NCBI RefSeq assembly: GCF_004353825.1
Contig: NZ_SMNA01000004.1
Coordinates: 1-64,000 of the forward strand
Origin: Occultella glacieicola
Lineage (GTDB): Bacteria > Actinomycetota > Actinomycetes > Actinomycetales > Beutenbergiaceae
Direction of reading: 5' to 3'
DNA: 64,000 nt
The notes beneath the pieces were generated by a model. That model was not told where the DNA came from. It worked only from the letters and a program-made list of their open reading frames with translations, and did not search any database. How positions within the stretch are numbered: the stretch's first letter is position 1; every line of letters starts with the position of its first letter. The translations under genes were made by a program, and so were the position numbers. Below are positions 1 through 64,000 of the stretch, in pieces.

Positions 1-157
1 CGAGAGTGGCCCGGGCCGCGCGCAGGCCGGCGGCGTACCCGGCCGCGTGCCCGCGCCGCTGCGCCTGCTCCTGGCCGCGCGGGTCCGCGCCGGCCCCGGT
101 GCTGGGGAAGACGGCCGGGGCGAACCTGGCCGCGGCCGCGGGGGAGTCAGTCGACAT
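1..157 (-). CDS. fliH: Flagellar assembly protein FliH, N-terminal part (runs off the window)
   Basis: Manual translation from ATG at 157 gives MSTDSPAAAARFAPAVF...RRGHAAGYAAGLRAAR, with the GxxxG repeats typical of FliH. It overlaps the fliG stop. Not in the ORF track. Confidence 0.8.
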   Translation of the reverse strand, partial: MSTDSPAAAARFAPAVFPSTGAGADPRGQEQAQRRGHAAGYAAGLRAARATL

Positions 158-1166
158 AGCGATCCTCCGAGCCGCGCACGACCACGAGCTCGCCGCTCGC
201 CTCGAGGCGCCGCATCGCCAGGACCACCTCGTTCCGGGCGTCCTCGACCTGGGAGGCGCGCAGGCGCACGGGGCGCGCGGTCTCCTCGTCGAGGATCTCC
301 CGGTTGCGGCTGGAGATGTTGGCGGTGATCTTGTCGGAGATCGCCGGCGTGGCGCCCCGCAGGGCGATCGCGAGCATCGCAGGGTCGATCCCGCGGAGCA
401 CCTTCTGCATGTCCAGGTCCTCGACGTGGACCACGTCGGCGAACGTCAGCAGCTGGGCCCGGACCTCCTCGGCCAAGTCCGGGTCGAGCTGGTCGAGTCC
501 TTCGAGCACGGCGGTCTCGGTGCGCTTGTCCGCCCGGTTGATGATCTCCACCAGGGGGACGACCCCGCCGACGTTGTCGGCCGCCTCACGGGACGCGGTG
601 GCGGCGCCGACCCGCTGCTTCAGCGTCTCGGCCACGATCGAGACGGCCTCGGGTGACGACGGGCCCATGGTGGCGATGCGCCTGGCGAGCTGGGGCCGCA
701 GGTGGTCCGGGAGCACGGAGAGCACCCCGGAGGCGCGCTCGGGACGCAGGTGCGCCAGCACGATCGCGACCGTCTGCGGGTGCTCCCCCTCCAGGAGCTG
801 CACGAGGTGCGGGTCCTCGACGGTGTCCAGGAACTCGAACTGCTGGCCGGCCATCGACGACTCGACCCGGGTCATCACGCCGGCGGCCCGCTCGGAGCCG
901 AACGAGGCCTCCAGGAGACCGGTGGCCACGTCCTTGCCCCCGCGGGAGCGGAACCGGCTCGTGATCGTGGAGTCGTGCACCTCGGTGACCACGGCATCGG
1001 CCACCGACCGGTCCACCCGGCGCAGCCGGACGATCTCCGCCGTGATCTCCTCGGCCTCGGCCTCGGTGAAGCGCTGCATCACCTTGGCAGCGCGCTCCTG
1101 TTCCAACTGCATCAGCAGCAGGGCCACCTTCTGCACACCGGTCAGTTCGGTGTCCGTGACGCTCAT
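147..1166 (-). CDS. fliG: Flagellar motor switch protein FliG
   Basis: LTGVQKVALLL start, EHPQTVA motif, LTFADV; lies downstream of fliF. Confidence 0.97.
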   Translation of the reverse strand: MSVTDTELTGVQKVALLLMQLEQERAAKVMQRFTEAEAEEITAEIVRLRRVDRSVADAVVTEVHDSTITSRFRSRGGKDVATGLLEASFGSERAAGVMTRVESSMAGQQFEFLDTVEDPHLVQLLEGEHPQTVAIVLAHLRPERASGVLSVLPDHLRPQLARRIATMGPSSPEAVSIVAETLKQRVGAATASREAADNVGGVVPLVEIINRADKRTETAVLEGLDQLDPDLAEEVRAQLLTFADVVHVEDLDMQKVLRGIDPAMLAIALRGATPAISDKITANISSRNREILDEETARPVRLRASQVEDARNEVVLAMRRLEASGELVVVRGSEDRYVD

Positions 1167-2752
1167 ACCGGGCGCCTTTCGTCCATCAGGTCACGCAGGG
1201 CCTCGGCCATCCGGTCCGGGTCGTGCTCGGCGATGGAGTCGAGTTCGGCGCGCTTGCGCACCAGGTCCTCCGGGCCGTTGTCCAGGAACGGAGGCGGCGG
1301 CAGCTCGAACCGGGGCTCGGGGTCGGCCGGCAGTTCCGGTCGCGCCCCGTCCTCGATCGTCTCGATGGTGGCCGGGCCGAGGTCGATCGACTCCCGGTTC
1401 TGGCGGCGGTTGCGGCGGGCGTAGATCACGAGCGCGACGATGACGGCGGCCAGCACCGCGGCGACGATCATGCCGGTGCGGGTGAGGTCCGCGCGCTGCT
1501 GGGCCGTCTCCGCGGCCGCGGCCGCGGCGATCGCGTCCTGCGCCTCCTGTGCGGAGGACGTGTCGAACTGCACGGGGGTGACCGTGACCTCGTCGCCGCG
1601 AGCGATGTCCACGCCCGCGGCCGTGGCGACCAACGCGGACAGCTCGGCCATGTTCACCGGCGCCGCGGCGGCGGTGTCCACCGCGACCGAGACCGACTGA
1701 CGGATCAGGGTCCCGGCCGGGATGGTCGTGGTCTGGGTGACCGAGTTCAGCGCGTTGTCGTTCACCTCGGACTCCGAGGAGTACTCCCCGGCGTCGCCCT
1801 CGCCGTCCGGGACGGCGATGTTGTCCGGGCCCAGGACACCGGCCCCGGTGCCGCCGGACCCGGTGTAGGTCTCGGTGGTCGTCGAGGAGGAGTGCGCGGG
1901 CGCCCCCTCCGGCGCGGTGAAGCTCTCCTCGAGCCGTTCGGCCGACTCGGTGGAGACCTGTGCCGCCACCACGACGGTCGAGTTCCCGGCGCCGAGGACC
2001 TGGTCGAGCATGGCCTGGACCTGGGCGCGGACCCGCTCCTCGTGGTCACTCGCCTGCTGGTCCGGGGTGCCGGTGGCGCCCTGCCCGACGGCGGAGAGCA
2101 CCCGCCCGGTGGCGTCGATCACGGCGACGTCCGTGGGCGCCATGCCGTCGATGGACGCCGAGGTCAGATGCACGATCGCCTGCACCTGGTCGGAGTTGAG
2201 GGACACGCCCTCGTCGGTCTCGATGAACACCGACGCGGTCGGGTTCGTGGCCTGGGAGACGAACACGGTCTCCTCGGGGATGGCGAGGCGCACGGAGGCG
2301 GTCCGCACGCCCGACATGGCGCCGATGGTCGCGGCCAGCTCACCCTCGAGGGCGCGCTGGTAGGTGACCTCCTGCTGGAACTCGCTGGTCGTCACCCCCA
2401 TGTCGTCGAGCAGCGAGTAGCCACCCGTCGAGGAGCTCGGCAGGCCCGCAGCCGCGGCCTGGAGGCGCTGGTCGTAGACCGACTCCTCCGGCACCAGCAC
2501 CGTGGAACCGCCGTCGGTCAGCTGGTACTCGACGCCGTTCGTGCGCAACTGTTCCACGATCGTGTTCGCGTCGGTGGGGGACAGCCCGGAGAACAGCGGG
2601 GTGAACGACGGGCGGGAGAGCCAGGAGGAGAGCGCGACGGAGCCGAGGATGAGCACCGCGATCCCGATCAGGGCCAGCGTGCGCTGGGCGAGGCTGAACG
2701 CGCGGACCGACTCCACGAGCCGGCCGAACCAGGAGGTCAGGGTCGCCGCCAT
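1163..2752 (-). CDS. fliF: Flagellar MS-ring protein FliF
   Basis: Two TM segments; GYSLLD, YQRALEGELA and PTASV motifs. Confidence 0.97.
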   Translation of the reverse strand: MAATLTSWFGRLVESVRAFSLAQRTLALIGIAVLILGSVALSSWLSRPSFTPLFSGLSPTDANTIVEQLRTNGVEYQLTDGGSTVLVPEESVYDQRLQAAAAGLPSSSTGGYSLLDDMGVTTSEFQQEVTYQRALEGELAATIGAMSGVRTASVRLAIPEETVFVSQATNPTASVFIETDEGVSLNSDQVQAIVHLTSASIDGMAPTDVAVIDATGRVLSAVGQGATGTPDQQASDHEERVRAQVQAMLDQVLGAGNSTVVVAAQVSTESAERLEESFTAPEGAPAHSSSTTTETYTGSGGTGAGVLGPDNIAVPDGEGDAGEYSSESEVNDNALNSVTQTTTIPAGTLIRQSVSVAVDTAAAAPVNMAELSALVATAAGVDIARGDEVTVTPVQFDTSSAQEAQDAIAAAAAAETAQQRADLTRTGMIVAAVLAAVIVALVIYARRNRRQNRESIDLGPATIETIEDGARPELPADPEPRFELPPPPFLDNGPEDLVRKRAELDSIAEHDPDRMAEALRDLMDERRPV

Positions 2753-3060
2753 CAGGCCTGCATCCTCATGATCTCGTTGAACGCGTCCACACCCTTGTTC
2801 CGGATGGTGGCGACGAGTTCGAGGGTGACCTGCGCACGGGTGCTGGCCAGGGTGGCCTGGTGGATGTCGGTGAGGTCACCGGTGACGGCCTTGATGGCCA
2901 GCTCGTTCGAGGTGCCCTGCAGCGCCTGCAGGTCCTCGAGGGCCCCGGTGAGGGCCGCGCCGAAGCCTTCCGGGCCGGTCGCGGCCGCAGCCCGGTCGAC
3001 GGCGGCGGGTGCGCCGGTCTGCTGTGCGGCGCCGAGTGCGCCGATGGCGTCGATGGGCAT
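2752..3060 (-). CDS. fliE: Flagellar hook-basal body protein FliE
   Basis: C-terminal IRNKGVDAFNEIMRMQA. Confidence 0.96.
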   Translation of the reverse strand: MPIDAIGALGAAQQTGAPAAVDRAAAATGPEGFGAALTGALEDLQALQGTSNELAIKAVTGDLTDIHQATLASTRAQVTLELVATIRNKGVDAFNEIMRMQA

Positions 3061-3449
3061 CAGTTGCGTCCGATCTGGAGGGCGGCGGTGTAGGTGTCCT
3101 TGGCGCGGTCGACGACGGCGGCCGAGGCCTGGTAGCCGCGCTGGGCGAGGATGAGCTGCGACATCTGGGAGGCCATGTCGATGTCCGGGTAGCGCACGTA
3201 GCCGTCGGCGTCGGCGAGCGGGTGGTCCGGCTCATGCACGAGCCGGCCCTCGGCGTCGCCGTAGGCGGCACCCTGGACGTACACGCCGCCCTCCTCGCCG
3301 GCGGTGGCGAGGACGTACCGCGCCCGGAACGCCTCGCCGCCGGTGCTGGTCACGGTGTTGGCGTTGGCGATGTTGTCGCTGATCGCGTCCAACCACTTGC
3401 GGTGCACGGTCAGGCCGGTGCCGGCCACGCCGATCGCGTCGAAGGTCAT
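3060..3449 (-). CDS. flgC: Flagellar basal body rod protein FlgC
   Basis: MTFDAIGVAGTGL...SDNIANANT...EPDHPLADADGYVRYPD; start trimmed to the ATG at 3449. Confidence 0.95.
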   Translation of the reverse strand: MTFDAIGVAGTGLTVHRKWLDAISDNIANANTVTSTGGEAFRARYVLATAGEEGGVYVQGAAYGDAEGRLVHEPDHPLADADGYVRYPDIDMASQMSQLILAQRGYQASAAVVDRAKDTYTAALQIGRN

Positions 3450-3790
3450 CAGTTCGTCCTCATCGCCGTGCGCAGGGCCGTGAACGGGCCGTCGGCGGCC
3501 CGCGCCGCGAACTGGAAGCGCAGCACGGTGTCGACGTTCGACAGCGTCTCGGTGTCGAGATTGACGTTGTTGCCGTCGAGCCGGGTGGGCTCGAGGGAAC
3601 GCTGCTCGGTCGCCTCGGCGCCTCCGTCGCCCGCGGCCACGGACCGGGCGATGGCGTCCTCGAACGCGACCCGGCGGGCGGTGTAGTTCGGGGTGTTGAC
3701 GTTCGCGATGTTCGAGGCGATGGCACGCTGCCGCGCGGACAGGCCATCCAGGGCGCTCGAGATCGCGAGCGAGGTCACGGATTCCAGCAC
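3449..3790 (-). CDS. flgB: Flagellar basal body rod protein FlgB
   Basis: RQRAIASNIANVNTPNY and RLDGNNVNLD; start at GTG 3790 is inferred. Confidence 0.93.
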   Translation of the reverse strand: MLESVTSLAISSALDGLSARQRAIASNIANVNTPNYTARRVAFEDAIARSVAAGDGGAEATEQRSLEPTRLDGNNVNLDTETLSNVDTVLRFQFAARAADGPFTALRTAMRTN

Positions 3791-3821
3791 GAGGAGACTC
3801 ACTTCGTGTCGATGCTGCGGT

Positions 3822-3859
3822 GGCCGATCCGTGGCCGGGGCTGAGCGATCCGTGCTCAG
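3822..3859 (-). promoter_or_regulatory. Two CsrA-type hairpins (loop ACGGAUC) in the flgB leader
   Basis: On the mRNA strand: CUGAGC-ACGGAUC-GCUCAG (3841-3859) and GGCC-ACGGAUC-GGCC (3822-3836). This matches the ANGGA-in-loop CsrA consensus. Confidence 0.7.
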
Positions 3860-3865
3860 TTCCCT

Positions 3866-3893
3866 CTCTCGGCAGCAGCGTGACGTCGGTAAG
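3866..3893 (-). promoter_or_regulatory. Sigma-28-like promoter of the flgB operon
   Basis: CTTAC-N15-GCCGAGAG, with identical elements and spacing upstream of fliC and flgN. Confidence 0.75.
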
Positions 3894-3980
3894 CGGTTCC
3901 GTGCGAGCAATGTATAGACGTCGCAGGCGACAGTGACCGCGCATACAGGGAGACGCCCAGGTGGCGTCTTGACGCGATGG

Positions 3981-4337
3981 TCAGCCCGTGACGTCCAGGT
4001 AGACCGGGTGCCCGGCGTCGGCGCTCGGGACGGTGGCGAGCGCGGCGCGGTGCCGGCGGGCCGCGGCCATCGATTCCCGGAGGGCGGTCGCGGCCTCCTG
4101 CTGGGCGTGCACGACCGCGCGCGCCCGGTCGCGCAGGTCGGCCGGGAGCGGGCCGAGGCCCGACGGCGGGTGCCAGGCGACGGAGGGCAGGGGCCACTGC
4201 GCCGCTTCGGTCGTGCTCGACGTCGCTGCCGCGGCACGACGGGCCTCGTGCTCGAGGGCGTCGAGGAACTCGACCCAGGTGTTCGGGGTGCCGGGCACGG
4301 CCGCGAGGACGGGCACGTGCGCGTCGGTCGGGGCCAT
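3981..4337 (-). CDS. Small flagellar-cluster protein (FliT-position hypothetical)
   Basis: Coupled to fliS; helical; WHPPSGLGPLP and C-terminal PVYLDVTG. Confidence 0.75.
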   Translation of the reverse strand: MAPTDAHVPVLAAVPGTPNTWVEFLDALEHEARRAAAATSSTTEAAQWPLPSVAWHPPSGLGPLPADLRDRARAVVHAQQEAATALRESMAAARRHRAALATVPSADAGHPVYLDVTG

Positions 4338-4756
4338 CAGGCCACGCCGAGCGAGCCGTTCGGCGCCGCGCTGCGCAGCGCCGGCACCATCGCCGCAGCC
4401 TCGTGCCAGGCCTCCCGGATCGGCTCGAGGAGTTCACGCACGGTCGTCACGAGGGCGGCGTCGCGGGTCGTGGTCGCGGTGAGCAGCCGGGACAGTGCGA
4501 ACGAGTAGATCGCGTGCAACTGCACCGCACCGTCCCAGGCGTCCACGTCCAGGGTTGTCATCAACTCCGTCAGGATGCGCTGGGCGTGGACCACGTGGCC
4601 ACGGGCCTCGTTCCAGTCGCCGGCCACGTTCGCCGCCTCGGCGCGGCCGAGGTCCAGGAGCAGACGGTCGTAGAGCATGGTGACGAGGCGGGCGGGCGAG
4701 GCGGCGAGCACCTGGTCCTGGAGATAGGACTGCCTGGCGGCACTGAAGGTGGACAT
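4337..4756 (-). CDS. fliS: Flagellar export chaperone FliS
   Basis: ASPARLVTMLYD; IREAW. Confidence 0.95.
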   Translation of the reverse strand: MSTFSAARQSYLQDQVLAASPARLVTMLYDRLLLDLGRAEAANVAGDWNEARGHVVHAQRILTELMTTLDVDAWDGAVQLHAIYSFALSRLLTATTTRDAALVTTVRELLEPIREAWHEAAAMVPALRSAAPNGSLGVA

Positions 4757-4813
4757 CGGTGGCGGGCCCCGGTCGGGGCTGCCTCCTCTCGGTGGTCGGG
4801 GTGGTCAGGGTGG

Positions 4814-6205
4814 TCAGACGGAGTTCGAGGTCGCCAGGCCGGCGAGCTGCGAGGCGAGGTAGGACTGCTGGGACTCCAGCCGGGACAGCGCGACCTCCAT
4901 GGCGGTGAAGGTGCGCTGCAGCGTCTCCCGCCGGGACACGAGCCGGCGGTCCCACTCGGCGATCTGGGTACCGATGTCCTCGACCCGGTCCTGCTCGCCG
5001 GTGATCCGGACGCTGAGCAGGCCGGTCTTGGGCGCGGACACCGCCTCCGCGGCTTCGCTCACGCGGCCGGCGATCGCGCCCAGCGTGCTGGTGACCCGGT
5101 CCGGGTCGGCGGCGAGCGCCTCGCGGAAGGCGGTCTCGTCGAACTCGACGGTGCCGTCGCGGGTGATCACGATGCCGATCTCGGACGGGGACCGGCCCTC
5201 GACCGGTGCGGTCGCGGCCGTGAGCAACCGTGATGAGACCTCGCGCACGGTGGACTCCCCGGCGAACAGGCCGCCGCTGACGACCGGCTTGCCGTCCGCG
5301 CCGGTCGTGGCGGCGACCCGGCTGCGGGTGGCGATCTCGGCGAAGATCTCCGCGAGCGCGCCGACCAGCTCCTCGGCGGTCGTGGCCTGGGCGTCGGCGT
5401 CGGCGGCCACGGTGACGGTGACCGGGTCCGGGCCGGCGGTCGAGACGGTCACATCCACGCCCGGCATCAGGTCGGTGAAGGTGTTCGTCGCCGAGGTGAC
5501 CTGCTGCTCGGCCGCCGTTCCGGCCCAGAGCGTCACGACGGCGTCGGCGCCGGCGCGTACGTGGGCGGCACCCGGGCGGGTGAACAGGTCCTCGGCGGTA
5601 CCCGCCGTCACATCGGCGGACGACCCGGCGAAGACCTCGAACGCGGCGTCGGCACCGGAGCCGGCCGCGGTGAACTGGAGCCGGTGCAGTGCCTCGCCGG
5701 TCACCGGGTCGACCCCGGCGGCCACCTTCGAGGCGCGCACGCCGGCGTCGGCGGAGTTGACGGCGGCGACCACGGCGTCGAGGTCGCCGCTGCCGGCGGT
5801 GATCTCGGTGAGTTCGCCGCTCGCGGACCGGACGGTGAGCACGGCCGGGTCGGTGCCCCATGCGGACATCGCGGCGGTCACCGAGGACTGGGTCCGGGCC
5901 ACGGATGAGACCACGACGGAGAGTTCACCGACGCCGGCGCCCTTCGCCGCGGTCACGGTCACGCTCGGGTCGCTGCTGGTCGCGGTTCGCGGCTGCAGCC
6001 CGGTGTCGGTGGTGAGGTCCTTCGCCCGCTCGGTGAGGGCGGCGACCTTGGTGTTCAGGGACTGCCAGGCCGCGATCAGGCTGTCCGCGGTGGTGCGCTT
6101 GGAGGCGAGGAGCCGTTGGGGCCCGGCCTCGGCCGTGATCAGTGCATTGATCAGCGAGGTGGTGTCGAGGCCGCTGATGATGCCGTCGATGCCGAAGGAG
6201 GCCAT
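4814..6205 (-). CDS. fliD: Flagellar filament cap protein FliD
   Basis: GIISGLDTTSLINALITAE; C-terminal FTAMEVALSRL. Confidence 0.95.
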   Translation of the reverse strand: MASFGIDGIISGLDTTSLINALITAEAGPQRLLASKRTTADSLIAAWQSLNTKVAALTERAKDLTTDTGLQPRTATSSDPSVTVTAAKGAGVGELSVVVSSVARTQSSVTAAMSAWGTDPAVLTVRSASGELTEITAGSGDLDAVVAAVNSADAGVRASKVAAGVDPVTGEALHRLQFTAAGSGADAAFEVFAGSSADVTAGTAEDLFTRPGAAHVRAGADAVVTLWAGTAAEQQVTSATNTFTDLMPGVDVTVSTAGPDPVTVTVAADADAQATTAEELVGALAEIFAEIATRSRVAATTGADGKPVVSGGLFAGESTVREVSSRLLTAATAPVEGRSPSEIGIVITRDGTVEFDETAFREALAADPDRVTSTLGAIAGRVSEAAEAVSAPKTGLLSVRITGEQDRVEDIGTQIAEWDRRLVSRRETLQRTFTAMEVALSRLESQQSYLASQLAGLATSNSV

Positions 6206-6316
6206 CGCGAGAACTCCGATCAGATGGGACGAGGCCGGTGGGACGAGGACGCCCGCGGTGGGGGCCGGACGGGACGGCTCCCACCCCGGGCGTCGGTTGC
6301 TGCCGATGGAACCGGT

Positions 6317-6347
6317 GGCCGGCCGGTGGGGGGATCACCGGCCGGCC
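6317..6347 (-). terminator. Strong hairpin directly after fliC
   Basis: 12-bp perfect stem GGCCGGCCGGTG/CACCGGCCGGCC just past the fliC stop. A second long hairpin lies at 6248-6294. Confidence 0.6.
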
Positions 6348-6352
6348 GTGGC

Positions 6353-7183
6353 TCAGCGGAGCAGCTGGAGGACGCCCTGCGAGGCCTGGTTGGCCTGCGC
6401 GAGCATCGCGGTGCCGGCCTGCGACAGGATCTGCGACCGGGTGAAGTCCACCATCTCCTTGGCCATGTCGACGTCGCGGATGCGCGACTCGGACGCGGTC
6501 AGGTTCTCGATGGAGACGTTGATGTTCTTCACCGCGTACTCGAGGCGGTTCTGCGTCGCACCGAGCTCGGAACGGCCGGTGGACACCGAGGCGATGGCCG
6601 TGTCGATCGAGTCGATGGCGGCCTGCGCCGTCGTCGCGTCCGTCACGTCGAGCGTGCCCAGGGTGGTGACGACCCCCGTCAGGTTGTTGGTCGCGAGGCC
6701 GATCGTGATCTGCGAGCTGGTGCCCGAGTCCGCACCCACCTGGATGGTGAGGTCGGCCGCGGTGCCGTCAAGCAGCTGGATGCCGTTGAAGTTCGTGCTG
6801 TCGGCGATCCGGGTGAGCTCGTCGGTGAGGTCGCCGAGCTCGTTGGAGATCGCGGTGCGCGAGTCGGCGTTGTTCGTGTCGTTCGCACCCTGGACGGCGA
6901 GGTCACGCATCCGCTGCAGGATCGAGTGTGCCTCACCGAGCGCGCCCTCGGCGGTCTGGACGACGCTGATGCCGTCCTGGGCGTTGCGGGCGGCCACGGT
7001 GTAGCCGTTGACCTGGCTGCGCAGGCCCTCGGCGATGGACAGGCCGGCCGCGTCGTCACCGGCGCGGTTGATCCGCAGACCCGAGGAGAGCTTCTCCAGG
7101 GACTTGGCCTGCTGGTCCTGGGTGATGGCCAGGTTGCGGTAGGTGTTGGCCGCCGAGGTGTTGGTGTTGATTGCGAAACCCAT
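6353..7183 (-). CDS. fliC: Flagellin (short, 276 aa)
   Basis: INTN, LSSGLRINRAGDDAAGL, ESRIRDVDMA, QAGTAMLAQAN. Confidence 0.99.
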   Translation of the reverse strand: MGFAINTNTSAANTYRNLAITQDQQAKSLEKLSSGLRINRAGDDAAGLSIAEGLRSQVNGYTVAARNAQDGISVVQTAEGALGEAHSILQRMRDLAVQGANDTNNADSRTAISNELGDLTDELTRIADSTNFNGIQLLDGTAADLTIQVGADSGTSSQITIGLATNNLTGVVTTLGTLDVTDATTAQAAIDSIDTAIASVSTGRSELGATQNRLEYAVKNINVSIENLTASESRIRDVDMAKEMVDFTRSQILSQAGTAMLAQANQASQGVLQLLR

Positions 7184-7190
7184 GATGCTT

Positions 7191-7233
7191 TCCTCCGTGA
7201 GTGGGCTGATCGTGTCCGGCCCATCCGTGGGCC
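7191..7233 (-). promoter_or_regulatory. Two CsrA-type sites in the fliC leader
   Basis: Hairpin GGCCC-ACGGAU-GGGCC (7218-7233) plus an ACGGA overlapping the SD (UCACGGAGGA, 7191-7200), the same layout as B. subtilis hag. Confidence 0.75.
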
Positions 7234-7244
7234 GTCAGCGCTAC

Positions 7245-7272
7245 CTCTCGGCAGCGTCGCTCGGGATGTAAG
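7245..7272 (-). promoter_or_regulatory. Sigma-28-like promoter of fliC
   Basis: CTTAC-N15-GCCGAGAG. Confidence 0.8.
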
Positions 7273-7302
7273 GAGTCCGTTCGGACGACCGTCGCGGGGT
7301 CC

Positions 7303-8106
7303 TCAGGACACGGCGCGCACGGCCTCCGGGCGGGTGAAGCCGCCCTGGGTCAGGGCGGCGAGCTCGGTGAGGAAGGCGCGTCGGCGCGACGGCGCCACCC
7401 GTGACGTCGGGTCCGGGGCGTCGCCGTCGTCGTCGCGGTAGTGGGTGGCGAGCCCGTCCCGCAGCAACCGGACCGCCTCGGCGCGCTGCTGGGACACCGC
7501 GGCGTGCGAGATGCCCAGCTCCGCGGCGATCTCGTTCACGGTGCGGTCGGCGAAGTACACCTGCTCGGTGATGTAGCGCATCCGCTCCGGCAGTGCCGCG
7601 ACCGCGGCCCGCACGTACGTGGCGCGCTCGGCGACCATGACCGCGTCCTGCGGCGAGCCGTCGGTGTCGTGGAGGCGGTCGATGGTGACGTCGTCGAGCG
7701 AGTGCACCGTCCGGGCCGCATCCGCGAGTGCGGCGTCCACGCCGGCCACCTCGACCCCGAGGGCGTCCGCGAGCTCCTCGCGGGAGGGCTCGCGGCCGAG
7801 CGTGCCGCGCAGCTGCTCGCTCGCCGACAGTGTCTGACGGATCCGGCTACGGGCGCAGCGGGTCGCCCAGTCGCCCGCCCGCATCTCGTCGGCGAGCGCG
7901 CCGATGATCCGCTGCCGCGCGTAGGCCCCGAAGGGCACCCCGAGGGTCGGGTCGAACGCGTCGGCGGCGGTCACCAGGGCGACCGCGCCAGCCGAAGCCA
8001 GGTCGTCGCGGCTCAGGTGCGTGGCCCGACGGCAGACGTCGGCGACGAGATAGCCGACCAGCGGCAGGTTCTCCACCACGACCGCATTGCGCTCGGCACG
8101 ATTCAC
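7303..8106 (-). CDS. fliA: FliA/WhiG-family RNA polymerase sigma factor
   Basis: ENLPLV, DDLASAG, FDPTLGVPFGAYARQRIIGALADEMRAGDW, region 4 HTH; adjacent to flagellin. Confidence 0.88.
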   Translation of the reverse strand: MNRAERNAVVVENLPLVGYLVADVCRRATHLSRDDLASAGAVALVTAADAFDPTLGVPFGAYARQRIIGALADEMRAGDWATRCARSRIRQTLSASEQLRGTLGREPSREELADALGVEVAGVDAALADAARTVHSLDDVTIDRLHDTDGSPQDAVMVAERATYVRAAVAALPERMRYITEQVYFADRTVNEIAAELGISHAAVSQQRAEAVRLLRDGLATHYRDDDGDAPDPTSRVAPSRRRAFLTELAALTQGGFTRPEAVRAVS

Positions 8107-8214
8107 GACTCGACCCCCGGGACCTCAGAACGGACGCACGCTCGGTGTCGGGCCGGGACCGGCCGCTGATCGTGCAGGGACGACCATAGCGCATGTATAG
8201 ACGTTGGACTAGAC

Positions 8215-8242
8215 CTTACGAGCGCAGGATCGATGCCGAGAG
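8215..8242 (+). promoter_or_regulatory. Sigma-28-like promoter of flgN-flgK-flgL-fliW
   Basis: CTTAC-N15-GCCGAGAG. Confidence 0.75.
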
Positions 8243-8292
8243 TGGATCATGCGAGGGAACGAGTCCTCGCGACGGACCGGATCGGGGATCAC

Positions 8293-8775
8293 ATGGGAGC
8301 GCAGGAGCTGTCTGCCGCCATTTGGCACCAAAGGAACTTGCTCGAGTTGCTTCTGTTCAAGTTGACCGAGGAGCAGCTGCTGCTCACCGCTGGGCGCACC
8401 GATTGGCTCGCCAATGCCACCCGGGAGGTGGAACAGGTAGTCGAGCGTCTATACGAATCTGGACTCGCACGGGATGTCGAGGCCGCCGGGGTCGCCGGTC
8501 GGTGGGGAGCGGCCGACGGCGCCAGCCTGCGCGAGCTGATCCAGCACGCGCCGTCGCCCTGGGACGAGGTGCTCACCGAGCACCTCACCGCACTGACCTC
8601 GCTGACCGCCCGGATCCGCGACCTGCGGGACGCGAACGCGCAGTTCCTGCGCACCGGGTTGCGAGCCACCCAGGAGACGCTGGCCGGGCTCGACGGGGCG
8701 GTCGGCACGTACGACTCCCACGGAGCCAGCCGCGCCGAGACCGGCGCGGCCCGGCTCGTGGACAAGAGACTGTGA
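8293..8775 (+). CDS. flgN: Flagellar export chaperone FlgN
   Basis: LLELLLFKLTEEQLLL...WLANATREVE; precedes flgK; ATG at 8293. Confidence 0.88.
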   Translation: MGAQELSAAIWHQRNLLELLLFKLTEEQLLLTAGRTDWLANATREVEQVVERLYESGLARDVEAAGVAGRWGAADGASLRELIQHAPSPWDEVLTEHLTALTSLTARIRDLRDANAQFLRTGLRATQETLAGLDGAVGTYDSHGASRAETGAARLVDKRL

Positions 8776-8782
8776 GGACACG

Positions 8783-10198
8783 ATGAGCACCTTCGCCGGA
8801 CTGAACACCGCCTTCCTCGGCGTCACGGCCCAACGTCGTGCCCTCGACGTGGTGGCCCAGAACGTCGCGAACCTGAACACCGTCGGGTACACCCGCCAGC
8901 GGGTGGAACTCTCCGGCGTCGGCTCGCCGGCCACTCTCGGGCTGTTCGCCGGTGCTCCGGAGCCCGGGCGTGGTGTCCGGGTGGACGGAGTCACCCGGCT
9001 CGGGGACGCCTACGTCGACGCCCGGGTCCGCGGCACCGCCTCCTCGCACGGCTTCGGGGCCGTCCGGGCCACGGCGCTCGCCGCGCTCGAGGAGTCCCTG
9101 CGCGAGCCGGGTGAGAACGGCCTGGCCGCGAAGCTCGACCAGTTCTGGGCGTCCTGGTCGGACCTGGCGAACCGGCCCGGTGACCCGTCCGCTGCGATCG
9201 TCGTGCGGGAGGCCGCCGCGAGCGTGGCCGTCGCCGTGAACCAGGGCTACGCCGAGGTGGACGCGCAGTGGAGCCGCGCCCGGGAGCAGGCCGACGCCCT
9301 CGTCGGCGAGCTCAACGGCGCGGCCGCTGCGGTGGCGGAACTGAACGAACGGATCCGGTCCACGGCGGCCGCCGGCGGATCGGTGAACGAGCTCATCGAC
9401 CAGCGCTCGAATCTCACCACCACCATCGCGGCGATCGCCGGCGGTGAGGTGCGCCAGCGTGAGGACGGCACGGTCGATGTCCTGGTCGGCGGCAACCCGC
9501 TGGTCTCCGGGGCCACGCACAACCCGGTCGTGGTCGCCGGAGCCGGCCGGCTGGCCGATGCCGCCACCGACCCGGTACGGGTGGCCTGGGCCCACCGGCC
9601 CGGCACCTCGGCGGGGCTGGGCGGTGGCGAGCTCGCAGGCACCGTCTCGCTGCTCGCCCCGGCCAACGGCAACGGTACCGGCGGCGTGCTCGCCGAGGCC
9701 GCGGCCTCCTACAACGCCTTCGCCACCGACCTCGCCGCGAAGGTGAACGCCGTGCACGCGCCCGGTCTGACCACCGACGGCGTCCCGGCCGGGAACTTCT
9801 TCGGCCTCAGCGCGGGCGCGCCGGCCGCGGCGGGGCTGCGGGTGGTCGCCACCGCGCTGGCCACCGGGGCCCCGGGTGCCGGTGGCCAGGACGGTTCGGT
9901 GGCGGACACGCTCGCTCAGATCGGCTCCGGCTCGCAGGCTCCGGACGCGCTCTGGGCCACGTTCGTCACCGAGACGGGTGTCCGTGCGCGGGGTGAGGCC
10001 GAGAGCGCCGCCCTCGCGGCTCTAGCCGCCGGTTCGGCCCTTGACCTGCAACTGGGCACCGCCGGCGTCGACCTCGACGAGGAGACCATGAACATGATGA
10101 CCTTCCAACGTGCCTACGAGGGCTCGGCCCGCGTGATGACGGCGATCGACGAGATGCTCGACACCCTCATCAACCGGACCGGGATCGTCGGGAGGTGA
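8783..10198 (+). CDS. flgK: Hook-associated protein FlgK
   Basis: NVANLNTVGYTRQ; GVDLDEE...FQRAY. Confidence 0.97.
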   Translation: MSTFAGLNTAFLGVTAQRRALDVVAQNVANLNTVGYTRQRVELSGVGSPATLGLFAGAPEPGRGVRVDGVTRLGDAYVDARVRGTASSHGFGAVRATALAALEESLREPGENGLAAKLDQFWASWSDLANRPGDPSAAIVVREAAASVAVAVNQGYAEVDAQWSRAREQADALVGELNGAAAAVAELNERIRSTAAAGGSVNELIDQRSNLTTTIAAIAGGEVRQREDGTVDVLVGGNPLVSGATHNPVVVAGAGRLADAATDPVRVAWAHRPGTSAGLGGGELAGTVSLLAPANGNGTGGVLAEAAASYNAFATDLAAKVNAVHAPGLTTDGVPAGNFFGLSAGAPAAAGLRVVATALATGAPGAGGQDGSVADTLAQIGSGSQAPDALWATFVTETGVRARGEAESAALAALAAGSALDLQLGTAGVDLDEETMNMMTFQRAYEGSARVMTAIDEMLDTLINRTGIVGR

Positions 10199-11085
10199 GC
10201 GCCATGATCACCCGAGTCACGCATCAGCTGACCGCCCGCACGGCGGCACAGAACCTGCAGGCCTCGCTGGCCCAACTGAACCGGCTCACCGAGCAGGCGA
10301 CCAGCGGCACCCGGATCTCACGCCCGTCCGACGACCCGAGCGGAACGGCCGAGTCCCTGCGTCTTCGCGGCGAGCACCGGGTCGCCCAGCAGCATGCCCG
10401 CAACGCCCAGGACGGCCTCGGCTGGGTGACCGTGGTCGACAACGCCATCCAGACCGGGATCGACCTGATCGGCCGGGCCAAGGACCTCACCCTCACCGGT
10501 GCCAACGGGGCGAGTTCCCCAGCGGCCCGCGAGGCGCTCGCCACCGAGATCGACTCGCTCCGGGAGGCCATGATGGACCAGGCGAACCGCACCCACGGCG
10601 GCCGGTCGGTGTTCGCCGGCACCTCGGACGCGCCGACCGCGTTCGACACCGACGGCACCCACAACGGCGTCCCCGGCGCCACGGTGCAGCGCCGGATCGG
10701 CCCGGACTCGACCGTCCGCGTCGATGGCGACGGCGTGGCGGTGTTCGGGTCCGGGACCGGCTCGGTGTTCTCGCTCCTCACGGACATCGCGGCCGACCTG
10801 CGCTCCGGGGTGGACGTGACCCCGCGGCTCGCCGAGCTCGACGGGCGTCAGCAGCAGATGCTCGGCGAGCTCACCGCCGTGGGCACCAGGTACAACCGGC
10901 TGGAGGTGGCCGAAGCGGCCAACGAGCAGCGCATGGGAGGGTTGGAGAACCGACTCTCCGCCGTCGAAGGGGTGGACATGGCCAGGACGATCATCGACCT
11001 CAAGTCGGCCGAGGTCGCCTACCAGGGTGCGCTCGGCGTCAGTGCTCGGGTGCTCCAGAACAGCCTGCTGGACTTCCTCCGATGA
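10195..11085 (+). CDS. flgL: Hook-associated protein FlgL
   Basis: SGTRISRPSDDP; SLLDFLR. The start could be ATG 10204. Confidence 0.95.
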   Translation: MSAMITRVTHQLTARTAAQNLQASLAQLNRLTEQATSGTRISRPSDDPSGTAESLRLRGEHRVAQQHARNAQDGLGWVTVVDNAIQTGIDLIGRAKDLTLTGANGASSPAAREALATEIDSLREAMMDQANRTHGGRSVFAGTSDAPTAFDTDGTHNGVPGATVQRRIGPDSTVRVDGDGVAVFGSGTGSVFSLLTDIAADLRSGVDVTPRLAELDGRQQQMLGELTAVGTRYNRLEVAEAANEQRMGGLENRLSAVEGVDMARTIIDLKSAEVAYQGALGVSARVLQNSLLDFLR

Positions 11086-11468
11086 GCGCCGTCACGTTCC
11101 TCTCGCCGCCCCCCGGACTAGCCCCGCACGTCGAGTTCGAGCTGACCCCGGTGCCGGCAGCGACCGGCCTGCTCACCCTGACCGCGCCCGGCGCGGACGG
11201 GCTCCGGCTGTTCCTCGTCGACGCGCAGGCGCACCTGTCCGGGTACACCCCGGTGCTCTCCGCCGAGCAGGGCACCCGGCTCGGCCTCTCGGACGCGGCC
11301 GAGGCGGAGGTCTTCGTGGTCGCCAACCCCGCCGGCGAGGTCACGACCGTCAACCTGATGGCGCCGGTCGTGGTGCACCGAGGCAGCGGGGCCGCGCTCC
11401 AGGTGATCCTGGAGAACCAGGACTGGCCGCTGCAGCACCCCCTCGGCGAGCCGGTGAGCCCACGATGA
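11082..11468 (+). CDS. fliW: Flagellar assembly factor FliW
   Basis: TTVNLMAPVVV...QVIL...WPLQHPL; follows flgL. Confidence 0.88.
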   Translation: MSAVTFLSPPPGLAPHVEFELTPVPAATGLLTLTAPGADGLRLFLVDAQAHLSGYTPVLSAEQGTRLGLSDAAEAEVFVVANPAGEVTTVNLMAPVVVHRGSGAALQVILENQDWPLQHPLGEPVSPR

Positions 11469-11872
11469 GCGAGCCGGACCGGGCGGACCCCGTCGCCGAC
11501 ACCGACGACGCGGGCGCGTCGGTGACCCCGGCCCTACCCGGCTACCTGAGCCTGCGCGAGATCGCCGCACTGGCCGCGATCGCCGTCGGGACCCTGCGGT
11601 CCTACCGCCGGGACTCCTCGACGGGCTTCCCACAGCCGGCCTGGCGGGCCGGCGCCACCCCTCTCTGGCGGGTCGACGAGGTGCGCGAATGGCTCGCGGC
11701 CCGGCCCTTCTCGCCGACGATGACACGCCTGCGGCCCGATGGCTCGATCGAGGTCGTGCGAGCCTCGGACTACGTCGCCCGCCGGGCCGCCGGGCGGGTC
11801 GGCAGGGCCCGCCGACACCTCCGGGAACCGTACGCGCACGGACTGGTCGCCGCGCTGGACACCGGCGACTGA
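11465..11872 (+). CDS. Xis/AlpA/MerR-like helix-turn-helix DNA-binding protein
   Basis: YLSLREIAALAAIAVGTLRSYRR...FPQPA...PLWRVDEVREWLAARP; ATGA overlap with the fliW stop. Confidence 0.75.
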   Translation: MSEPDRADPVADTDDAGASVTPALPGYLSLREIAALAAIAVGTLRSYRRDSSTGFPQPAWRAGATPLWRVDEVREWLAARPFSPTMTRLRPDGSIEVVRASDYVARRAAGRVGRARRHLREPYAHGLVAALDTGD

Positions 11873-11894
11873 GCGTCGTGGTGCCGCGCCGGGA

Positions 11895-12878
11895 TCAGTC
11901 GAGCAGGCGGGCCTGGGGTACGAGGTCGGACAGGTCCTGCAGTTCCACGTCGCTCGCCGGCCCGTTCACGAACGTCCGCACCGGCATCCTCGTCGAGGCG
12001 TAGGCGTCCTCGAACGCCTCCCGCAGCGCCCGCGGCGAGCGCGAGAGGCCCCACTCGACGGTCTCGTCGGTCGAGCGGAGGAAGTCGGCGAAGAGCGGGT
12101 CGGACGTCCACAGCTCGCGCATGGTTCCGGACGTGTCCAGCGCCAGGCGCACCACCGAGGAGATGGCCCGGCGCTGCCGCACCGTGTTGTTCGATGTCAG
12201 CGGGCCGAGGACGAACTGCGCGCGCCGGTGGGTCGTCGTGAGGTCGAAGGCCGGTCTCGCCCGGCCGGTCAGGTTCGGCGGTTCGAGGATCCGCTCGCCG
12301 GGGCGCAGCATACGTTGCAGACCGAGCGCGACGGCCGTCGCCGTGCTCACCGCGCTCAGCCGGTCCGCACGCCGGCGGGTGAGGCTGGCGTACTCGATCA
12401 GCTCGGCGGCCACATTCTGGTCGGACGCCGGCGTGTCCAGTGCCGAGCCGTCGACCTCACCGCTCGACGCCGTCAGGGTTGCGGTCGTCCGTCCGGACAG
12501 CGCGCTCTCCCAGTCGTCCACGAACCGGCTCAGGGACGGGGTCAACAACGCCGTCGCGAGATGGTGCCAGGCAGCTTCGGCGTCCCCGGTGACGTCCTCC
12601 GGTCGACGGGTGATCGGGACCCCGCGGCGCCGGGTCCGCCCGGTTGCCGAGGAGGAGACCTGGAACCCGAGCTGCTGAAAGATCCGCCGCGCGGTCTCGG
12701 TCGTGAAGTCGGCGCGGTACAGGCCGGTGCACAGCTCCAACGCCTGCTTGACCGGCCAGTGCAGGCCGGCCACCGCGACCCAGTGCAGCTGGATCCGCGC
12801 GGGCCGGCGCCCCGCGAGCGACTCGCGGACGCTCTCGGGCGTGAGGTGGTGTGAACGACCCTTGATCGTGAAGCGCAT
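11895..12878 (-). CDS. Hypothetical protein: SCO5918-like N-terminal DNA-binding domain plus a possibly degenerate PD-(D/E)XK-like C-terminal domain
   Basis: N-terminal HWVAVAGLHWPVKQ...DFTTETARRIFQQLGF; C-terminal AFDLTTTHRRAQF...TVRQ. Family recognition is from memory. Confidence 0.55.
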   Translation of the reverse strand: MRFTIKGRSHHLTPESVRESLAGRRPARIQLHWVAVAGLHWPVKQALELCTGLYRADFTTETARRIFQQLGFQVSSSATGRTRRRGVPITRRPEDVTGDAEAAWHHLATALLTPSLSRFVDDWESALSGRTTATLTASSGEVDGSALDTPASDQNVAAELIEYASLTRRRADRLSAVSTATAVALGLQRMLRPGERILEPPNLTGRARPAFDLTTTHRRAQFVLGPLTSNNTVRQRRAISSVVRLALDTSGTMRELWTSDPLFADFLRSTDETVEWGLSRSPRALREAFEDAYASTRMPVRTFVNGPASDVELQDLSDLVPQARLLD

Positions 12879-12882
12879 GGCG

Positions 12883-13803
12883 TCAGCCCAGCTGGGGCGC
12901 GACCTCCCGGGCGATCAGGTCGAGGTGGTCGAGATCCTGCAGATCCATCACCTGCAGGTAGACCCGCTCCACGCCCGACTCGCGCAGCCGGGCCAGACGG
13001 TCCACGGCCTCGGCCACGGTGCCGGCGATGCCGTGCTCGCGCAGTTCGGCGCCCTCGCGCCCGATCGCGGCCGCACGCTGCCCGAACTCGGCCTCGTCGG
13101 CACCCACGCAGAGCACGTGGGCGGCGGAGTACGTGAGGCTGTCGGGATCCCGGCCGGCCTCGGTGCAGGCCCGGCGCACCCGCTCGAGCTTGGACGCGAT
13201 CTCGTCGAACTCGGCGAAGCCGAGATTGAACTCGGTGGCGAACCGGGCCGCGAGCGCCGGGGTGCGCCGGGGCCCGTGGCCACCCACGATCACCGGGATC
13301 GAGGCCTGCACCGGTTTCGGCAGCGCCGGGCAGTCGGTCAGTCGATAGTGCTCGCCGGCGAAGGAGAACGTCTCGCCCAGCGGGGTCCCCCACAGTCCCG
13401 TGATCACCTGGAGCTGCTCGGTGAGGATCCCGAAGCGCTTGGTCGGGAACGGGATCCCGTAGGCCGTGTGCTCGGCCTCGAACCACCCGGAGCCGAGCCC
13501 GAGCTCGACCCGTCCGCCGGACATCTGATCCACCTGGGCCACCTGGATCGCAAGCACGCTGGGGTGGCGGAAGGTGGCGGAGGAGACCAGCGTGCCCAGC
13601 CGGATCCGGGAGGTCTCCCGGGCCAGGCCGGCGAGCGTGGTCCACGCGTCCGTGGGCCCCGGCAAGCCGTCGCCGCCCATGGTCAGGTAGTGGTCGGACC
13701 GGAAGAACGCGTCGAAGCCGAGATCCTCGGTGGCCCGGGCGACGGCGAGCAGGTCGTCGTAGGTGGCGCCCTGCTGGGGCTCGGTGAAGATGCGCAGTTG
13801 CAT
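12883..13803 (-). CDS. LLM-class F420-dependent oxidoreductase
   Basis: LRIFTEPQQGATY, FFRSDH, GPTDAW, SGGRVELGLG. Confidence 0.95.
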   Translation of the reverse strand: MQLRIFTEPQQGATYDDLLAVARATEDLGFDAFFRSDHYLTMGGDGLPGPTDAWTTLAGLARETSRIRLGTLVSSATFRHPSVLAIQVAQVDQMSGGRVELGLGSGWFEAEHTAYGIPFPTKRFGILTEQLQVITGLWGTPLGETFSFAGEHYRLTDCPALPKPVQASIPVIVGGHGPRRTPALAARFATEFNLGFAEFDEIASKLERVRRACTEAGRDPDSLTYSAAHVLCVGADEAEFGQRAAAIGREGAELREHGIAGTVAEAVDRLARLRESGVERVYLQVMDLQDLDHLDLIAREVAPQLG

Positions 13804-13845
13804 GGGTCCACCCTGCCACGGCCGGTCGTCGATGGCCGCGCCGAG

Positions 13846-13900
13846 CCCGGCCCGGCCCTGCCCTGCCCGGCCCTGCCCTACCCTGCCCTGCCCTGCCCTG
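13846..13900. repeat. Pentanucleotide tandem repeat (CCCTG/CCCGG), 11 units
   Basis: cccgg cccgg ccctg ccctg cccgg ccctg cccta ccctg ccctg ccctg ccctg. Confidence 0.9.
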
Positions 13901-13938
13901 CGCGGCCCCTGCGTGACACTGCCCCGCCCCAGGCGGCT

Positions 13939-14006
13939 GACCTAGTACCTGAGGTGGTGAGATCGCCCCTCGATGGGTCCGAACTCGACCTCTCGGGTCC
14001 TAGGTC
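13939..14006. repeat. Imperfect palindromic REP-like element
   Basis: GACCTAGTACCTGAG...CTCGGGTCCTAGGTC inverted ends. Confidence 0.5.
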
Positions 14007-14029
14007 GGCGAGGGTGGCGCGCCCACCGG

Positions 14030-14243
14030 GCACGAAGAAGCCCCGCGGTTCCCGACGTGGTGTCGGGGTGCCGCACTGGACGAAGGTGCGGCCCCGCGGG
14101 GCTCCGGTGGCTGCCGTGGTCTCGCTAGCGCTCGCGCGCCGTGGAGACGGCATGCCGTCCGATCACTTTGACGAGCGGCTAGCGGACAGCCACCTCACGA
14201 GTCCCAAGATTCTTCACGTCTCGGACCACCTCCTTTCGCGTGT
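14030..14243 (-). ncRNA. Candidate structured small RNA or small-peptide mRNA (about 215 nt)
   Basis: Own promoter, multiple helices, 3' multibranch GC stem followed by a U-rich tail; see findings. Confidence 0.6.
14179..14217 (-). CDS. Putative 12-aa small peptide MKNLGTREVAVR
   Basis: AAGGAGGT SD 10 nt upstream of GTG; TAG stop. Confidence 0.45.
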   Translation of the reverse strand: MKNLGTREVAVR

Positions 14244-14249
14244 GCCGCC

Positions 14250-14278
14250 AATCTACGTCCGTCGTCGCCGCACGCCAA
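14250..14278 (-). promoter_or_regulatory. SigA-like promoter TTGGCG-N17-TAGATT
   Basis: Near-consensus -35/-10 with a 17-bp spacer directly upstream of the candidate sRNA. Confidence 0.6.
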
Positions 14279-14324
14279 GGTATTTCCGACACGGATCTCG
14301 GACCAGCGCTCCTACACTCGAGCG

Positions 14325-15059
14325 ATGCCGCAGATCCGGATGGTCGCGTTCGACGCCGACGACACGCTCTGGCGCAGCGAGGACTACTTCGAGGCGGCCC
14401 AGGCGGAGTTCGAGCGCATCGTCGCCCCGTACGTCACCCGCCCCGGTGCGCTCGACCGCCTCGCCGCCGTCGAGAGGGCGAACCTGAGCGTCTTCGGCTA
14501 CGGCGTCAAGGGCATGGCCCTGTCGATGATCGAGGCGGCCATCGAGGTCACCGGTCAGCGCATCAGCGCCGCCGACCTGCACCGCATCGTGGTGCTGAGC
14601 AAGGACATGCTGCGTCATCCGGTCGAGCTCCTGCCCGGGATCCGGGCCGCCGTCGAGGAGATCGCCGCGGAGCACCCGATCGTCATGATCACGAAGGGCG
14701 ACCTGTTCCACCAGGAGGCCAAGGTGCGCGACTCCGGCCTCGGTGACCTGTTCCGCCGCATCGAGATCGTGAGCGAGAAGGACGCCGCCACCTACGCGCG
14801 ACTGCTGGCCGAGTTCGAGGCGGACCCGACCGAGTTCGTGATGATCGGGAACTCGCTGCGCTCGGACATCGCGCCGGTCCTCGCGCTCGGCGGCTGGGGC
14901 GTCCACGTCCCGTACCACCTCACCTGGGCGCTGGAGCTCGAGGCGGAGATCCCGCCCGAGCACGTCCGCCGGCTGCACACGGTCGCCTCCGCCGCGGAAC
15001 TGCCGACGGCGGTGCGCGCCATCGTCGACGGGGTCCCGCCGGAGTCCCTGGGCGCCTGA
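14325..15059 (+). CDS. HAD-family hydrolase
   Basis: FDADDTLW motif I; TKGDLFHQ; GNSLRSDI. Confidence 0.93.
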   Translation: MPQIRMVAFDADDTLWRSEDYFEAAQAEFERIVAPYVTRPGALDRLAAVERANLSVFGYGVKGMALSMIEAAIEVTGQRISAADLHRIVVLSKDMLRHPVELLPGIRAAVEEIAAEHPIVMITKGDLFHQEAKVRDSGLGDLFRRIEIVSEKDAATYARLLAEFEADPTEFVMIGNSLRSDIAPVLALGGWGVHVPYHLTWALELEAEIPPEHVRRLHTVASAAELPTAVRAIVDGVPPESLGA

Positions 15060-15304
15060 GGGCCCCACGTTGCGGTGCGGTTCCGACGCATCCACCTGCC
15101 TCGGTTCCACCGCTCGCGCTGCACCGAGCCGGGCGGGAGCACCGTCCCGCAAGCGGTCCTGCACGTCCACGGTCAGGTCCGGGTCTGCATCACAAAACGT
15201 GGGCAATCGCGGAATGCACGCGGTTGCGGTACGGTTGCATTCCGTTGCGCCGGGGCTTGCCCCCGGACGCCGATCACACCCAGTGGAAGCGCAGGAGGAG
15301 TCAA

Positions 15305-16084
15305 GTGTCGGAGCCGATCCAGCAGTTCGTCGCCGGAGAACTGCCCGTCGAGGTGTACGCCTCCGAGCGGGAGATGGGGGCGGCCGCCGCCGCCCGTGCC
15401 GCCGCGGTGATCCGTGACGCCGTCGCCGCGAACGGGCACGCGCGGGTGGTCATCGCGACGGGCAACTCCCAGTTCGCATTCGTCGAGGCGCTCAAGGACC
15501 AGGACGTCCCGTGGGGCGACGTGACCGCGTTCCACATGGACGAGTACGTCGGCATCGACGAGGACCACACCGCGAGCTTCCGCCGTTGGATCGGCGAACG
15601 CATCGAGCAGCCGTTCGCCCCGGCCAAGGTCGAGTACATCATCGGGGACGCTCCCGACGCCCAGCAGGAGGCGGACCGCTACGAGGCGCTCCTGCGCGAG
15701 AAGCCGCTTGACCTGGTCTGCATGGGCATCGGCGAGAACGGCCACCTGGCCTTCAACGAGCCCTACGACGCGGACTTCGAGGACGAACGCTGGGCCCGGG
15801 TCATCACGTTGACCCCCGAGTCGGTGCAGCAGCAGATCGGTGAGGGTCACTTCCCGGACGAGGCCTCCACCCCGAAGACCGCCATCTCGCTGACCATTCC
15901 GGCGCTGCTGTCCGCATCGCACGTTCAGGTCTGCGCGCCCGAGGCCCGCAAGGCCGAGGCCGTGGCCCGGGCGCTGTCGGATGAGGTCAGCACGGCCTGC
16001 CCGGCCACGAAGCTGCGCGAGTCCCCGAACGCCCGGCTCTTCCTCGAGCCGGCGTCCGCGTCCTTGATCGCCGCACGGGCCTGA
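15305..16084 (+). CDS. nagB: Glucosamine-6-phosphate deaminase-like protein
   Basis: ATGNSQ, FHMDEYVG, GIGENGHLAFNEP; SD GAGGAG before GTG 15305. Confidence 0.85.
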   Translation: MSEPIQQFVAGELPVEVYASEREMGAAAAARAAAVIRDAVAANGHARVVIATGNSQFAFVEALKDQDVPWGDVTAFHMDEYVGIDEDHTASFRRWIGERIEQPFAPAKVEYIIGDAPDAQQEADRYEALLREKPLDLVCMGIGENGHLAFNEPYDADFEDERWARVITLTPESVQQQIGEGHFPDEASTPKTAISLTIPALLSASHVQVCAPEARKAEAVARALSDEVSTACPATKLRESPNARLFLEPASASLIAARA

Positions 16085-16196
16085 GGCTCGGCGGCCAGAA
16101 CGCCGACCCGGCCGGCGGGGGTGGGCCGGGTCGGTCCTCCACGGAGGGTCCACGGGGCCACCGGCCCGGTAGGTTCGGGATCGTGAAGGGGCCGAG

Positions 16197-17489
16197 ATGA
16201 CCGAACGGGTACTGCTCACGTCCGGCCGGGTGGTCGCCGACGGCGAACTGCTCGACGGCGCCTGCGTCCTTCTCGAGGGAACGCGGGTCGCGGACGTGCT
16301 CACCGCCGCGCCGTCGACTGCTCTGCTGCGGTCCGCGCGGGTGCTGGACGTCGACGGGCGGATCGTCGCACCAGGTCTCATCGACCTGCACATCCACGGG
16401 GCCGCCGGCCGCTCGTTCGAAGAGGCAGCCCTGGGTGGAGATACCCCTGCTGTCGAACGCCGGGGGAGTGCCGACGGATCCGGGCGGACCCAGGGGCCCG
16501 CAGCCACCGACACGTCCGTGCCCGCAGGGGTGCCCGCGCCCATCGACGACGCGGTGCCCGCGATCCTGCGCCACCTGGCATCGGTCGGCGTGACCGCCAC
16601 CCAGGCCTCGCTCGCCTCCGACCGCGTCGGCGTCATGGCCGGCAAGGTGCGGGCCCTGCACGCCTGGCGTGACCGCGGCGTCCCCGGTGGCGCCGATCTG
16701 CTCGGTGTCCACCTCGAGGGCCCGTTCCTCGCGCAGGCCCAGGCCGGTGCCCACGAGCCGAGCAAGCTGTGCGCGCCGGCGGCGGCGGACGTGGCGTCCT
16801 TGGTGGCCCTCGCCCCCGCGATGGTGACGCTCGCACCGGAGCTGCCGGGCGCCGTCGAGGCCATCCGGGCGTTCACCGCCGCCGGCACCGTCGTGGCCGC
16901 CGGACACAGCGAGGCCACGGTCCCGACCCTGGCCGAGGCGGTCGAAGCGGGCCTGAGTCACCTCACCCACCTGTGGAGCGGGCAGTCCAGCACCACGCGC
17001 AGCGGCCCCTGGCGGGTGCCCGGCCTGCTCGAGGCCTCCCTGGCGTCGGACACCCTCACCGCGGAGGTGATCGCCGACGGCAAGCACCTGCCGCCCGCGC
17101 TCCTCGAGATCGCCCGCCGGTGCCTGGGCGAGCGGCTGGTCGTGGTGTCCGACGCGACCCAGGGCGCCGGCATGCCGGAGGGGTACACCTACGGCCTCGC
17201 GGACGTCCGCTGCGAGGTGCGCGATGGTGTCGGCATGGTCATCGGCGCCGACGCCTTCGGCGGGAGCACCACCACCCTCGCCGCGATGCTGGCCCACCTG
17301 CACGTGGATCTCGGCTGGCCGCTGCTCGAGGTGCTCGCGATGGGCTCGTCCCGTCCGGCCCGGGTGGCCGGTGTGGCCGACCGCAAGGGATCCCTGACGC
17401 CAGGACATGACGCGGACGTGGTGGTGTTCTCGGACGGCCTGTCGCCTTGGCGCACGTTCGTCCGGGGCCGCGAGGTCCCGGCACCCTGA
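16197..17489 (+). CDS. nagA: N-acetylglucosamine-6-phosphate deacetylase-like amidohydrolase
   Basis: PGLIDLHIHG, GVHLEGPF, TLAPE, GHS, THLW, IADGKH. Confidence 0.88.
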   Translation: MTERVLLTSGRVVADGELLDGACVLLEGTRVADVLTAAPSTALLRSARVLDVDGRIVAPGLIDLHIHGAAGRSFEEAALGGDTPAVERRGSADGSGRTQGPAATDTSVPAGVPAPIDDAVPAILRHLASVGVTATQASLASDRVGVMAGKVRALHAWRDRGVPGGADLLGVHLEGPFLAQAQAGAHEPSKLCAPAAADVASLVALAPAMVTLAPELPGAVEAIRAFTAAGTVVAAGHSEATVPTLAEAVEAGLSHLTHLWSGQSSTTRSGPWRVPGLLEASLASDTLTAEVIADGKHLPPALLEIARRCLGERLVVVSDATQGAGMPEGYTYGLADVRCEVRDGVGMVIGADAFGGSTTTLAAMLAHLHVDLGWPLLEVLAMGSSRPARVAGVADRKGSLTPGHDADVVVFSDGLSPWRTFVRGREVPAP

Positions 17490-17512
17490 GGCGCACGCCC
17501 CGGAGGCGTTGC

Positions 17513-18016
17513 TCAGCCGAATGCCGCGGCGATGGCCGCGATCACCACGATCACGGCGACGAGGGCCACCCCTCCGCCCACCCCCCAGAGCCAGATCTTG
17601 CCGGCGCCTATGTGCTTGGCGTTCGCCCCGAACGACGCGAGCCGCTCGGTCCACCAGGTCGCCGAGGGCATGCCGTCGCGGGCGACCCGGGCGTTGTACT
17701 GCTCGACGGACTCCCACGGCTGCGGGCTGACGACCGCATCATCGATCATGAGGCGGAACTTGTGCCCGGACACCGTCCTGAGGGTGAGGGTTGACTGCTG
17801 GGAACCGTAGACGCCGCCGACGTAGGACGCCTTCGCGACCTCCTGGGGTGCGAAGTCGGCCAGCACCTGCTCCTGGGGGCTCTCCAGATCGATGATCCGG
17901 ATCCGGTCCTGCCGGGTCCACTCCAGGCGCACCTTCCTCGTCTGGAACACGGTCGCGCCGGTGAGCATGGTCGTGTTCAGGCGCAGGTCGGTGGCCATGG
18001 GCGCGGGCTGGTTCAT
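17513..18016 (-). CDS. Hypothetical protein with C-terminal TM helix
   Basis: Plausible composition and a C-terminal hydrophobic anchor. Confidence 0.65.
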   Translation of the reverse strand: MNQPAPMATDLRLNTTMLTGATVFQTRKVRLEWTRQDRIRIIDLESPQEQVLADFAPQEVAKASYVGGVYGSQQSTLTLRTVSGHKFRLMIDDAVVSPQPWESVEQYNARVARDGMPSATWWTERLASFGANAKHIGAGKIWLWGVGGGVALVAVIVVIAAIAAAFG

Positions 18017-18061
18017 CTGTGGGGCTTCCGCTCGTGGAGGGGTGCAGGGTCGGGCCGGATT

Positions 18062-19051
18062 CTACGGCGTGGGCGCGGGGGCCGTGCTCCCCCGGATGAT
18101 GAGCCGGGTCTCGAGCTGGACGACCGGCTTCGGGGCGTCGTCGGGGTGGTCGACCAGATCCAGCACGAGGTCGACGGCGGTGGCGCCGGCCCGCGTGCCC
18201 GGCACGTGGATCGAGGTGAGGGTGGGGTAGGCCATGCCGGACATCGGGCTGTCGTCGATGCCGATGACCGAGATGTCCGGCCCCACGCGCAACCCGCGTT
18301 CGGTCAGCCGGGCCATCAGCCCCATCGCGATCATGTCGTCATAGGCGATCACCGCGGTGATGTCTCGGCTGTGCACGAGGTCGGCGGCCCGGACCCCCGC
18401 CTGGATCTGCGGCTCGAACGGACCGAACTCGACCAGTTCCAGGTTCAGGTCGGCGCACGCGGCTCGCATCGCCGCCTGCCGCTGGGAGTTCGACCAGGAC
18501 CGCCGCGGCCCGTTCAGGTAGCAGATCCGCTTGTGGCCGAGCGAGGCGAGGTGCTCCACGGCCTCCAGGATGCCCTCGGACGCCTCGATGATCACGCTCG
18601 CTGCGCCGTCGACCTTGCGGTTGACGAAGACGATCGGCTGCAGCGCGGCCAGTTCGGGCAGCGACTCGACGGGCGTGCGCGGGGACACCACGATCAGGCC
18701 GTCGACCCGCTTGCGCATCACGCGGGCCCGCTGGATCTCGTCGGCCGGGTGCTCGTCGACGTCCGAGATCAGGACCGTCTTGCCCTTGGTGCTGGCCCGG
18801 CTCTGGACCGCCTTGATGATCGGTGGGAAGAACGGGTTGGCGATGTCCGGGACGATCAGCCCGATCAGGTCGCTGCGGCCGGACGTCAGCGACCGCGCCA
18901 CCTGATTCGGCTCGTAACCCATCTCCTGGGCCACGCGGCGAATCTTCTCCCTCGTGGCGTCGTTGACCTTCTCGGTACCGGACAGGGCGCGCGAGACCGT
19001 GGAGGCGGACATGCCGACGGCGCGGGCGACGTCGGCGAGCGTGACGGCCAT
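18062..19051 (-). CDS. LacI-family transcriptional regulator
   Basis: TLADVARAVGMSASTVSRAL, GYEPN, NPFF, ISVIGIDD. Confidence 0.96.
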   Translation of the reverse strand: MAVTLADVARAVGMSASTVSRALSGTEKVNDATREKIRRVAQEMGYEPNQVARSLTSGRSDLIGLIVPDIANPFFPPIIKAVQSRASTKGKTVLISDVDEHPADEIQRARVMRKRVDGLIVVSPRTPVESLPELAALQPIVFVNRKVDGAASVIIEASEGILEAVEHLASLGHKRICYLNGPRRSWSNSQRQAAMRAACADLNLELVEFGPFEPQIQAGVRAADLVHSRDITAVIAYDDMIAMGLMARLTERGLRVGPDISVIGIDDSPMSGMAYPTLTSIHVPGTRAGATAVDLVLDLVDHPDDAPKPVVQLETRLIIRGSTAPAPTP

Positions 19052-19253
19052 GACTACCTCTCCCTTTCCGATCTCGCGACGGTGGTGATCGAGCCCACGG
19101 TGGCGCCCACCGCCGACCTCGGTGATGGCTTCCATGCGGGTGCGCAGCCGGTGCTTGTGCGAACGCGTGCGCAACGTGCGCCGATGCTACCGCACCAGGG
19201 CGGTGAGCAGACGACCGCCCGGCGCAGGTTGCGACAATCTGCGCACGCTTGCC

Positions 19254-19265
19254 GCAACCGCTTGC
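19254..19265. promoter_or_regulatory. LacI-type operator GCAACCGCTTGC
   Basis: Pseudo-palindrome with central CG; identical copy at 20531-20542, variants at 15216-15227 and 29031-29042. Confidence 0.65.
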
Positions 19266-19285
19266 GTCCCGTAACGTCCCTGCTC

Positions 19286-20512
19286 ATGGAATCTCCGACG
19301 GTAACGCAGACTCCGTCCGGCCCCGGTGCCGACGCCCATCTCCGGCTCGGACTCGTGGGCAACGGCAACCGCGGAGTGATCGCGCAGCGGGCCAGCATCG
19401 ACGACGGGAACGCCATCGTGGTGGCCGTCTCGGACCCGCATCCCCGGGCGCAGGACCGAGCACGCGAACGCTTCGGCGCCGACGTGGCGGTGGGCTCGGA
19501 CCTGGGCGTCCTCCTGGAAGCGGACCTGGACGCCGCCTTCGTGACGTCCCTGGACCACCAGCACGCGGACCACGTGGTGAATCTGCTCGAGGCCGGCATC
19601 GACGTCTTCGTGGACAAGCCGATGGCTACGACGGTCGCGGACGCGGACCGCATGCTCGAGACCGCCAGATCGACCGGTTCCCGGCTGTACGTGGGTCACA
19701 ACATGCGCCACATGCCCGTGATCATGCTCATGCGGGAGCTGGTCCGCGCCGGTCGGATCGGCGAGGTCAAGGCGGTCTGGTGCCGGTACTTCGTCGGCGA
19801 CGGCGGGGACCGGTTCTTCAAGGACTGGCACGCCGAGCGCGCGAATGTGAACACGCTCCTGTTGCAGAAGGGCGCTCACGACATCGACGTGATCCATTGG
19901 CTCGCCGGCGGGTACACGAGGCGGGTCAGCGCCATGGGCGCCCTCACCGTGTACGGGGACGTGACCTCCCGGACGGACCGGACCGGACAGGTGGTCACGG
20001 AGTGGCTGGACCGGGAGAAGAACTGGCCCCCGCTCGCCCAGGAGGGGCTGAACCCGGTGATCGACGTCGAGGACATCTCGATGATGACCATGCGCCTGGA
20101 CAACGGGGTGTACGCCACCTACTCCGAGTGTCACTACACACCGGACTACTGGCGCAACTACACGATCATCGGCACCGAGGGCCGGATCGAGAACTTCGGG
20201 CTCGGGCACGAGGGCGTGGTGCGGCTGTGGAACCGGCGCACCGAGTACAACGCCGAGGGCGATGAACAGTTTCCCATCCCGGACGTCGAGGGCGGCCATC
20301 ACGGGGCCGACCCGGCACTGCTCGCCGAGTTCCTGGAGTTCGTCCGCACCGGCGCCCCCACGGCGACCTCCCCGGTCGCTGCCCGCGAAGCGGTCGCGGC
20401 GGGTGCCACGGCGGCCGAGTCGATGCGTGGTGATTCCGGCGCGTTGGACGTCCCCGAGCTGGACCCAGAGCTGCGCGCCTACTTCGAGAATGGGCAGCGC
20501 CCGCCCGACTGA
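19286..20512 (+). CDS. Gfo/Idh/MocA oxidoreductase
   Basis: LGLVGNGNRG, DKPMA, GHNMRH, QKGAHDID, GGHHGAD. Confidence 0.92.
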   Translation: MESPTVTQTPSGPGADAHLRLGLVGNGNRGVIAQRASIDDGNAIVVAVSDPHPRAQDRARERFGADVAVGSDLGVLLEADLDAAFVTSLDHQHADHVVNLLEAGIDVFVDKPMATTVADADRMLETARSTGSRLYVGHNMRHMPVIMLMRELVRAGRIGEVKAVWCRYFVGDGGDRFFKDWHAERANVNTLLLQKGAHDIDVIHWLAGGYTRRVSAMGALTVYGDVTSRTDRTGQVVTEWLDREKNWPPLAQEGLNPVIDVEDISMMTMRLDNGVYATYSECHYTPDYWRNYTIIGTEGRIENFGLGHEGVVRLWNRRTEYNAEGDEQFPIPDVEGGHHGADPALLAEFLEFVRTGAPTATSPVAAREAVAAGATAAESMRGDSGALDVPELDPELRAYFENGQRPPD

Positions 20513-20530
20513 ATCCGTACTGGTGTTGCA

Positions 20531-20542
20531 GCAACCGCTTGC
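20531..20542. promoter_or_regulatory. LacI-type operator upstream of the ABC operon
   Basis: GCAACCGCTTGC, identical to 19254-19265. Confidence 0.65.
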
Positions 20543-20703
20543 GGTCGCTAGGTTCAGATCACCCCCGTCCCGTCCCGAACGCCGCAGGGCGCACCGCGAC
20601 AGTCCCGGGCCGACGTGGCCGTCGGCGCCGGTTCCGCACCCCAGCGGTGCACCCCACGAGAAGTCTGACCCACGGCGAGAGCCGCGAGCTGGAGGAAAAT
20701 TCA

Positions 20704-22659
20704 ATGACGATGGAACACCGGAGCATCTCCCGCCGGTCCCTGCTCAAGTTCGGTGGCGGCGGTGCGGCGGCGATCGCCATCTTCGGCCTCACCGCGTGCT
20801 CCGACGACGAGGCACCCAACCCGTTCGACGGCAACGGCGCCGACGCCAAGGAGTCACCCATGCTCACCGAGCGGGTCGAGGCCGGCGATCTCCCCGAGCT
20901 CGCCGAGCGGCTGCCGGCCACCCCGATGGAGGTCGAGGTCATGGACGGCCCGGCCCAGTACGGCGGCACCCTCAACCGTGCTCAGACCGAGGTCGGAGAT
21001 GCCGGCGCGCTCACCGCCTTCGCGAGCGTGGGTCTGCTCGAATGGAACTGGGACTCGGACGGCTTCCTGCCCAGCCTCGCCGAGGAGTTCAGCAAGAACG
21101 ACACGAACACGGAGTTCACGTTCGTCCTGCGCGAGGGGCTGAAGTGGTCCGACGGCGAGCCGTTCACCTCCGCCGATCTGCAGTTCACCATCGACGACGT
21201 GCTGCGCAACGAGACCACGATCCCGGCGGCGCCCTTCTGGTTCAGCGACGGCGACGCCCGGCCCACGGTCGAGGTTCCGGACGAGCGCACGGTGATCATC
21301 CGCTACACCCAGCCGTTCGGGTTGTTCGAGAAGTACATGTGCCACCCCGCCGTGAGCAACCAGTTCCTCAAGCCGAGGCACTACCTCGAGCAGTTCCACC
21401 CCACCTACACGGACCCGGCCGAGGTGGATGCTGCCACGGCGGCCGCCGGGTTCGACTCCTGGGACCAGTACTTCGGTGACCGGGACAACTGGTGGACGAA
21501 CCCGGAGCGGCCGATCCTCGGCGCCTACCAGGTCATCAGCGCCGCGAACGCCCAGAGCGGCACGGCGACCTTGGAGCGCAACCCGTACTTCTGGAAGGTC
21601 GACCCCGATGGGCGCCAGTTGCCCTTCATCGACCAGATCCAGGTGCAGGTCCTCGCCCAGGATGCCCTCGACCTGCGCGCAGCGAACGGTGACCTGAACT
21701 TCCAGGGGAACTTCCTCGGGTACAACTCGGCGCAGGTCTACCTCCAGAACGCCGAGGACCGAGGGTACGAGATGCTCCGTTGGAAGAACGACGCCACGCT
21801 CCTGTCCCTGTGTGTGAACCTGTCCCACGCCGACGAGGTGCTCCGCGACCTCTTCCTCCAGGTCGACTTCCGAGCAGCCCTGTCCCACGCGATCGACCGT
21901 GAGGACCTGAACGCCACACTGCTCGGGGGACTCGGGGACGTCCGGCAGCCGCTGGCCACCGAGACCTCCGACTACTACGTCGAGGGCACCGGGCAGCGAT
22001 TCATCGAGTTCGACGTGGACCGGGCCAACGAGCTCCTCGATGGTCTCGGGCTCACCCGCGGCTCCGATGGCGTCCGGCAACGACCGGACGGCCAGCCGCT
22101 CGCCCTCGTGCTGCTCTACGTGGACAGCACCGCCGGCGTGCCGACGGCGGACGCGTTCACCATGGTGCAGCGGTACTGGGCGGAGATCGGACTGACGCTG
22201 AGCCTGCGGCCCGTCGACCCGACGTTGTACGCCGAGCTGCGCAGCGCGAACGACTTCGACATCGACGGCACCACGATGCCGAGCGACGACTTCGACCTCG
22301 AGCCGGTCTGGTACATCCCCACCGGCGCGAACAGCCACAGCGCACCTGGGTTCGGACAGTGGTACGCCTCGAACGGGTCGGAGGGTATCGAGCCTCCCGA
22401 GGAGATCCTGGCGCTGATGGACAACTGGGACCTGCTGCGGGGTGCCGCGACCGACGACGAGCGCGTGGAGGCGGGCCGTGCGATCGTCACGCAGCACGAT
22501 GAGAACGTGTATGCGATCGGGCTGCTCGGCCTGCCCTTCCAGCCGGTCATCGTGACGAACGACGTGCGGGGCGTGCGCGACGACGAACCCAAGCTCTCCT
22601 TCTACTACGGGCGCGAGGGCATCACGAAGCCGGAGCAGATCTCGTTCCTGCCCGCGTGA
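20704..22659 (+). CDS. ABC substrate-binding lipoprotein, family 5 (Tat signal)
   Basis: SRRSLLK plus LTAC lipobox; LREGLKWSDGEPFT; ERNPYFWKVD. Confidence 0.93.
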   Translation: MTMEHRSISRRSLLKFGGGGAAAIAIFGLTACSDDEAPNPFDGNGADAKESPMLTERVEAGDLPELAERLPATPMEVEVMDGPAQYGGTLNRAQTEVGDAGALTAFASVGLLEWNWDSDGFLPSLAEEFSKNDTNTEFTFVLREGLKWSDGEPFTSADLQFTIDDVLRNETTIPAAPFWFSDGDARPTVEVPDERTVIIRYTQPFGLFEKYMCHPAVSNQFLKPRHYLEQFHPTYTDPAEVDAATAAAGFDSWDQYFGDRDNWWTNPERPILGAYQVISAANAQSGTATLERNPYFWKVDPDGRQLPFIDQIQVQVLAQDALDLRAANGDLNFQGNFLGYNSAQVYLQNAEDRGYEMLRWKNDATLLSLCVNLSHADEVLRDLFLQVDFRAALSHAIDREDLNATLLGGLGDVRQPLATETSDYYVEGTGQRFIEFDVDRANELLDGLGLTRGSDGVRQRPDGQPLALVLLYVDSTAGVPTADAFTMVQRYWAEIGLTLSLRPVDPTLYAELRSANDFDIDGTTMPSDDFDLEPVWYIPTGANSHSAPGFGQWYASNGSEGIEPPEEILALMDNWDLLRGAATDDERVEAGRAIVTQHDENVYAIGLLGLPFQPVIVTNDVRGVRDDEPKLSFYYGREGITKPEQISFLPA

Positions 22660-22759
22660 GCCACGACGGGCACGGCCGCAGCCGAGCAACCCGCTCCCGG
22701 CCGGCCGTGCCCGCGGCCACGCCTGACCACATGTCCGGACCGAGCGGAAGGAGGAAGCG

Positions 22760-23752
22760 ATGCTGAGATTCACGATCCACCGGATCCTGCACGTGATCCC
22801 GACCCTGATCATCATCTCGGTGATCTCGTTCTTCATCATCCAACTGCCGCCCGGGGACTTCCTGACCACTCAGGTGGCCGCGCTGGAGGCGCAGGGCGAG
22901 AGCATCGACCCGGCCCAGCTGGAGGCCCTCCGGGTCCGATACGGGATCGACGACCCGTTCTGGATCCAGTACTGGAAGTGGATCAGCAACATCCTTCTGC
23001 ACGGGGACTTCGGGCTGTCCTTCCAGTTCCAGCGGCCGGTCATCGACCTCATCACCGAGCGCCTTCCGCTGACCATCCTGCTCGGCGTCGCCACTCTGCT
23101 GTTCACCTGGGCGATCGCCCTGCCGGCCGGCATCTACTCAGCCATCAAGCAGCACTCCGCCGCGGACTACACGATCTCCGTGGTGGGCTTCGTCGCCCTC
23201 GCGGTCCCGAACTTCCTCGCTGCCCTGGTGCTCGCCTACGTCGGGTTCGCCTACTTCGGGCAGAGCGTCGGCGGGTTGTTCTCGCCGGAGTACGTCAATG
23301 CACCCTGGAGTCTCGCCAAGGTCGGCGACCTGCTCGAACACCTGTGGATCCCGGTGCTCGTGATCGGCCTGGCGGGCACGGCGGGCATCATCCGCACCAT
23401 GCGGGCGAACATGCTCGACGAGCTGTACAAGCCCTACGTCACCACGGCCAGGGCGAAAGGACTTCCGGAAGGACGCAACATCCGTAAGTACCCGCTGCGG
23501 ATCTCCCTGAACCCGTTCATCTCCACCGTCGGCTGGTCGATCCCGAGCATCTTCGACGGCGAGGTGATCGTGGCGACCGTGCTCGCCCTCGGCACCACCG
23601 GCCCGCTCCTGCTGGCCGCCCTGAAATCGCAGGACATGTACCTCGCCGGAGGGATCATCCTGATCATCGCCGTGCTGACCGTGGTGGGCACGCTGATCTC
23701 GGATCTGCTCCTGGCCGCCGTGGACCCACGGGTCCGATTCGGGAAGGCGTGA
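22760..23752 (+). CDS. ABC permease (DppB-like)
   Basis: QLPPGD, GDFGLSF, TARAKGL. Confidence 0.94.
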   Translation: MLRFTIHRILHVIPTLIIISVISFFIIQLPPGDFLTTQVAALEAQGESIDPAQLEALRVRYGIDDPFWIQYWKWISNILLHGDFGLSFQFQRPVIDLITERLPLTILLGVATLLFTWAIALPAGIYSAIKQHSAADYTISVVGFVALAVPNFLAALVLAYVGFAYFGQSVGGLFSPEYVNAPWSLAKVGDLLEHLWIPVLVIGLAGTAGIIRTMRANMLDELYKPYVTTARAKGLPEGRNIRKYPLRISLNPFISTVGWSIPSIFDGEVIVATVLALGTTGPLLLAALKSQDMYLAGGIILIIAVLTVVGTLISDLLLAAVDPRVRFGKA

Positions 23753-23756
23753 TCCG

Positions 23757-24938
23757 ATGACCTCCCAGACCCAACTTCCCGTTGCCGACCCCGAGTCGGA
23801 CGACCCGACCGGGACCGAGACGACGGACCGCCTCGACACCGAGACCGGGCGCAGCCGTACCGAGGTGACCTCGGCGCCGCAGTGGAAACTGATCTGGTGG
23901 CGCTTCCGCCGACACCGGCTGGCGATGATCGGCATGGTCATCCTGGTGATCCTGTACGTGGTCGCCCTGTTCGCGGGCTTCTTCGCCCCGTTCAACACCA
24001 CGTCCTACAGCGGGCAGCACGCCTACCAACCGCCGCAGATCCCGCACTTCTCATTCTCCGAGGGCTTCTACGTCCACCCCACGACCGGCGCCACGGACCC
24101 CGAGACGCTGGCTCCGGTGTTCACCGAGGACACCTCGCAGATGGTGCATCTCGGCTTCTTCGTGGAGGGCGACCCCTACCGGCTGCTCGGCCTCGTCGAC
24201 GCGAACGTCCACCTGTTCGGGCCGGAGGACCCGGGCCAGCGGTGGTACGCGCTGGGCGCGGACCGGGGCGGCGGTGACCTGCTCTCGAAGATCATCTACG
24301 GCTCGCAGATCTCACTGTCGATCGGGTTGGTCGGGGTGGCGATCTCGCTGCTGCTCGGCCTGATCCTCGGTGGCATCTCCGGGTACTTCGGTGGCACCAC
24401 CGACACGGTGATCCAGCGCATCATCGAACTGTTCATGTCGATCCCGACGCTTCCCCTGTGGCTCGGCCTCGCAGCGGCGGTGCCACCCCAGTGGGGTCCG
24501 ATGCAGACCTACCTGATGATCACCGTCATCCTGTCGCTGGTGGGCTGGACCTCGCTGGCCCGGGTGATCCGCGGCCGGCTGCTGCAGACCCGTGGTGAGG
24601 ACTACGTGCTGGCCGCCAAGCTCGATGGCGTCCCGACCGGCCGCATCATCTCCCGGCACATGCTGCCGTCCTTCGCCTCCCACATCATCGCCACGGTGTC
24701 CTTGGCGGTGCCCGCGATGATCCTGTCCGAGACGTCGCTGTCCTTCCTCGGCCTCGGCCTGCGGGCCCCAGCGGTGTCCTGGGGTGTCCTGCTGCAGAAC
24801 GCGCAGAGCGTGAACGTGGTGGCCACTGCGCCGTGGCTGCTGCTGCCCGGGCTGGCTGTGGTCCTGGCCGTGGTCGCGTTCAACTTCGTCGGAGACGGGC
24901 TCCGGGACTCCGCAGACCCGTACGGAAAGAGGTCCTGA
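23757..24938 (+). CDS. ABC permease (DppC-like)
   Basis: LGADRGGGD, ETSLSFLGLG, FNFVGDGLRD. Confidence 0.94.
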   Translation: MTSQTQLPVADPESDDPTGTETTDRLDTETGRSRTEVTSAPQWKLIWWRFRRHRLAMIGMVILVILYVVALFAGFFAPFNTTSYSGQHAYQPPQIPHFSFSEGFYVHPTTGATDPETLAPVFTEDTSQMVHLGFFVEGDPYRLLGLVDANVHLFGPEDPGQRWYALGADRGGGDLLSKIIYGSQISLSIGLVGVAISLLLGLILGGISGYFGGTTDTVIQRIIELFMSIPTLPLWLGLAAAVPPQWGPMQTYLMITVILSLVGWTSLARVIRGRLLQTRGEDYVLAAKLDGVPTGRIISRHMLPSFASHIIATVSLAVPAMILSETSLSFLGLGLRAPAVSWGVLLQNAQSVNVVATAPWLLLPGLAVVLAVVAFNFVGDGLRDSADPYGKRS

Positions 24939-26869
24939 TGTTCTCTGCGCGCCGCCGTATCCGCGAGCGTGACCGTGCCGCCCGCGCCGCACAGCGTGGT
25001 CTCGCCGGCGCGGTCGTCGACGCCGCCGAGCTCAGCGATGCCGAGGCGATCCTGGACATCCAGGGGCTGAAGACCACGTTCCACTCCGACGAGGGCACGG
25101 TGCATGCCGTCGACGACATCGACCTGGTGGTCCGGCGGGGCCGGACCACCTGCATCGTCGGGGAGTCGGGTTCCGGCAAGTCCGCGACGGCTCGATCGAT
25201 CCTGCAGGTGGTGGACAACCCGGGCCTGATCGAGGACGGTCGGATCCTGTTCCGGGCCGACCCGGAGGGACCGGTGCGGGACCTCGCCGCGCTGAGGTCG
25301 AAGGGCGACGCGATCCGCTCCGTCCGGGGGCGTGAGATCGGCATCATCTTCCAGGAGCCGATGTCCGCACTGAGTCCGGTGCACACGATCGGCAACCAGA
25401 TCAGCGAGGTGCTCGAGCTGCACAGCGACCTCGGCCCGGCACAGATCCGCGAGCGCGTCATCGACGAGCTGAACAACGTGGGCATCCCCCGCCCGGACGA
25501 GCGCATCGACGCCTTCACGTTCCAGCTCTCCGGTGGCATGCGTCAGCGGGCCATGATCGCGATGGCTCTGATCGCCCGCCCGGCGCTCCTGATCGCCGAC
25601 GAACCGACCACGGCCCTGGATGTCACCACCCAGGCACAGATCCTCGACCTGCTCGGCGAGCTCAAGGTCGAGCTCTCGATGACGATGATCTTCATCACCC
25701 ACGATCTCGGCGTCGTCGCCGAGATCGCCGACGACGTGGTCGTGATGCGGCACGGCAAGGTGGTCGAGACCGGCCCCGTCGACCAGATCTTCCACGACCC
25801 GCAGCACGACTACACGAAGGAGCTCCTGGCCAGCCTCCCGCAGCGGTCCGCGCCGCTCGGCGAGCCCGAGGCGCCCGAGGCGACCCCCGCCGTCGGGGAT
25901 GCAGTGCCCGACGGCGGTCGGCCGGGTTCGGTCGATGTCGTCGAGGTGGTCTCCGACCCGCGGGAGACGGTCCGGCACGAGCACCCACAGGCGCGCCCGC
26001 TGCTGCGGATCCGGGACCTGCGGATGGAGTTCGACGCGGTTTCGGGGACCATGTTCGGGCGGCGCCGCAAGGAGAAGATCGTCGCCGTCAACGGCGTGGA
26101 TCTGGACATCGCCGAGGGGGAGACCCTCGGCCTGGTCGGGGAGTCCGGGTGTGGCAAGACCACCCTCGGCCGATGCGTGATGCGCGCCTACGACCCCACC
26201 GGCGGTGAGCTGCTCTATGACGACGGTTCGGGCGCCGTCGATCTCGCGGGCCTGTCCCAGAAGCAGTTGCTGCCCTATCGGAGGCAGGTGCGGATGGTGT
26301 TCCAGGATCCGTACGGGTCGCTGAACCCGCGGATGACGGTGCGCCAGGTGATCGGGGAGCCGCTGCGCGTGGCCGGCCTGGCGCGGGGGTCGGAGCTCGA
26401 CGACCGGGTCGAGACGATGCTGGAGCGGGTCGGCTTGAGGAGTTCGATGGCGAGCCGGTACCCGCACGCCTTCTCCGGCGGCGAGCGCCAGCGGATCGGC
26501 ATCGCCCGAGCGCTGATCACCTCCCCGAAGCTGGTCATCGCGGACGAGGCGGTCTCGGCCCTGGATGTCTCGGTCCGCACGCAGATCCTCGAGCTCCTCG
26601 CCGACCTCCAGGACGAGCTCGGCCTGACGTATCTGTTCATCTCCCACGACCTGTCCGTGGTGGAGCGGATCTGCGATCGGGTCGCGGTCATGTACTACGG
26701 CAACCTCGTCGAGGAGGGACCGGCGGAGCAGTTGTTCGCGAACCCCCAGCACGGCTACACCCGGGCCCTGCTCTCGGCGGTGCCGGTGGCCGACCCGCGG
26801 GTGCGCGGCACCCGCGAACGCGTCGTCTACCGGCCGGACGAGGGTGAGTCCGAGGAGTCAGCGGCCTGA
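24938..26869 (+). CDS. Fused DppD/DppF ABC ATPase
   Basis: Two Walker A motifs (GESGSGKS, GESGCGKT), LSGGM and FSGGE. Confidence 0.95.
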   Translation: MFSARRRIRERDRAARAAQRGLAGAVVDAAELSDAEAILDIQGLKTTFHSDEGTVHAVDDIDLVVRRGRTTCIVGESGSGKSATARSILQVVDNPGLIEDGRILFRADPEGPVRDLAALRSKGDAIRSVRGREIGIIFQEPMSALSPVHTIGNQISEVLELHSDLGPAQIRERVIDELNNVGIPRPDERIDAFTFQLSGGMRQRAMIAMALIARPALLIADEPTTALDVTTQAQILDLLGELKVELSMTMIFITHDLGVVAEIADDVVVMRHGKVVETGPVDQIFHDPQHDYTKELLASLPQRSAPLGEPEAPEATPAVGDAVPDGGRPGSVDVVEVVSDPRETVRHEHPQARPLLRIRDLRMEFDAVSGTMFGRRRKEKIVAVNGVDLDIAEGETLGLVGESGCGKTTLGRCVMRAYDPTGGELLYDDGSGAVDLAGLSQKQLLPYRRQVRMVFQDPYGSLNPRMTVRQVIGEPLRVAGLARGSELDDRVETMLERVGLRSSMASRYPHAFSGGERQRIGIARALITSPKLVIADEAVSALDVSVRTQILELLADLQDELGLTYLFISHDLSVVERICDRVAVMYYGNLVEEGPAEQLFANPQHGYTRALLSAVPVADPRVRGTRERVVYRPDEGESEESAA

Positions 26870-28972
26870 CGCCCGGAGCCGCTCACCGAGCGTGTCCCGC
26901 AGCAGCCGCAGCGGCGCGCGGTGTGCCATCGCCGGCAGGACCCACTGCCAGCCGCCGCGGCCCTCGTCGTAGACACGGCTCCGGAGCATTCGATCGGGAT
27001 CCACGAACTCCTCGCGCACCTGCACGAAGCGGACCCGTTCGTCGACGGCGGCCGCGAGCACCGCGAGGAAGGCGCCGCCGCCTTCCCCGTGCAGATGGAC
27101 GGGGCTGTTCACGTCCAGGCCGGGGTAGGTGCGGGCCAGGTGGGTGTCGGTGAGGAGCAGGTCGACGGCGCGGGTGACGTCGTGGACCCGGCCTGCGGTC
27201 AGGGAGTCGCCGAGCCAGAGCAGGTCGCAGAGGAGTTTGTAGGTCGAACTCGCCTGATCGGTGGGTGCCAGGCCGTCCTTGTCGTATGGCGTCAGAGCGC
27301 CGTGGCCGCGCACGTCGAGCGCGAGGACGAGGTCTCGTGGGTCGTCTCGTCGAGTGAGTGGGTGGTCGTCGGTCAGCCCCGCCGTGCCCTCCTCGAGCAA
27401 GAGGATGTGCACGGCGCGCGGACCGCCGGTCGGGCTCTGATCGGCGGACAGGAGGACCCCGGCGCCCCAGAGGTCGGTCTCCGCTCGCCACAGCCCGTGG
27501 GTGGTCCCGGACGGTCCGGGAAGCCAGCGGGCATGGGGTGCGCCGGCCGGTCGGCGACCGTCGTGGACGCGGTCCCGTAGCCAGGCCACCGCCGCATCCG
27601 GGGTCGGTTCGGGCAGCGCCTCGTAGGACGTCAGGTTCAGGTCGTACAGGAACCTGGTCTCCGGGTTGTCGAGGGCGACCTGGCCCGACGGCGTGCACGT
27701 GAGCCGGACGGGTTCGAACAGTTCGGGCTCGGCGACCGGGACGGACGCGGCTCCCAGGTCTGTCGCTGTGGCCGACGTGGCGGCGCCGGGCGTGGTCAGG
27801 GCGGTCTTGGCCGGCGGTGCGACTGCCGCGACCGCCGGGGGGCCTGCCGCCGCTTCGAGGACCCCACCGGCCGGCTCGGTCGTGGTCGGTGCGAGCGCCC
27901 AGCCGAAGAACTCGACCGCGGCGCGCGCGAGCTCCGGTGCGTACCGGTGGGTGCTGTGTGCGCGAGCGAGACGCAACGCGTCCGGTGCGCCGAGGACGTC
28001 GTAGGCGCGCTGTGCCGCGGCCACCGAGTCCAGCGTGCCCTCGATCGGGAAGAAGTCGAACTCGGCGGCGAGCACCGCCACCGGCCGGGGTGCCATGACC
28101 GCCAGGAGGTCGGCGTGGTCGACGCCGTTGCGGGTGCCACCGAGCAGAATCTGCTCGGCGTCCTGGCGCTGCCCGGACCACAGGTAGGAGCCCCGGCTGG
28201 TCAGGTAGGTGCCGACCGCGGCCGCCGCCAACCGCGGCTCGAGGGCGATCATCAGCGTGCACAGCATTCCGCCGCCGCTGTTGCCGGTGATGCCGATCCG
28301 AGCCGGGTCCACCTCGGGCAGATGGGTGAGCAGGTCGATCGCCCGGCGCGCGTCGTGCACGAAGTAGCGGGCCGGCGAGTCACCGAGCCACCAGGACTGG
28401 ATGCCGGCATAGGTATGTTCGGTGGTCCCACCGGCGACGAGCGGTTCGCCGTCGGCGTCGAGGTAGCCGAGCCGTTCCCCCTGTCCCCATGGGTCGATGG
28501 CCAGGACCACGAAGCCGGCATCCGCCAGTCGCCCGCACACCGCCTGGTACTCGGGATCGGCCTTCGCGAGCGGCGCGTGCCCGCAGACGAACAGGATCGC
28601 CGGTCCCGCGGCGGCGTCCCGGGCCGCACCGGTCGTGCCCGGGCGGTACAGGTTCGCCGTCACGGGTACGCCCGGCAGGGACTCCAGGATCAGGGTGTCG
28701 ACCGTGTGGTGGGCGGTCTCGAGTCGTTCACCCCAGGTCACCGGCGGGCAGGTGTCCTCGCCGCTCGTGGTCACCTCGCCGCCGATGCCGGCCGCCACCG
28801 CGGCTCGGGTCGCCGCCTGGTGCGCCCGGACCAGCTCCGGGGTGTCCGCCGCGAGCAGGTCCGCCCGGCCACGGGCCAGTTCCGCCTCCGTGCGGGCGGC
28901 CACGTGCCGGAGCAGGTCCTGCGAGACGTCCACGTAGCCGTCAAGATTGGCTCTGAAGCCGAGCGAGGGCAC
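26858..28972 (-). CDS. Alpha/beta hydrolase (acetyl xylan esterase-like, two domains)
   Basis: CGH, GQGER, nucleophile elbow GNSGGG; SD GAAGGAG before GTG 28972. Confidence 0.82.
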   Translation of the reverse strand: MPSLGFRANLDGYVDVSQDLLRHVAARTEAELARGRADLLAADTPELVRAHQAATRAAVAAGIGGEVTTSGEDTCPPVTWGERLETAHHTVDTLILESLPGVPVTANLYRPGTTGAARDAAAGPAILFVCGHAPLAKADPEYQAVCGRLADAGFVVLAIDPWGQGERLGYLDADGEPLVAGGTTEHTYAGIQSWWLGDSPARYFVHDARRAIDLLTHLPEVDPARIGITGNSGGGMLCTLMIALEPRLAAAAVGTYLTSRGSYLWSGQRQDAEQILLGGTRNGVDHADLLAVMAPRPVAVLAAEFDFFPIEGTLDSVAAAQRAYDVLGAPDALRLARAHSTHRYAPELARAAVEFFGWALAPTTTEPAGGVLEAAAGPPAVAAVAPPAKTALTTPGAATSATATDLGAASVPVAEPELFEPVRLTCTPSGQVALDNPETRFLYDLNLTSYEALPEPTPDAAVAWLRDRVHDGRRPAGAPHARWLPGPSGTTHGLWRAETDLWGAGVLLSADQSPTGGPRAVHILLLEEGTAGLTDDHPLTRRDDPRDLVLALDVRGHGALTPYDKDGLAPTDQASSTYKLLCDLLWLGDSLTAGRVHDVTRAVDLLLTDTHLARTYPGLDVNSPVHLHGEGGGAFLAVLAAAVDERVRFVQVREEFVDPDRMLRSRVYDEGRGGWQWVLPAMAHRAPLRLLRDTLGERLRASGR

Positions 28973-29085
28973 TGGCACTCCTTCGTGGGTGTCGCGAGGT
29001 GGCGCCCCGCGACGGTATCGTGGCCGGAATGAATGCGGTTGCTGCAATTGCAGGAGCCAGCCTACGACGATGTCAGGGAGATGTC

Positions 29086-30534
29086 ATGAGCACGCTCCGG
29101 GACCACCCGAGCGAATCCGGTGCGAGCGGCCGGCACCCGAACGCCGAGCGCGCCCGACGAGCCGACACCACGGACCCTGGCGAGGCCGACCGACCGCGGC
29201 GACGCTACGCCGTCGTCGGCCTGTCGAACCGCGGTGTGGCCAGCTTCGTGCGCCCGCTCCTGGGAGTCTCCGACTCCGGTGCCGGGGAGGACGCGACGCT
29301 CGGCTACGGCGCGGACGCCGACGACTTCTCCGGCCACGGAGAACTCGTCGCGGTCCTCGACGTCGACCGGGCCCGCGCGGGCGCGTTCGCCGCCACGATC
29401 CTGCCCCCGGGGCACCCCGACGTGCCCGCCTATGCACCCGAGCAGTACGGCGACCTGCTCCGCTGGACCCGGCCGGACGCCGTCATCGTCACCTCGCCCG
29501 ACCACACCCACGCCCGCTACATCGTGGAGGCGCTGAAGCACGGCGTCGATGTGATCTCGGAGAAGCCGATGGTCGCCACCGCCGCGGACGCCGCCCGGGT
29601 GCTCGAGGCCGAGCGCGAGTCGGCCGGCACGGTGCGGGTCACCCACAACCTCCGGTACACGTCCCGCCACCGGCAGATCAAGCGGATGGTCCTGGCCGGC
29701 GCGATCGGGCGCCCGCTGCACGTGAACCTCGACTACCACGTGGACATCCGGCACGGCGCGAGCTACTTCCTGCGCTGGAACCGCGAGCGGGCGAACTCGG
29801 GCGGACTGACCATCCACAAGTCCACGCACCACCTCGACCTGATCTCCTGGTGGCTCGCGGACGCCCCGAGCACCGTCTACGCCGTCGGGGGTCGCGACTA
29901 CTACGGCCCGGGCAGCCCGCACCGTCCGGACGCGGCGAGCCCGGCGCAGGTGCGCGAGCGTGACCCGTACTACCAGGCCCAGCGCGGCAGCGGCACGTTC
30001 CCCGACGGGGCCGGGGAGACCCGGCGCGGCCTGTTCGACCTGCCCTACGAGGTGCAGTACCCGGCCGGGCGCGACCTCTACCTCTACGACGACGAGATCG
30101 ACATCGAGGACCACGTCGCCGCCCTCCTGACGTTCGAGCGCGGCGCGACCGCGGCGTACGCCGTCGACTTCTCCTCACCGTGGGAGGGGTACCGGGCCAC
30201 GCTCACCGGCACGCACGGAACCATCGAGATGTTCACCGGGCGCACGCCCGACGGCGAGGCGTTGCCCGGGTCCGGGCAGGTGGTGCACCGTCCGCTGTTC
30301 GGGCCGGCCGAGGTGATCGACATCGAGAGCGTGTCCGGCGGGCACGACGGCGCGGACCCGCTGATGCGACGGGATCTCTTCGTCGGACCGGATGCCGAGT
30401 CCGTCGCCCTCGGCCTGGGCGCCTCGGCCCGGGAGGGGGCGCTCGCGGTGGCTGCGGGGGAGGCGATCTGGCGGTCGATCGGGGAGGGTCGGATCCTCTC
30501 GATCGCGGAACTGTTGAATGGCGAGTATTCCTAG
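29086..30534 (+). CDS. Gfo/Idh/MocA oxidoreductase (YteT-like)
   Basis: SEKPM, HGASYFLRWNR, HKSTHHLD, GGHDGAD. Confidence 0.9.
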   Translation: MSTLRDHPSESGASGRHPNAERARRADTTDPGEADRPRRRYAVVGLSNRGVASFVRPLLGVSDSGAGEDATLGYGADADDFSGHGELVAVLDVDRARAGAFAATILPPGHPDVPAYAPEQYGDLLRWTRPDAVIVTSPDHTHARYIVEALKHGVDVISEKPMVATAADAARVLEAERESAGTVRVTHNLRYTSRHRQIKRMVLAGAIGRPLHVNLDYHVDIRHGASYFLRWNRERANSGGLTIHKSTHHLDLISWWLADAPSTVYAVGGRDYYGPGSPHRPDAASPAQVRERDPYYQAQRGSGTFPDGAGETRRGLFDLPYEVQYPAGRDLYLYDDEIDIEDHVAALLTFERGATAAYAVDFSSPWEGYRATLTGTHGTIEMFTGRTPDGEALPGSGQVVHRPLFGPAEVIDIESVSGGHDGADPLMRRDLFVGPDAESVALGLGASAREGALAVAAGEAIWRSIGEGRILSIAELLNGEYS

Positions 30535-30567
30535 TTCCTTGACAAGGTGAACAAACGGGGTCACGAT
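30532..30567 (+). promoter_or_regulatory. SigA promoter TTGACA-N17-CACGAT overlapped by a palindromic ROK-type operator
   Basis: GTTC-CTTGACAAGGT-GAAC; the -10 lies 6 nt before GTG 30574. Confidence 0.6.
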
Positions 30568-30573
30568 GGCTTC

Positions 30574-31770
30574 GTGCACCGCAGCACCGAGATCACCTCG
30601 TTCGCGAGCCTGCGGCCCTCGACCAGGGCCGTGGTGCGCGAACTCCTGCGCGTCGGGCCGCTGTCCCGGGCGGAGTTGGCGCGGCGCCTCGACCTCTCCC
30701 CGGCGAGCCTCACGAAGCTCACCAGACCGCTGGTGAACTCCGGTCTGGTTCGGGAGGAATCCGCGCCATCCGCCCGACCGGGCCGCCCGGGGGCGCCGCT
30801 CGTGATGGACGTCGCACGGCACCGCTTCCTCGGCATCAAGATCACCGGTGACGAACTGTGGGCGGTCGCCACGGACGCCGGCGGGGCCGTGCAGAAGGCG
30901 GTGCACCGGGCGTTGCTCGGCACGGACGTCGAGACCGTGACCGGTCAGATAGTTGAAGTGATGAACGAACTCGACCCGGACGGTAGCGCTCAGGCCCTCG
31001 GCGTCGGGCTGGCGGGCCGGATGCTGCACTTCGACGACACGGTCCGGGACAACGGCTACCTGGGCTGGGACGACGTCCCGCTCGCACGCATGATCACCGA
31101 CGCCACCGGCGTCCCGACGGTACTCAGCGGGGACGCTCGCGCGCTCACCGCCGGGGTCCAGTGGTCCGGGCCCGGCCGCGGCTACGACGACTTCGCCGTG
31201 GTCACCATCGGCGTCGGGATCGGCGTCGGTCTGGTCCTCGGCGGCCAGGTCCGCGCGGGTGGGCACGGCACCGCCGGCCACGTCGGGCACACCCCGATCA
31301 CCGAGTCCGGACCACTCTGCGAGCTCGGCCACCGCGGCTGTGCCGCCGCCGTGCTGAACGCCGCCGCGATCACCGGCGCCGTCGGCGTGCCACACGGGCG
31401 CGCCGACCTGGACCTGGCCGACGTGGTCGCGCTCGCGGACGCCGGCGACCCGGCCGCCGTGCGCGCGCTGGAGGACGCCGGCCGGGCGCTCGGCACCCTG
31501 ATCGCGGTCATCGTCAACCTGCTCGACCTGCCCGCCGTGATCCTCGCCGGCGACGGTCTCGGCATCATGCCTACCGCCCGGCCCGCGATGGCCGCCGCGC
31601 TCGCCGAGCACCTCGACCCCGGCACCCGCGCCCCGCGCGTCGAGGAGTTCGACTCGACCTTCGACGAGTGGGCCCGCGGCGCCGCGGTCGTCGCCTGCCA
31701 ATGGGTGCTCGCCGCACCCGAGACCATCGGCACCCACCGACCGAGCCAACGAACGCCGTCGGGCGTCTGA
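30574..31770 (+). CDS. ROK-family transcriptional regulator
   Basis: GPLSRAELARRLDLSPASLT HTH; GIGVGLV; GHVGH; CELGHRGC. Confidence 0.93.
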   Translation: MHRSTEITSFASLRPSTRAVVRELLRVGPLSRAELARRLDLSPASLTKLTRPLVNSGLVREESAPSARPGRPGAPLVMDVARHRFLGIKITGDELWAVATDAGGAVQKAVHRALLGTDVETVTGQIVEVMNELDPDGSAQALGVGLAGRMLHFDDTVRDNGYLGWDDVPLARMITDATGVPTVLSGDARALTAGVQWSGPGRGYDDFAVVTIGVGIGVGLVLGGQVRAGGHGTAGHVGHTPITESGPLCELGHRGCAAAVLNAAAITGAVGVPHGRADLDLADVVALADAGDPAAVRALEDAGRALGTLIAVIVNLLDLPAVILAGDGLGIMPTARPAMAAALAEHLDPGTRAPRVEEFDSTFDEWARGAAVVACQWVLAAPETIGTHRPSQRTPSGV

Positions 31771-31849
31771 GCAGAGCGACTCGGCGCCCGCCCGCATGAC
31801 CCGACGAAGCACCGACAACCCACCACCCGACCCCCGATCAGGAGCACCA

Positions 31850-33091
31850 GTGACCACGTTCCCACCCGAACCGCAGAGCCCCCTCGACCCCGACGCCGGC
31901 ACATTCAGCATCGGCATCGTCGGAGCCGGCCAGTTCTCCAAGAGCTTCGCGACCCTCTGGGACCTGCACCCGAACGTCAGCCGCCTCGTCGTGACCGACC
32001 TGGTGCCCGAGCGGGCCGAGCAGCTCGCCGCACGCTACGAGGGCGCCACCACGGTCGCGAGCTTCGAGGAGATGCTCGCCGGCGACGTCGACGCCGTCGC
32101 GATCTTCACCCAGCGCTGGACCCACGCCCCGCTCGTGCTCGCGGCCCTGGCCGCGGGCAAGCACGTCTACTCCGCGGTGCCGATGGCCACCGAGATCACC
32201 GACCTCGACGCGATCATCGCCGAGACCGAGCGCACCGGCCTGACCTACATGATGGGTGAGACCAGCTACTACAACCCGGCCACCGTGCACCTGCGGAACA
32301 AGATCGCCGAGGGCGCACTCGGGCAGGTGTTCTACTCCGAGGGCGACTACGTCCACGACATGGACCTGGGCTTCTACGCCGCGTACCAGTACAGCGGGGG
32401 CGAGGACTGGAAGGCGACGGCGAGCTACCCGCCGATGCTGTACCCGACGCACGCCGTCGGTGGGGTCCTCGGTGCGCTGCCCACGCAGGCGGTGAGCGTC
32501 AGCTGCCTCGGCGTGGAGGACCGCCGCGGCGACGGCGTCTTCGACCGGGAGGTCAGCCAGTTCGGCAACAGCTTCTCCAACGCCACCGCGCTGTTCGAGC
32601 TCTCCGACGGCGGCACCATGCGCACGAACGAGATGCGCCGGGTCGGCTACCCCTCGCACATCCGCGAGTCCCGGTTCCGGTTCTTCGGCACCGAGGCCAG
32701 CTTCGAGCAGCTCGCCCACCAGAGCGTGTGGAACGACAAGTCCGAGTCCATCGACATCTCCGAGCAGTTCGTGCCGCTGCGCAGCGACACGAACGGTGAG
32801 GAACTGGCGGACGTCGACCCGGCGCTGCGGGAGGCGTTCACCTCCGGCTCCGCCCCGGTGCACGACCGCAGCCGGCTCCCGGCCGTCTACGCCGACGCCC
32901 CGAACGGGCACGAGGGCGCGCACCACTACCTCGCCGACGACTTCGTGCGCGCCGTCGTGACCGGCGTGGCGCCTCCGGTGGATGCCCGCCGGGCTGCCAT
33001 GTTCACCGCCCCCGGGATCGTGGCGCACGCCTCCGCGCTCGCCGGCGGGCAGCGGCTGCCGATCCCCGACTACGCCCACCCGACCGCCTGA
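31850..33091 (+). CDS. Gfo/Idh/MocA oxidoreductase
   Basis: IGIVGAGQF, GKHVYSAVP, GETSYY, NGHEGAH. Confidence 0.92.
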   Translation: MTTFPPEPQSPLDPDAGTFSIGIVGAGQFSKSFATLWDLHPNVSRLVVTDLVPERAEQLAARYEGATTVASFEEMLAGDVDAVAIFTQRWTHAPLVLAALAAGKHVYSAVPMATEITDLDAIIAETERTGLTYMMGETSYYNPATVHLRNKIAEGALGQVFYSEGDYVHDMDLGFYAAYQYSGGEDWKATASYPPMLYPTHAVGGVLGALPTQAVSVSCLGVEDRRGDGVFDREVSQFGNSFSNATALFELSDGGTMRTNEMRRVGYPSHIRESRFRFFGTEASFEQLAHQSVWNDKSESIDISEQFVPLRSDTNGEELADVDPALREAFTSGSAPVHDRSRLPAVYADAPNGHEGAHHYLADDFVRAVVTGVAPPVDARRAAMFTAPGIVAHASALAGGQRLPIPDYAHPTA

Positions 33092-33118
33092 ACCCGAGCA
33101 CCACCCGCCACACCTGAA

Positions 33119-33154
33119 ACGCCTGCAACCACGCCTGCAACGACGCCTGCAACG
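33119..33154 (+). repeat. 12-bp tandem repeat ACGCCTGCAAC(C/G), three copies
   Basis: Directly upstream of the SD of the permease gene. Confidence 0.85.
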
Positions 33155-33170
33155 ACGCAAGGAGTAGACC

Positions 33171-34085
33171 ATGGCCCTGGCAACCACCACCCGCGCCGGA
33201 CGGGAGGGACGCCGTCGGCGGCGGGACGACACCCGGCTCGCGCTGGCCTTCATCCTCCCGGCCACGATCGGTCTGGTCATGTTCTACTTCTGGCCGCTGC
33301 TGCGCGGCATCTACCTGAGCTTCACGTCCTGGGACCTGCTCAGTCCGGTCGAGTTCATCGGCGGCGACAACTACGTGCGGATGGTCTCCGACCCGGTGTT
33401 CTGGAACGCTGTGCGGGTCACGATCCAGTACGTCGTCATCAACATCGGCGTGCAGACGGTCGTGGCGCTGCTCCTGGCCGTGCTGATGCAGCGACTCAGC
33501 CAGTCCACCCTGATGCGTGGCCTGGTGCTGACGCCGTACCTGGTCTCGAACGTGGTCGCGGCGCTGGTGTTCCTGTGGATCCTCGACTTCCAGCTCGGCA
33601 TCGGCAACCAGCTCCTGGAGTGGATCGGGCTGGACCGGATCGGGTTCTTCACCACCGAGGCCTGGGCGATCCCGACCATCGCGCTGGTGAACGTGTGGCG
33701 GCACATGGGCTACACGGCGCTGCTGATCTTCGCCGGCCTGCAGACCATCCCGCCGACCATGTACGAGGCCGGCCGGATCGACGGGGCGTCCGAGACCCGG
33801 ATGTTCTTCGGGATCACCCTGCCGCTGCTGCGCCCGATCCTCGGCCTGGTCCTGATCGTCTCGGTGATCGGGTCGTTCCAGGTGTTCGACACCGTGGCCG
33901 TGACCACCAGCGGCGGGCCGGTGGACGCCAGCCGGGTGCTGCAGGTCTACATCTACGACAAGGCGTTCGCGCAGTTCGACTTCGGCTACGCGTCCGCCCT
34001 CAGCGTGGCGCTGCTGATCATCCTGATGGTCGTCACGTTCCTCCAGTACCGCATCACGCGTGCGGGCCAGACGGACCTGAGCTGA
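33171..34085 (+). CDS. Carbohydrate ABC permease
   Basis: YEAGRIDGA EAA loop; FGYASA. Confidence 0.95.
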   Translation: MALATTTRAGREGRRRRRDDTRLALAFILPATIGLVMFYFWPLLRGIYLSFTSWDLLSPVEFIGGDNYVRMVSDPVFWNAVRVTIQYVVINIGVQTVVALLLAVLMQRLSQSTLMRGLVLTPYLVSNVVAALVFLWILDFQLGIGNQLLEWIGLDRIGFFTTEAWAIPTIALVNVWRHMGYTALLIFAGLQTIPPTMYEAGRIDGASETRMFFGITLPLLRPILGLVLIVSVIGSFQVFDTVAVTTSGGPVDASRVLQVYIYDKAFAQFDFGYASALSVALLIILMVVTFLQYRITRAGQTDLS

Positions 34086-34095
34086 GGAGCCGACC

Positions 34096-35049
34096 ATGAC
34101 CGGAATGACCGCAACGACCGGCCTCGATCCCGTCCAGGACGAGGTCCGCACCACCCCGGAGCCGCGACGCCGGCCCCGCCCGACCGTCGGGAAGGTGGTG
34201 GCCTGGGTGGTGATGATCGTCCTGCTGCTGATCACCCTGTTCCCCTTCTACTGGATGCTGCGCACCGCACTGTCCAGCAACAGCGCCCTGTACGCGAACG
34301 CCACCTCGCTGCTCCCGGTGGACTTCAGCTGGGGCGGCTTCGAGCGGGTCTTCGGCCTGCAGACCACCGAGGAGGCGATCGCCCAGGGCGGTTCGGGAGC
34401 CTCGATCGACTTCTGGCTCTACCTGCGCAACTCGGTGATCGTGGCGACCGTGGTCACCGCCTGCCAGGTGTTCTTCTCCGCGATGGCCGCCTACGCGTTC
34501 TCGCGGCTGCACTGGAAGGGCCGGAACACCGTGTTCAGCGTGTTCCTGCTGTCCCTGATGGTCCCGGTGATCTTCACCCTGCTGCCGAACTTCGTGCTCA
34601 TCCGTGATCTCGGCCTGATCGACACCCTGTTCGGCATCATGCTGCCGGGCCTGTTCATGACCCCGTTCGCGATCTTCTTCCTGCGGCAGTTCTTCATGAA
34701 CATCTCCACCGAGGTGGAGGAGGCGGCACTGATCGACGGCGCCAGCAAGGTCAGGGTGTTCTTCTCGCTGATCATCCCGATGTCCGTCGGGCCGATCGCG
34801 ACCATCTCGATCCTGACCTACATCGGCTCGTGGAACGACTACTTCTGGCCGTTGATGGTTTCCTACACCGACGAGTCCCGGGTGCTGACCGTGGCCCTGG
34901 GCAACTTCAACGCCCAGACGCCGCAGACCGGGCCGGACTGGTCCGGCCTGATGGCCGCGACCCTGGTGGCGGCGCTGCCGATGATCGCGCTGTTCCTGGT
35001 GTTCGCGAAACGGATCGTCAACTCCATCGGCTTCAGTGGGATCAAGTGA
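34096..35049 (+). CDS. Carbohydrate ABC permease
   Basis: EEAALIDGAS; WNDYFWPL. Confidence 0.95.
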   Translation: MTGMTATTGLDPVQDEVRTTPEPRRRPRPTVGKVVAWVVMIVLLLITLFPFYWMLRTALSSNSALYANATSLLPVDFSWGGFERVFGLQTTEEAIAQGGSGASIDFWLYLRNSVIVATVVTACQVFFSAMAAYAFSRLHWKGRNTVFSVFLLSLMVPVIFTLLPNFVLIRDLGLIDTLFGIMLPGLFMTPFAIFFLRQFFMNISTEVEEAALIDGASKVRVFFSLIIPMSVGPIATISILTYIGSWNDYFWPLMVSYTDESRVLTVALGNFNAQTPQTGPDWSGLMAATLVAALPMIALFLVFAKRIVNSIGFSGIK

Positions 35050-35060
35050 GGCGGCACATC

Positions 35061-36440
35061 ATGAACAGGACACATTCCCGACGGCGGGGGCTCGCCCCGC
35101 GCGTCGCGCGGACGTCGGCGGCACTCGCCGCCGCGGCGCTGGTGGCGGCCGGGTGCTCCGGCCCGGCCGAGGGCGACGGCGGTGGCACCGCCATCGACTA
35201 CTGGCTCTGGGACGCCAATCAGCTTCCGGCCTACCAACGGTGCGCGGAGGCGTTCGAGGAGCAGAACCCGGATCTGCAGGTGCGGATCAGCCAGTACGGC
35301 TGGGACGACTACTGGAGCAAGCTCACCGCGGGCTTCGTGGCCGGTGCCGGACCGGACGTGTTCACCGACCACCTGACCCGGTACCCGGAGTTCGCCCAGC
35401 GTGACCTGCTGGTGGACCTGTCCACCCTGGAGGCCACCGCCGACACCGACCCGGGCGGCTTCCAGGCCGGCCTCACGGACCTCTGGACCGGTCAGGACGA
35501 CGGGCTGTACGGCATGCCGAAGGACTTCGACACGATCGCGCTGTTCTACGACCGGAACCTGGTCGAGGAGGCCGGCCTGAGCCCCGAGGATCTCGACGGG
35601 CTGGACTGGAATCCCGAGGACGGCGGCTCCTTCGAGGAGGTGATCGCGCACCTGAGCGTCGATGAGGCCGGGGTGCGTGGCGACGAGGAGGGCTTCGACG
35701 CCGGTAACGTGGCCGTCTACGGGATGGCCTCGAACGGGTCCGGCGGCACCGACGGGCAGACCCAGTGGTCCTGGCTGGCCGCCTCGACCGGCTGGAACTA
35801 CACCAACGCCGATGTCTGGGGTACCGAGTACCACTTCGACGACCCCCGGGTCCAGGACTCCCTGGCCTGGCTGTTCGGGCTCGTGGACAAGGGCTTCATG
35901 GCCCCGTTCGAGGAGGTCGGAACCGCGCCGAACCCGCAGCAGGCCCTCGGCTCCGGCCGGGCGGCGCTCTCCGCGAACGGGTCCTGGATGCTCGGGACCT
36001 ACGCGAACCTCGAGGGCATCGATCTCGGCATCGCGTCGCTGCCGAGCGGGCCGGTGGGGCATCCGGTCTCGATGTACAACGGGCTCGGGGACTCGATCAG
36101 CGCCCAGTCCCCGGACCCGGAGGAGGCGGCCCGCTGGGTCGCATTCCTCGGGTCGGACGACTGCCAGCGGCTGGTCGGTGAGGCGGGTGTGGTGTTCCCG
36201 GCCCGGCCGGCCGGCACCGAGGCGGCGATCGAGGCGTTCGCCGACCGCGGTCTGGACGTCTCGCCGTTCACGGACCTGGTGGACAACGGGTACACGGTGT
36301 TCTTCCCGGTGACCGACAACTACGGCGAGATCTCCGCCCTGGTGACCCCGATCATGGACGAGATCTACATCGGGAGCCGGGACGTGGGCACGCTCACCGA
36401 GGTGAACGAACAGGTGAACTCGATCCTCGGCGGGGGATAG
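35061..36440 (+). CDS. Sugar ABC substrate-binding lipoprotein
   Basis: AAGC lipobox; WDDYWSKL...GPDVF; YGMPKD. Confidence 0.93.
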   Translation: MNRTHSRRRGLAPRVARTSAALAAAALVAAGCSGPAEGDGGGTAIDYWLWDANQLPAYQRCAEAFEEQNPDLQVRISQYGWDDYWSKLTAGFVAGAGPDVFTDHLTRYPEFAQRDLLVDLSTLEATADTDPGGFQAGLTDLWTGQDDGLYGMPKDFDTIALFYDRNLVEEAGLSPEDLDGLDWNPEDGGSFEEVIAHLSVDEAGVRGDEEGFDAGNVAVYGMASNGSGGTDGQTQWSWLAASTGWNYTNADVWGTEYHFDDPRVQDSLAWLFGLVDKGFMAPFEEVGTAPNPQQALGSGRAALSANGSWMLGTYANLEGIDLGIASLPSGPVGHPVSMYNGLGDSISAQSPDPEEAARWVAFLGSDDCQRLVGEAGVVFPARPAGTEAAIEAFADRGLDVSPFTDLVDNGYTVFFPVTDNYGEISALVTPIMDEIYIGSRDVGTLTEVNEQVNSILGGG

Positions 36441-36452
36441 CGCGCCCCGCGC

Positions 36453-38510
36453 TCACCGGCCGGCGGCGCGCCCGGTCAGGCGGGTCGGCTGGACGTCGTA
36501 GTGGTCGTGGCTGGTCCGCACCGACCCCCAGCCGCCGGTGAGGGACCTCAGGTCGATCACGTACCGCCCGAGTTCGGCGGCCGGGACGAGCGCCTCGATG
36601 ACCTGGGTGCCGCCGTCGAGGGTGCGGGTGCCGAGCACCTGGGCGCGACGGGCACCCAGGTCGGCCAGCACGTCCCCGGTGCTCGAGTCGGGGACGGTCA
36701 CCTGCACCGAGTCGATCGGCTCGAGGATCACCGTGCCGGCCTCGGCCACCGCCTCGCGGAGCGCGTGTGCCGCAGCCGCGCGGAACGCCATCTCCGAGGA
36801 GTCGACCGAGTGGTACTTGCCGTCCACACACTCGGCCACGACATCCACCACCGGGTGCCCGTGGGCACCGCCGGCCGCCATCGCCTCGGCCAGGCCGCGC
36901 TGCACGGCGGGGAGGTACTGCCGCGGCACCGCGCCGCCCACGACCTTGCTCTCGAAGGTCAGGCCGGTGCCGCGCGGCGCGGGGCGCAACCGCATCCGCA
37001 CCACGGCGAACTGCCCGTGCCCACCCGACTGCTTCTTCACCCGGCCCTCCACCTCCACTGCGGTGGCGAGCGTCTCCCGGAACGCCACCCGGACCGGCTC
37101 GGAGACGGCGCGTACCCCGAACTTGCGCTCCAGCCGCTCGAGCGAGACGTCCAGGTGCGTGTCCCCGGTTCCGCTGAGCAGGATCTGCCCGGTGTCGGCG
37201 ACGTGCTCGGTGGCCAGCGCCGGGTCCTCCGCACACAGCCTGCGTAGCGCCTCCGGCAGCCGGTCCTCCTCCGCGGGGGTGGCGGCGTGCACCGCCACGG
37301 AGTAGCCGGGCTCCGGCCAGCTCGGCTCTCCGAGCGTGACCGGTCGGCCGGGGCGGGCCAGCAGCGTACGGGTGGGGGAGTCGGTCAGCTTCGCGACGGC
37401 GGCGATGTCGCCCGCGGGCACCCGCACGGCCAGGAGATGTTCGGTGCCGCGGATCCGGAACAGACCGTGCAGCCGTTCGGAGGCCCCGGTGCCGGTGTTC
37501 GTCAGGTGGTCCTCGGCCTGCACCGTGCCGCTGAGCACCTTGATCACCGAGACCTGCCCCACGAACGGATCGGTCACCGTGCGGAACACGTGCACCAGTG
37601 GTTCCCCGTCGGGATCGGCCGGCACCTCCGTCTCCCGGCCACCGACGAGCACCCGGGTCGGTCGTGGTGGTGGGCCGAGCAGGCAGACCTGGTCGAGCAG
37701 CTCGGTGATGCCCACCCCCGTGACCGCGGAGCCGACGAGGACGGGAACGACGGTCTCGGCGGCCACCTCGGCGGCGAGCGTGGCCCGGATCTCGGCCGGG
37801 GTGAGCTGATCGCCGGCCAGATAGCGCTCCAACTGGTCGTCGTCACCGGTGACCACCTCCTCCACGAGGTCCTCGTGCAGCCGGTGCTGTTGCGCGGCGA
37901 TCTCCGGCGGGGCGGCGACCGGGTGTGAGCGGCCGTCGCCGTCGTAGTCGGTGTCGGTGTCGGTGAGCAGGTCCGCGATGCCCTGGAAGCCGTCACGCTC
38001 GCCGAGTGGCAGTTCGACGGCCCGGATGGTCGGGCCGAACCGGTCCTGGAGGTCGCTGAGCACCCGGTGGAAGTCGGCCCCGGCCTTGTCCTCCTTCGTC
38101 ACGAACACCAGTCGGGGCAGTCCCAGCGCCACGCACCTGGCCCAGGCGCGCTGGGTGCCCGGCTCGACGCCGCTGGTGGCGGCGACCACCAGGACGGCGA
38201 GGTCGGCCACCGAGAGCGCCACGTCGACCGCGTGCCCGAAGTCGTCGTGACCCGGGGTGTCGATGACGTTCACCCGGTAGCCGCGACCCGCGGTCGTCCA
38301 GTCCAGCGGGGCGAGGGCGAGCGTGGTGGAGATGCCCCGACGGGTCGCCTCGGGGTCGGTGTCGCACACGGTGGAGCCGTCCTCGGTGCGGCCCATCCGG
38401 CCGATCACGCCGGCGCGCTGCAGCAGCGCCTCCACCAGCGTGGTCTTGCCGCAGCCGCCGTGGCCGATCACGGCGATGGTGCGGATGTCCTGCGTGCGCG
38501 GGTCGTCCAT
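36453..38510 (-). CDS. Elongation factor G-like protein (EF-G2 paralog)
   Basis: GHGGCGKTT, DTPGH, TKED, KKQSGGHGQFA, HSVDSSEMAF. Confidence 0.92.
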   Translation of the reverse strand: MDDPRTQDIRTIAVIGHGGCGKTTLVEALLQRAGVIGRMGRTEDGSTVCDTDPEATRRGISTTLALAPLDWTTAGRGYRVNVIDTPGHDDFGHAVDVALSVADLAVLVVAATSGVEPGTQRAWARCVALGLPRLVFVTKEDKAGADFHRVLSDLQDRFGPTIRAVELPLGERDGFQGIADLLTDTDTDYDGDGRSHPVAAPPEIAAQQHRLHEDLVEEVVTGDDDQLERYLAGDQLTPAEIRATLAAEVAAETVVPVLVGSAVTGVGITELLDQVCLLGPPPRPTRVLVGGRETEVPADPDGEPLVHVFRTVTDPFVGQVSVIKVLSGTVQAEDHLTNTGTGASERLHGLFRIRGTEHLLAVRVPAGDIAAVAKLTDSPTRTLLARPGRPVTLGEPSWPEPGYSVAVHAATPAEEDRLPEALRRLCAEDPALATEHVADTGQILLSGTGDTHLDVSLERLERKFGVRAVSEPVRVAFRETLATAVEVEGRVKKQSGGHGQFAVVRMRLRPAPRGTGLTFESKVVGGAVPRQYLPAVQRGLAEAMAAGGAHGHPVVDVVAECVDGKYHSVDSSEMAFRAAAAHALREAVAEAGTVILEPIDSVQVTVPDSSTGDVLADLGARRAQVLGTRTLDGGTQVIEALVPAAELGRYVIDLRSLTGGWGSVRTSHDHYDVQPTRLTGRAAGR

Positions 38511-38670
38511 CTCGGTCCGTTCAGCTGGGGACGCCGGGACTGACGATGCTAGACCCGCACGGCGTTCCGGGGGAGGTGCTCGGTGACCCTCCGGAGCTCC
38601 GGGGGCGCCTGCGGCCGCCCGTGGTGGCCTACGTTGGAGTCCGGCGACGTCCAAGATCCTGGGAGCGTGC

Positions 38671-39552
38671 GTGCCCGAAGGCCACACCATCCACGCCCTC
38701 GCGGGCCGGCTGAACCGTGCGTTCGCTCAGGAGCAGGTCCGGGCATCCAGCCCTCAGGGCCGGTTCGCGGGCGGCGCGCAGATCCTCGACCGGCGCGTCC
38801 TGGTCGAGGCCGGCGCGTGGGGGAAGAACCTGTTCGTGGAGTTCGACGGCGACGTCTGGCTGCATGTGCACCTCGGCCTGATCGGGGTGTTCCCCGTGGT
38901 GCCGCTGCCCGTGGACCTGCGCGGTCTCGACCCGTCGGAACTGCCGACCTCGGGCGCGGTGCGGCTGCGGATCGCGGGGCACGGGCACGTCGCGGACCTG
39001 CGCGGGCCGATGACCTGCGCGCTGGTCGCCCCGGGCGAGATCGCCGCGCTCACCGGCCGGCTCGGCCCGGACCCGTTGCGGCCGGACGCCGACCCCGACC
39101 TCGGCTGGGCGAAGGTGAGCCGGAGCGCTCGGCCGGTCGCCGAGCTGCTCATGGACCAGGCCGTGGTGGCGGGCGTCGGCAACGTGTACCGGTGTGAGGT
39201 CCTGTTCCGGCACCGGGTGGACCCGATGCGCCCGGGCAAGGAGATCCGCAGGTCCACCTGGCGGGCGATCTGGGACGACCTGGTGCGGCTCCTGCCGCTC
39301 GGCGTGATCTACCACCAGATCCTCACCATGGACGACCAGATCGAGGCCGCGGAGGCCGAGATCGCCGCCGGCGAGGCGCTCCGGCACACCGCCGACCTCA
39401 CCGGGGAACGGCTCGGCGACCACTTCGAACGTCGGTTCTTCCTGTACAAGCGCACCGGAGAACCCTGCCTGGTGTGCGGCTCCAAGGTCCGCGCGAAGCC
39501 GCTCGCCGGCCGCACCCTGTACTGGTGCGGCCGCTGCCAGCGCCGTCGATAG
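38671..39552 (+). CDS. nei: Fpg/Nei-family DNA glycosylase
   Basis: PEGH N-terminus, H2TH GVGNVYR, C-terminal zinc finger. Confidence 0.93.
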   Translation: MPEGHTIHALAGRLNRAFAQEQVRASSPQGRFAGGAQILDRRVLVEAGAWGKNLFVEFDGDVWLHVHLGLIGVFPVVPLPVDLRGLDPSELPTSGAVRLRIAGHGHVADLRGPMTCALVAPGEIAALTGRLGPDPLRPDADPDLGWAKVSRSARPVAELLMDQAVVAGVGNVYRCEVLFRHRVDPMRPGKEIRRSTWRAIWDDLVRLLPLGVIYHQILTMDDQIEAAEAEIAAGEALRHTADLTGERLGDHFERRFFLYKRTGEPCLVCGSKVRAKPLAGRTLYWCGRCQRRR

Positions 39553-39641
39553 CCGTCGGCGCAGTCCTTCGCCCCCGAGGCAGACCCCTGTGCGGTTCCG
39601 CTTCGGGCCTCGGGTACTGCGCGACAGGCGGAAGTACCCGC

Positions 39642-41009
39642 TCAGCCGGCTAGGACCGGCTCGGGCGCGGCCGGTTCGACGATCGGCTCCATCCGCGGCC
39701 GGCCCAACCCGCGGTAGCTCCAGCCGGCACGCCGCCAGCCGTCGGTGTCGAGGGCGTTGCGGCCGTCGATCACGCGGCGCTGCGCCACGAGGCCACCGAC
39801 CTGCTCCGGGTCGAGCTCGAGGAACTCCGACCACTCGGTGAGCAGTAGCACCAGGTCGGCGTCGGCGAGCGCCTCGGCCGCGGAGTCCGCGTAGGTCAGT
39901 GTCGGGAACACCGCCCGGGCATTGTCGATCGCCTGCGGGTCGTAGACGCGCACGCCGGCGCCGCGCAGCTGCAACTGAGCCGCCACGTTCAGTGCGGGGG
40001 AGTCGCGGACATCGTCGGTGAGCGGCTTGAACGCCGCCCCGAGCACGGCGACCCTCCGGCCGAGCAGGCTGCCGCCGACCTCCTCGGTGGCCAGCTCGAC
40101 CACCCGGTGCCGGCGGCGCATGTTGATGTCGTCGACCTCGCGCAGGAACGTCAGGGCCTGGTCCACCCCGAGCTCGCCGGCGCGCGCCATCATCGCGCGG
40201 ATGTCCTTGGGCAGGCAGCCACCGCCGAAGCCGAGCCCGGCCTTGAGGAAGGCGTGCCCGATCCGGGCGTCGTGACCGAGCGCCTCGGACACGGCGGTCA
40301 CGTCGCCACCGGTGGCCTCGCACAGTTCGGCGACGGCGTTGATGAACGAGATCTTCGTCGCCAGGAACGCGTTCGCGGACACCTTCACCAGTTCGGCGCT
40401 GACCAGGTCGCTCACCACCAGGGGGGTCCCGGCGCCGAGGACTCGTTCGTACACTGCGCGCAGGCTCCGTTCTGCCGCGTCGCTGGCGACGCCGAACACG
40501 AGTCGGTCCGGGCGGAGGGTGTCCTCGACCGAGCGGCCCTCCCGCAGGAACTCGGGGTTCCAGGCGATCTCGACCCGCACGCCCTCGGGGGCGAGGGAGT
40601 CCGCGAGGTCCTGCAGTTCGTGCGCGGTGCCGACCGGCACGGTCGACTTCCCGACGATCAGCGCGTCCCGCCGCAGGTGCGGGACGAGCCCGGCGACGGC
40701 CGCCCGCACGTGCGAGGTGTCGGCGCCAAGGCCGTCGGGCCGCTGCGGGGTACCCACGCAGAGGAAGTGCACGTCGGCATCGGCGGCCTCGGCCACCTCC
40801 GTGGTGAACCGCAGGGCACCTGCGCTGGTGTGGGCGAGGATCAGTTCGGGCAGTCCGGGCTCGTAGAACGGCAGCCGGCCGTCGCTCAGGTCGGCGATCT
40901 TCGCGGGGTCGGTGTCGACGCCGACGACGGCGTAGCCGAGTTCGGCCATGCAGGCGGCGTGGGTGGCGCCGAGGTATCCGGTGCCGATCACGCTGATGGT
41001 GAGTGTCAT
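39642..41009 (-). CDS. ugd: UDP-glucose 6-dehydrogenase
   Basis: GTGYLG, KSTVPVG, NPEFLREG, GFGGGCLPKD. Confidence 0.96.
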   Translation of the reverse strand: MTLTISVIGTGYLGATHAACMAELGYAVVGVDTDPAKIADLSDGRLPFYEPGLPELILAHTSAGALRFTTEVAEAADADVHFLCVGTPQRPDGLGADTSHVRAAVAGLVPHLRRDALIVGKSTVPVGTAHELQDLADSLAPEGVRVEIAWNPEFLREGRSVEDTLRPDRLVFGVASDAAERSLRAVYERVLGAGTPLVVSDLVSAELVKVSANAFLATKISFINAVAELCEATGGDVTAVSEALGHDARIGHAFLKAGLGFGGGCLPKDIRAMMARAGELGVDQALTFLREVDDINMRRRHRVVELATEEVGGSLLGRRVAVLGAAFKPLTDDVRDSPALNVAAQLQLRGAGVRVYDPQAIDNARAVFPTLTYADSAAEALADADLVLLLTEWSEFLELDPEQVGGLVAQRRVIDGRNALDTDGWRRAGWSYRGLGRPRMEPIVEPAAPEPVLAG

Positions 41010-42121
41010 GGGAGCTCCCAGGGGTCGTCGAGGACGCTCGTCGCGGCCTCTGTGGTGGCGGGTCGGAAGGCGTACACGGCGAGCAGTCGCAGGCGGGTCG
41101 CCATGGCGTAGCCGGGCAGCGTGGCCCGTTCGACGGCGGTGGGCCGGTAGCCGCTCAGCACACCGCTCGCGCAGGCGCGGGCGAGGGCCGGGGTGGTGAC
41201 CCCCTGCCTGGCACGCAGTTCGAGGTGCACGAGCAGGTTGGCCAGGTCCAGGGCCGGGTCGCCGAGGGCGAGGAGGTCGAGGTCGAGGACACCGGCCTCC
41301 GCCCCCGCGGTGAGCAGTTGCTTGTCATGCAGGTCCCGGTGCAGGAGCACCGGTCGGGCGCACGGGACGAGCGACGCCTCGGCGCGAGCGAGTGCCGCGG
41401 GCACGTCCGTGGCGGTGCGCGGGAGCACCCCGTACGCCTGCGCGAGCCCCAACCAGCGTCGCGTCACCGCGAACTCGGCGGCGCCGTCATGGACGGCGAC
41501 GCCGCCCGCGGGCGGGGGCACCGCGTGCAGCCGGCGCAGCAGGGTCCCGACGGCGTGGCCCGCCTCGGTCAGGTCGGCCGGCTCGGCACCCGGTGCGGCG
41601 AGCGCCTCGTGCAGCGTGTGGCCGGGCATTGCCTCGGTGGTCAGGGTGGTCTCGTCGGCACCGAGCACCCGGGGTGCGCGGACCCCAGCGCCGGTAGTCG
41701 TGGCGAGCGTGTCGACGAGGCCGTCGACCCGTCCGGGCCGCACCACCTTCGTGAACACAATGCGGCCGCCGACCTCGTGCCGCACCACACCGCGGCGCTC
41801 CGGGCGGTGCGCGACGAGGTGCGCGCCGGGTGCCGAGGCGAGATCGTGCAGCGCCGTGAGGCGCCGGTCGGTTCCCCCGGCCTGGAGGATGACATGCTCG
41901 CCGACGCCCTGGACGTGCCGGGTGCCGCCCGGCCGGCGGGTGGTGGCGGCCGCGACGTGGGTGGCCCGGTCCGGGTCGGCGAACCACTGGCCGGCGACGC
42001 CGGCGCCCGGGCGGGTGCGCACCATCAACAGTGCGTGCCCCTCGTCGCGGGGCATCGCCCGCTCGAGCGTGTGCCCGGCCGCGCGCAGGTCGGAGACGAT
42101 GAGGTCGAAGGTGCCGGTCAC
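41006..42121 (-). CDS. APH-family phosphotransferase
   Basis: LHRDLHDKQ; LDLD; DPALDLAN. Confidence 0.88.
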   Translation of the reverse strand: MTGTFDLIVSDLRAAGHTLERAMPRDEGHALLMVRTRPGAGVAGQWFADPDRATHVAAATTRRPGGTRHVQGVGEHVILQAGGTDRRLTALHDLASAPGAHLVAHRPERRGVVRHEVGGRIVFTKVVRPGRVDGLVDTLATTTGAGVRAPRVLGADETTLTTEAMPGHTLHEALAAPGAEPADLTEAGHAVGTLLRRLHAVPPPAGGVAVHDGAAEFAVTRRWLGLAQAYGVLPRTATDVPAALARAEASLVPCARPVLLHRDLHDKQLLTAGAEAGVLDLDLLALGDPALDLANLLVHLELRARQGVTTPALARACASGVLSGYRPTAVERATLPGYAMATRLRLLAVYAFRPATTEAATSVLDDPWELP

Positions 42122-43413
42122 GACGCCACTCCCAGCCGCCCGTGCCGGAGCAGGCCCTCGACCCGGACGAGCACGTCCTCGGTCCGCTCCGCCCAGTCGC
42201 CACGCATGCTACGGAACGGTTCGGCCGCCCGGCGCAGCAGTTGCGCGGCGAGGTGGAGCCGTAGCCGGGCCGGGTCCGGTTCGTCGGGGTAGCCGGCCGC
42301 GACGGCGGCCATGAGCGTCTCCGGCTCCGTCGCGCCGTCGAGCACGGCCTGCGCGCCCAGGCTGGCCAGGTCCACCTCGGCCTGGCCGCGGGCGGCGTGA
42401 TCGAGGTCGATCAGGCCCACCGTGCCGGCACCGGTACGGACCACCTGGTCGAGGGAGAAGTCACCGTGCAGGCTCACCTGCCCTCCGGCGTCCGGCGTGG
42501 GCCAACGCTCGGTCAGCGCCGTCGTGAGCCGGTCCACCCGTTCGGCCAGGTGCGGAAGCAACACGGTCACCTGCTGGGTGGTCCGCCGTGCGCCGGCGAG
42601 GTCGGAGCGCTGGTCGCGGACGGGCAGGTCCGCGGGCGTGGCGTGCAGGGCCCCGAGCGCGGCACCCACCGCGGCGAGGTCGGCGGCGGGCGCGGACCCC
42701 TCCAGTGGCGCACCATGGCGGAACTCGAGGACCGCAAGGCCGGAGCGGGTGCACCGGCCGAGCAGCCGCGGAGTAGGAGCACCGGCCCGCTCGAGGGCGC
42801 GGACACGGTCGGTCGCCGCGGCGAGGTCCCGCGGTCGGTAGGCGCGGAGCAGGAGGTCGGCGCCGTCGTCGGAGCGGACGGTGCCGACCCAACGGCGCTG
42901 GGGCTTGTAGGCGAGCTGACGGACGCCGGTGCCGCGCTGGAGGCCGCCGACGGCGCCGCGTGTGGCCCGCTGCACGGCCCGCTCGGTCCGGGTCCGGTCG
43001 TGCCACGCGGCGACGGCGGGCAGGTCCCGGTCGGCGATCACGGTGGTGACGATCGCGTTCAGCGGCTGGTCGGCCGCGAGCACCGACCCACGCGGCGCCC
43101 GGTCGACCGTCTTGCCGAGCTTGCGGACGCCGTCGGGTCCGTGCGCGGTCACGATGACGGTGCGGCTGCCGGCCGGGGTCACCGGGACGCTCGCCAACGC
43201 GTCGGGTGGCGAAACGCCGGCGTGGCCGGTCACCTCGATCGCGGCCACGCAGCTCGTGCCCGGCTTGTACCGCAGGTAGCGGGGCCGTACGTGCAGGTCG
43301 GCGCCCAGCAGCGTGCTCAGCCACTCCTGGAGAGCGAGCCGGTCGAGCAGCACGGGCAGCGCGGTCAGCCGCGGGTCGCGCGCGGCCAGGGCGCGGTCAG
43401 GTCGTGAGAGCAC
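42118..43413 (-). CDS. APH-family phosphotransferase
   Basis: YLRYKPG, YKPQRR, LHGDFSLDQ, IDLD; GTG start inferred. Confidence 0.86.
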   Translation of the reverse strand: MLSRPDRALAARDPRLTALPVLLDRLALQEWLSTLLGADLHVRPRYLRYKPGTSCVAAIEVTGHAGVSPPDALASVPVTPAGSRTVIVTAHGPDGVRKLGKTVDRAPRGSVLAADQPLNAIVTTVIADRDLPAVAAWHDRTRTERAVQRATRGAVGGLQRGTGVRQLAYKPQRRWVGTVRSDDGADLLLRAYRPRDLAAATDRVRALERAGAPTPRLLGRCTRSGLAVLEFRHGAPLEGSAPAADLAAVGAALGALHATPADLPVRDQRSDLAGARRTTQQVTVLLPHLAERVDRLTTALTERWPTPDAGGQVSLHGDFSLDQVVRTGAGTVGLIDLDHAARGQAEVDLASLGAQAVLDGATEPETLMAAVAAGYPDEPDPARLRLHLAAQLLRRAAEPFRSMRGDWAERTEDVLVRVEGLLRHGRLGVAS

Positions 43414-45253
43414 GGTCCTGCTCCTTCCCTTCGGTGGTCTCGGCGTTCGCTTCGGGCTCGGCCTCCGGGCCCGTCGCCGCGGCCGCACCGGTGCGTCGGT
43501 CCAGGACGGTGTCCGGACGGCCCGAGTCGGTCACGACGCCGCCCTCCACCCAGAACACCCGGTCGGCGTCACGGGCGGCGGCCAGGTCGTGGGTGATGAT
43601 GATCGTGGTGCGGCCCTGCGTGAGCCGGTTCATGGCCGCGATCACCTCATCCTCGGTGCCCTTGTCCAGGCCGGTCATCGCCTCGTCGAGGATGACGATC
43701 GGCGCATCCCGGACGGCGGCGCGTGCGATCGCGATGCGCTGGCGCTGGCCACCGGAGAGCGTGGTGCCGCGTTCTCCGACGACGGTCTCGTACCCGTGCG
43801 GCAGGGCCATGATGAAGTCGTGCGCGCCGGCGAGCCGGGCGGCCTCCTCCACCTGGGTGTCGGTGGTCCCGGGGGCACCATCGGCGATGTTCTCCCGGAT
43901 CGTGGTGGCGAACAGCAGGCTCTCCTGGAGCACGATCGCGATCTGAGGTCGCAGGGACTCCAGGGTGAGGTCGCGCACGTCGATCCCGTCGATGCAGACC
44001 TGACCGGCCTCGGGGTCGCGCAGCCGTGACAGCAGCATGGCCAGGCTGGACTTGCCGGCCCCGGACGGCCCGACCACCGCGACCCGCTCGCCGGGGTGCA
44101 CGTGCAGGTCCATGCCGCGCAGCACCGGGTGCCTCGGCGTATAGGACATCCACACGCCGCGGAGCCAGACGTCACCGCGGAACCGTCGGGCCGGGCGGGC
44201 CCAGGAGCTGTTGACGACCTTCGGGGTCTGCTCGAAGACGTCCACGAGCCGTTCCCCGGATGCCGCGGCCTGCGCGATCCGGCCGGTGTACTTGGCCAGG
44301 TCCCGCATCGGCTTGAACGCGGCCTTGAGGTAGGTGATGAAGACGACGAGCTCACCGGGGGTGAGGGCGCCGGCCAGGACCCGGGTGGCGCCGATGTAGA
44401 GCACCGCCGCGGTCGCGATGCCGACCAGCAGGTCGGTCTTGCGCTCCAGTCCGGCGGAGAGCTTCTTGGCCTTCACGCCGTCCTTGAGGGTCTTCTGATT
44501 GCTACTCGCGAAGGCGCTGCTCATCTTGTCCTCGAGCGAGTAGGACTGGATCACGCGCATCGCGGACAGGCTCTCGGTGGCCATGGACGCGAGCGCACCC
44601 TCGGCCTTGCGCTGCTGGCGGGAGACCCCGTTGATCCGCTTGGACACCCGGGCCCCGGTGAGGAGGAAGACCGGCAGGACCGCGATCATGACGAGCGCGA
44701 GCGGGGCGTCCAGCACGAAGACCACGCCGACCATGGCGATCATGGTGACGACGTTGCCGATCAGGGGGAGCGCCGCGGTGACCGCGACCTCCTTGAGCCG
44801 GCCCACGTCGGAGGTCACCCGGGCCACCAGGTCCCCGGTGCGGGAGTTGTCGTGGAAGGCCATCGACAGCGTCTGCAGGTGCGTGAAGGCCTGCCCGCGG
44901 ACCCTGGTGAGCAGCCGGTTCCCGGCGAGCGCGAACGCGACCGTCATCAGGTAGGCGGCCAACGCCCGCAGCGCCACGACCACCAGGAGGCCGGTGCTGG
45001 CCAGCAGCAGCACCGTGGTCAGGCTCGTCGGTGCCTCGCCGGCGATCTCGGCTCCGCTGGAGGCGATCACGCCGTCCAGCACGAACTTCAACGGCCAGGG
45101 TTCGAGCAGTCGCATCAGCACCTCGGCGAACATGGCCGCCAGTCCGCCCGCGAGCAGGGGGCGTTCGGAGCGCAGGTGGGGTGCCACGTGCTTGGCGGTG
45201 CGGCGCAGCCCGGGGAGGGCGCCGCGCAGGGTGGTGGGCTTAGACGAGGTCAT
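43397..45253 (-). CDS. ABC exporter (fused TMD-NBD, MsbA-like)
   Basis: LEPWPLK, GPSGAGKS, LSGGQ. Confidence 0.94.
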   Translation of the reverse strand: MTSSKPTTLRGALPGLRRTAKHVAPHLRSERPLLAGGLAAMFAEVLMRLLEPWPLKFVLDGVIASSGAEIAGEAPTSLTTVLLLASTGLLVVVALRALAAYLMTVAFALAGNRLLTRVRGQAFTHLQTLSMAFHDNSRTGDLVARVTSDVGRLKEVAVTAALPLIGNVVTMIAMVGVVFVLDAPLALVMIAVLPVFLLTGARVSKRINGVSRQQRKAEGALASMATESLSAMRVIQSYSLEDKMSSAFASSNQKTLKDGVKAKKLSAGLERKTDLLVGIATAAVLYIGATRVLAGALTPGELVVFITYLKAAFKPMRDLAKYTGRIAQAAASGERLVDVFEQTPKVVNSSWARPARRFRGDVWLRGVWMSYTPRHPVLRGMDLHVHPGERVAVVGPSGAGKSSLAMLLSRLRDPEAGQVCIDGIDVRDLTLESLRPQIAIVLQESLLFATTIRENIADGAPGTTDTQVEEAARLAGAHDFIMALPHGYETVVGERGTTLSGGQRQRIAIARAAVRDAPIVILDEAMTGLDKGTEDEVIAAMNRLTQGRTTIIITHDLAAARDADRVFWVEGGVVTDSGRPDTVLDRRTGAAAATGPEAEPEANAETTEGKEQDRALTT

Positions 45254-46439
45254 CGGCGCTCACGTCCAGGTGGATGCCGACGAGGTCGAGGATGCGCTCG
45301 ACCACGCGGCTCCAGTCGTTGGCGGCCATGTTCTCGGGACCGAGGCGGCCCAGGTCGGCCCGGCGGGTGGCATCGGCGCGCAGGTCGGCGATCGCGTCGG
45401 CCAGCGCCCGGGCGTCCCCCGGGTCCACGAGCGTCCCCAGGCGGCCGTCGCCCAGGAGTGCCGGCAACCCTCCGATCCGGGACGCGACCACGGGTAGGCC
45501 GGCGGCGAGGTACTCGTAGACCTTGAGCGGGGAGAAGTAGAAGTCCGCCAGTTCGGGATAGGGCGCGGTGGCCACGTCCATGCGGTGCAGCAGGGCGGGC
45601 ATCTCCGCCGCGTCGACGGCGCCGGTCGCCTCGATCGCCCGGTCGATGCCGAGGTGGCCGGCTCGGTCGGCGAGCGCCTGCGCCTGGGGGCCGTGACCGA
45701 CGAGCAGGAGCCGGTAGCTCGGGTCGCGGCGCAGCAGTAGCGCGAGGGCATCGATCAGCACGTCGACGCCGTGCCAGGGTTTGAGGGTGCCGACGAAGCC
45801 GACGGTGAAGGTGGTCGCATCCGCCGCGGTGACCGGCCGGCCGGCCGGTGTGATCGCCCGGGTGTCCACGCCGTTGGCGACGGTGTGCACCCGTTCGGGG
45901 GCGTGGGTGCGATCGCGGGCCCAGTCCGCGACGGGGTCCGTGACGCAGACGACGGCGTCGGCGCGGCCGATCGCGTCGCTCGCGACCCGCTCCGCCCCGG
46001 CGATGTCGACGAGGCCCCGGTGGCGGGACGCCTCCGCGACCAGCGGCGCGTTCACCTCGAGCACGGCGCGGACGCCCTTCTCCTGCGCCCACGCGGTCGC
46101 GGTGCGGCCCCAGAGCGCGTAGCGCTCGTAGACGAGGTCCAGGGGTCCGGTCGCGTGCAGCCGGTCGAGGACGGACGCGACCGCGGCGTCGCTGTGCCGG
46201 GCGGCGCGCTCCCGGTCCGTCCGGTCAGCACCATCCGCGCCGGAGACCTCGGGCAGCAGGTGGACGGTGACGCCGCGGAGGTCGGCCGGCGGCTCACCGT
46301 CCGTGCGGGGCGTGATCAGGTGCACCTCGGCACCGGCGGCGGCCAGGACCCGGATGACGGCGCGCACGTGCACGGACGCGCCCTTGCGCCCGAAGACGCT
46401 GATACCGGGGTCGGTGGTGACGTAGGCGACGCGGGTCAT
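45240..46439 (-). CDS. Glycosyltransferase family 4
   Basis: VFGRKGASVH, YERY, FVGTLKPWHG, FSPLKVYEY. Confidence 0.93.
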   Translation of the reverse strand: MTRVAYVTTDPGISVFGRKGASVHVRAVIRVLAAAGAEVHLITPRTDGEPPADLRGVTVHLLPEVSGADGADRTDRERAARHSDAAVASVLDRLHATGPLDLVYERYALWGRTATAWAQEKGVRAVLEVNAPLVAEASRHRGLVDIAGAERVASDAIGRADAVVCVTDPVADWARDRTHAPERVHTVANGVDTRAITPAGRPVTAADATTFTVGFVGTLKPWHGVDVLIDALALLLRRDPSYRLLLVGHGPQAQALADRAGHLGIDRAIEATGAVDAAEMPALLHRMDVATAPYPELADFYFSPLKVYEYLAAGLPVVASRIGGLPALLGDGRLGTLVDPGDARALADAIADLRADATRRADLGRLGPENMAANDWSRVVERILDLVGIHLDVSADDLV

Positions 46440-47728
46440 CGGGCCACCCCCGCGAGGTCGGGCGCCGGGCCGACGGCCGGTGCCTCCGGGGCCCGGTGAT
46501 CCGTGGCAGCGACCGCGAACCTGGCCGTGGCCGCGAACCTGGCCTGCAACCGGGCCGCGTTGCGGCGGGTGTCGAAGAGGTCCTCGACGAGGAGCCGACC
46601 GGCGGCGGAGCGCTCGCGGGCGGCGTCGTGGTCGGAGAGGACGTACTCGAGCGCGTCGGCGAGGGCGACCGGGTCGGCCTCGGGCACGAGCAGTCCCGTC
46701 TCGCCGTTGCGGACCGCCTCGGGCATCCCGGTCACCGGGGTCGCGACCACGGGCGTGCCGAGGGCGAGCGCCTCGAGCACCACGGTGGGCAGGCCGTCGC
46801 GGTTGCCGTCGGAACCGACCACGCACGGTGCGGCGAACACGCTGGCGCGGGAGACGACGTCGGCCATCCGGCCCTGCGGCAGCGGGCCGTGGAAGGTGAC
46901 GCGGTCGCCCAGCCCGCGGGCGGCGACCCGCGCGCGCAGCGCGGACTCCTCCGGGCCGCTGCCGACCAGCTCGAGCCGGGCGGCTGAACCGCGCTCCCGC
47001 AGCAGTGCCAGGGCGTCGACGAGGTGGACGAAGCCCTTCTTCTCGACGAGGCGGCCGACCCCGACGATCGCCGGATCCTGGTTCGGGTGCGGCAGAGCCG
47101 CGCGGTGGGCGAAGGCATCCAGGTCCAGGCCGTTGTACAGCCGGACCACACCGTCGGCGGCCGCGCCGAACGTGCCCCGCAGGTAGGTGAGGTTGTAGTC
47201 GCTCACGGTGATCACGAAGGCCGCGTCGGCGAGCTTGCGGCGCAGGTCGGCCGGGTCGACGTCGGCGTGGAAGATGTCCTTCGCGTGGGCCGTGAAGCTG
47301 TAGGTGATGCCCGCGACCCGGGCGGCGAGTCGAGCGACGGTGGTCGAGACCGAGCCGAAGTGTGCGTGCAGGTGGGTGATCGCACGGCGGCGGACCTGGG
47401 CCGCGAGCTCGACGGCCGCCGCGGCGTCGTCCGGGGCCGCGGCGAGGAGCTCGTCGAGGTGCGCCTCGAGGTCGGGCAACTCGGCCCGGGCGGCCCGCAG
47501 CACCTGCCACAGCTCGGTTGCCTTGAGGTGGTGCGGCAGGTAGGTGACGGGCGCCGCGACCCGGGCGAGGGCCTCGTGGAACCTGCCGTCGGCGGGAGGA
47601 CGCAGCGAGAAGATCTCGAGATCGGCTCCCTGCTCCTCGAGCGCGAGGATCTCGGTGACGATGAACGTCTCGGAGAAGCGCGGGTACATCTTCAGCACGT
47701 AGCCGATGCGGGGTTCAGGCGGATACAC
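46436..47728 (-). CDS. Glycosyltransferase family 4 (WcaL-like)
   Basis: YPRFSETFI, HAHF, GRLVEKKG, DGLPTVVLEA. Confidence 0.93.
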   Translation of the reverse strand: MYPPEPRIGYVLKMYPRFSETFIVTEILALEEQGADLEIFSLRPPADGRFHEALARVAAPVTYLPHHLKATELWQVLRAARAELPDLEAHLDELLAAAPDDAAAAVELAAQVRRRAITHLHAHFGSVSTTVARLAARVAGITYSFTAHAKDIFHADVDPADLRRKLADAAFVITVSDYNLTYLRGTFGAAADGVVRLYNGLDLDAFAHRAALPHPNQDPAIVGVGRLVEKKGFVHLVDALALLRERGSAARLELVGSGPEESALRARVAARGLGDRVTFHGPLPQGRMADVVSRASVFAAPCVVGSDGNRDGLPTVVLEALALGTPVVATPVTGMPEAVRNGETGLLVPEADPVALADALEYVLSDHDAARERSAAGRLLVEDLFDTRRNAARLQARFAATARFAVAATDHRAPEAPAVGPAPDLAGVAR

Positions 47729-48917
47729 GGGGGGACTCCAGGGTGAGGGGGGTGGTGAGAAGACGGCGGGCGAGCGCAGGGACGCTGCTCAGGCCGTCGA
47801 GGTCGATGGGGTGGGGACGCGGGCCTCGGTGGACCGCCTCCGCGAGCCACTCGCCGAGGCGCTCGGGGTCGGCGCGGTGCGCGCGCATGGTGTCGAGGTA
47901 GCCGGACCCGGCGAGCCGGTCGGCGCGGATCGCCTGCTCCATCCGCGGCCGCTCCCGGGGAACCACGAGGGCCGGGCGGGCGGAGGCGAGGACCTCGCAG
48001 ACGGTGTTGTAGCCGCCCATCGTGACCATCGCCCGAGCACCGCGGACGAGGTCGACCGCGTCGGTGACGAACTCGTGCACGGACAGGTCGTCGCGGTCGG
48101 CGGCGGCCCGGTGCACCTCGGTCCTGGTGGCGGCGTCCATGTACGGGCCGGTGACCAGCACGCCCCGGTGGCCGGCGGGCAGCGGGGTGTGGGTGAACGC
48201 GCGGGCCAGGTCCGAACCGTCCTGCCCGCCGCCGACCATGCACAGCACGTAGGGATCGGCCGGCACCCCGACGGCGGAGGTGTCACGGCGGGGGCGGGCT
48301 CCGACGGTGCGCCCCCGTCCGTGGCCGAGGTAGCCGGTGAAGTGGGTCATCCGGGCGACGGGTCCGGGGAGCCGGTACTCGGCGACCAGGTCGTAGACGC
48401 CGGCGTCCCCGTAGACCCAGACCTGGTCGTAGGAGGCGAGCAGGACCGACGTGGTGTTGGCGTCGCGCCATTCGCGCCGGGTGACGTCCGGGCTGTCCAG
48501 CACGTCCCGCAGGCCGAGCACCACCCGGGTGCGGCCGTTGCCGCGGAGCGTGCGCAGGGTGCGGTCCAGTTCGCCGCCGAGCCCGCGCGCGACCTTGTCG
48601 ACGATGAACAGGTCGGGGGTGAAGGAGGTCAGCGCGGCCGCGATGATCCGGCTGCGCAGTTCGAGCACCTCGGCGAGACTCAGGTCGAACACCCGGGCGC
48701 CGTAGCCGCCGTCGGAGTCCTTCGCGACCGTCGGCAGGGTGAGGACCTCGGTGTTGGCAGGCAGGGGGAGGGCGGTGGCCTCCGGCGCTCCGGTGAGCAG
48801 GAGCACGTCGGTGTCCGCGTCCGCGTCGACCAGGGCGGCGGCCAGCTCGATGTTCCGCCGGATGTGTCCGAGGCCCTGGGTGTCGTGCGAGTAGAGCGCG
48901 ATTCGCCGACGCGTCAT
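47715..48917 (-). CDS. GT-B glycosyltransferase (GT28 C-terminal-like)
   Basis: YSHDTQGLGH, GGGQDG, MGGYNT, EQAIRA. Confidence 0.88.
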   Translation of the reverse strand: MTRRRIALYSHDTQGLGHIRRNIELAAALVDADADTDVLLLTGAPEATALPLPANTEVLTLPTVAKDSDGGYGARVFDLSLAEVLELRSRIIAAALTSFTPDLFIVDKVARGLGGELDRTLRTLRGNGRTRVVLGLRDVLDSPDVTRREWRDANTTSVLLASYDQVWVYGDAGVYDLVAEYRLPGPVARMTHFTGYLGHGRGRTVGARPRRDTSAVGVPADPYVLCMVGGGQDGSDLARAFTHTPLPAGHRGVLVTGPYMDAATRTEVHRAAADRDDLSVHEFVTDAVDLVRGARAMVTMGGYNTVCEVLASARPALVVPRERPRMEQAIRADRLAGSGYLDTMRAHRADPERLGEWLAEAVHRGPRPHPIDLDGLSSVPALARRLLTTPLTLESPRVSA

Positions 48918-48986
48918 CGGTCCTCCACGTGGTCGGGGGCGGCCCGGGTGGGACTGCCGCGAGGATGACCACGATTCGGCGCCAGG

Positions 48987-49030
48987 GTGAAACGGACGTG
49001 AACGCCCGATGAGAAGGCCCTCATCTTCAC
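48987..49030. promoter_or_regulatory. Phased direct repeats (GTGAA/GTGAA/ATGAG, 11-bp period)
   Basis: Copies at 48987, 48998 and 49009, plus an inverted GATGAG...CTCATC, upstream of the GT operon. Confidence 0.5.
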
Positions 49031-49173
49031 TGGGGCGCCGACCACCAAAGGGAGCAACGCACGCGTGCCTGTGACGATCCGGGCCGGCGCTCGGTCGCTG
49101 TCACCGACCTGGCCCGTCCCAGCCGCGAGACGGTCGGCCGGGGCCCGGCTCCACGGCGCTACGCTGCCGACAC

Positions 49174-50883
49174 ATGAGCCGTCCTCGTGCCGTCATCAGT
49201 GTGCGGCGGGGCGAGATCTCCGACACGCCTGTCGTCCTTCCAGACCCGCTGCCGGCGGCAACCCCGCGTGCGCTGGTACGGCGGGCGATGTGGGGAACAC
49301 GCCGCTTCGCACTGCCCGCAGCGGGGTCGGCGGTCGTGCACCAGGTGTGTGAGGCGCTGGTGCCGGTGATCATGGGACGCGCGATCGACACCGCGGTCGT
49401 CGCGGGCGACGTCCGGGGGCTGGCGCTGTGGCTCGGGCTGCTCGTGGTCAACTTCGTGCTGCTCGCGCAGGTGGTGCGGTTCGGCACCTGGTACGGCCAG
49501 CTCGGCGCCGAGACGATGCAGCACCAGCTGCGCACGGACGTCACCGACCGCCTGCTGCACCCGCGGGCCCGCACCGACCGGCTCCCGGGCAGTGCCCTGG
49601 CCTTGGCGACCAACGACGTCCGACGGCTGACGATGGCGACCACGCTGATGGTCTACCCCGTCGGCGAGGCCGCGGCGATCATCGTCGGCGGCACCCTGCT
49701 GTTGCTGCAGTCGGTGCCGCTGGGCGTCGCGGTGCTCGTGGGCGCACCCGTGCTGCTGGTGCTGCTCGACCTGCTCGGCCGCCCGTTGCGCCGCCGGGCG
49801 GAGTCCGAGGCCGCCGCTATCGCGGACGCGTCGGGCGCGGCCGCCGATCTGCTCGCCGGGCACCGGGTGCTCGCCGGTATCCAGGCGCAGGACGTCGCGG
49901 CGGCCCGCTACCGGGACACCTCGCGCCAGACGCTGCACGCCACGATGCGGGCCCGGGCCCACCAGTCCGGGCTCACCGCCGGGCTGGGCGCGATCACCGG
50001 CCTGTTCCTGGTCGGCATCGCGGTGGGCGCCGGGCTGCTGGCGGTGCGTGGCGACCTCACGGTTGGTGGCCTGATCACCGTGGTGGGGCTCACGCAGCTA
50101 CTGATGAACCCGATCACCGCGTTCGCGCGCAACGTCGCTCCGGTCTGGTCGGCAGCTCAGGCGAGCGCGTCGCGCCTGCTCGACCTGCTCTCCGAGGACG
50201 AGACGACCGCCAGGGGCGCCCCGACGGCACCGGCCACCGACACGCTGCCGGTCCGAGTCGCCGACGTGGACCTCGGCGGTGGCGAGCGGATCCACCTCGA
50301 CATCGCGCCGGGTGAGCTGGTGGGCATCAACGTCGAGGGCACGCGGGCCGTGGCGCTCGCCGAGACCCTGGCCGCCCGCCGACCGCTCGACGACGGCGCA
50401 TCGGTCCTGGTCGGCGACGTCGCCGTCAATCCGGGCACACCCGAGACCGCCCGTGCCCGGATGCTCGTCGCCCCGCACGAGGCGTCCCTGTTCGACGGCA
50501 CGGTCGAGCAGAACCTCGCCCTCCCCGGGCACCGGGCCGACCTGCTGGAGGTCGCCCTGCGCACCGCCGCGTGCGACGACGTCCTCCGGGTACTTCCGGA
50601 CGGGCTCGACACCGTGGTCGGCGAGGGCGGACTGCGGCTGTCCGGCGGGCAACGGCAGCGCGTCGCGCTCGCGCGGGCCCTGGTGATGGACCCGCCGGTG
50701 CTCGTGCTGCACGAGCCGACCACCGCCGTCGACTCCGTGACCGAGGCTCTGATCGCGGAGCGGTTGCCCCGGCTGCGCGCGGGCCGCACCACCCTGCTGC
50801 TGACCACCTCCCCAGCTCTGCTCGCTGCCTGCGACCGTGTGATCGAGCACCCGGCCGCCGTCGATGTGTCGGGGGCACGATGA
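49174..50883 (+). CDS. ABC transporter half (TMD plus degenerate NBD)
   Basis: LSGGQ retained, Walker A missing, Walker B LVLHEPT. Confidence 0.88.
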   Translation: MSRPRAVISVRRGEISDTPVVLPDPLPAATPRALVRRAMWGTRRFALPAAGSAVVHQVCEALVPVIMGRAIDTAVVAGDVRGLALWLGLLVVNFVLLAQVVRFGTWYGQLGAETMQHQLRTDVTDRLLHPRARTDRLPGSALALATNDVRRLTMATTLMVYPVGEAAAIIVGGTLLLLQSVPLGVAVLVGAPVLLVLLDLLGRPLRRRAESEAAAIADASGAAADLLAGHRVLAGIQAQDVAAARYRDTSRQTLHATMRARAHQSGLTAGLGAITGLFLVGIAVGAGLLAVRGDLTVGGLITVVGLTQLLMNPITAFARNVAPVWSAAQASASRLLDLLSEDETTARGAPTAPATDTLPVRVADVDLGGGERIHLDIAPGELVGINVEGTRAVALAETLAARRPLDDGASVLVGDVAVNPGTPETARARMLVAPHEASLFDGTVEQNLALPGHRADLLEVALRTAACDDVLRVLPDGLDTVVGEGGLRLSGGQRQRVALARALVMDPPVLVLHEPTTAVDSVTEALIAERLPRLRAGRTTLLLTTSPALLAACDRVIEHPAAVDVSGAR

Positions 50884-52625
50884 CTGCGGCGAGCGGATCG
50901 GGTGAGGTGATCGCGACGATCCCGGTGGCGACCACCCGCGAGGTCTGGCGCACCTGCACGAGCCTGCTGCGCCGTCGGGCATGGCTCGTGATCGCCGTCG
51001 CGTGTGCGTTCGTGGTCGCCGCGGCAGCGGGCCTCGTGCTGCCGACCGCCCTCGGTCGGATCGTCGATCTCGCGACGGCACCCTCGAGCACCGACGCCGA
51101 CGTGTGGCGGCTGGGCGCCTGGATGGCGGCCGGCGCGATCGTCCAGGCCCTCGCCACCGGCGCGGGGTCGCTCGGGGCCGCCGCCCTGGTGGAGAACCTG
51201 CTTGCCGAACTGCGCGAGGGGCTCGTCACGAGCGCGCTGCGACTGCCGCGACGGGTTGTCGAGCGGGTGGGCACGGGCGACCTCACCTCCCGGGCCAGTG
51301 ACGACGTCGCCCAGGTGGCGGCCGGTCTGCCCAACGCCATTCCCACGGTCGCGGCGTCCGGCTTCACCTTGGTGCTGACGGTCATCGCCCTCACGGTGCT
51401 GAACCCGTGGTTCGCGCTCGTGGTGCTCACGGTGGTGCCGCTCCAGGTGATCGCGTTGCGGTCCTACCTGCGCAACGCGCCCCCCATCTACGCCGCCGAG
51501 CGCGCCGCGGTCGGTGTCCGGGCCCACCACGTGCTCGCGGCGCTGCGCGGGCTGCCCACCGTGCAGGCCTTCGGGCTCGGCGCCGTGCACTCCGCCCGGA
51601 TCGGGTTCGCGTCCTGGCAGGTGGTGCAGCTGTCGCTGCGGGCCCGCGCGGTGGTCAATACCTTCTTCTCGCGTCTGAACACCGCTGAGCTCGTGGGTAT
51701 GTCCACGATCCTCGTGGTCGCGTTCGTGCTGGTGGGCGGCGACCAGCTCACGATCGGTGGCGCGACGACCGCGATGCTGCTGTTCCTCCAGCTCTTCGGG
51801 CCGATGATGGGGGTACTGCTACTCATCGACGAGCTGCAGTCCGCGCTCGCCTCGCTGGCTCGGATCGTCGGCGTCACCCGGATGGAACCGGGCACGGACG
51901 ACCAGCGCCGGCCGCACGGCGAACTGCCGGTGGCCGTGTCCGGCGTCCGGTTCGGCTACGACGGTGCCGCCGTGCTGCACCAGGTCGACCTGCGGGTGCG
52001 CGCCGGGGAACGAGTGGCGGTCGTCGGCACCTCCGGGGCCGGCAAGTCGACGCTCGCCGCGCTCGTGGCCGGAGTGCACGCCCCGTGGTCGGGCGCGGTG
52101 AGCGTCAGCGACGCAGCGCATGCGCGGACCGTGCTGATCAGCCAGGAGGTGCACGTGTTCGCGGGGACGGTTCGCGACAACCTCACCCTGGGCCGACCGG
52201 AGGCCACCGACACCGAGATCCGGGCTGCGCTCGGGGCGGTCGGCGCCACGGACGAGGTCGCCGCGCTGCCGCACGGGCTCGACACCGAGGTGGGCCCCCA
52301 CGCCCACACCCTCACGGTGGCGCAGGCTCAGCTCGTGGCGCTCGCCCGAGCCCACCTGGCCGACCCGGAGCTGGTGCTGCTGGACGAGGCGACGGCGGAG
52401 GCCGGCTCCGCCCACGGCGCCATGCTCGACCGCGCCGCGGACGCGGTCATGTCCGAGCGCGCCGCGCTGATCATCGCCCACCGGCTCGACCAGGCCGTGC
52501 GCGCCGATCGAGTCGTCGTGATGGCCGACGGGCGCGTGGTCGAGGAGGGCCCCCACGACGAGTTGGTCGCCGCCGGTGGCGCGTACGCCGAGCTCTGGTC
52601 GGCCTGGCAGCGTCACCGACCCTGA
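50880..52625 (+). CDS. ABC transporter half (TMD plus NBD)
   Basis: GTSGAGKS, LLDEATA, IAHRL; signature degenerate (LTVAQ). Confidence 0.9.
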   Translation: MTAASGSGEVIATIPVATTREVWRTCTSLLRRRAWLVIAVACAFVVAAAAGLVLPTALGRIVDLATAPSSTDADVWRLGAWMAAGAIVQALATGAGSLGAAALVENLLAELREGLVTSALRLPRRVVERVGTGDLTSRASDDVAQVAAGLPNAIPTVAASGFTLVLTVIALTVLNPWFALVVLTVVPLQVIALRSYLRNAPPIYAAERAAVGVRAHHVLAALRGLPTVQAFGLGAVHSARIGFASWQVVQLSLRARAVVNTFFSRLNTAELVGMSTILVVAFVLVGGDQLTIGGATTAMLLFLQLFGPMMGVLLLIDELQSALASLARIVGVTRMEPGTDDQRRPHGELPVAVSGVRFGYDGAAVLHQVDLRVRAGERVAVVGTSGAGKSTLAALVAGVHAPWSGAVSVSDAAHARTVLISQEVHVFAGTVRDNLTLGRPEATDTEIRAALGAVGATDEVAALPHGLDTEVGPHAHTLTVAQAQLVALARAHLADPELVLLDEATAEAGSAHGAMLDRAADAVMSERAALIIAHRLDQAVRADRVVVMADGRVVEEGPHDELVAAGGAYAELWSAWQRHRP

Positions 52626-52632
52626 GCGAGCG

Positions 52633-53388
52633 TCATCCCGGAGTCCCGGTGAGCGCGCCGGTCCACGCCTCCTCGTGCCGCTCGACGTACCGGTGGACGG
52701 CCCGCCAATGGTCGCCGTGTCCCGACGTGAACATGGCCGCCCAGGGTTGGCGGCCCGAGCGGTGTGATGTCTCGAGCAGCTCGTACATCGCTGCCGTCCG
52801 GGGCGCCAGGGTCGTGGCGAGCCCTGACCGCATGGCCACGTCCGCACCGTAGCCGTCGATGAGCGCGAGGAGTCGTCGGGCCGCCTCGGCGGGCGGTTGC
52901 GTGGTGTCGGAGAGCGTGAAGGACTGGGCCGTGTACGCGAGGTCCCACACCCGGGTGCTCGGCCCGGCGCCGTCCCAGTCGATGAACGTCCAGCGCTCGC
53001 CGAGGAGCAGGTTCCAGGGCGTCAGATCGTTGTGGCAGATCACGTCGTCGCCCGGGGCGGGGATCACGGCGTCCCAGTGCGCGTCCGGGGACGGCCGGAA
53101 TGCCGCGCCGGCGTCGTGGATGGCGCGGACGAGCAGCCCGACCCGGGACAGCTCCGCCAGGGTGAGCGGATCGGAGTCGAGGGCCGGGCGGCCCGGGACG
53201 TACTCGAGGACCTGCCGGCCGCGATCGTCACGCCCGAGCGTCTGCGGCACGTCGACACCGGCGCCGCGCACGGCACCCATGAAGGCGTGCACGTGCGGCG
53301 TCGCCGCCGTCCACGGCTTGCGCACGGTGTCGCCGACCCGCACGACGGTGCTGACGTTGCCGCCCGTCAACACCTGTTCCTCGGCCAT
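52633..53388 (-). CDS. APH-family phosphotransferase
   Basis: LTGGN, CHNDLTPWN, IDWD. Confidence 0.9.
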   Translation of the reverse strand: MAEEQVLTGGNVSTVVRVGDTVRKPWTAATPHVHAFMGAVRGAGVDVPQTLGRDDRGRQVLEYVPGRPALDSDPLTLAELSRVGLLVRAIHDAGAAFRPSPDAHWDAVIPAPGDDVICHNDLTPWNLLLGERWTFIDWDGAGPSTRVWDLAYTAQSFTLSDTTQPPAEAARRLLALIDGYGADVAMRSGLATTLAPRTAAMYELLETSHRSGRQPWAAMFTSGHGDHWRAVHRYVERHEEAWTGALTGTPG

Positions 53389-53461
53389 GGTGCGAGGCTA
53401 GCCGTCCCGACCACGGCGGCAGAGCCGGTGCTGGTCCGCCGCCGGTCCGGCACGTCGATCC

Positions 53462-55411
53462 CTAGGTGTGGATCTGCAGTTTGTAGGTGAGCGAGGACGA
53501 CCCGCTCGAGATGTCCAGGTTGGTGATGACGCGTGCCTGGTTGCCACTGAACAGCGTGACCGCCGTCGGGGTGAGGCTCATCTCGACGGCAGTGCCGTCG
53601 CCGATCGTGAGATCGAACGTGTGCTCGCCCCGCCGGACCCGGACGCCATGCGCCAGAGTCGACCCTGCGCCGTCGGCCGGGGTCTCTCCCTCGGCGACCA
53701 CGAAGGTGACCGTGTCGCTGGGTCCGACCACGAGCGGGACCCGCTCGGTGAAGGCGGCCTCGGCGGGTGCCTCGACGACGATCCGGACGCACTCGGGCAG
53801 GCACCGGAAGGTGCGGTGGATCCGGCCCTCGGCGTCGGCGTAGGTGTAGGTGAACGGGAGGCTCTGGTGGTAACGCCCGCCGGTCTGGACCGTGCTGCTG
53901 GACGCATCGCTGTGGCCGTCGGCAAGGATGGTGGTCCAGGCGCTGTCCGTGCCCATCTGGGTGGCGACGAAGGCGCCGGTGGCATGGTGATAGAAGAACG
54001 ACGGGCCGCGGACAACTCGAGGCGAGAGGGCCCGACCATGATGCGTCGCGAAGTAGTACCCGGGCCGCTTGGTGAACACGTAGTGGGCGTCGAACCGCTC
54101 GTCGGAACGGGCCTCGACGAAGGAACCCGAGCCCATGTACGGCAGGGACGCGATCGCCGCCTCTCGCTCGGCCAGGGTCGGGTAGACGGGCTCGTCCACG
54201 GTGAGGCGGAGGTTCTGCGGCGCGGTGCCGCTGGCGCTCAGTCGGGTGACCTCGACCTCACCGTCCGCCCATGCCTGTTGCAGGGCGGCGAGGTGCTCGG
54301 CGTGCCAGTTGAGGGCCCGGACCATGTGCGACTCCTTGAAGATGTTCAGGTGGTCGGGATAGTTGCTGGTGTCGGCCCCGCGCAGGGCGGCCAGTGAGCG
54401 CATCGAGGTGCGGCTCGAGATGCCGTTCACGGTCCAGCCGGCGCCGTCGGGCTCCCAGAGGTAGTTGTACCGGCACCAGTCCAGGTGCTTGAGGGCGATC
54501 TGTCGGTAGCGGTCGTCCCCGGTGCGCTCGAAGGCGACGGCAAGGTCGCGCAGGCCGGTGTAGAGGGAGTAGTGGGCGTCGAACGCGGCGTACTCGTACA
54601 TGTAGCCGGCGCCCTGGCTCTGCCCGTTGGCCATCAGGTAGTCGAGCCGCTCGTGGTAGGCGGCCTCGATGTGCGGGGGCATCAGATGCAGGAACGCCGA
54701 GATGCCGGTCATCCCGCCGATGATCTGGTTGACGTAGCGCATGCCGGCGTCCCAGACGTCCGCGACGGTCGGGTCGAGCAGGTACTCGGCGCCGAGCTGG
54801 AGCGAGGCCAGTACCTCGGTGCGGACCTGCGGGTTCCAGCCGACCTCCTCCATCATCACGGCCGCCTCGCCGAGGTAGATCAGGCCGAAGCCGGTCGCTG
54901 CCCGGTTCTTGTCCGTGTAGCTGTAGGCGGGCCACCACCCCTCCGGTCCCTGGAGCTGGAGGTAGTAGCGCATCGCGGCGTACACGTGATCGCGAAGGAC
55001 CGGGTCGAGGTAGTACGGGTTCCAGTCCGCCTCGTGCGTGTAGAAGAACGCCAGGGTGTAGACCGATTCCTGGTTCCGCGCGTTCCAGGGGTCGGGCGCG
55101 TAGGCGGAGTAACCACCGTTGAACCACCCGACCGTCTCGGGGTCGGTGTCCTCCATGTTGTTCGCGATGTCGGCGAGGCTCACGAAGTACTGGGTGATGC
55201 GCTGCTCCTGTGGAGTGAACAGCGAACGGTCGAGCGTGGCGATGTCGTACGGGTCCATGTCCGGGATCGGCAGCGTGGACACGTCCCCGATGTCGGCCGC
55301 CGCCGGGCGGGCCCGAATGGCCAGTGCGATGCCCGCGACGCCGGCCGCGCTCATGCGCAACAGGGTGCGGCGGGAGAACGGGAGGGTGACGGGGGTTTGC
55401 TGGCTGTGCAC
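53462..55411 (-). CDS. Tat-secreted hypothetical protein (possible alpha/alpha-barrel carbohydrate-active enzyme)
   Basis: SRRTLLR...PAAA signal; aromatic-rich; SD GAAGGAG before GTG 55411. Confidence 0.75.
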   Translation of the reverse strand: MHSQQTPVTLPFSRRTLLRMSAAGVAGIALAIRARPAAADIGDVSTLPIPDMDPYDIATLDRSLFTPQEQRITQYFVSLADIANNMEDTDPETVGWFNGGYSAYAPDPWNARNQESVYTLAFFYTHEADWNPYYLDPVLRDHVYAAMRYYLQLQGPEGWWPAYSYTDKNRAATGFGLIYLGEAAVMMEEVGWNPQVRTEVLASLQLGAEYLLDPTVADVWDAGMRYVNQIIGGMTGISAFLHLMPPHIEAAYHERLDYLMANGQSQGAGYMYEYAAFDAHYSLYTGLRDLAVAFERTGDDRYRQIALKHLDWCRYNYLWEPDGAGWTVNGISSRTSMRSLAALRGADTSNYPDHLNIFKESHMVRALNWHAEHLAALQQAWADGEVEVTRLSASGTAPQNLRLTVDEPVYPTLAEREAAIASLPYMGSGSFVEARSDERFDAHYVFTKRPGYYFATHHGRALSPRVVRGPSFFYHHATGAFVATQMGTDSAWTTILADGHSDASSSTVQTGGRYHQSLPFTYTYADAEGRIHRTFRCLPECVRIVVEAPAEAAFTERVPLVVGPSDTVTFVVAEGETPADGAGSTLAHGVRVRRGEHTFDLTIGDGTAVEMSLTPTAVTLFSGNQARVITNLDISSGSSSLTYKLQIHT

Positions 55412-55711
55412 GGTATCTCCTTCGATGACGTGGCCGGCGCCCTGTGGGCGCATCTCACCAGCGCACGAGGCAGTGGTTCGTGCGCGGTCGATGAGAGTGC
55501 GCGACCTCTGATGTCGCGTTGCATCAACGTAGCGACAGGGCGGGAGCTCGCGCAAGGGTCGGCGCGGAGGACGCCGACGCAGTCCATCCCGCTCGGGCCG
55601 GACTCCTGCCCTCGCCGGGGCACTGCATCCGCCGCCCGGGCCTTCCTCCCGGCGCGTGGTGCCGCATCGGCGGTGCAACGTGCTGTCCCCACCTACTGGC
55701 AGAGTTGGGGG

Positions 55712-56806
55712 ATGGCCGAACCCGACATCGCCGCGACCCTGCGCCTCGCCTCCGCCGCCCTCGGTCGCACCTTGACCGACCCGGTCCCGCTAGGAGGGTC
55801 GACCCGGTCCCTGGTGCTGCGGGCGCGGACGACCGAGGGGACGAGCGTGGTCATCAAGCACTTCGAGCCCGACGGCGGGGGCGCGAGCGGTGAGGACGGC
55901 GACGGTGCCTACCGCCGGGAGGCGGCCGGGCTGGTCCACCTGGAGCACACGCCGGACCTGCTCGCGGCCGACCCGGCCGCGCGGCTGCTGGTGATGACCG
56001 ACGCCGGCTCGGCGCCCACCCTGGCGGACCTGCTGCGCGGCACCGACCCGGACGTCGCGCGCGCCGCGGCGGCCCGCTGGGCCCGCGCCCTCGGCGACCT
56101 GTGCGGCGGCTCGACCTCCGCCGTCGGCACCATCGCCGACGCCCTCGGTACGCCGCCGGACCACGGGGTCGCCGACCGGATCAGGACCGGGGTGGACCGG
56201 ATCGCGCAGGTGAGTGGCGCCGTCGTGCCGGATGGCATGGCGGCCGAGATCGCCACCGTCCTCGACCTGGTGGACGACCGCAGCGTGCTGGTCGCGTCGC
56301 CGGGTGACACCTGCCCGGACAATGCCCTGCTCGAGCCGGACGGGCGGGTGGTCTTCCTGGACCTCGAGGGCACGGACGTCCACCATCCGGCCCTGGACGC
56401 CGCGTACACGCTCCTTCCATTCGCGACCTGCTGGTGCGTCTACGACCCGCCGCCCGGGTTCGTCGAAGACCTCCTCGAGAACTTCACCGCAGGCCTCGCC
56501 GCGCATCTGCCCGGGGTGGACACCGACCCGCGCTGGCCGGTCCAGGTGCGGACTGCCTGCCTGGGTTGGCTGCTGATGATGGCGAGCGTCCTGCTCCAGT
56601 ACACGGACGACCCGGATCGTCGGCTGGGTCCGAAGGACACCCCGGCCCTGACGTTCCGGGAGCATGTGCTGGTCCGGTGGCGGTGGGGAGCGCGCCACCT
56701 GGCCGCCGACTTCCCGGCCGCGGCCGGTTTCCTCGCCGACGCCGTCGCGGGCGTCGAACGGGACTGGGGTGCCGTGCGTCCGGCCGGCTACCCGGCGTTC
56801 GGCTGA
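55712..56806 (+). CDS. Kinase-like phosphotransferase
   Basis: LGGSTRS, VVIK, SPGDTCPDN, LDLE. Confidence 0.8.
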   Translation: MAEPDIAATLRLASAALGRTLTDPVPLGGSTRSLVLRARTTEGTSVVIKHFEPDGGGASGEDGDGAYRREAAGLVHLEHTPDLLAADPAARLLVMTDAGSAPTLADLLRGTDPDVARAAAARWARALGDLCGGSTSAVGTIADALGTPPDHGVADRIRTGVDRIAQVSGAVVPDGMAAEIATVLDLVDDRSVLVASPGDTCPDNALLEPDGRVVFLDLEGTDVHHPALDAAYTLLPFATCWCVYDPPPGFVEDLLENFTAGLAAHLPGVDTDPRWPVQVRTACLGWLLMMASVLLQYTDDPDRRLGPKDTPALTFREHVLVRWRWGARHLAADFPAAAGFLADAVAGVERDWGAVRPAGYPAFG

Positions 56807-57585
56807 ACCTCCCCCGCGGCCGCGGCCGGGGCCGGTGGGTTCAGCAGCCGACGCAGCACCAGCCGCTCACCGAGCGTCCAGGTCGTGGTGACCATCAGGT
56901 AGAGGGCGGCGGCGAGCGGCACGAACGTGGCGAACACTGCCGTCAGGAACGGCAGGAACCCGAGGGCCTTGGTCAGCCCGGACAGATCCGGCACCCCCGG
57001 CTGCCGCTCGGTCGCGGTCGGCATCGGCGACGGCATCAGCAGCTTGCGCGACGCCTGCGCGGCGGCGACGATCACCACGACGATCACGCCGTAGAGCACC
57101 CAGGTCAGCGCGGTGGTCGTGCCGGCGCCGACGGCCGTGATCAGGCTGGTGCCGAGCGGGTTGCCGAGCAGCTCGTTCTCGAGCAGGTGGTTCGCCTCGC
57201 CGCCGATCGTCGGGGTGATGAACAGCCCGTAAACCGCGAGCAGCACCGGCATCTGCAGCAGCACGGGTCCGAACCCGGCGAACGGGCTGGACTTCTCCTC
57301 GCGGTAGAGCTCCATCATCTTGCGCTGCAGGACCTCGGGCTGCTTCTTGTACCGCCTCTGCAGCTCGGCGAGCTTCGGCGCGATCCGGCGCCGGGTCCGC
57401 TCCGCGCGGGCCTGGGACACCCCGACGGGGATCAGGGCGGTGCGCACGAGGAGGGTGAAGACCACGATCGCCAGGGCTGCCGCGCTCCCGGCGGCGATCG
57501 GTTCGAGCAGGTCCGTCAGCGTGGTGACGACGGAGTTGGCAACGGAGATGAGCGCCCTGATCGGCGCGAATTCGTACAGGTTCAT
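56788..57585 (-). CDS. yidC: YidC/Oxa1 membrane protein insertase (paralog)
   Basis: FTLLVRTALIP, PKLAELQRRY, LLQMPV, LYLMVTTTW. Confidence 0.92.
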   Translation of the reverse strand: MNLYEFAPIRALISVANSVVTTLTDLLEPIAAGSAAALAIVVFTLLVRTALIPVGVSQARAERTRRRIAPKLAELQRRYKKQPEVLQRKMMELYREEKSSPFAGFGPVLLQMPVLLAVYGLFITPTIGGEANHLLENELLGNPLGTSLITAVGAGTTTALTWVLYGVIVVVIVAAAQASRKLLMPSPMPTATERQPGVPDLSGLTKALGFLPFLTAVFATFVPLAAALYLMVTTTWTLGERLVLRRLLNPPAPAAAAGEVQPNAG

Positions 57586-57693
57586 GGGTTGGTCCTTGCG
57601 TCATACGGGCGGGTGGGGGCCGTATGGTCGCGCGGGCATGACACCGCAACGGTGCCCGACGGCGGAGGTCGGGTCGGGTGGGTTGGCGGCGGG

Positions 57694-58002
57694 TCAGCGC
57701 GCGGCGACCGCGAGGACGCGGCCCGGCGCCCGGGGGCGCGGCTTGCCGGGGGTGTCCGGCGCGCTCTGCGGGCGAGGTTCGGGTGCGCGCGCGTGCTCCA
57801 GGCGCATCCGTGGCCCACGCAGCCCGCCGAAGGTGGCCGCCACCGCGACGTGGTCGAGCGTCGCGGCGAGCAGAGCCACCGCGGCCAGACCGACCGCGCC
57901 GGCGACGGCGAGGGTACCCAGACCCTGCGCGGACACGTCGAAGCCGAGCACCACGATCAGGAATCGGGCGAGGTGCTCGAGATGCTCGAAGATCTGCGGC
58001 AT
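57694..58002 (-). CDS. ApcA/DUF6412-like leader protein with RAPG arrest motif
   Basis: N-terminal TM segment(s) and C-terminal PDTPGKPRPRAPG, directly upstream of yidC. Confidence 0.8.
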   Translation of the reverse strand: MPQIFEHLEHLARFLIVVLGFDVSAQGLGTLAVAGAVGLAAVALLAATLDHVAVAATFGGLRGPRMRLEHARAPEPRPQSAPDTPGKPRPRAPGRVLAVAAR

Positions 58003-58098
58003 TGGGCTCTCGGTGGTCGGCGCTGTCTGGACGAGGCTACACCGGCGTCGGCCGGCCGATCGGGAAGCAGAGGTGTCCCAGGGCCTGAATCCCAATTC

Positions 58099-58295
58099 GT
58101 GATGCGCCCGGTACGCGTGGGGGATGACGGCTCAGATCACGGTCCGGCCGAGTGTGTGGTCCCGTTGGACCATGTGGTGACCATTCCCGTCGACCTGCTG
58201 GGGCGCACTCTCGGCTTCCTGAGCCAGGACCAGGAGCGGTTGCTGGCACGTCGGTCGTGCGCGCCCACGACCTGGACCTTCCGCTGCTCGGCTGA
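58099..58295 (+). pseudogene. MazF/PemK toxin C-terminal remnant with frameshift
   Basis: CVVPLDHVVTIPVDLLGRTLGFLSQDQERLLAR, then a 1-nt shift near 58252 to VVRAHDLDLPLLG*; N-terminal half absent. Confidence 0.65.
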
Positions 58296-58375
58296 CCTCC
58301 CCGTCCTCGCCGTGCCCACGGCTCGGGCGCGAAGAGTTCGTGGGAGTCCCGTCCATCGCAGAGCGTCGGGGTGGC

Positions 58376-59629
58376 TCAATTCGTTGAACATGACGATGGT
58401 TGGCGGAAGGGCAACTCGGTACTCGATGATCGGCCGCCGCTCATCCCTTCTGTGGTGGGTCGGGGCGTGGAGAGGGCGACCGTGCCAGCGGTGCCATCCA
58501 CGAGGACCAGGGCGCCGTCGGTGATCGTGGTGGTGACGTCCGGGATCCCCAGCACCGCGGGGATGCCCTGCTCGCGGGCGACGATCGCCGCGTGGGACAG
58601 GACGCCCCCGGTCTCGGTGACGACGCCGGCGGCCACGCGCAGCAGCGCCGTCCAGGCCGGGTCGGTGTAGGGGCAGATCACGATGTCCCCGGGCCGGACC
58701 CGCCCGAAGTCGGACGGTCCGTGCAGGACGCGGGCGAGCCCGGTCGCGGTGCCGTGGGAGCCGGGCGCGCCGAACAGTGTCGTGGTGCCGCCAGCGACGG
58801 GACCCGTCGGCAGCGCAGGAGCCTGCGCCGTGATCGGCCGGGCCTGCAGGATCCAGAGCCCACCGTCGACGAGGGCCCACTCGACGTCCTGGGGTCGGTC
58901 GAGCTCTGTGGCGATCCGGTGACCGAGAGCGGTGAGGGCGCGGGCGGTCGCGTCGTCGAGCGCCGGCCGGGTCCGCTGGGACTCCGGTACCTCGCTGGCC
59001 GTGGGACCGGTGCCATCGCGACCCCGATCCAGACGCGTGGCCTTGCGCCCGATGGTGCGCCGGATGCTTCCGTCCACGGCGATCTCGTAGGTGTCGGGGG
59101 TGACCGTGCCGCCGACCACGCTCGGACCGAGGCCCCAGGATGCCTCGACGCGGGTGCTCGCGCCGGGGTGGGCCGGCGTGAACATCACGCCCGAGGCGTC
59201 CGCATCGACCATGCGCTGGACGAGCACGGCCATCGGCTCACTTGCCGGCGACGCCGCGCGGCTGCTCCGGTACTCCAGGGCGCGGTCGGAGTGCAGCGAC
59301 GCCCAGCAGGTTCGCACGGCCGCCACCACCGCGGGCGTGCCCCGTGCGCCCAGCACGCTCTCGTACATGCCGGCCGCTGAGGCGTCCGGCCGGTCCTCGG
59401 CATCGGCCGAGGAGCGGACCGCCACCGCCGGGTCGCCGAGCCGTGCCAGGTGCCGGGCGACCGCGGCCCGGAGCGCGTCGGAGCCGGCCGACCCGGTCCC
59501 GGCGCAGTGCACGGCGAACGGCACGACGAAGCCGTCGGGCACCGGCAGCCCGGCCCTCAGCAACGTGCCCAGCGCCGCAGCCTTGCCACCACAGGCCGCT
59601 GCGGTCGCGTCCCAGAGATCCGTGAGCAT
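58376..59629 (-). CDS. Truncated PEP-synthase/PPDK-like protein (ATP-grasp plus phospho-His swivel domain only)
   Basis: GGKAAAL, AVRSSA, ASAAG, QDVEW, LQARPIT, GGVLSHAAIVARE. Confidence 0.88.
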   Translation of the reverse strand: MLTDLWDATAAACGGKAAALGTLLRAGLPVPDGFVVPFAVHCAGTGSAGSDALRAAVARHLARLGDPAVAVRSSADAEDRPDASAAGMYESVLGARGTPAVVAAVRTCWASLHSDRALEYRSSRAASPASEPMAVLVQRMVDADASGVMFTPAHPGASTRVEASWGLGPSVVGGTVTPDTYEIAVDGSIRRTIGRKATRLDRGRDGTGPTASEVPESQRTRPALDDATARALTALGHRIATELDRPQDVEWALVDGGLWILQARPITAQAPALPTGPVAGGTTTLFGAPGSHGTATGLARVLHGPSDFGRVRPGDIVICPYTDPAWTALLRVAAGVVTETGGVLSHAAIVAREQGIPAVLGIPDVTTTITDGALVLVDGTAGTVALSTPRPTTEGMSGGRSSSTELPFRQPSSCSTN

Positions 59630-59639
59630 CCGCTACCCA

Positions 59640-59682
59640 TCAATGAAAGGTTGACAACAGTTCGTTGACAACATTGTGTTGA
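59640..59682. promoter_or_regulatory. Three tandem palindromic operators (CAAY-N5-GTTGA, 14-bp period)
   Basis: TCAATGAAAGGTTGA / ACAACAGTTCGTTGA / ACAACATTGTGTTGA in a 70-bp AT-rich divergent intergenic region. Confidence 0.7.
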
Positions 59683-59699
59683 TTGTGCAGGATCGGAGG

Positions 59700-60098
59700 A
59701 TGGCACGCAAGCACGAGGTCCAAGCGCAGGGCAACGACCAGACCCGGGCACGACAAGAACGCGAGGCACAGGACCGGCTCTTGGCCCTCGGGGCCGACGC
59801 CCTGGATCCGCGGCCATGGCGACCGGCCCCGGTTCCGCCCACCGCCGTCGACCTCACGCAGTTCGCGCTCTGGCGTTCCGCTGACCTCGACCCGGCCGAC
59901 CTGCTGAGCGTGCTCACCCTGCTGCCCGCTGCGCGGGCGGAGGTCGACGGCGTTGAGTCCGGACTGCTTTTCACCGCCCGCGCCGCGGGGTTGACCTGGG
60001 CGCAGATCGCCGAGGCGATGGGCTTCCGGTCGCCGCAGGCCTGCCAACAGCACTTCGTGCGACTCGCCGACAGGCAGGCAGACCAGTCATGGGCATGA
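59700..60098 (+). CDS. Small HTH DNA-binding protein
   Basis: ARAAGLTWAQIAEAMGFRSPQACQQHF. Confidence 0.82.
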   Translation: MARKHEVQAQGNDQTRARQEREAQDRLLALGADALDPRPWRPAPVPPTAVDLTQFALWRSADLDPADLLSVLTLLPAARAEVDGVESGLLFTARAAGLTWAQIAEAMGFRSPQACQQHFVRLADRQADQSWA

Positions 60099-60724
60099 CC
60101 TCAGAACCGCGACTGCTCGTGCTGCACGCAGTGCGGCTCCTCGGCTTCGGTGACACCCCCGCCGTCGCCGACCGCGCCGGCACCGACCCGGCCGAGAGTG
60201 CGACGCTCCTGGAGGAGGCGGCCGGGCGCGGCTGGCTGCAACGCTCGTCGTTCGGCGATCTCGGCGGCTGGTGGCTGACCGACGAGGGCAGGCGCGAGAA
60301 CGAACGCGAACTCGCCCGGGAACGGGACTCGGTCGACCCAGGTGGCCTCATCGCGACCACCTACCGCGAATTCCTCCCGCTCAATGCCTCGCTCCAGCGC
60401 GCGTGCACCAACTGGCAATTGAAGCCGACAGCCGCCGGCCGGCTCGCCGCCAACGACCACACCGACCCCGACTGGGATGACCGGATCCTCGACGAGCTCA
60501 CCACCATCGGCGCCGCGCTGGCTCCGTTGGACGAGCGTCTGTCCCGCGTCCTGGTGCGGTTCGGCGGGTACCACGCACGCTTCGACGCGGCCCTTGACCG
60601 AGCCCGCGCCGGTCAGCGCGAGTGGGTCGACGGGACGGACGTCGACTCCTGCCATCGCGTGTGGTTCCAACTCCACGAGGACCTCATCGCGACCCTCGGT
60701 CTGGACCGCGGTGCCGAGGGCTGA
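60095..60724 (+). CDS. Winged-helix protein with C-terminal helical domain (Rv1126c-like)
   Basis: N-terminal wHTH ending WWLTDEGR; C-terminal CTNWQ...NDH...DSCHRVWFQLHEDLIATLG. Confidence 0.75.
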   Translation: MTSEPRLLVLHAVRLLGFGDTPAVADRAGTDPAESATLLEEAAGRGWLQRSSFGDLGGWWLTDEGRRENERELARERDSVDPGGLIATTYREFLPLNASLQRACTNWQLKPTAAGRLAANDHTDPDWDDRILDELTTIGAALAPLDERLSRVLVRFGGYHARFDAALDRARAGQREWVDGTDVDSCHRVWFQLHEDLIATLGLDRGAEG

Positions 60725-60812
60725 GGGGGTCTGGCAGCTCGCGAGCTGCGGGGTTGAGCGACACCCGGAGAACGCTACCCAGACCGGCCACCCGAGCCGG
60801 GGAGATCCGGTG

Positions 60813-61412
60813 TCAGACGTCGAACGGATGGGGAACGTCGACCAGTGCCGGTAGCGCGGCCTCCCCACACGCCGCCAACCGGAGGTCCCCACGGTCGTCG
60901 AACGGTGCGGTCCGCAACTTCATCCCGCGTTCGGTCGACGCGGCCGCTGCCAGTGCGAGTTCCGCCTGATCCCGACCCAGCAGGCCGTGCGCCCGGACGT
61001 CGGCGAAGTCGTCGAGATCCTCGACCGCGACGAGTCCGGACCGGAGCCGGAACGGGTCGAGCTCCCAATCCATGAAGACGATGACGTCCCGGTCACGGCG
61101 CACCCAGTCGCAGACCTCCACACTGACCTGCAGCGGTCGCTCCGGCACCCGCCAGGTGGCCAGCCACCTCTCCGACGGACCGGGCACGAGGGAGAGCGAG
61201 TCGAGTCCTGGGCCGGCTCCTCCCTCGACCTCGCAGGAGTCCTCGCTGGTTCCATCGCTCGACCTGTAGCGGGAGCCGGCCGGCGTGAACAGCCAGATGC
61301 CGTCGTGGTCGAGCTCGACCAGGTATGCCTGCCAACAGCCACGACCGCCACGCAACTTCTGCTTGCAGATGGTGACGACGGGTGGTCGGCCGGCGCTCCC
61401 CGGGGACATCAC
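60813..61412 (-). CDS. DUF402-like protein
   Basis: [19 protein letters not shown]...VEDLDDF. Confidence 0.6.
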
Positions 61413-61538
61413 GCCAGTAGAGCACGTGGGCCGCTCCGACGGGGCGCCTGCCGCGTGCTCCGACGCGGTCGGATCGCCTGTACGTCGACGTCGGGATCCT
61501 TACGCTGGAGACCCACGACGTCGACCGACGGAGACCTC

Positions 61539-61982
61539 ATGCCCCGCCACATCGCACTGGTCGCCCACGACAACATGAAGGTCGAACTCCTGCGCTGGGC
61601 CGAGTTCAACAGGGACACCCTCGCCGAGCACGTCCTGTACGCGACCGGCACCACCGGCACCATGCTCGAGTTCGAGCTCGGGCTGCCCGTGCACCGGTTC
61701 CTCTCGGGCCCGGTCGGCGGCGACCAGCAGATCGGCGCCAAGATCGCCGAGGGCCAGATCACGATGCTGATCTTCTTCTGGGATCCGCTCGAGCCGCAGC
61801 CGCACGACCCGGACGTCAAGGCCCTGCTGCGGATCGGCACCGTGTGGAACGTGCCGATGGCGTGCAACGTGGCTTCGGCGGACCTGATGATCTCCTCCCC
61901 GCTGCTCGGTAGCGACTACGAGAACCGCCGCCCGGACCTCACCCCGCGTGCCTGGGAGGACGGCCGTCCCGCAGGCGGGTAG
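61539..61982 (+). CDS. mgsA: Methylglyoxal synthase
   Basis: [33 protein letters not shown]. Confidence 0.97.
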
Positions 61983-62038
61983 TGCTCCCCATCGGCCGCC
62001 GACACTTCGGTCACCTGGACCGGCTAATCTCAAGCCTC

Positions 62039-62494
62039 ATGGTCATCTGGAGGGGATGGGGAATCCTCGCAATCCTGTTCATCCCGCTCGGCGCGATCGC
62101 GTTCGGCGGACTGTTCACGCTCATCCTCGGTGAGGAGAACTCCTCGCTCGCCGTCGGGATCGGCCTGATCCTCGGCGGCGTCGCGTGCTTCTTCGCCGGC
62201 CGCTGGTTCCAGGACTGGGACGCCGAGCGACGCACGAAGAACTACATGCTCGCCCGGCAGGCCGAGGTGGAGGCGACCGTCGCCTCGGGCCGGTTCCAGC
62301 CGGTGCCCGGCTATCAGCCGCGCGACCACGCCGAGGCCCAGCAGCTCGCCGGACAGATGCTCGAGAACGAGCGGGCGACCGCGAGGAAGCAACTGCGCAA
62401 CCGGCACACGATCTTCTTCATCCCGATGCAGTACTTCGGCATCGTGCTCGCTGCCGTCGGCCTGATCCCGATCTTCCTCAACTTCACCAGCTGA
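62039..62494 (+). CDS. Hypothetical membrane protein
   Basis: MVIWRGWG...HTIFFIPMQY; three TM segments. Confidence 0.78.
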   Translation: MVIWRGWGILAILFIPLGAIAFGGLFTLILGEENSSLAVGIGLILGGVACFFAGRWFQDWDAERRTKNYMLARQAEVEATVASGRFQPVPGYQPRDHAEAQQLAGQMLENERATARKQLRNRHTIFFIPMQYFGIVLAAVGLIPIFLNFTS

Positions 62495-62539
62495 CCGCTC
62501 CCCGGCGCGGTGTCTGGGGAGGCGATTAGGCTCGACGGC

Positions 62540-63331
62540 ATGACCGTCATCGGAGCCCACGTCGACCAGACCGATCCCATCGCCGAGGCCCGCGCCCGTG
62601 GCGCGGACGCGGTGCAGATCTTCCTCGGCGACCCGCAGGGGTGGAAGGGCCCGGAGGTCGCCTACGACGGCGGAGCATCGGCTCTCAAGGCGGCCGCCGC
62701 CGAGGCGGGGGTCACCCTGTACGTCCACTCGCCGTACGTCATCAATGTGGCGACCACGAACAACCGGATCCGGATCCCGAGCCGCAAACTGCTGCAGCAG
62801 CACGTGAACCTCGCGGCCGAGATCGGGGCCGCGGGCATCGTGGTGCACGGCGGGCAGGTGCTGGCCGCGGACGACCCGGCCAAGGGGTTCGACAACTGGC
62901 GCAAGTGCGTCGACGGTCTGGACATGCCGATCCCGGTGCTGATCGAGAACACGGCGGGCGGGACCAACTCGATGGCCCGCGGGGTCGAGAAGCTGGAGCG
63001 GCTGTGGGCCTCGGTGCTCGAGGCGGACGGTGGCGCCGACGTCGGCTTCTGTCTGGACACCTGCCACGCCTACGCCGGCGGCGAGGAACTGGCCGGCCTG
63101 GTCGAACGCGTCAAGGCCGTCACCGGCCGGGTCGACCTGGTGCACGCCAACGACTCGCGGGACGCCTTCGACTCCGGCGCCGACCGGCACGCCAACCTCG
63201 GCCAGGGCTCCCTGCCCGAGGCGGACCTGATCGACCTCATCCGCGAGGCCGGCACCCCGGTGATCGTGGAGACGCCGGGCGCGGCGCCCGAGCACGCCGC
63301 CGACATCGCCTGGCTGCGCGAGCGCCTCTGA
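62540..63331 (+). CDS. nfo: Endonuclease IV
   Basis: HSPYVIN, ENTAGG, CLDTCH, HANDS, DRHANL, ETP. Confidence 0.95.
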   Translation: MTVIGAHVDQTDPIAEARARGADAVQIFLGDPQGWKGPEVAYDGGASALKAAAAEAGVTLYVHSPYVINVATTNNRIRIPSRKLLQQHVNLAAEIGAAGIVVHGGQVLAADDPAKGFDNWRKCVDGLDMPIPVLIENTAGGTNSMARGVEKLERLWASVLEADGGADVGFCLDTCHAYAGGEELAGLVERVKAVTGRVDLVHANDSRDAFDSGADRHANLGQGSLPEADLIDLIREAGTPVIVETPGAAPEHAADIAWLRERL

Positions 63332-63343
63332 TCTGCCAGTGGA

Positions 63344-63763
63344 TCACCGGCCCGTCAGTTCCTTGAGCAGCATGAGCTCGGTGGCCTCCCCGGGGAGCAG
63401 GAGTGCCCCGAAGTCGCGGTACCCGAGATGTCGGTAGAAGTGCTGCGCTGACTCGTCCGACAACGTCGACGTCATGACCCTGGCGCGACCGGCGTGCCGC
63501 ATCCGGGCCCCCCAGTCGTCGACGAGGAGGCGCCCGAGGCCTCGCCCGCGCCCGGCCTCGACGACGAACAGCAGGTTCATGAACGGGACCTCGTCCCAGA
63601 ACAAGCCCCAGCGCAACCACCCGAGGTGTGTGCCGCCGTCGACGGCGACCAATACCCGGCCACGTGAGACGACGGCGTCCAGCTCGCCCCGGGCGATGTG
63701 CTGGTCGTGGGCGCCGAGGAAGGCCAGGTCGTGGTCCCCGGCCACACGGATGTCTGCGGTCAT
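63344..63763 (-). CDS. GNAT acetyltransferase
   Basis: RGRGLGR; AQHFYRHLGY. Confidence 0.9.
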   Translation of the reverse strand: MTADIRVAGDHDLAFLGAHDQHIARGELDAVVSRGRVLVAVDGGTHLGWLRWGLFWDEVPFMNLLFVVEAGRGRGLGRLLVDDWGARMRHAGRARVMTSTLSDESAQHFYRHLGYRDFGALLLPGEATELMLLKELTGR

Positions 63764-63932
63764 ATCCCGATCCTGCCGGACAGTGCCGGACGGGCCGGTC
63801 CGCACAGTCTGTGACCAGGCACACGTCGCTGATCAGACCGCGCGGGACGTAGGGCCCGGCTCATGCCGCTTCCCGTGGCGTTCCATTGAATCAGAACCGG
63901 ACGGCAGTGTCCGGACCGAGGAGATGACAGGA

Positions 63933-64000
63933 ATGCGTGCGATCCGCCGGGCCCGTGGAGTGGCCCTGGCAACATCAATGGTGCTTGCGCTCGGGGCGAG
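63933..64000 (+). CDS. Start of a probable secreted protein (truncated by the window edge)
   Basis: SD GAGGAG; MRAIRRARGVALATSMVLALGA looks like a signal peptide. Confidence 0.45.
   Translation, partial: MRAIRRARGVALATSMVLALGA

Follow-up and report, generated by a model that had tools for sequence, protein, structure and literature searches.

The minus strand of the Occultella glacieicola window (the whole stretch of DNA analysed, 64,000 nucleotides of contig NZ_SMNA01000004.1) carries a stand-alone small RNA gene that is a new copy of the already catalogued Ms_IGR-5 family. On balance, the best explanation for this RNA is that it holds the 30S subunit through a 16-base match to the 16S rRNA, is weakly translated and is unfolded by the ribosome, with the encoded peptide probably a by-product. 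Comparison of homologues shows that the promoter position, the extended Shine-Dalgarno (SD) sequence, the start codon, the reading frame, the stop codon and the helices are all conserved. The features of the locus are as follows.

14325-15059, plus strand: HAD hydrolase gene, divergent neighbour
14273..14278, minus strand: -35 hexamer TTGGCG of a predicted primary-sigma promoter, matching the consensus at 4/6 positions
14250..14255, minus strand: -10 hexamer TAGATT, at a position conserved in homologues
14031..14243, minus strand: RNA gene, member of Rfam RF02471 Ms_IGR-5 (cmscan), predicted +1 at A14243
14222..14237, minus strand: extended SD (SD1), 16 nt against the 16S rRNA 3' tail, one G-U pair
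14179..14217, minus strand: 12-codon ORF, GTG to TAG, MKNLGTREVAVR; frame conserved, peptide not
14201..14204, minus strand: GGAC, ORF +14 to +17, predicted 5' strand of a pseudoknot, covarying with a 3' loop
14191..14196, minus strand: SD2, an internal GAGGTG read in frame as GAG GTG and located five codons ahead of the stop
14185..14194, minus strand: 5' strand of long-range helix P2, pairing with 14106-14115 and covering SD2 and codons 8-11
14123..14184, minus strand: stem-loop P3; its basal stem includes the last codon and stop codon, its distal part is variable
14106..14115, minus strand: 3' strand of P2, ending in CACC
14037..14105, minus strand: 3' three-way junction (z -4.90, covariation)
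14105-14094 with 14048-14037, minus strand: closing stem of the junction, enclosing hairpins 14092-14070 and 14067-14051
14078..14081, minus strand: GUCC in the loop of hairpin 14092-14070, predicted 3' strand of the pseudoknot, unpaired in the nested fold
12883-13803, minus strand: luciferase-like monooxygenase gene, 228 nt downstream of the RNA

Identity and genomic setting of the RNA gene

The RF02471 match on the minus strand scored 92.6 bits (E 4.7e-21, against a gathering cut-off of 45 bits) and spans model positions 1-184, that is, the full model without truncation. The original prediction could assign no named Rfam family and had named an Rfam match beforehand as refuting the novelty of the RNA; the match came out positive, and a novel RNA family is thereby ruled out. 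The promoter, SD sequence, ORF and stems that it placed on the minus strand are all in the sequence at those positions, and its broader proposal of a self-standing, structured small RNA that carries a genuine short ORF held up (folding z score -4.8, frame conserved). A tRNA or tmRNA was considered and rejected, as none lies within the 64-kb window. The Rfam family is named for M. smegmatis IGR-5 (ncMSMEG15794c); the O. glacieicola RNA shares with it an intergenic position and a predicted promoter of its own, and is single copy in its genome; one genome (G021, loci L022 and L261) was the only one with two copies among those searched with the Rfam model. We take scr4389 to be a candidate Streptomyces homologue, which is a guess.

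Expression of the family has been documented in several organisms. Within the available text of the sources, the S. lividans homologue was validated by RNA-seq (PMC8079986), the M. smegmatis RNA was detected under cold stress (PMC10454040), and M. smegmatis IGR-5 was found to be NAD-capped with A at +1 and was labelled functionally uncharacterised (bioRxiv 2021.12.14.472595). The accessible portions of four papers on homologues make no mention of an ORF or of 16S complementarity, and those of the supplements of PMC8079986 and PMC10454040 hold no record of the mini-ORF. Twelve of the 13 files in the supplement of PMC4633059 contain neither a ribosome-profiling record for IGR-5 nor a record of the ORF. 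The published literature on Ms_IGR-5 that we covered, a body to which the original family report (Li et al. 2013) does not belong, describes no ORF, two SD elements, pseudoknot or ribosome binding.

The predicted promoter TTGGCG-N17-TAGATT is present in sequence, with a 17-nt spacer between 14278-14273 and 14255-14250, but its consensus score fell below threshold: a consensus scan called no promoter here, the candidate having 8/12 matches where 9 were needed, and the same scan found no U-tail terminator at the RNA locus. The -10 hexamer is supported because TANNNT is kept at its position in homologues (133/171, as compared with 0, 0 and 3 in shifted windows). The M. smegmatis start at 5862639 falls 54 nt beyond the MSMEG_5795 stop given in the supplement of PMC4633059, and in three homologous loci (L002-L004) the distance from the end of an aminotransferase class IV gene to the first A of the model is 52-56 nt. 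This start and the matching spacing point to the first A of the model, here A14243, as the likely +1 of the O. glacieicola RNA.

The next same-strand gene was expected to lie more than 200 nt away, and it is indeed separated from the RNA by 228 nt. It is very improbable that the RNA is a cis-acting leader or attenuator of this luciferase-like monooxygenase gene. Leader-peptide attenuators, including the mycobacterial Cys-rich leaders, have a short ORF woven into alternative helices; Ms_IGR-5 shares the short ORF within helices, but has no conserved downstream gene, regulatory codon run or terminator/antiterminator pair. In 5 related loci, as here, a gene of the same monooxygenase family follows the RNA in the same orientation; the family is, however, upstream and divergent in two others (L037, L045) and convergent in a third (L051). 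We scanned 87 of 114 candidate flanking ORFs across homologous loci, and among the 45 downstream ORFs scanned a Pfam match was obtained for 32, of which 21 are convergent and 11 on the same strand, with many unrelated families. The S. avermitilis homologue is moreover a separate sRNA transcription unit in the available text of PMC8780764. Because the flanking genes vary in this way between homologues, the attenuator suggested in the original prediction is not retained, and by comparison of loci the Ms_IGR-5 RNA is a stand-alone gene and no leader.

Several other elements were observed near the RNA. An imperfect 30-nt inverted repeat at 13936-14009 (z -2.5) immediately downstream could be a terminator or a REP-like element. 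A degenerate run of a 5-nt repeat (GGGCA/GGGCC on the minus strand) occupies 13845-13903 just upstream of the monooxygenase gene, together with an imperfect inverted repeat at 13834-13907. Adjoining the monooxygenase gene is a 327-aa ORF without a Pfam match (11895-12878, minus strand), which converges on a flagellar block (flagellin-like 10195-11085, FliW 11082-11468).

The extended Shine-Dalgarno sequence and the short reading frame

The SD core AAGGAGGT (14235-14228, minus strand) sits within a stretch, 14237-14222, that forms 16 contiguous pairs, one of them G-U, with the 16S tail of the congeneric genome G151. This tail was used in the calculations, the 16S 3' end not being found in the O. 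glacieicola assembly; the last 24 nt of the tail are identical in 8/8 rRNA loci compared. The duplex energy of SD1 with the free tail (-29.3 kcal/mol) is the lowest of all 18,459 GGAGG sites in the genome, and by contiguous pair length SD1 ranks fifth among them. Homologues have 16-22 contiguous pairs with the 16S tail in 56/58 cases, and the other 2 are without GGAGG and were unscored. The second-best 16S-tail complement of the genome (19 contiguous pairs, -29.0 kcal/mol) is at G000:C23, plus strand near 80659; it has no Ms_IGR-5 match and may sit within coding DNA.

An extended pairing of this kind might also serve the rRNA itself, with the RNA acting as a guard or chaperone of the 16S 3' end on free or immature 30S subunits, tail pairing shielding it from nucleases or assisting final maturation, and translation of the mini-ORF serving as release or quality check. 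The pairing does span the whole free tail and in many homologues enters the 3' strand of helix 45 (17-22 pairs, 42/58), and in the Acidobacteriota and Desulfobacterota forms the start codon is one base past the 16S-paired stretch, an arrangement under which full pairing and initiation would be incompatible. Among the neighbours scanned, neither rRNA operons nor maturation genes are linked to the RNA in a conserved way, and we regard this role as quite improbable.

The 12-codon GTG...TAG frame of the original prediction is present and conserved; its translation is VKNLGTREVAVR*. Model searches yielded 77 distinct matches, of which 75 (58 + 17) were examined. An in-frame stop lies five codons past GAG GTG in 75/75; the 58-locus set has TAG 46, TGA 8 and TAA 4, and a stop is present in 17/17 of the further matches, one of which reads GAG GGG by eye. 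The 58-locus counts include one locus (L029, genome G048) from a genome flagged unpublished, on which no conclusion rests. Within this set an NTG 6-13 nt past GGAGG is in frame in 57/58, with 1 and 0 in the other frames, and no in-frame stop interrupts the ORF in any of the 58 homologues.

An independent GTDB pattern scan, in which start and stop were left unspecified, gave at least 120 loci. The stop is at the expected position in 116/120 of the pattern matches listed (TAG 99, TAA 9, TGA 8, with TGG 0), and three of the four stop-less matches, when inspected, resemble chance matches in coding DNA. An in-frame start accompanies 111/116 of the matches listed (14 and 4 in the other frames), ORF length among them is 12 to 15 codons, and in two rows a stop interrupts the frame between SD1 and GAG. 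Phage copies were rejected as a candidate: 11 pattern matches on viral contigs include 0/11 with the stop and were read as chance. With the stop masked during its construction, a tree of 171 actinobacterial rows gave at least 22 stop-codon, 32 start-codon and 11 length changes; the model and pattern sets may share some genomes. The start is non-ATG in 116/165 homologues with a start called. Seven loci (L101, L113, L119, L128, L134, L026, L269) have no in-frame NTG and carry ATT, ATC, ACG or ATA at the start position, which suggests non-canonical initiation behind a strong SD in these homologues.

Ordinary O. glacieicola genes have GAG GTG five codons before the stop in 9/3,780 cases. SD2 (GAGGTG) is present in 74/75 model matches, an invariance that is partly circular, since the search patterns contain the motif and the Rfam model favours it; its predicted duplex with the 16S tail has an energy of -11.5 kcal/mol. 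Judged from comparison, the mini-ORF is real as a frame whose position is under conservation, while the peptide is not.

This distinction bears on a reading in which the RNA serves as the mRNA of a functional 12-residue peptide, its output being held low through the extended SD along with its GTG start codon. The available text of Hahn et al. (PMC5711450) favours such a peptide-mRNA reading for rreB. Here, selection acts strongly on start, frame and stop, homologues repeatedly show T-x-E-V at constant positions, and the three codons that precede GAG and contain the pseudoknot strand have a pN/pS of 0.58. However, the invariant residues coincide with invariant nucleotides: GAG GTG is found in 58/58 without a synonymous change, and E-V is invariant because these six bases are fixed as nucleotides. 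Measured on 123 nearest-neighbour pairs, the free codons have a pN/pS of 0.88, which is neutral, and the paired codons ahead of the stop one of 1.33, so that purifying selection on the peptide sequence, as expected of a functional micropeptide gene, was not found. The free 5' codons encode 9-15 different residues per position, the reading phase of GGAC is shifted in 4/58 homologues, the codon holding its GG reads R, G, W, S, E or A, and the length varies as described. A functional peptide is accordingly improbable, the micropeptide function raised in the original prediction is set aside, and we hold with good confidence that the RNA functions independently of the peptide.

Helices and the predicted pseudoknot

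The RNA from 14030 to 14245 folds at -115 kcal/mol (z -4.8), and 0/200 shuffled sequences fold as well. The stability resides in the middle domain (z -4.25) and in the 3' three-way junction, which was found as originally drawn (z -4.90); the 5' 48 nt fold no better than shuffles (z +0.88). Covariation was assessed in an unrefined alignment of 54 of the 58 homologues. Within it, 77.6% of cells of the nested structure are paired and the covariation score is 0.316, as against 0.156 when shuffled and at most 0.128 when slid.

Helix P2 had been proposed as an 8-bp long-range helix; the helix exists but has 10 bp (14194-14185 with 14106-14115). Its first eight pairs are held in 52-54 of 54 homologues, with a 1-nt bulge allowed in 19, and two-sided changes occur at pairs five to eight, GGUG/CACC being almost invariant. 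The P3 helix is 80.6% paired, with two-sided change in 4/6 pairs. A short unpaired linker before the 3' strand of P2 (14116-14122) reads AAUCC(CAA) in many lineages, including Ignavibacteria-type loci, and is a possible protein or ribosome contact.

GGAC within the ORF is predicted to pair with GUCC in a 3' hairpin loop. Counts for this pseudoknot, as for P2, use alignment-column anchoring (with one bulge allowed in P2), and the two central pairs are fixed by the anchors and therefore uninformative. Among the 54 homologues, one outer pair is G-C in 48, C-G in 5 and A-U in 1, and the other is C-G in 52, U-A in 1 and U-G in 1; a fifth pair is available in 35/54 (C-G 20, G-C 14). The pseudoknot, of 4-5 bp, starts at +14 in 31/54 and at +16 to +19 in 23/54. 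In the scan set, where 83/113 rows passed a position-only filter, the corresponding pairs form in 81/83, 82/83 (six U-A) and 59/83; unfiltered counts are 95, 88 and 73 of 107, and two rows outside the filter have by eye an extra change, UGAC/GUCA. The independent covariation events are few, and the five C-G rows represent one family.

The same GGAC had been assigned to a 5' stem, GUCCGAGA/UCUUGGGAC, around the start codon. As a conserved structure this stem was rejected, since its inner four pairs form in only 24-31 of 54 homologues and the region has a z score of +0.88. Its outer GUCC/GGAC pairs break in 6/6 homologues that change the first G (C-C 5, A-C 1), and give C-A in 5/54 and 6/83 rows. 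GAUCC at the 5' end accompanies 5/6 of the GGAU variants in the scan set, and the stem may represent an alternative state. The alignment thus fits pairing of GGAC with the 3' hairpin loop, as predicted here, better than the earlier-described 5' stem.

Two further pairings involve SD1. The first helix of the Rfam model, between the SD GGUGGU and the codons past GAG GTG, can pair in 301/324 cells, many of them G-U, with no two-sided change. Re-pairing of the freed CACC strand with SD1 at termination was rejected: this pairing appears in the minimum-energy fold of the O. glacieicola RNA, has a probability of 0.14 here, and exceeds 0.5 in 9/54 homologues.

Distribution, relation to rreB and proposed function

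Ms_IGR-5 was found in 44/151 genomes of an Actinomycetota sample, 20 of them over the cut-off, and in 34/41 relatives, including 24/24 of the same family. Rfam lists it as an actinobacterial sRNA, whereas five loci outside Actinomycetota (L133, L146, L233, L237, L240) also score over the Rfam cut-off. Named homologous loci occur in Actinomycetes, Thermoleophilia, Acidimicrobiia, Nitriliruptoria, Acidobacteriota and Ignavibacteria. More distant homologues were sought by sequence pattern. In the phylum of the L146 genome a looser pattern was present in 68/301 genomes, partly by chance, with the stop in 19/30 loci read. In the phylum of the L071 genome the pattern was present in 52/201, with the stop in 20/20 loci read and a start called in 18; these 20 Ignavibacteria-type loci keep P2, P3 and a U-tailed terminator, and no pseudoknot partner was seen in them. 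Desulfobacterota had the pattern in 3/151 genomes, and the full pattern of two SDs plus stop was present in 0/151 Pseudomonadota. Two Acidobacteriota loci (L213 and L214, pattern match at about 1501) have a seemingly doubled EV motif (…SEVSYRTRE…), and their first GAG GTG is thus not five codons before the stop.

This distribution also bears on an account in which the ribosome is only an on/off switch, its unfolding of the RNA freeing a strand or domain for action on mRNAs in trans or for binding to a protein. Candidates for the freed part are the 3' junction, the anti-SD-like CAGCCACC strand and the conserved linker that precedes this strand. The nearly invariant CACC at the end of the P2 3' strand, the conserved and covarying 3' domain, the AAUCC-type linker kept in Ignavibacteria-type and Acidobacteriota loci, and the first report of IGR-5, by its title from a pull-down with heterologous Hfq, are all in keeping with it. 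The 3' domain is, however, reduced to a terminator hairpin in Ignavibacteria-type loci, and the features common to all lineages are the ribosome-facing ones, so a trans-acting role seems unlikely.

The closest working analogue, which Ms_IGR-5 most resembles without belonging to the CC2171 family, appears to be rreB. According to the available text of Hahn et al. (PMC5711450), rreB of Alphaproteobacteria is a 165-nt mRNA with a 17-nt SD and a 14-codon GTG ORF that co-sediments with 30S and is weakly translated into an unstructured peptide; removal of the start codon lengthens the half-life of the mRNA from 10 to 37 min. The same text reports that 20-fold overproduction left growth unaffected and argues against ribosome sequestration as the main role; it calls the function elusive and notes that the RreB and RreR peptides are conserved within clades. 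Ms_IGR-5 has in common with rreB and rreR a small stand-alone transcript, an extended SD directed at the entire 16S tail, a weak GTG start and a very short ORF. Two working features of the rre RNAs, complementarity to the 16S 3' end over 16 nt or more and a short ORF with a weak start directly behind the extended SD, are found in the O. glacieicola RNA (16 pairs with one G-U; 12 codons, GTG). The paired region of rreB reaches into the start codon, whereas here a 4-nt gap separates the 3' end of the pairing (14222) from GTG at 14217.

An rreB-type 5'-end pattern was present in 8/151 Pseudomonadota genomes, one locus of which (L257, without GAG GTG) opens with the rreB primer sequence from the PMC5711450 supplement. 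The Rfam family CC2171 (RF01867) shares its 5' end with the rreB and rreR mRNAs. On the CC2171 model, for which the available text of a preprint confirms expression and gives no function, the 8 loci score 36-84 bits, one over the cut-off of 75; the O. glacieicola window has no match to RF01867 even at E 10. All 8 have a predicted pairing between the 3' UTR and the end of the ORF (last codons plus stop). Three have GAG GTN four or five codons ahead of the stop: 2/3 of the 18-codon rreR-type loci have GAG GTG or GAG GTA four codons before it, and in one CC2171 locus the motif is GAG GTT and the distance five codons. The 18-codon ORFs (L258-L260) end in GG(G/A) ACA x x GAG (G/C)T x x x stop, with eight codons from GGNACA to the stop as in Ms_IGR-5, and in L259 and L260 GGAGGU pairs with a downstream ACCUCC. 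These ORF ends hint at a common origin with Ms_IGR-5; the shared SD could be convergent.

Taken with rreB, the conservation described above makes 30S binding and weak translation of Ms_IGR-5 very probable, and to this extent it supports the guess of a ribosome-binding RNA in the original prediction. By analogy to rreB, the extended SD would bind 30S tightly and delay exit from initiation. The initiating ribosome would then stand before the pseudoknot (from +14 here) and helix P2; by footprint geometry, +14 is near the mRNA entry channel. Elongation would melt the pseudoknot, P2 and the base of P3, and because all three use ORF bases, unfolding by the elongating ribosome is likely. Melting would expose GAGGTG as a second SD-like element, which could hold the ribosome at the stop. 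We rate as somewhat below even the chance that GAGGTG, which lies 8 nt ahead of the last sense codon, acts in this way as a second clamp at termination, and the invariance of GAGGTG could alternatively be due to P2 pairing or a protein partner. The RNA would report or buffer the supply of free ribosomes competent for elongation; its turnover is probably linked to its translation. A role in storing or sensing idle ribosomes is more tentative still, and bulk ribosome storage is less likely because rreB overproduction left growth unaffected.

6S RNA and Ms1 RNA are decoys of RNA polymerase, and 6S is released upon synthesis of a short product. The analogy to Ms_IGR-5 is a functional one, of a structured RNA that mimics the normal substrate of a machine: 6S and Ms1 target RNA polymerase, whereas the proposed target here is the ribosome, and there is no sequence or model match. 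In its widest form, the proposal would unite the Ms_IGR-5 RNAs, their Acidobacteriota, Ignavibacteria-type and Desulfobacterota relatives and the rre/CC2171 RNAs in a single ancient class of RNAs operated by the ribosome, a '6S RNA for the ribosome'. Such an RNA would clamp the ribosome at initiation with one SD and at termination with the second, would store idle ribosomes or sense them, and would be reset when translation of a dummy ORF opens the pseudoknot and two helices. We regard this generalization as speculative and rather unlikely.

The comparison recasts an RNA catalogued as non-coding as one that is probably translated and engages the ribosome. The Rfam consensus itself contains the extended SD and the 12-codon frame, and its structure is without helix P2 and the pseudoknot. 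Ms_IGR-5 is present in most sampled relatives and is expressed in M. smegmatis and Streptomyces, and the exact bases to mutate are now defined: the two SD elements, the start, the stop, the pseudoknot and P2. The comparison also ties Ms_IGR-5 to rreB of Alphaproteobacteria, an RNA whose role has awaited an explanation since 2016. If it is true that such RNAs store or sense ribosomes, they would constitute an RNA-based layer of translation control extending over several phyla.
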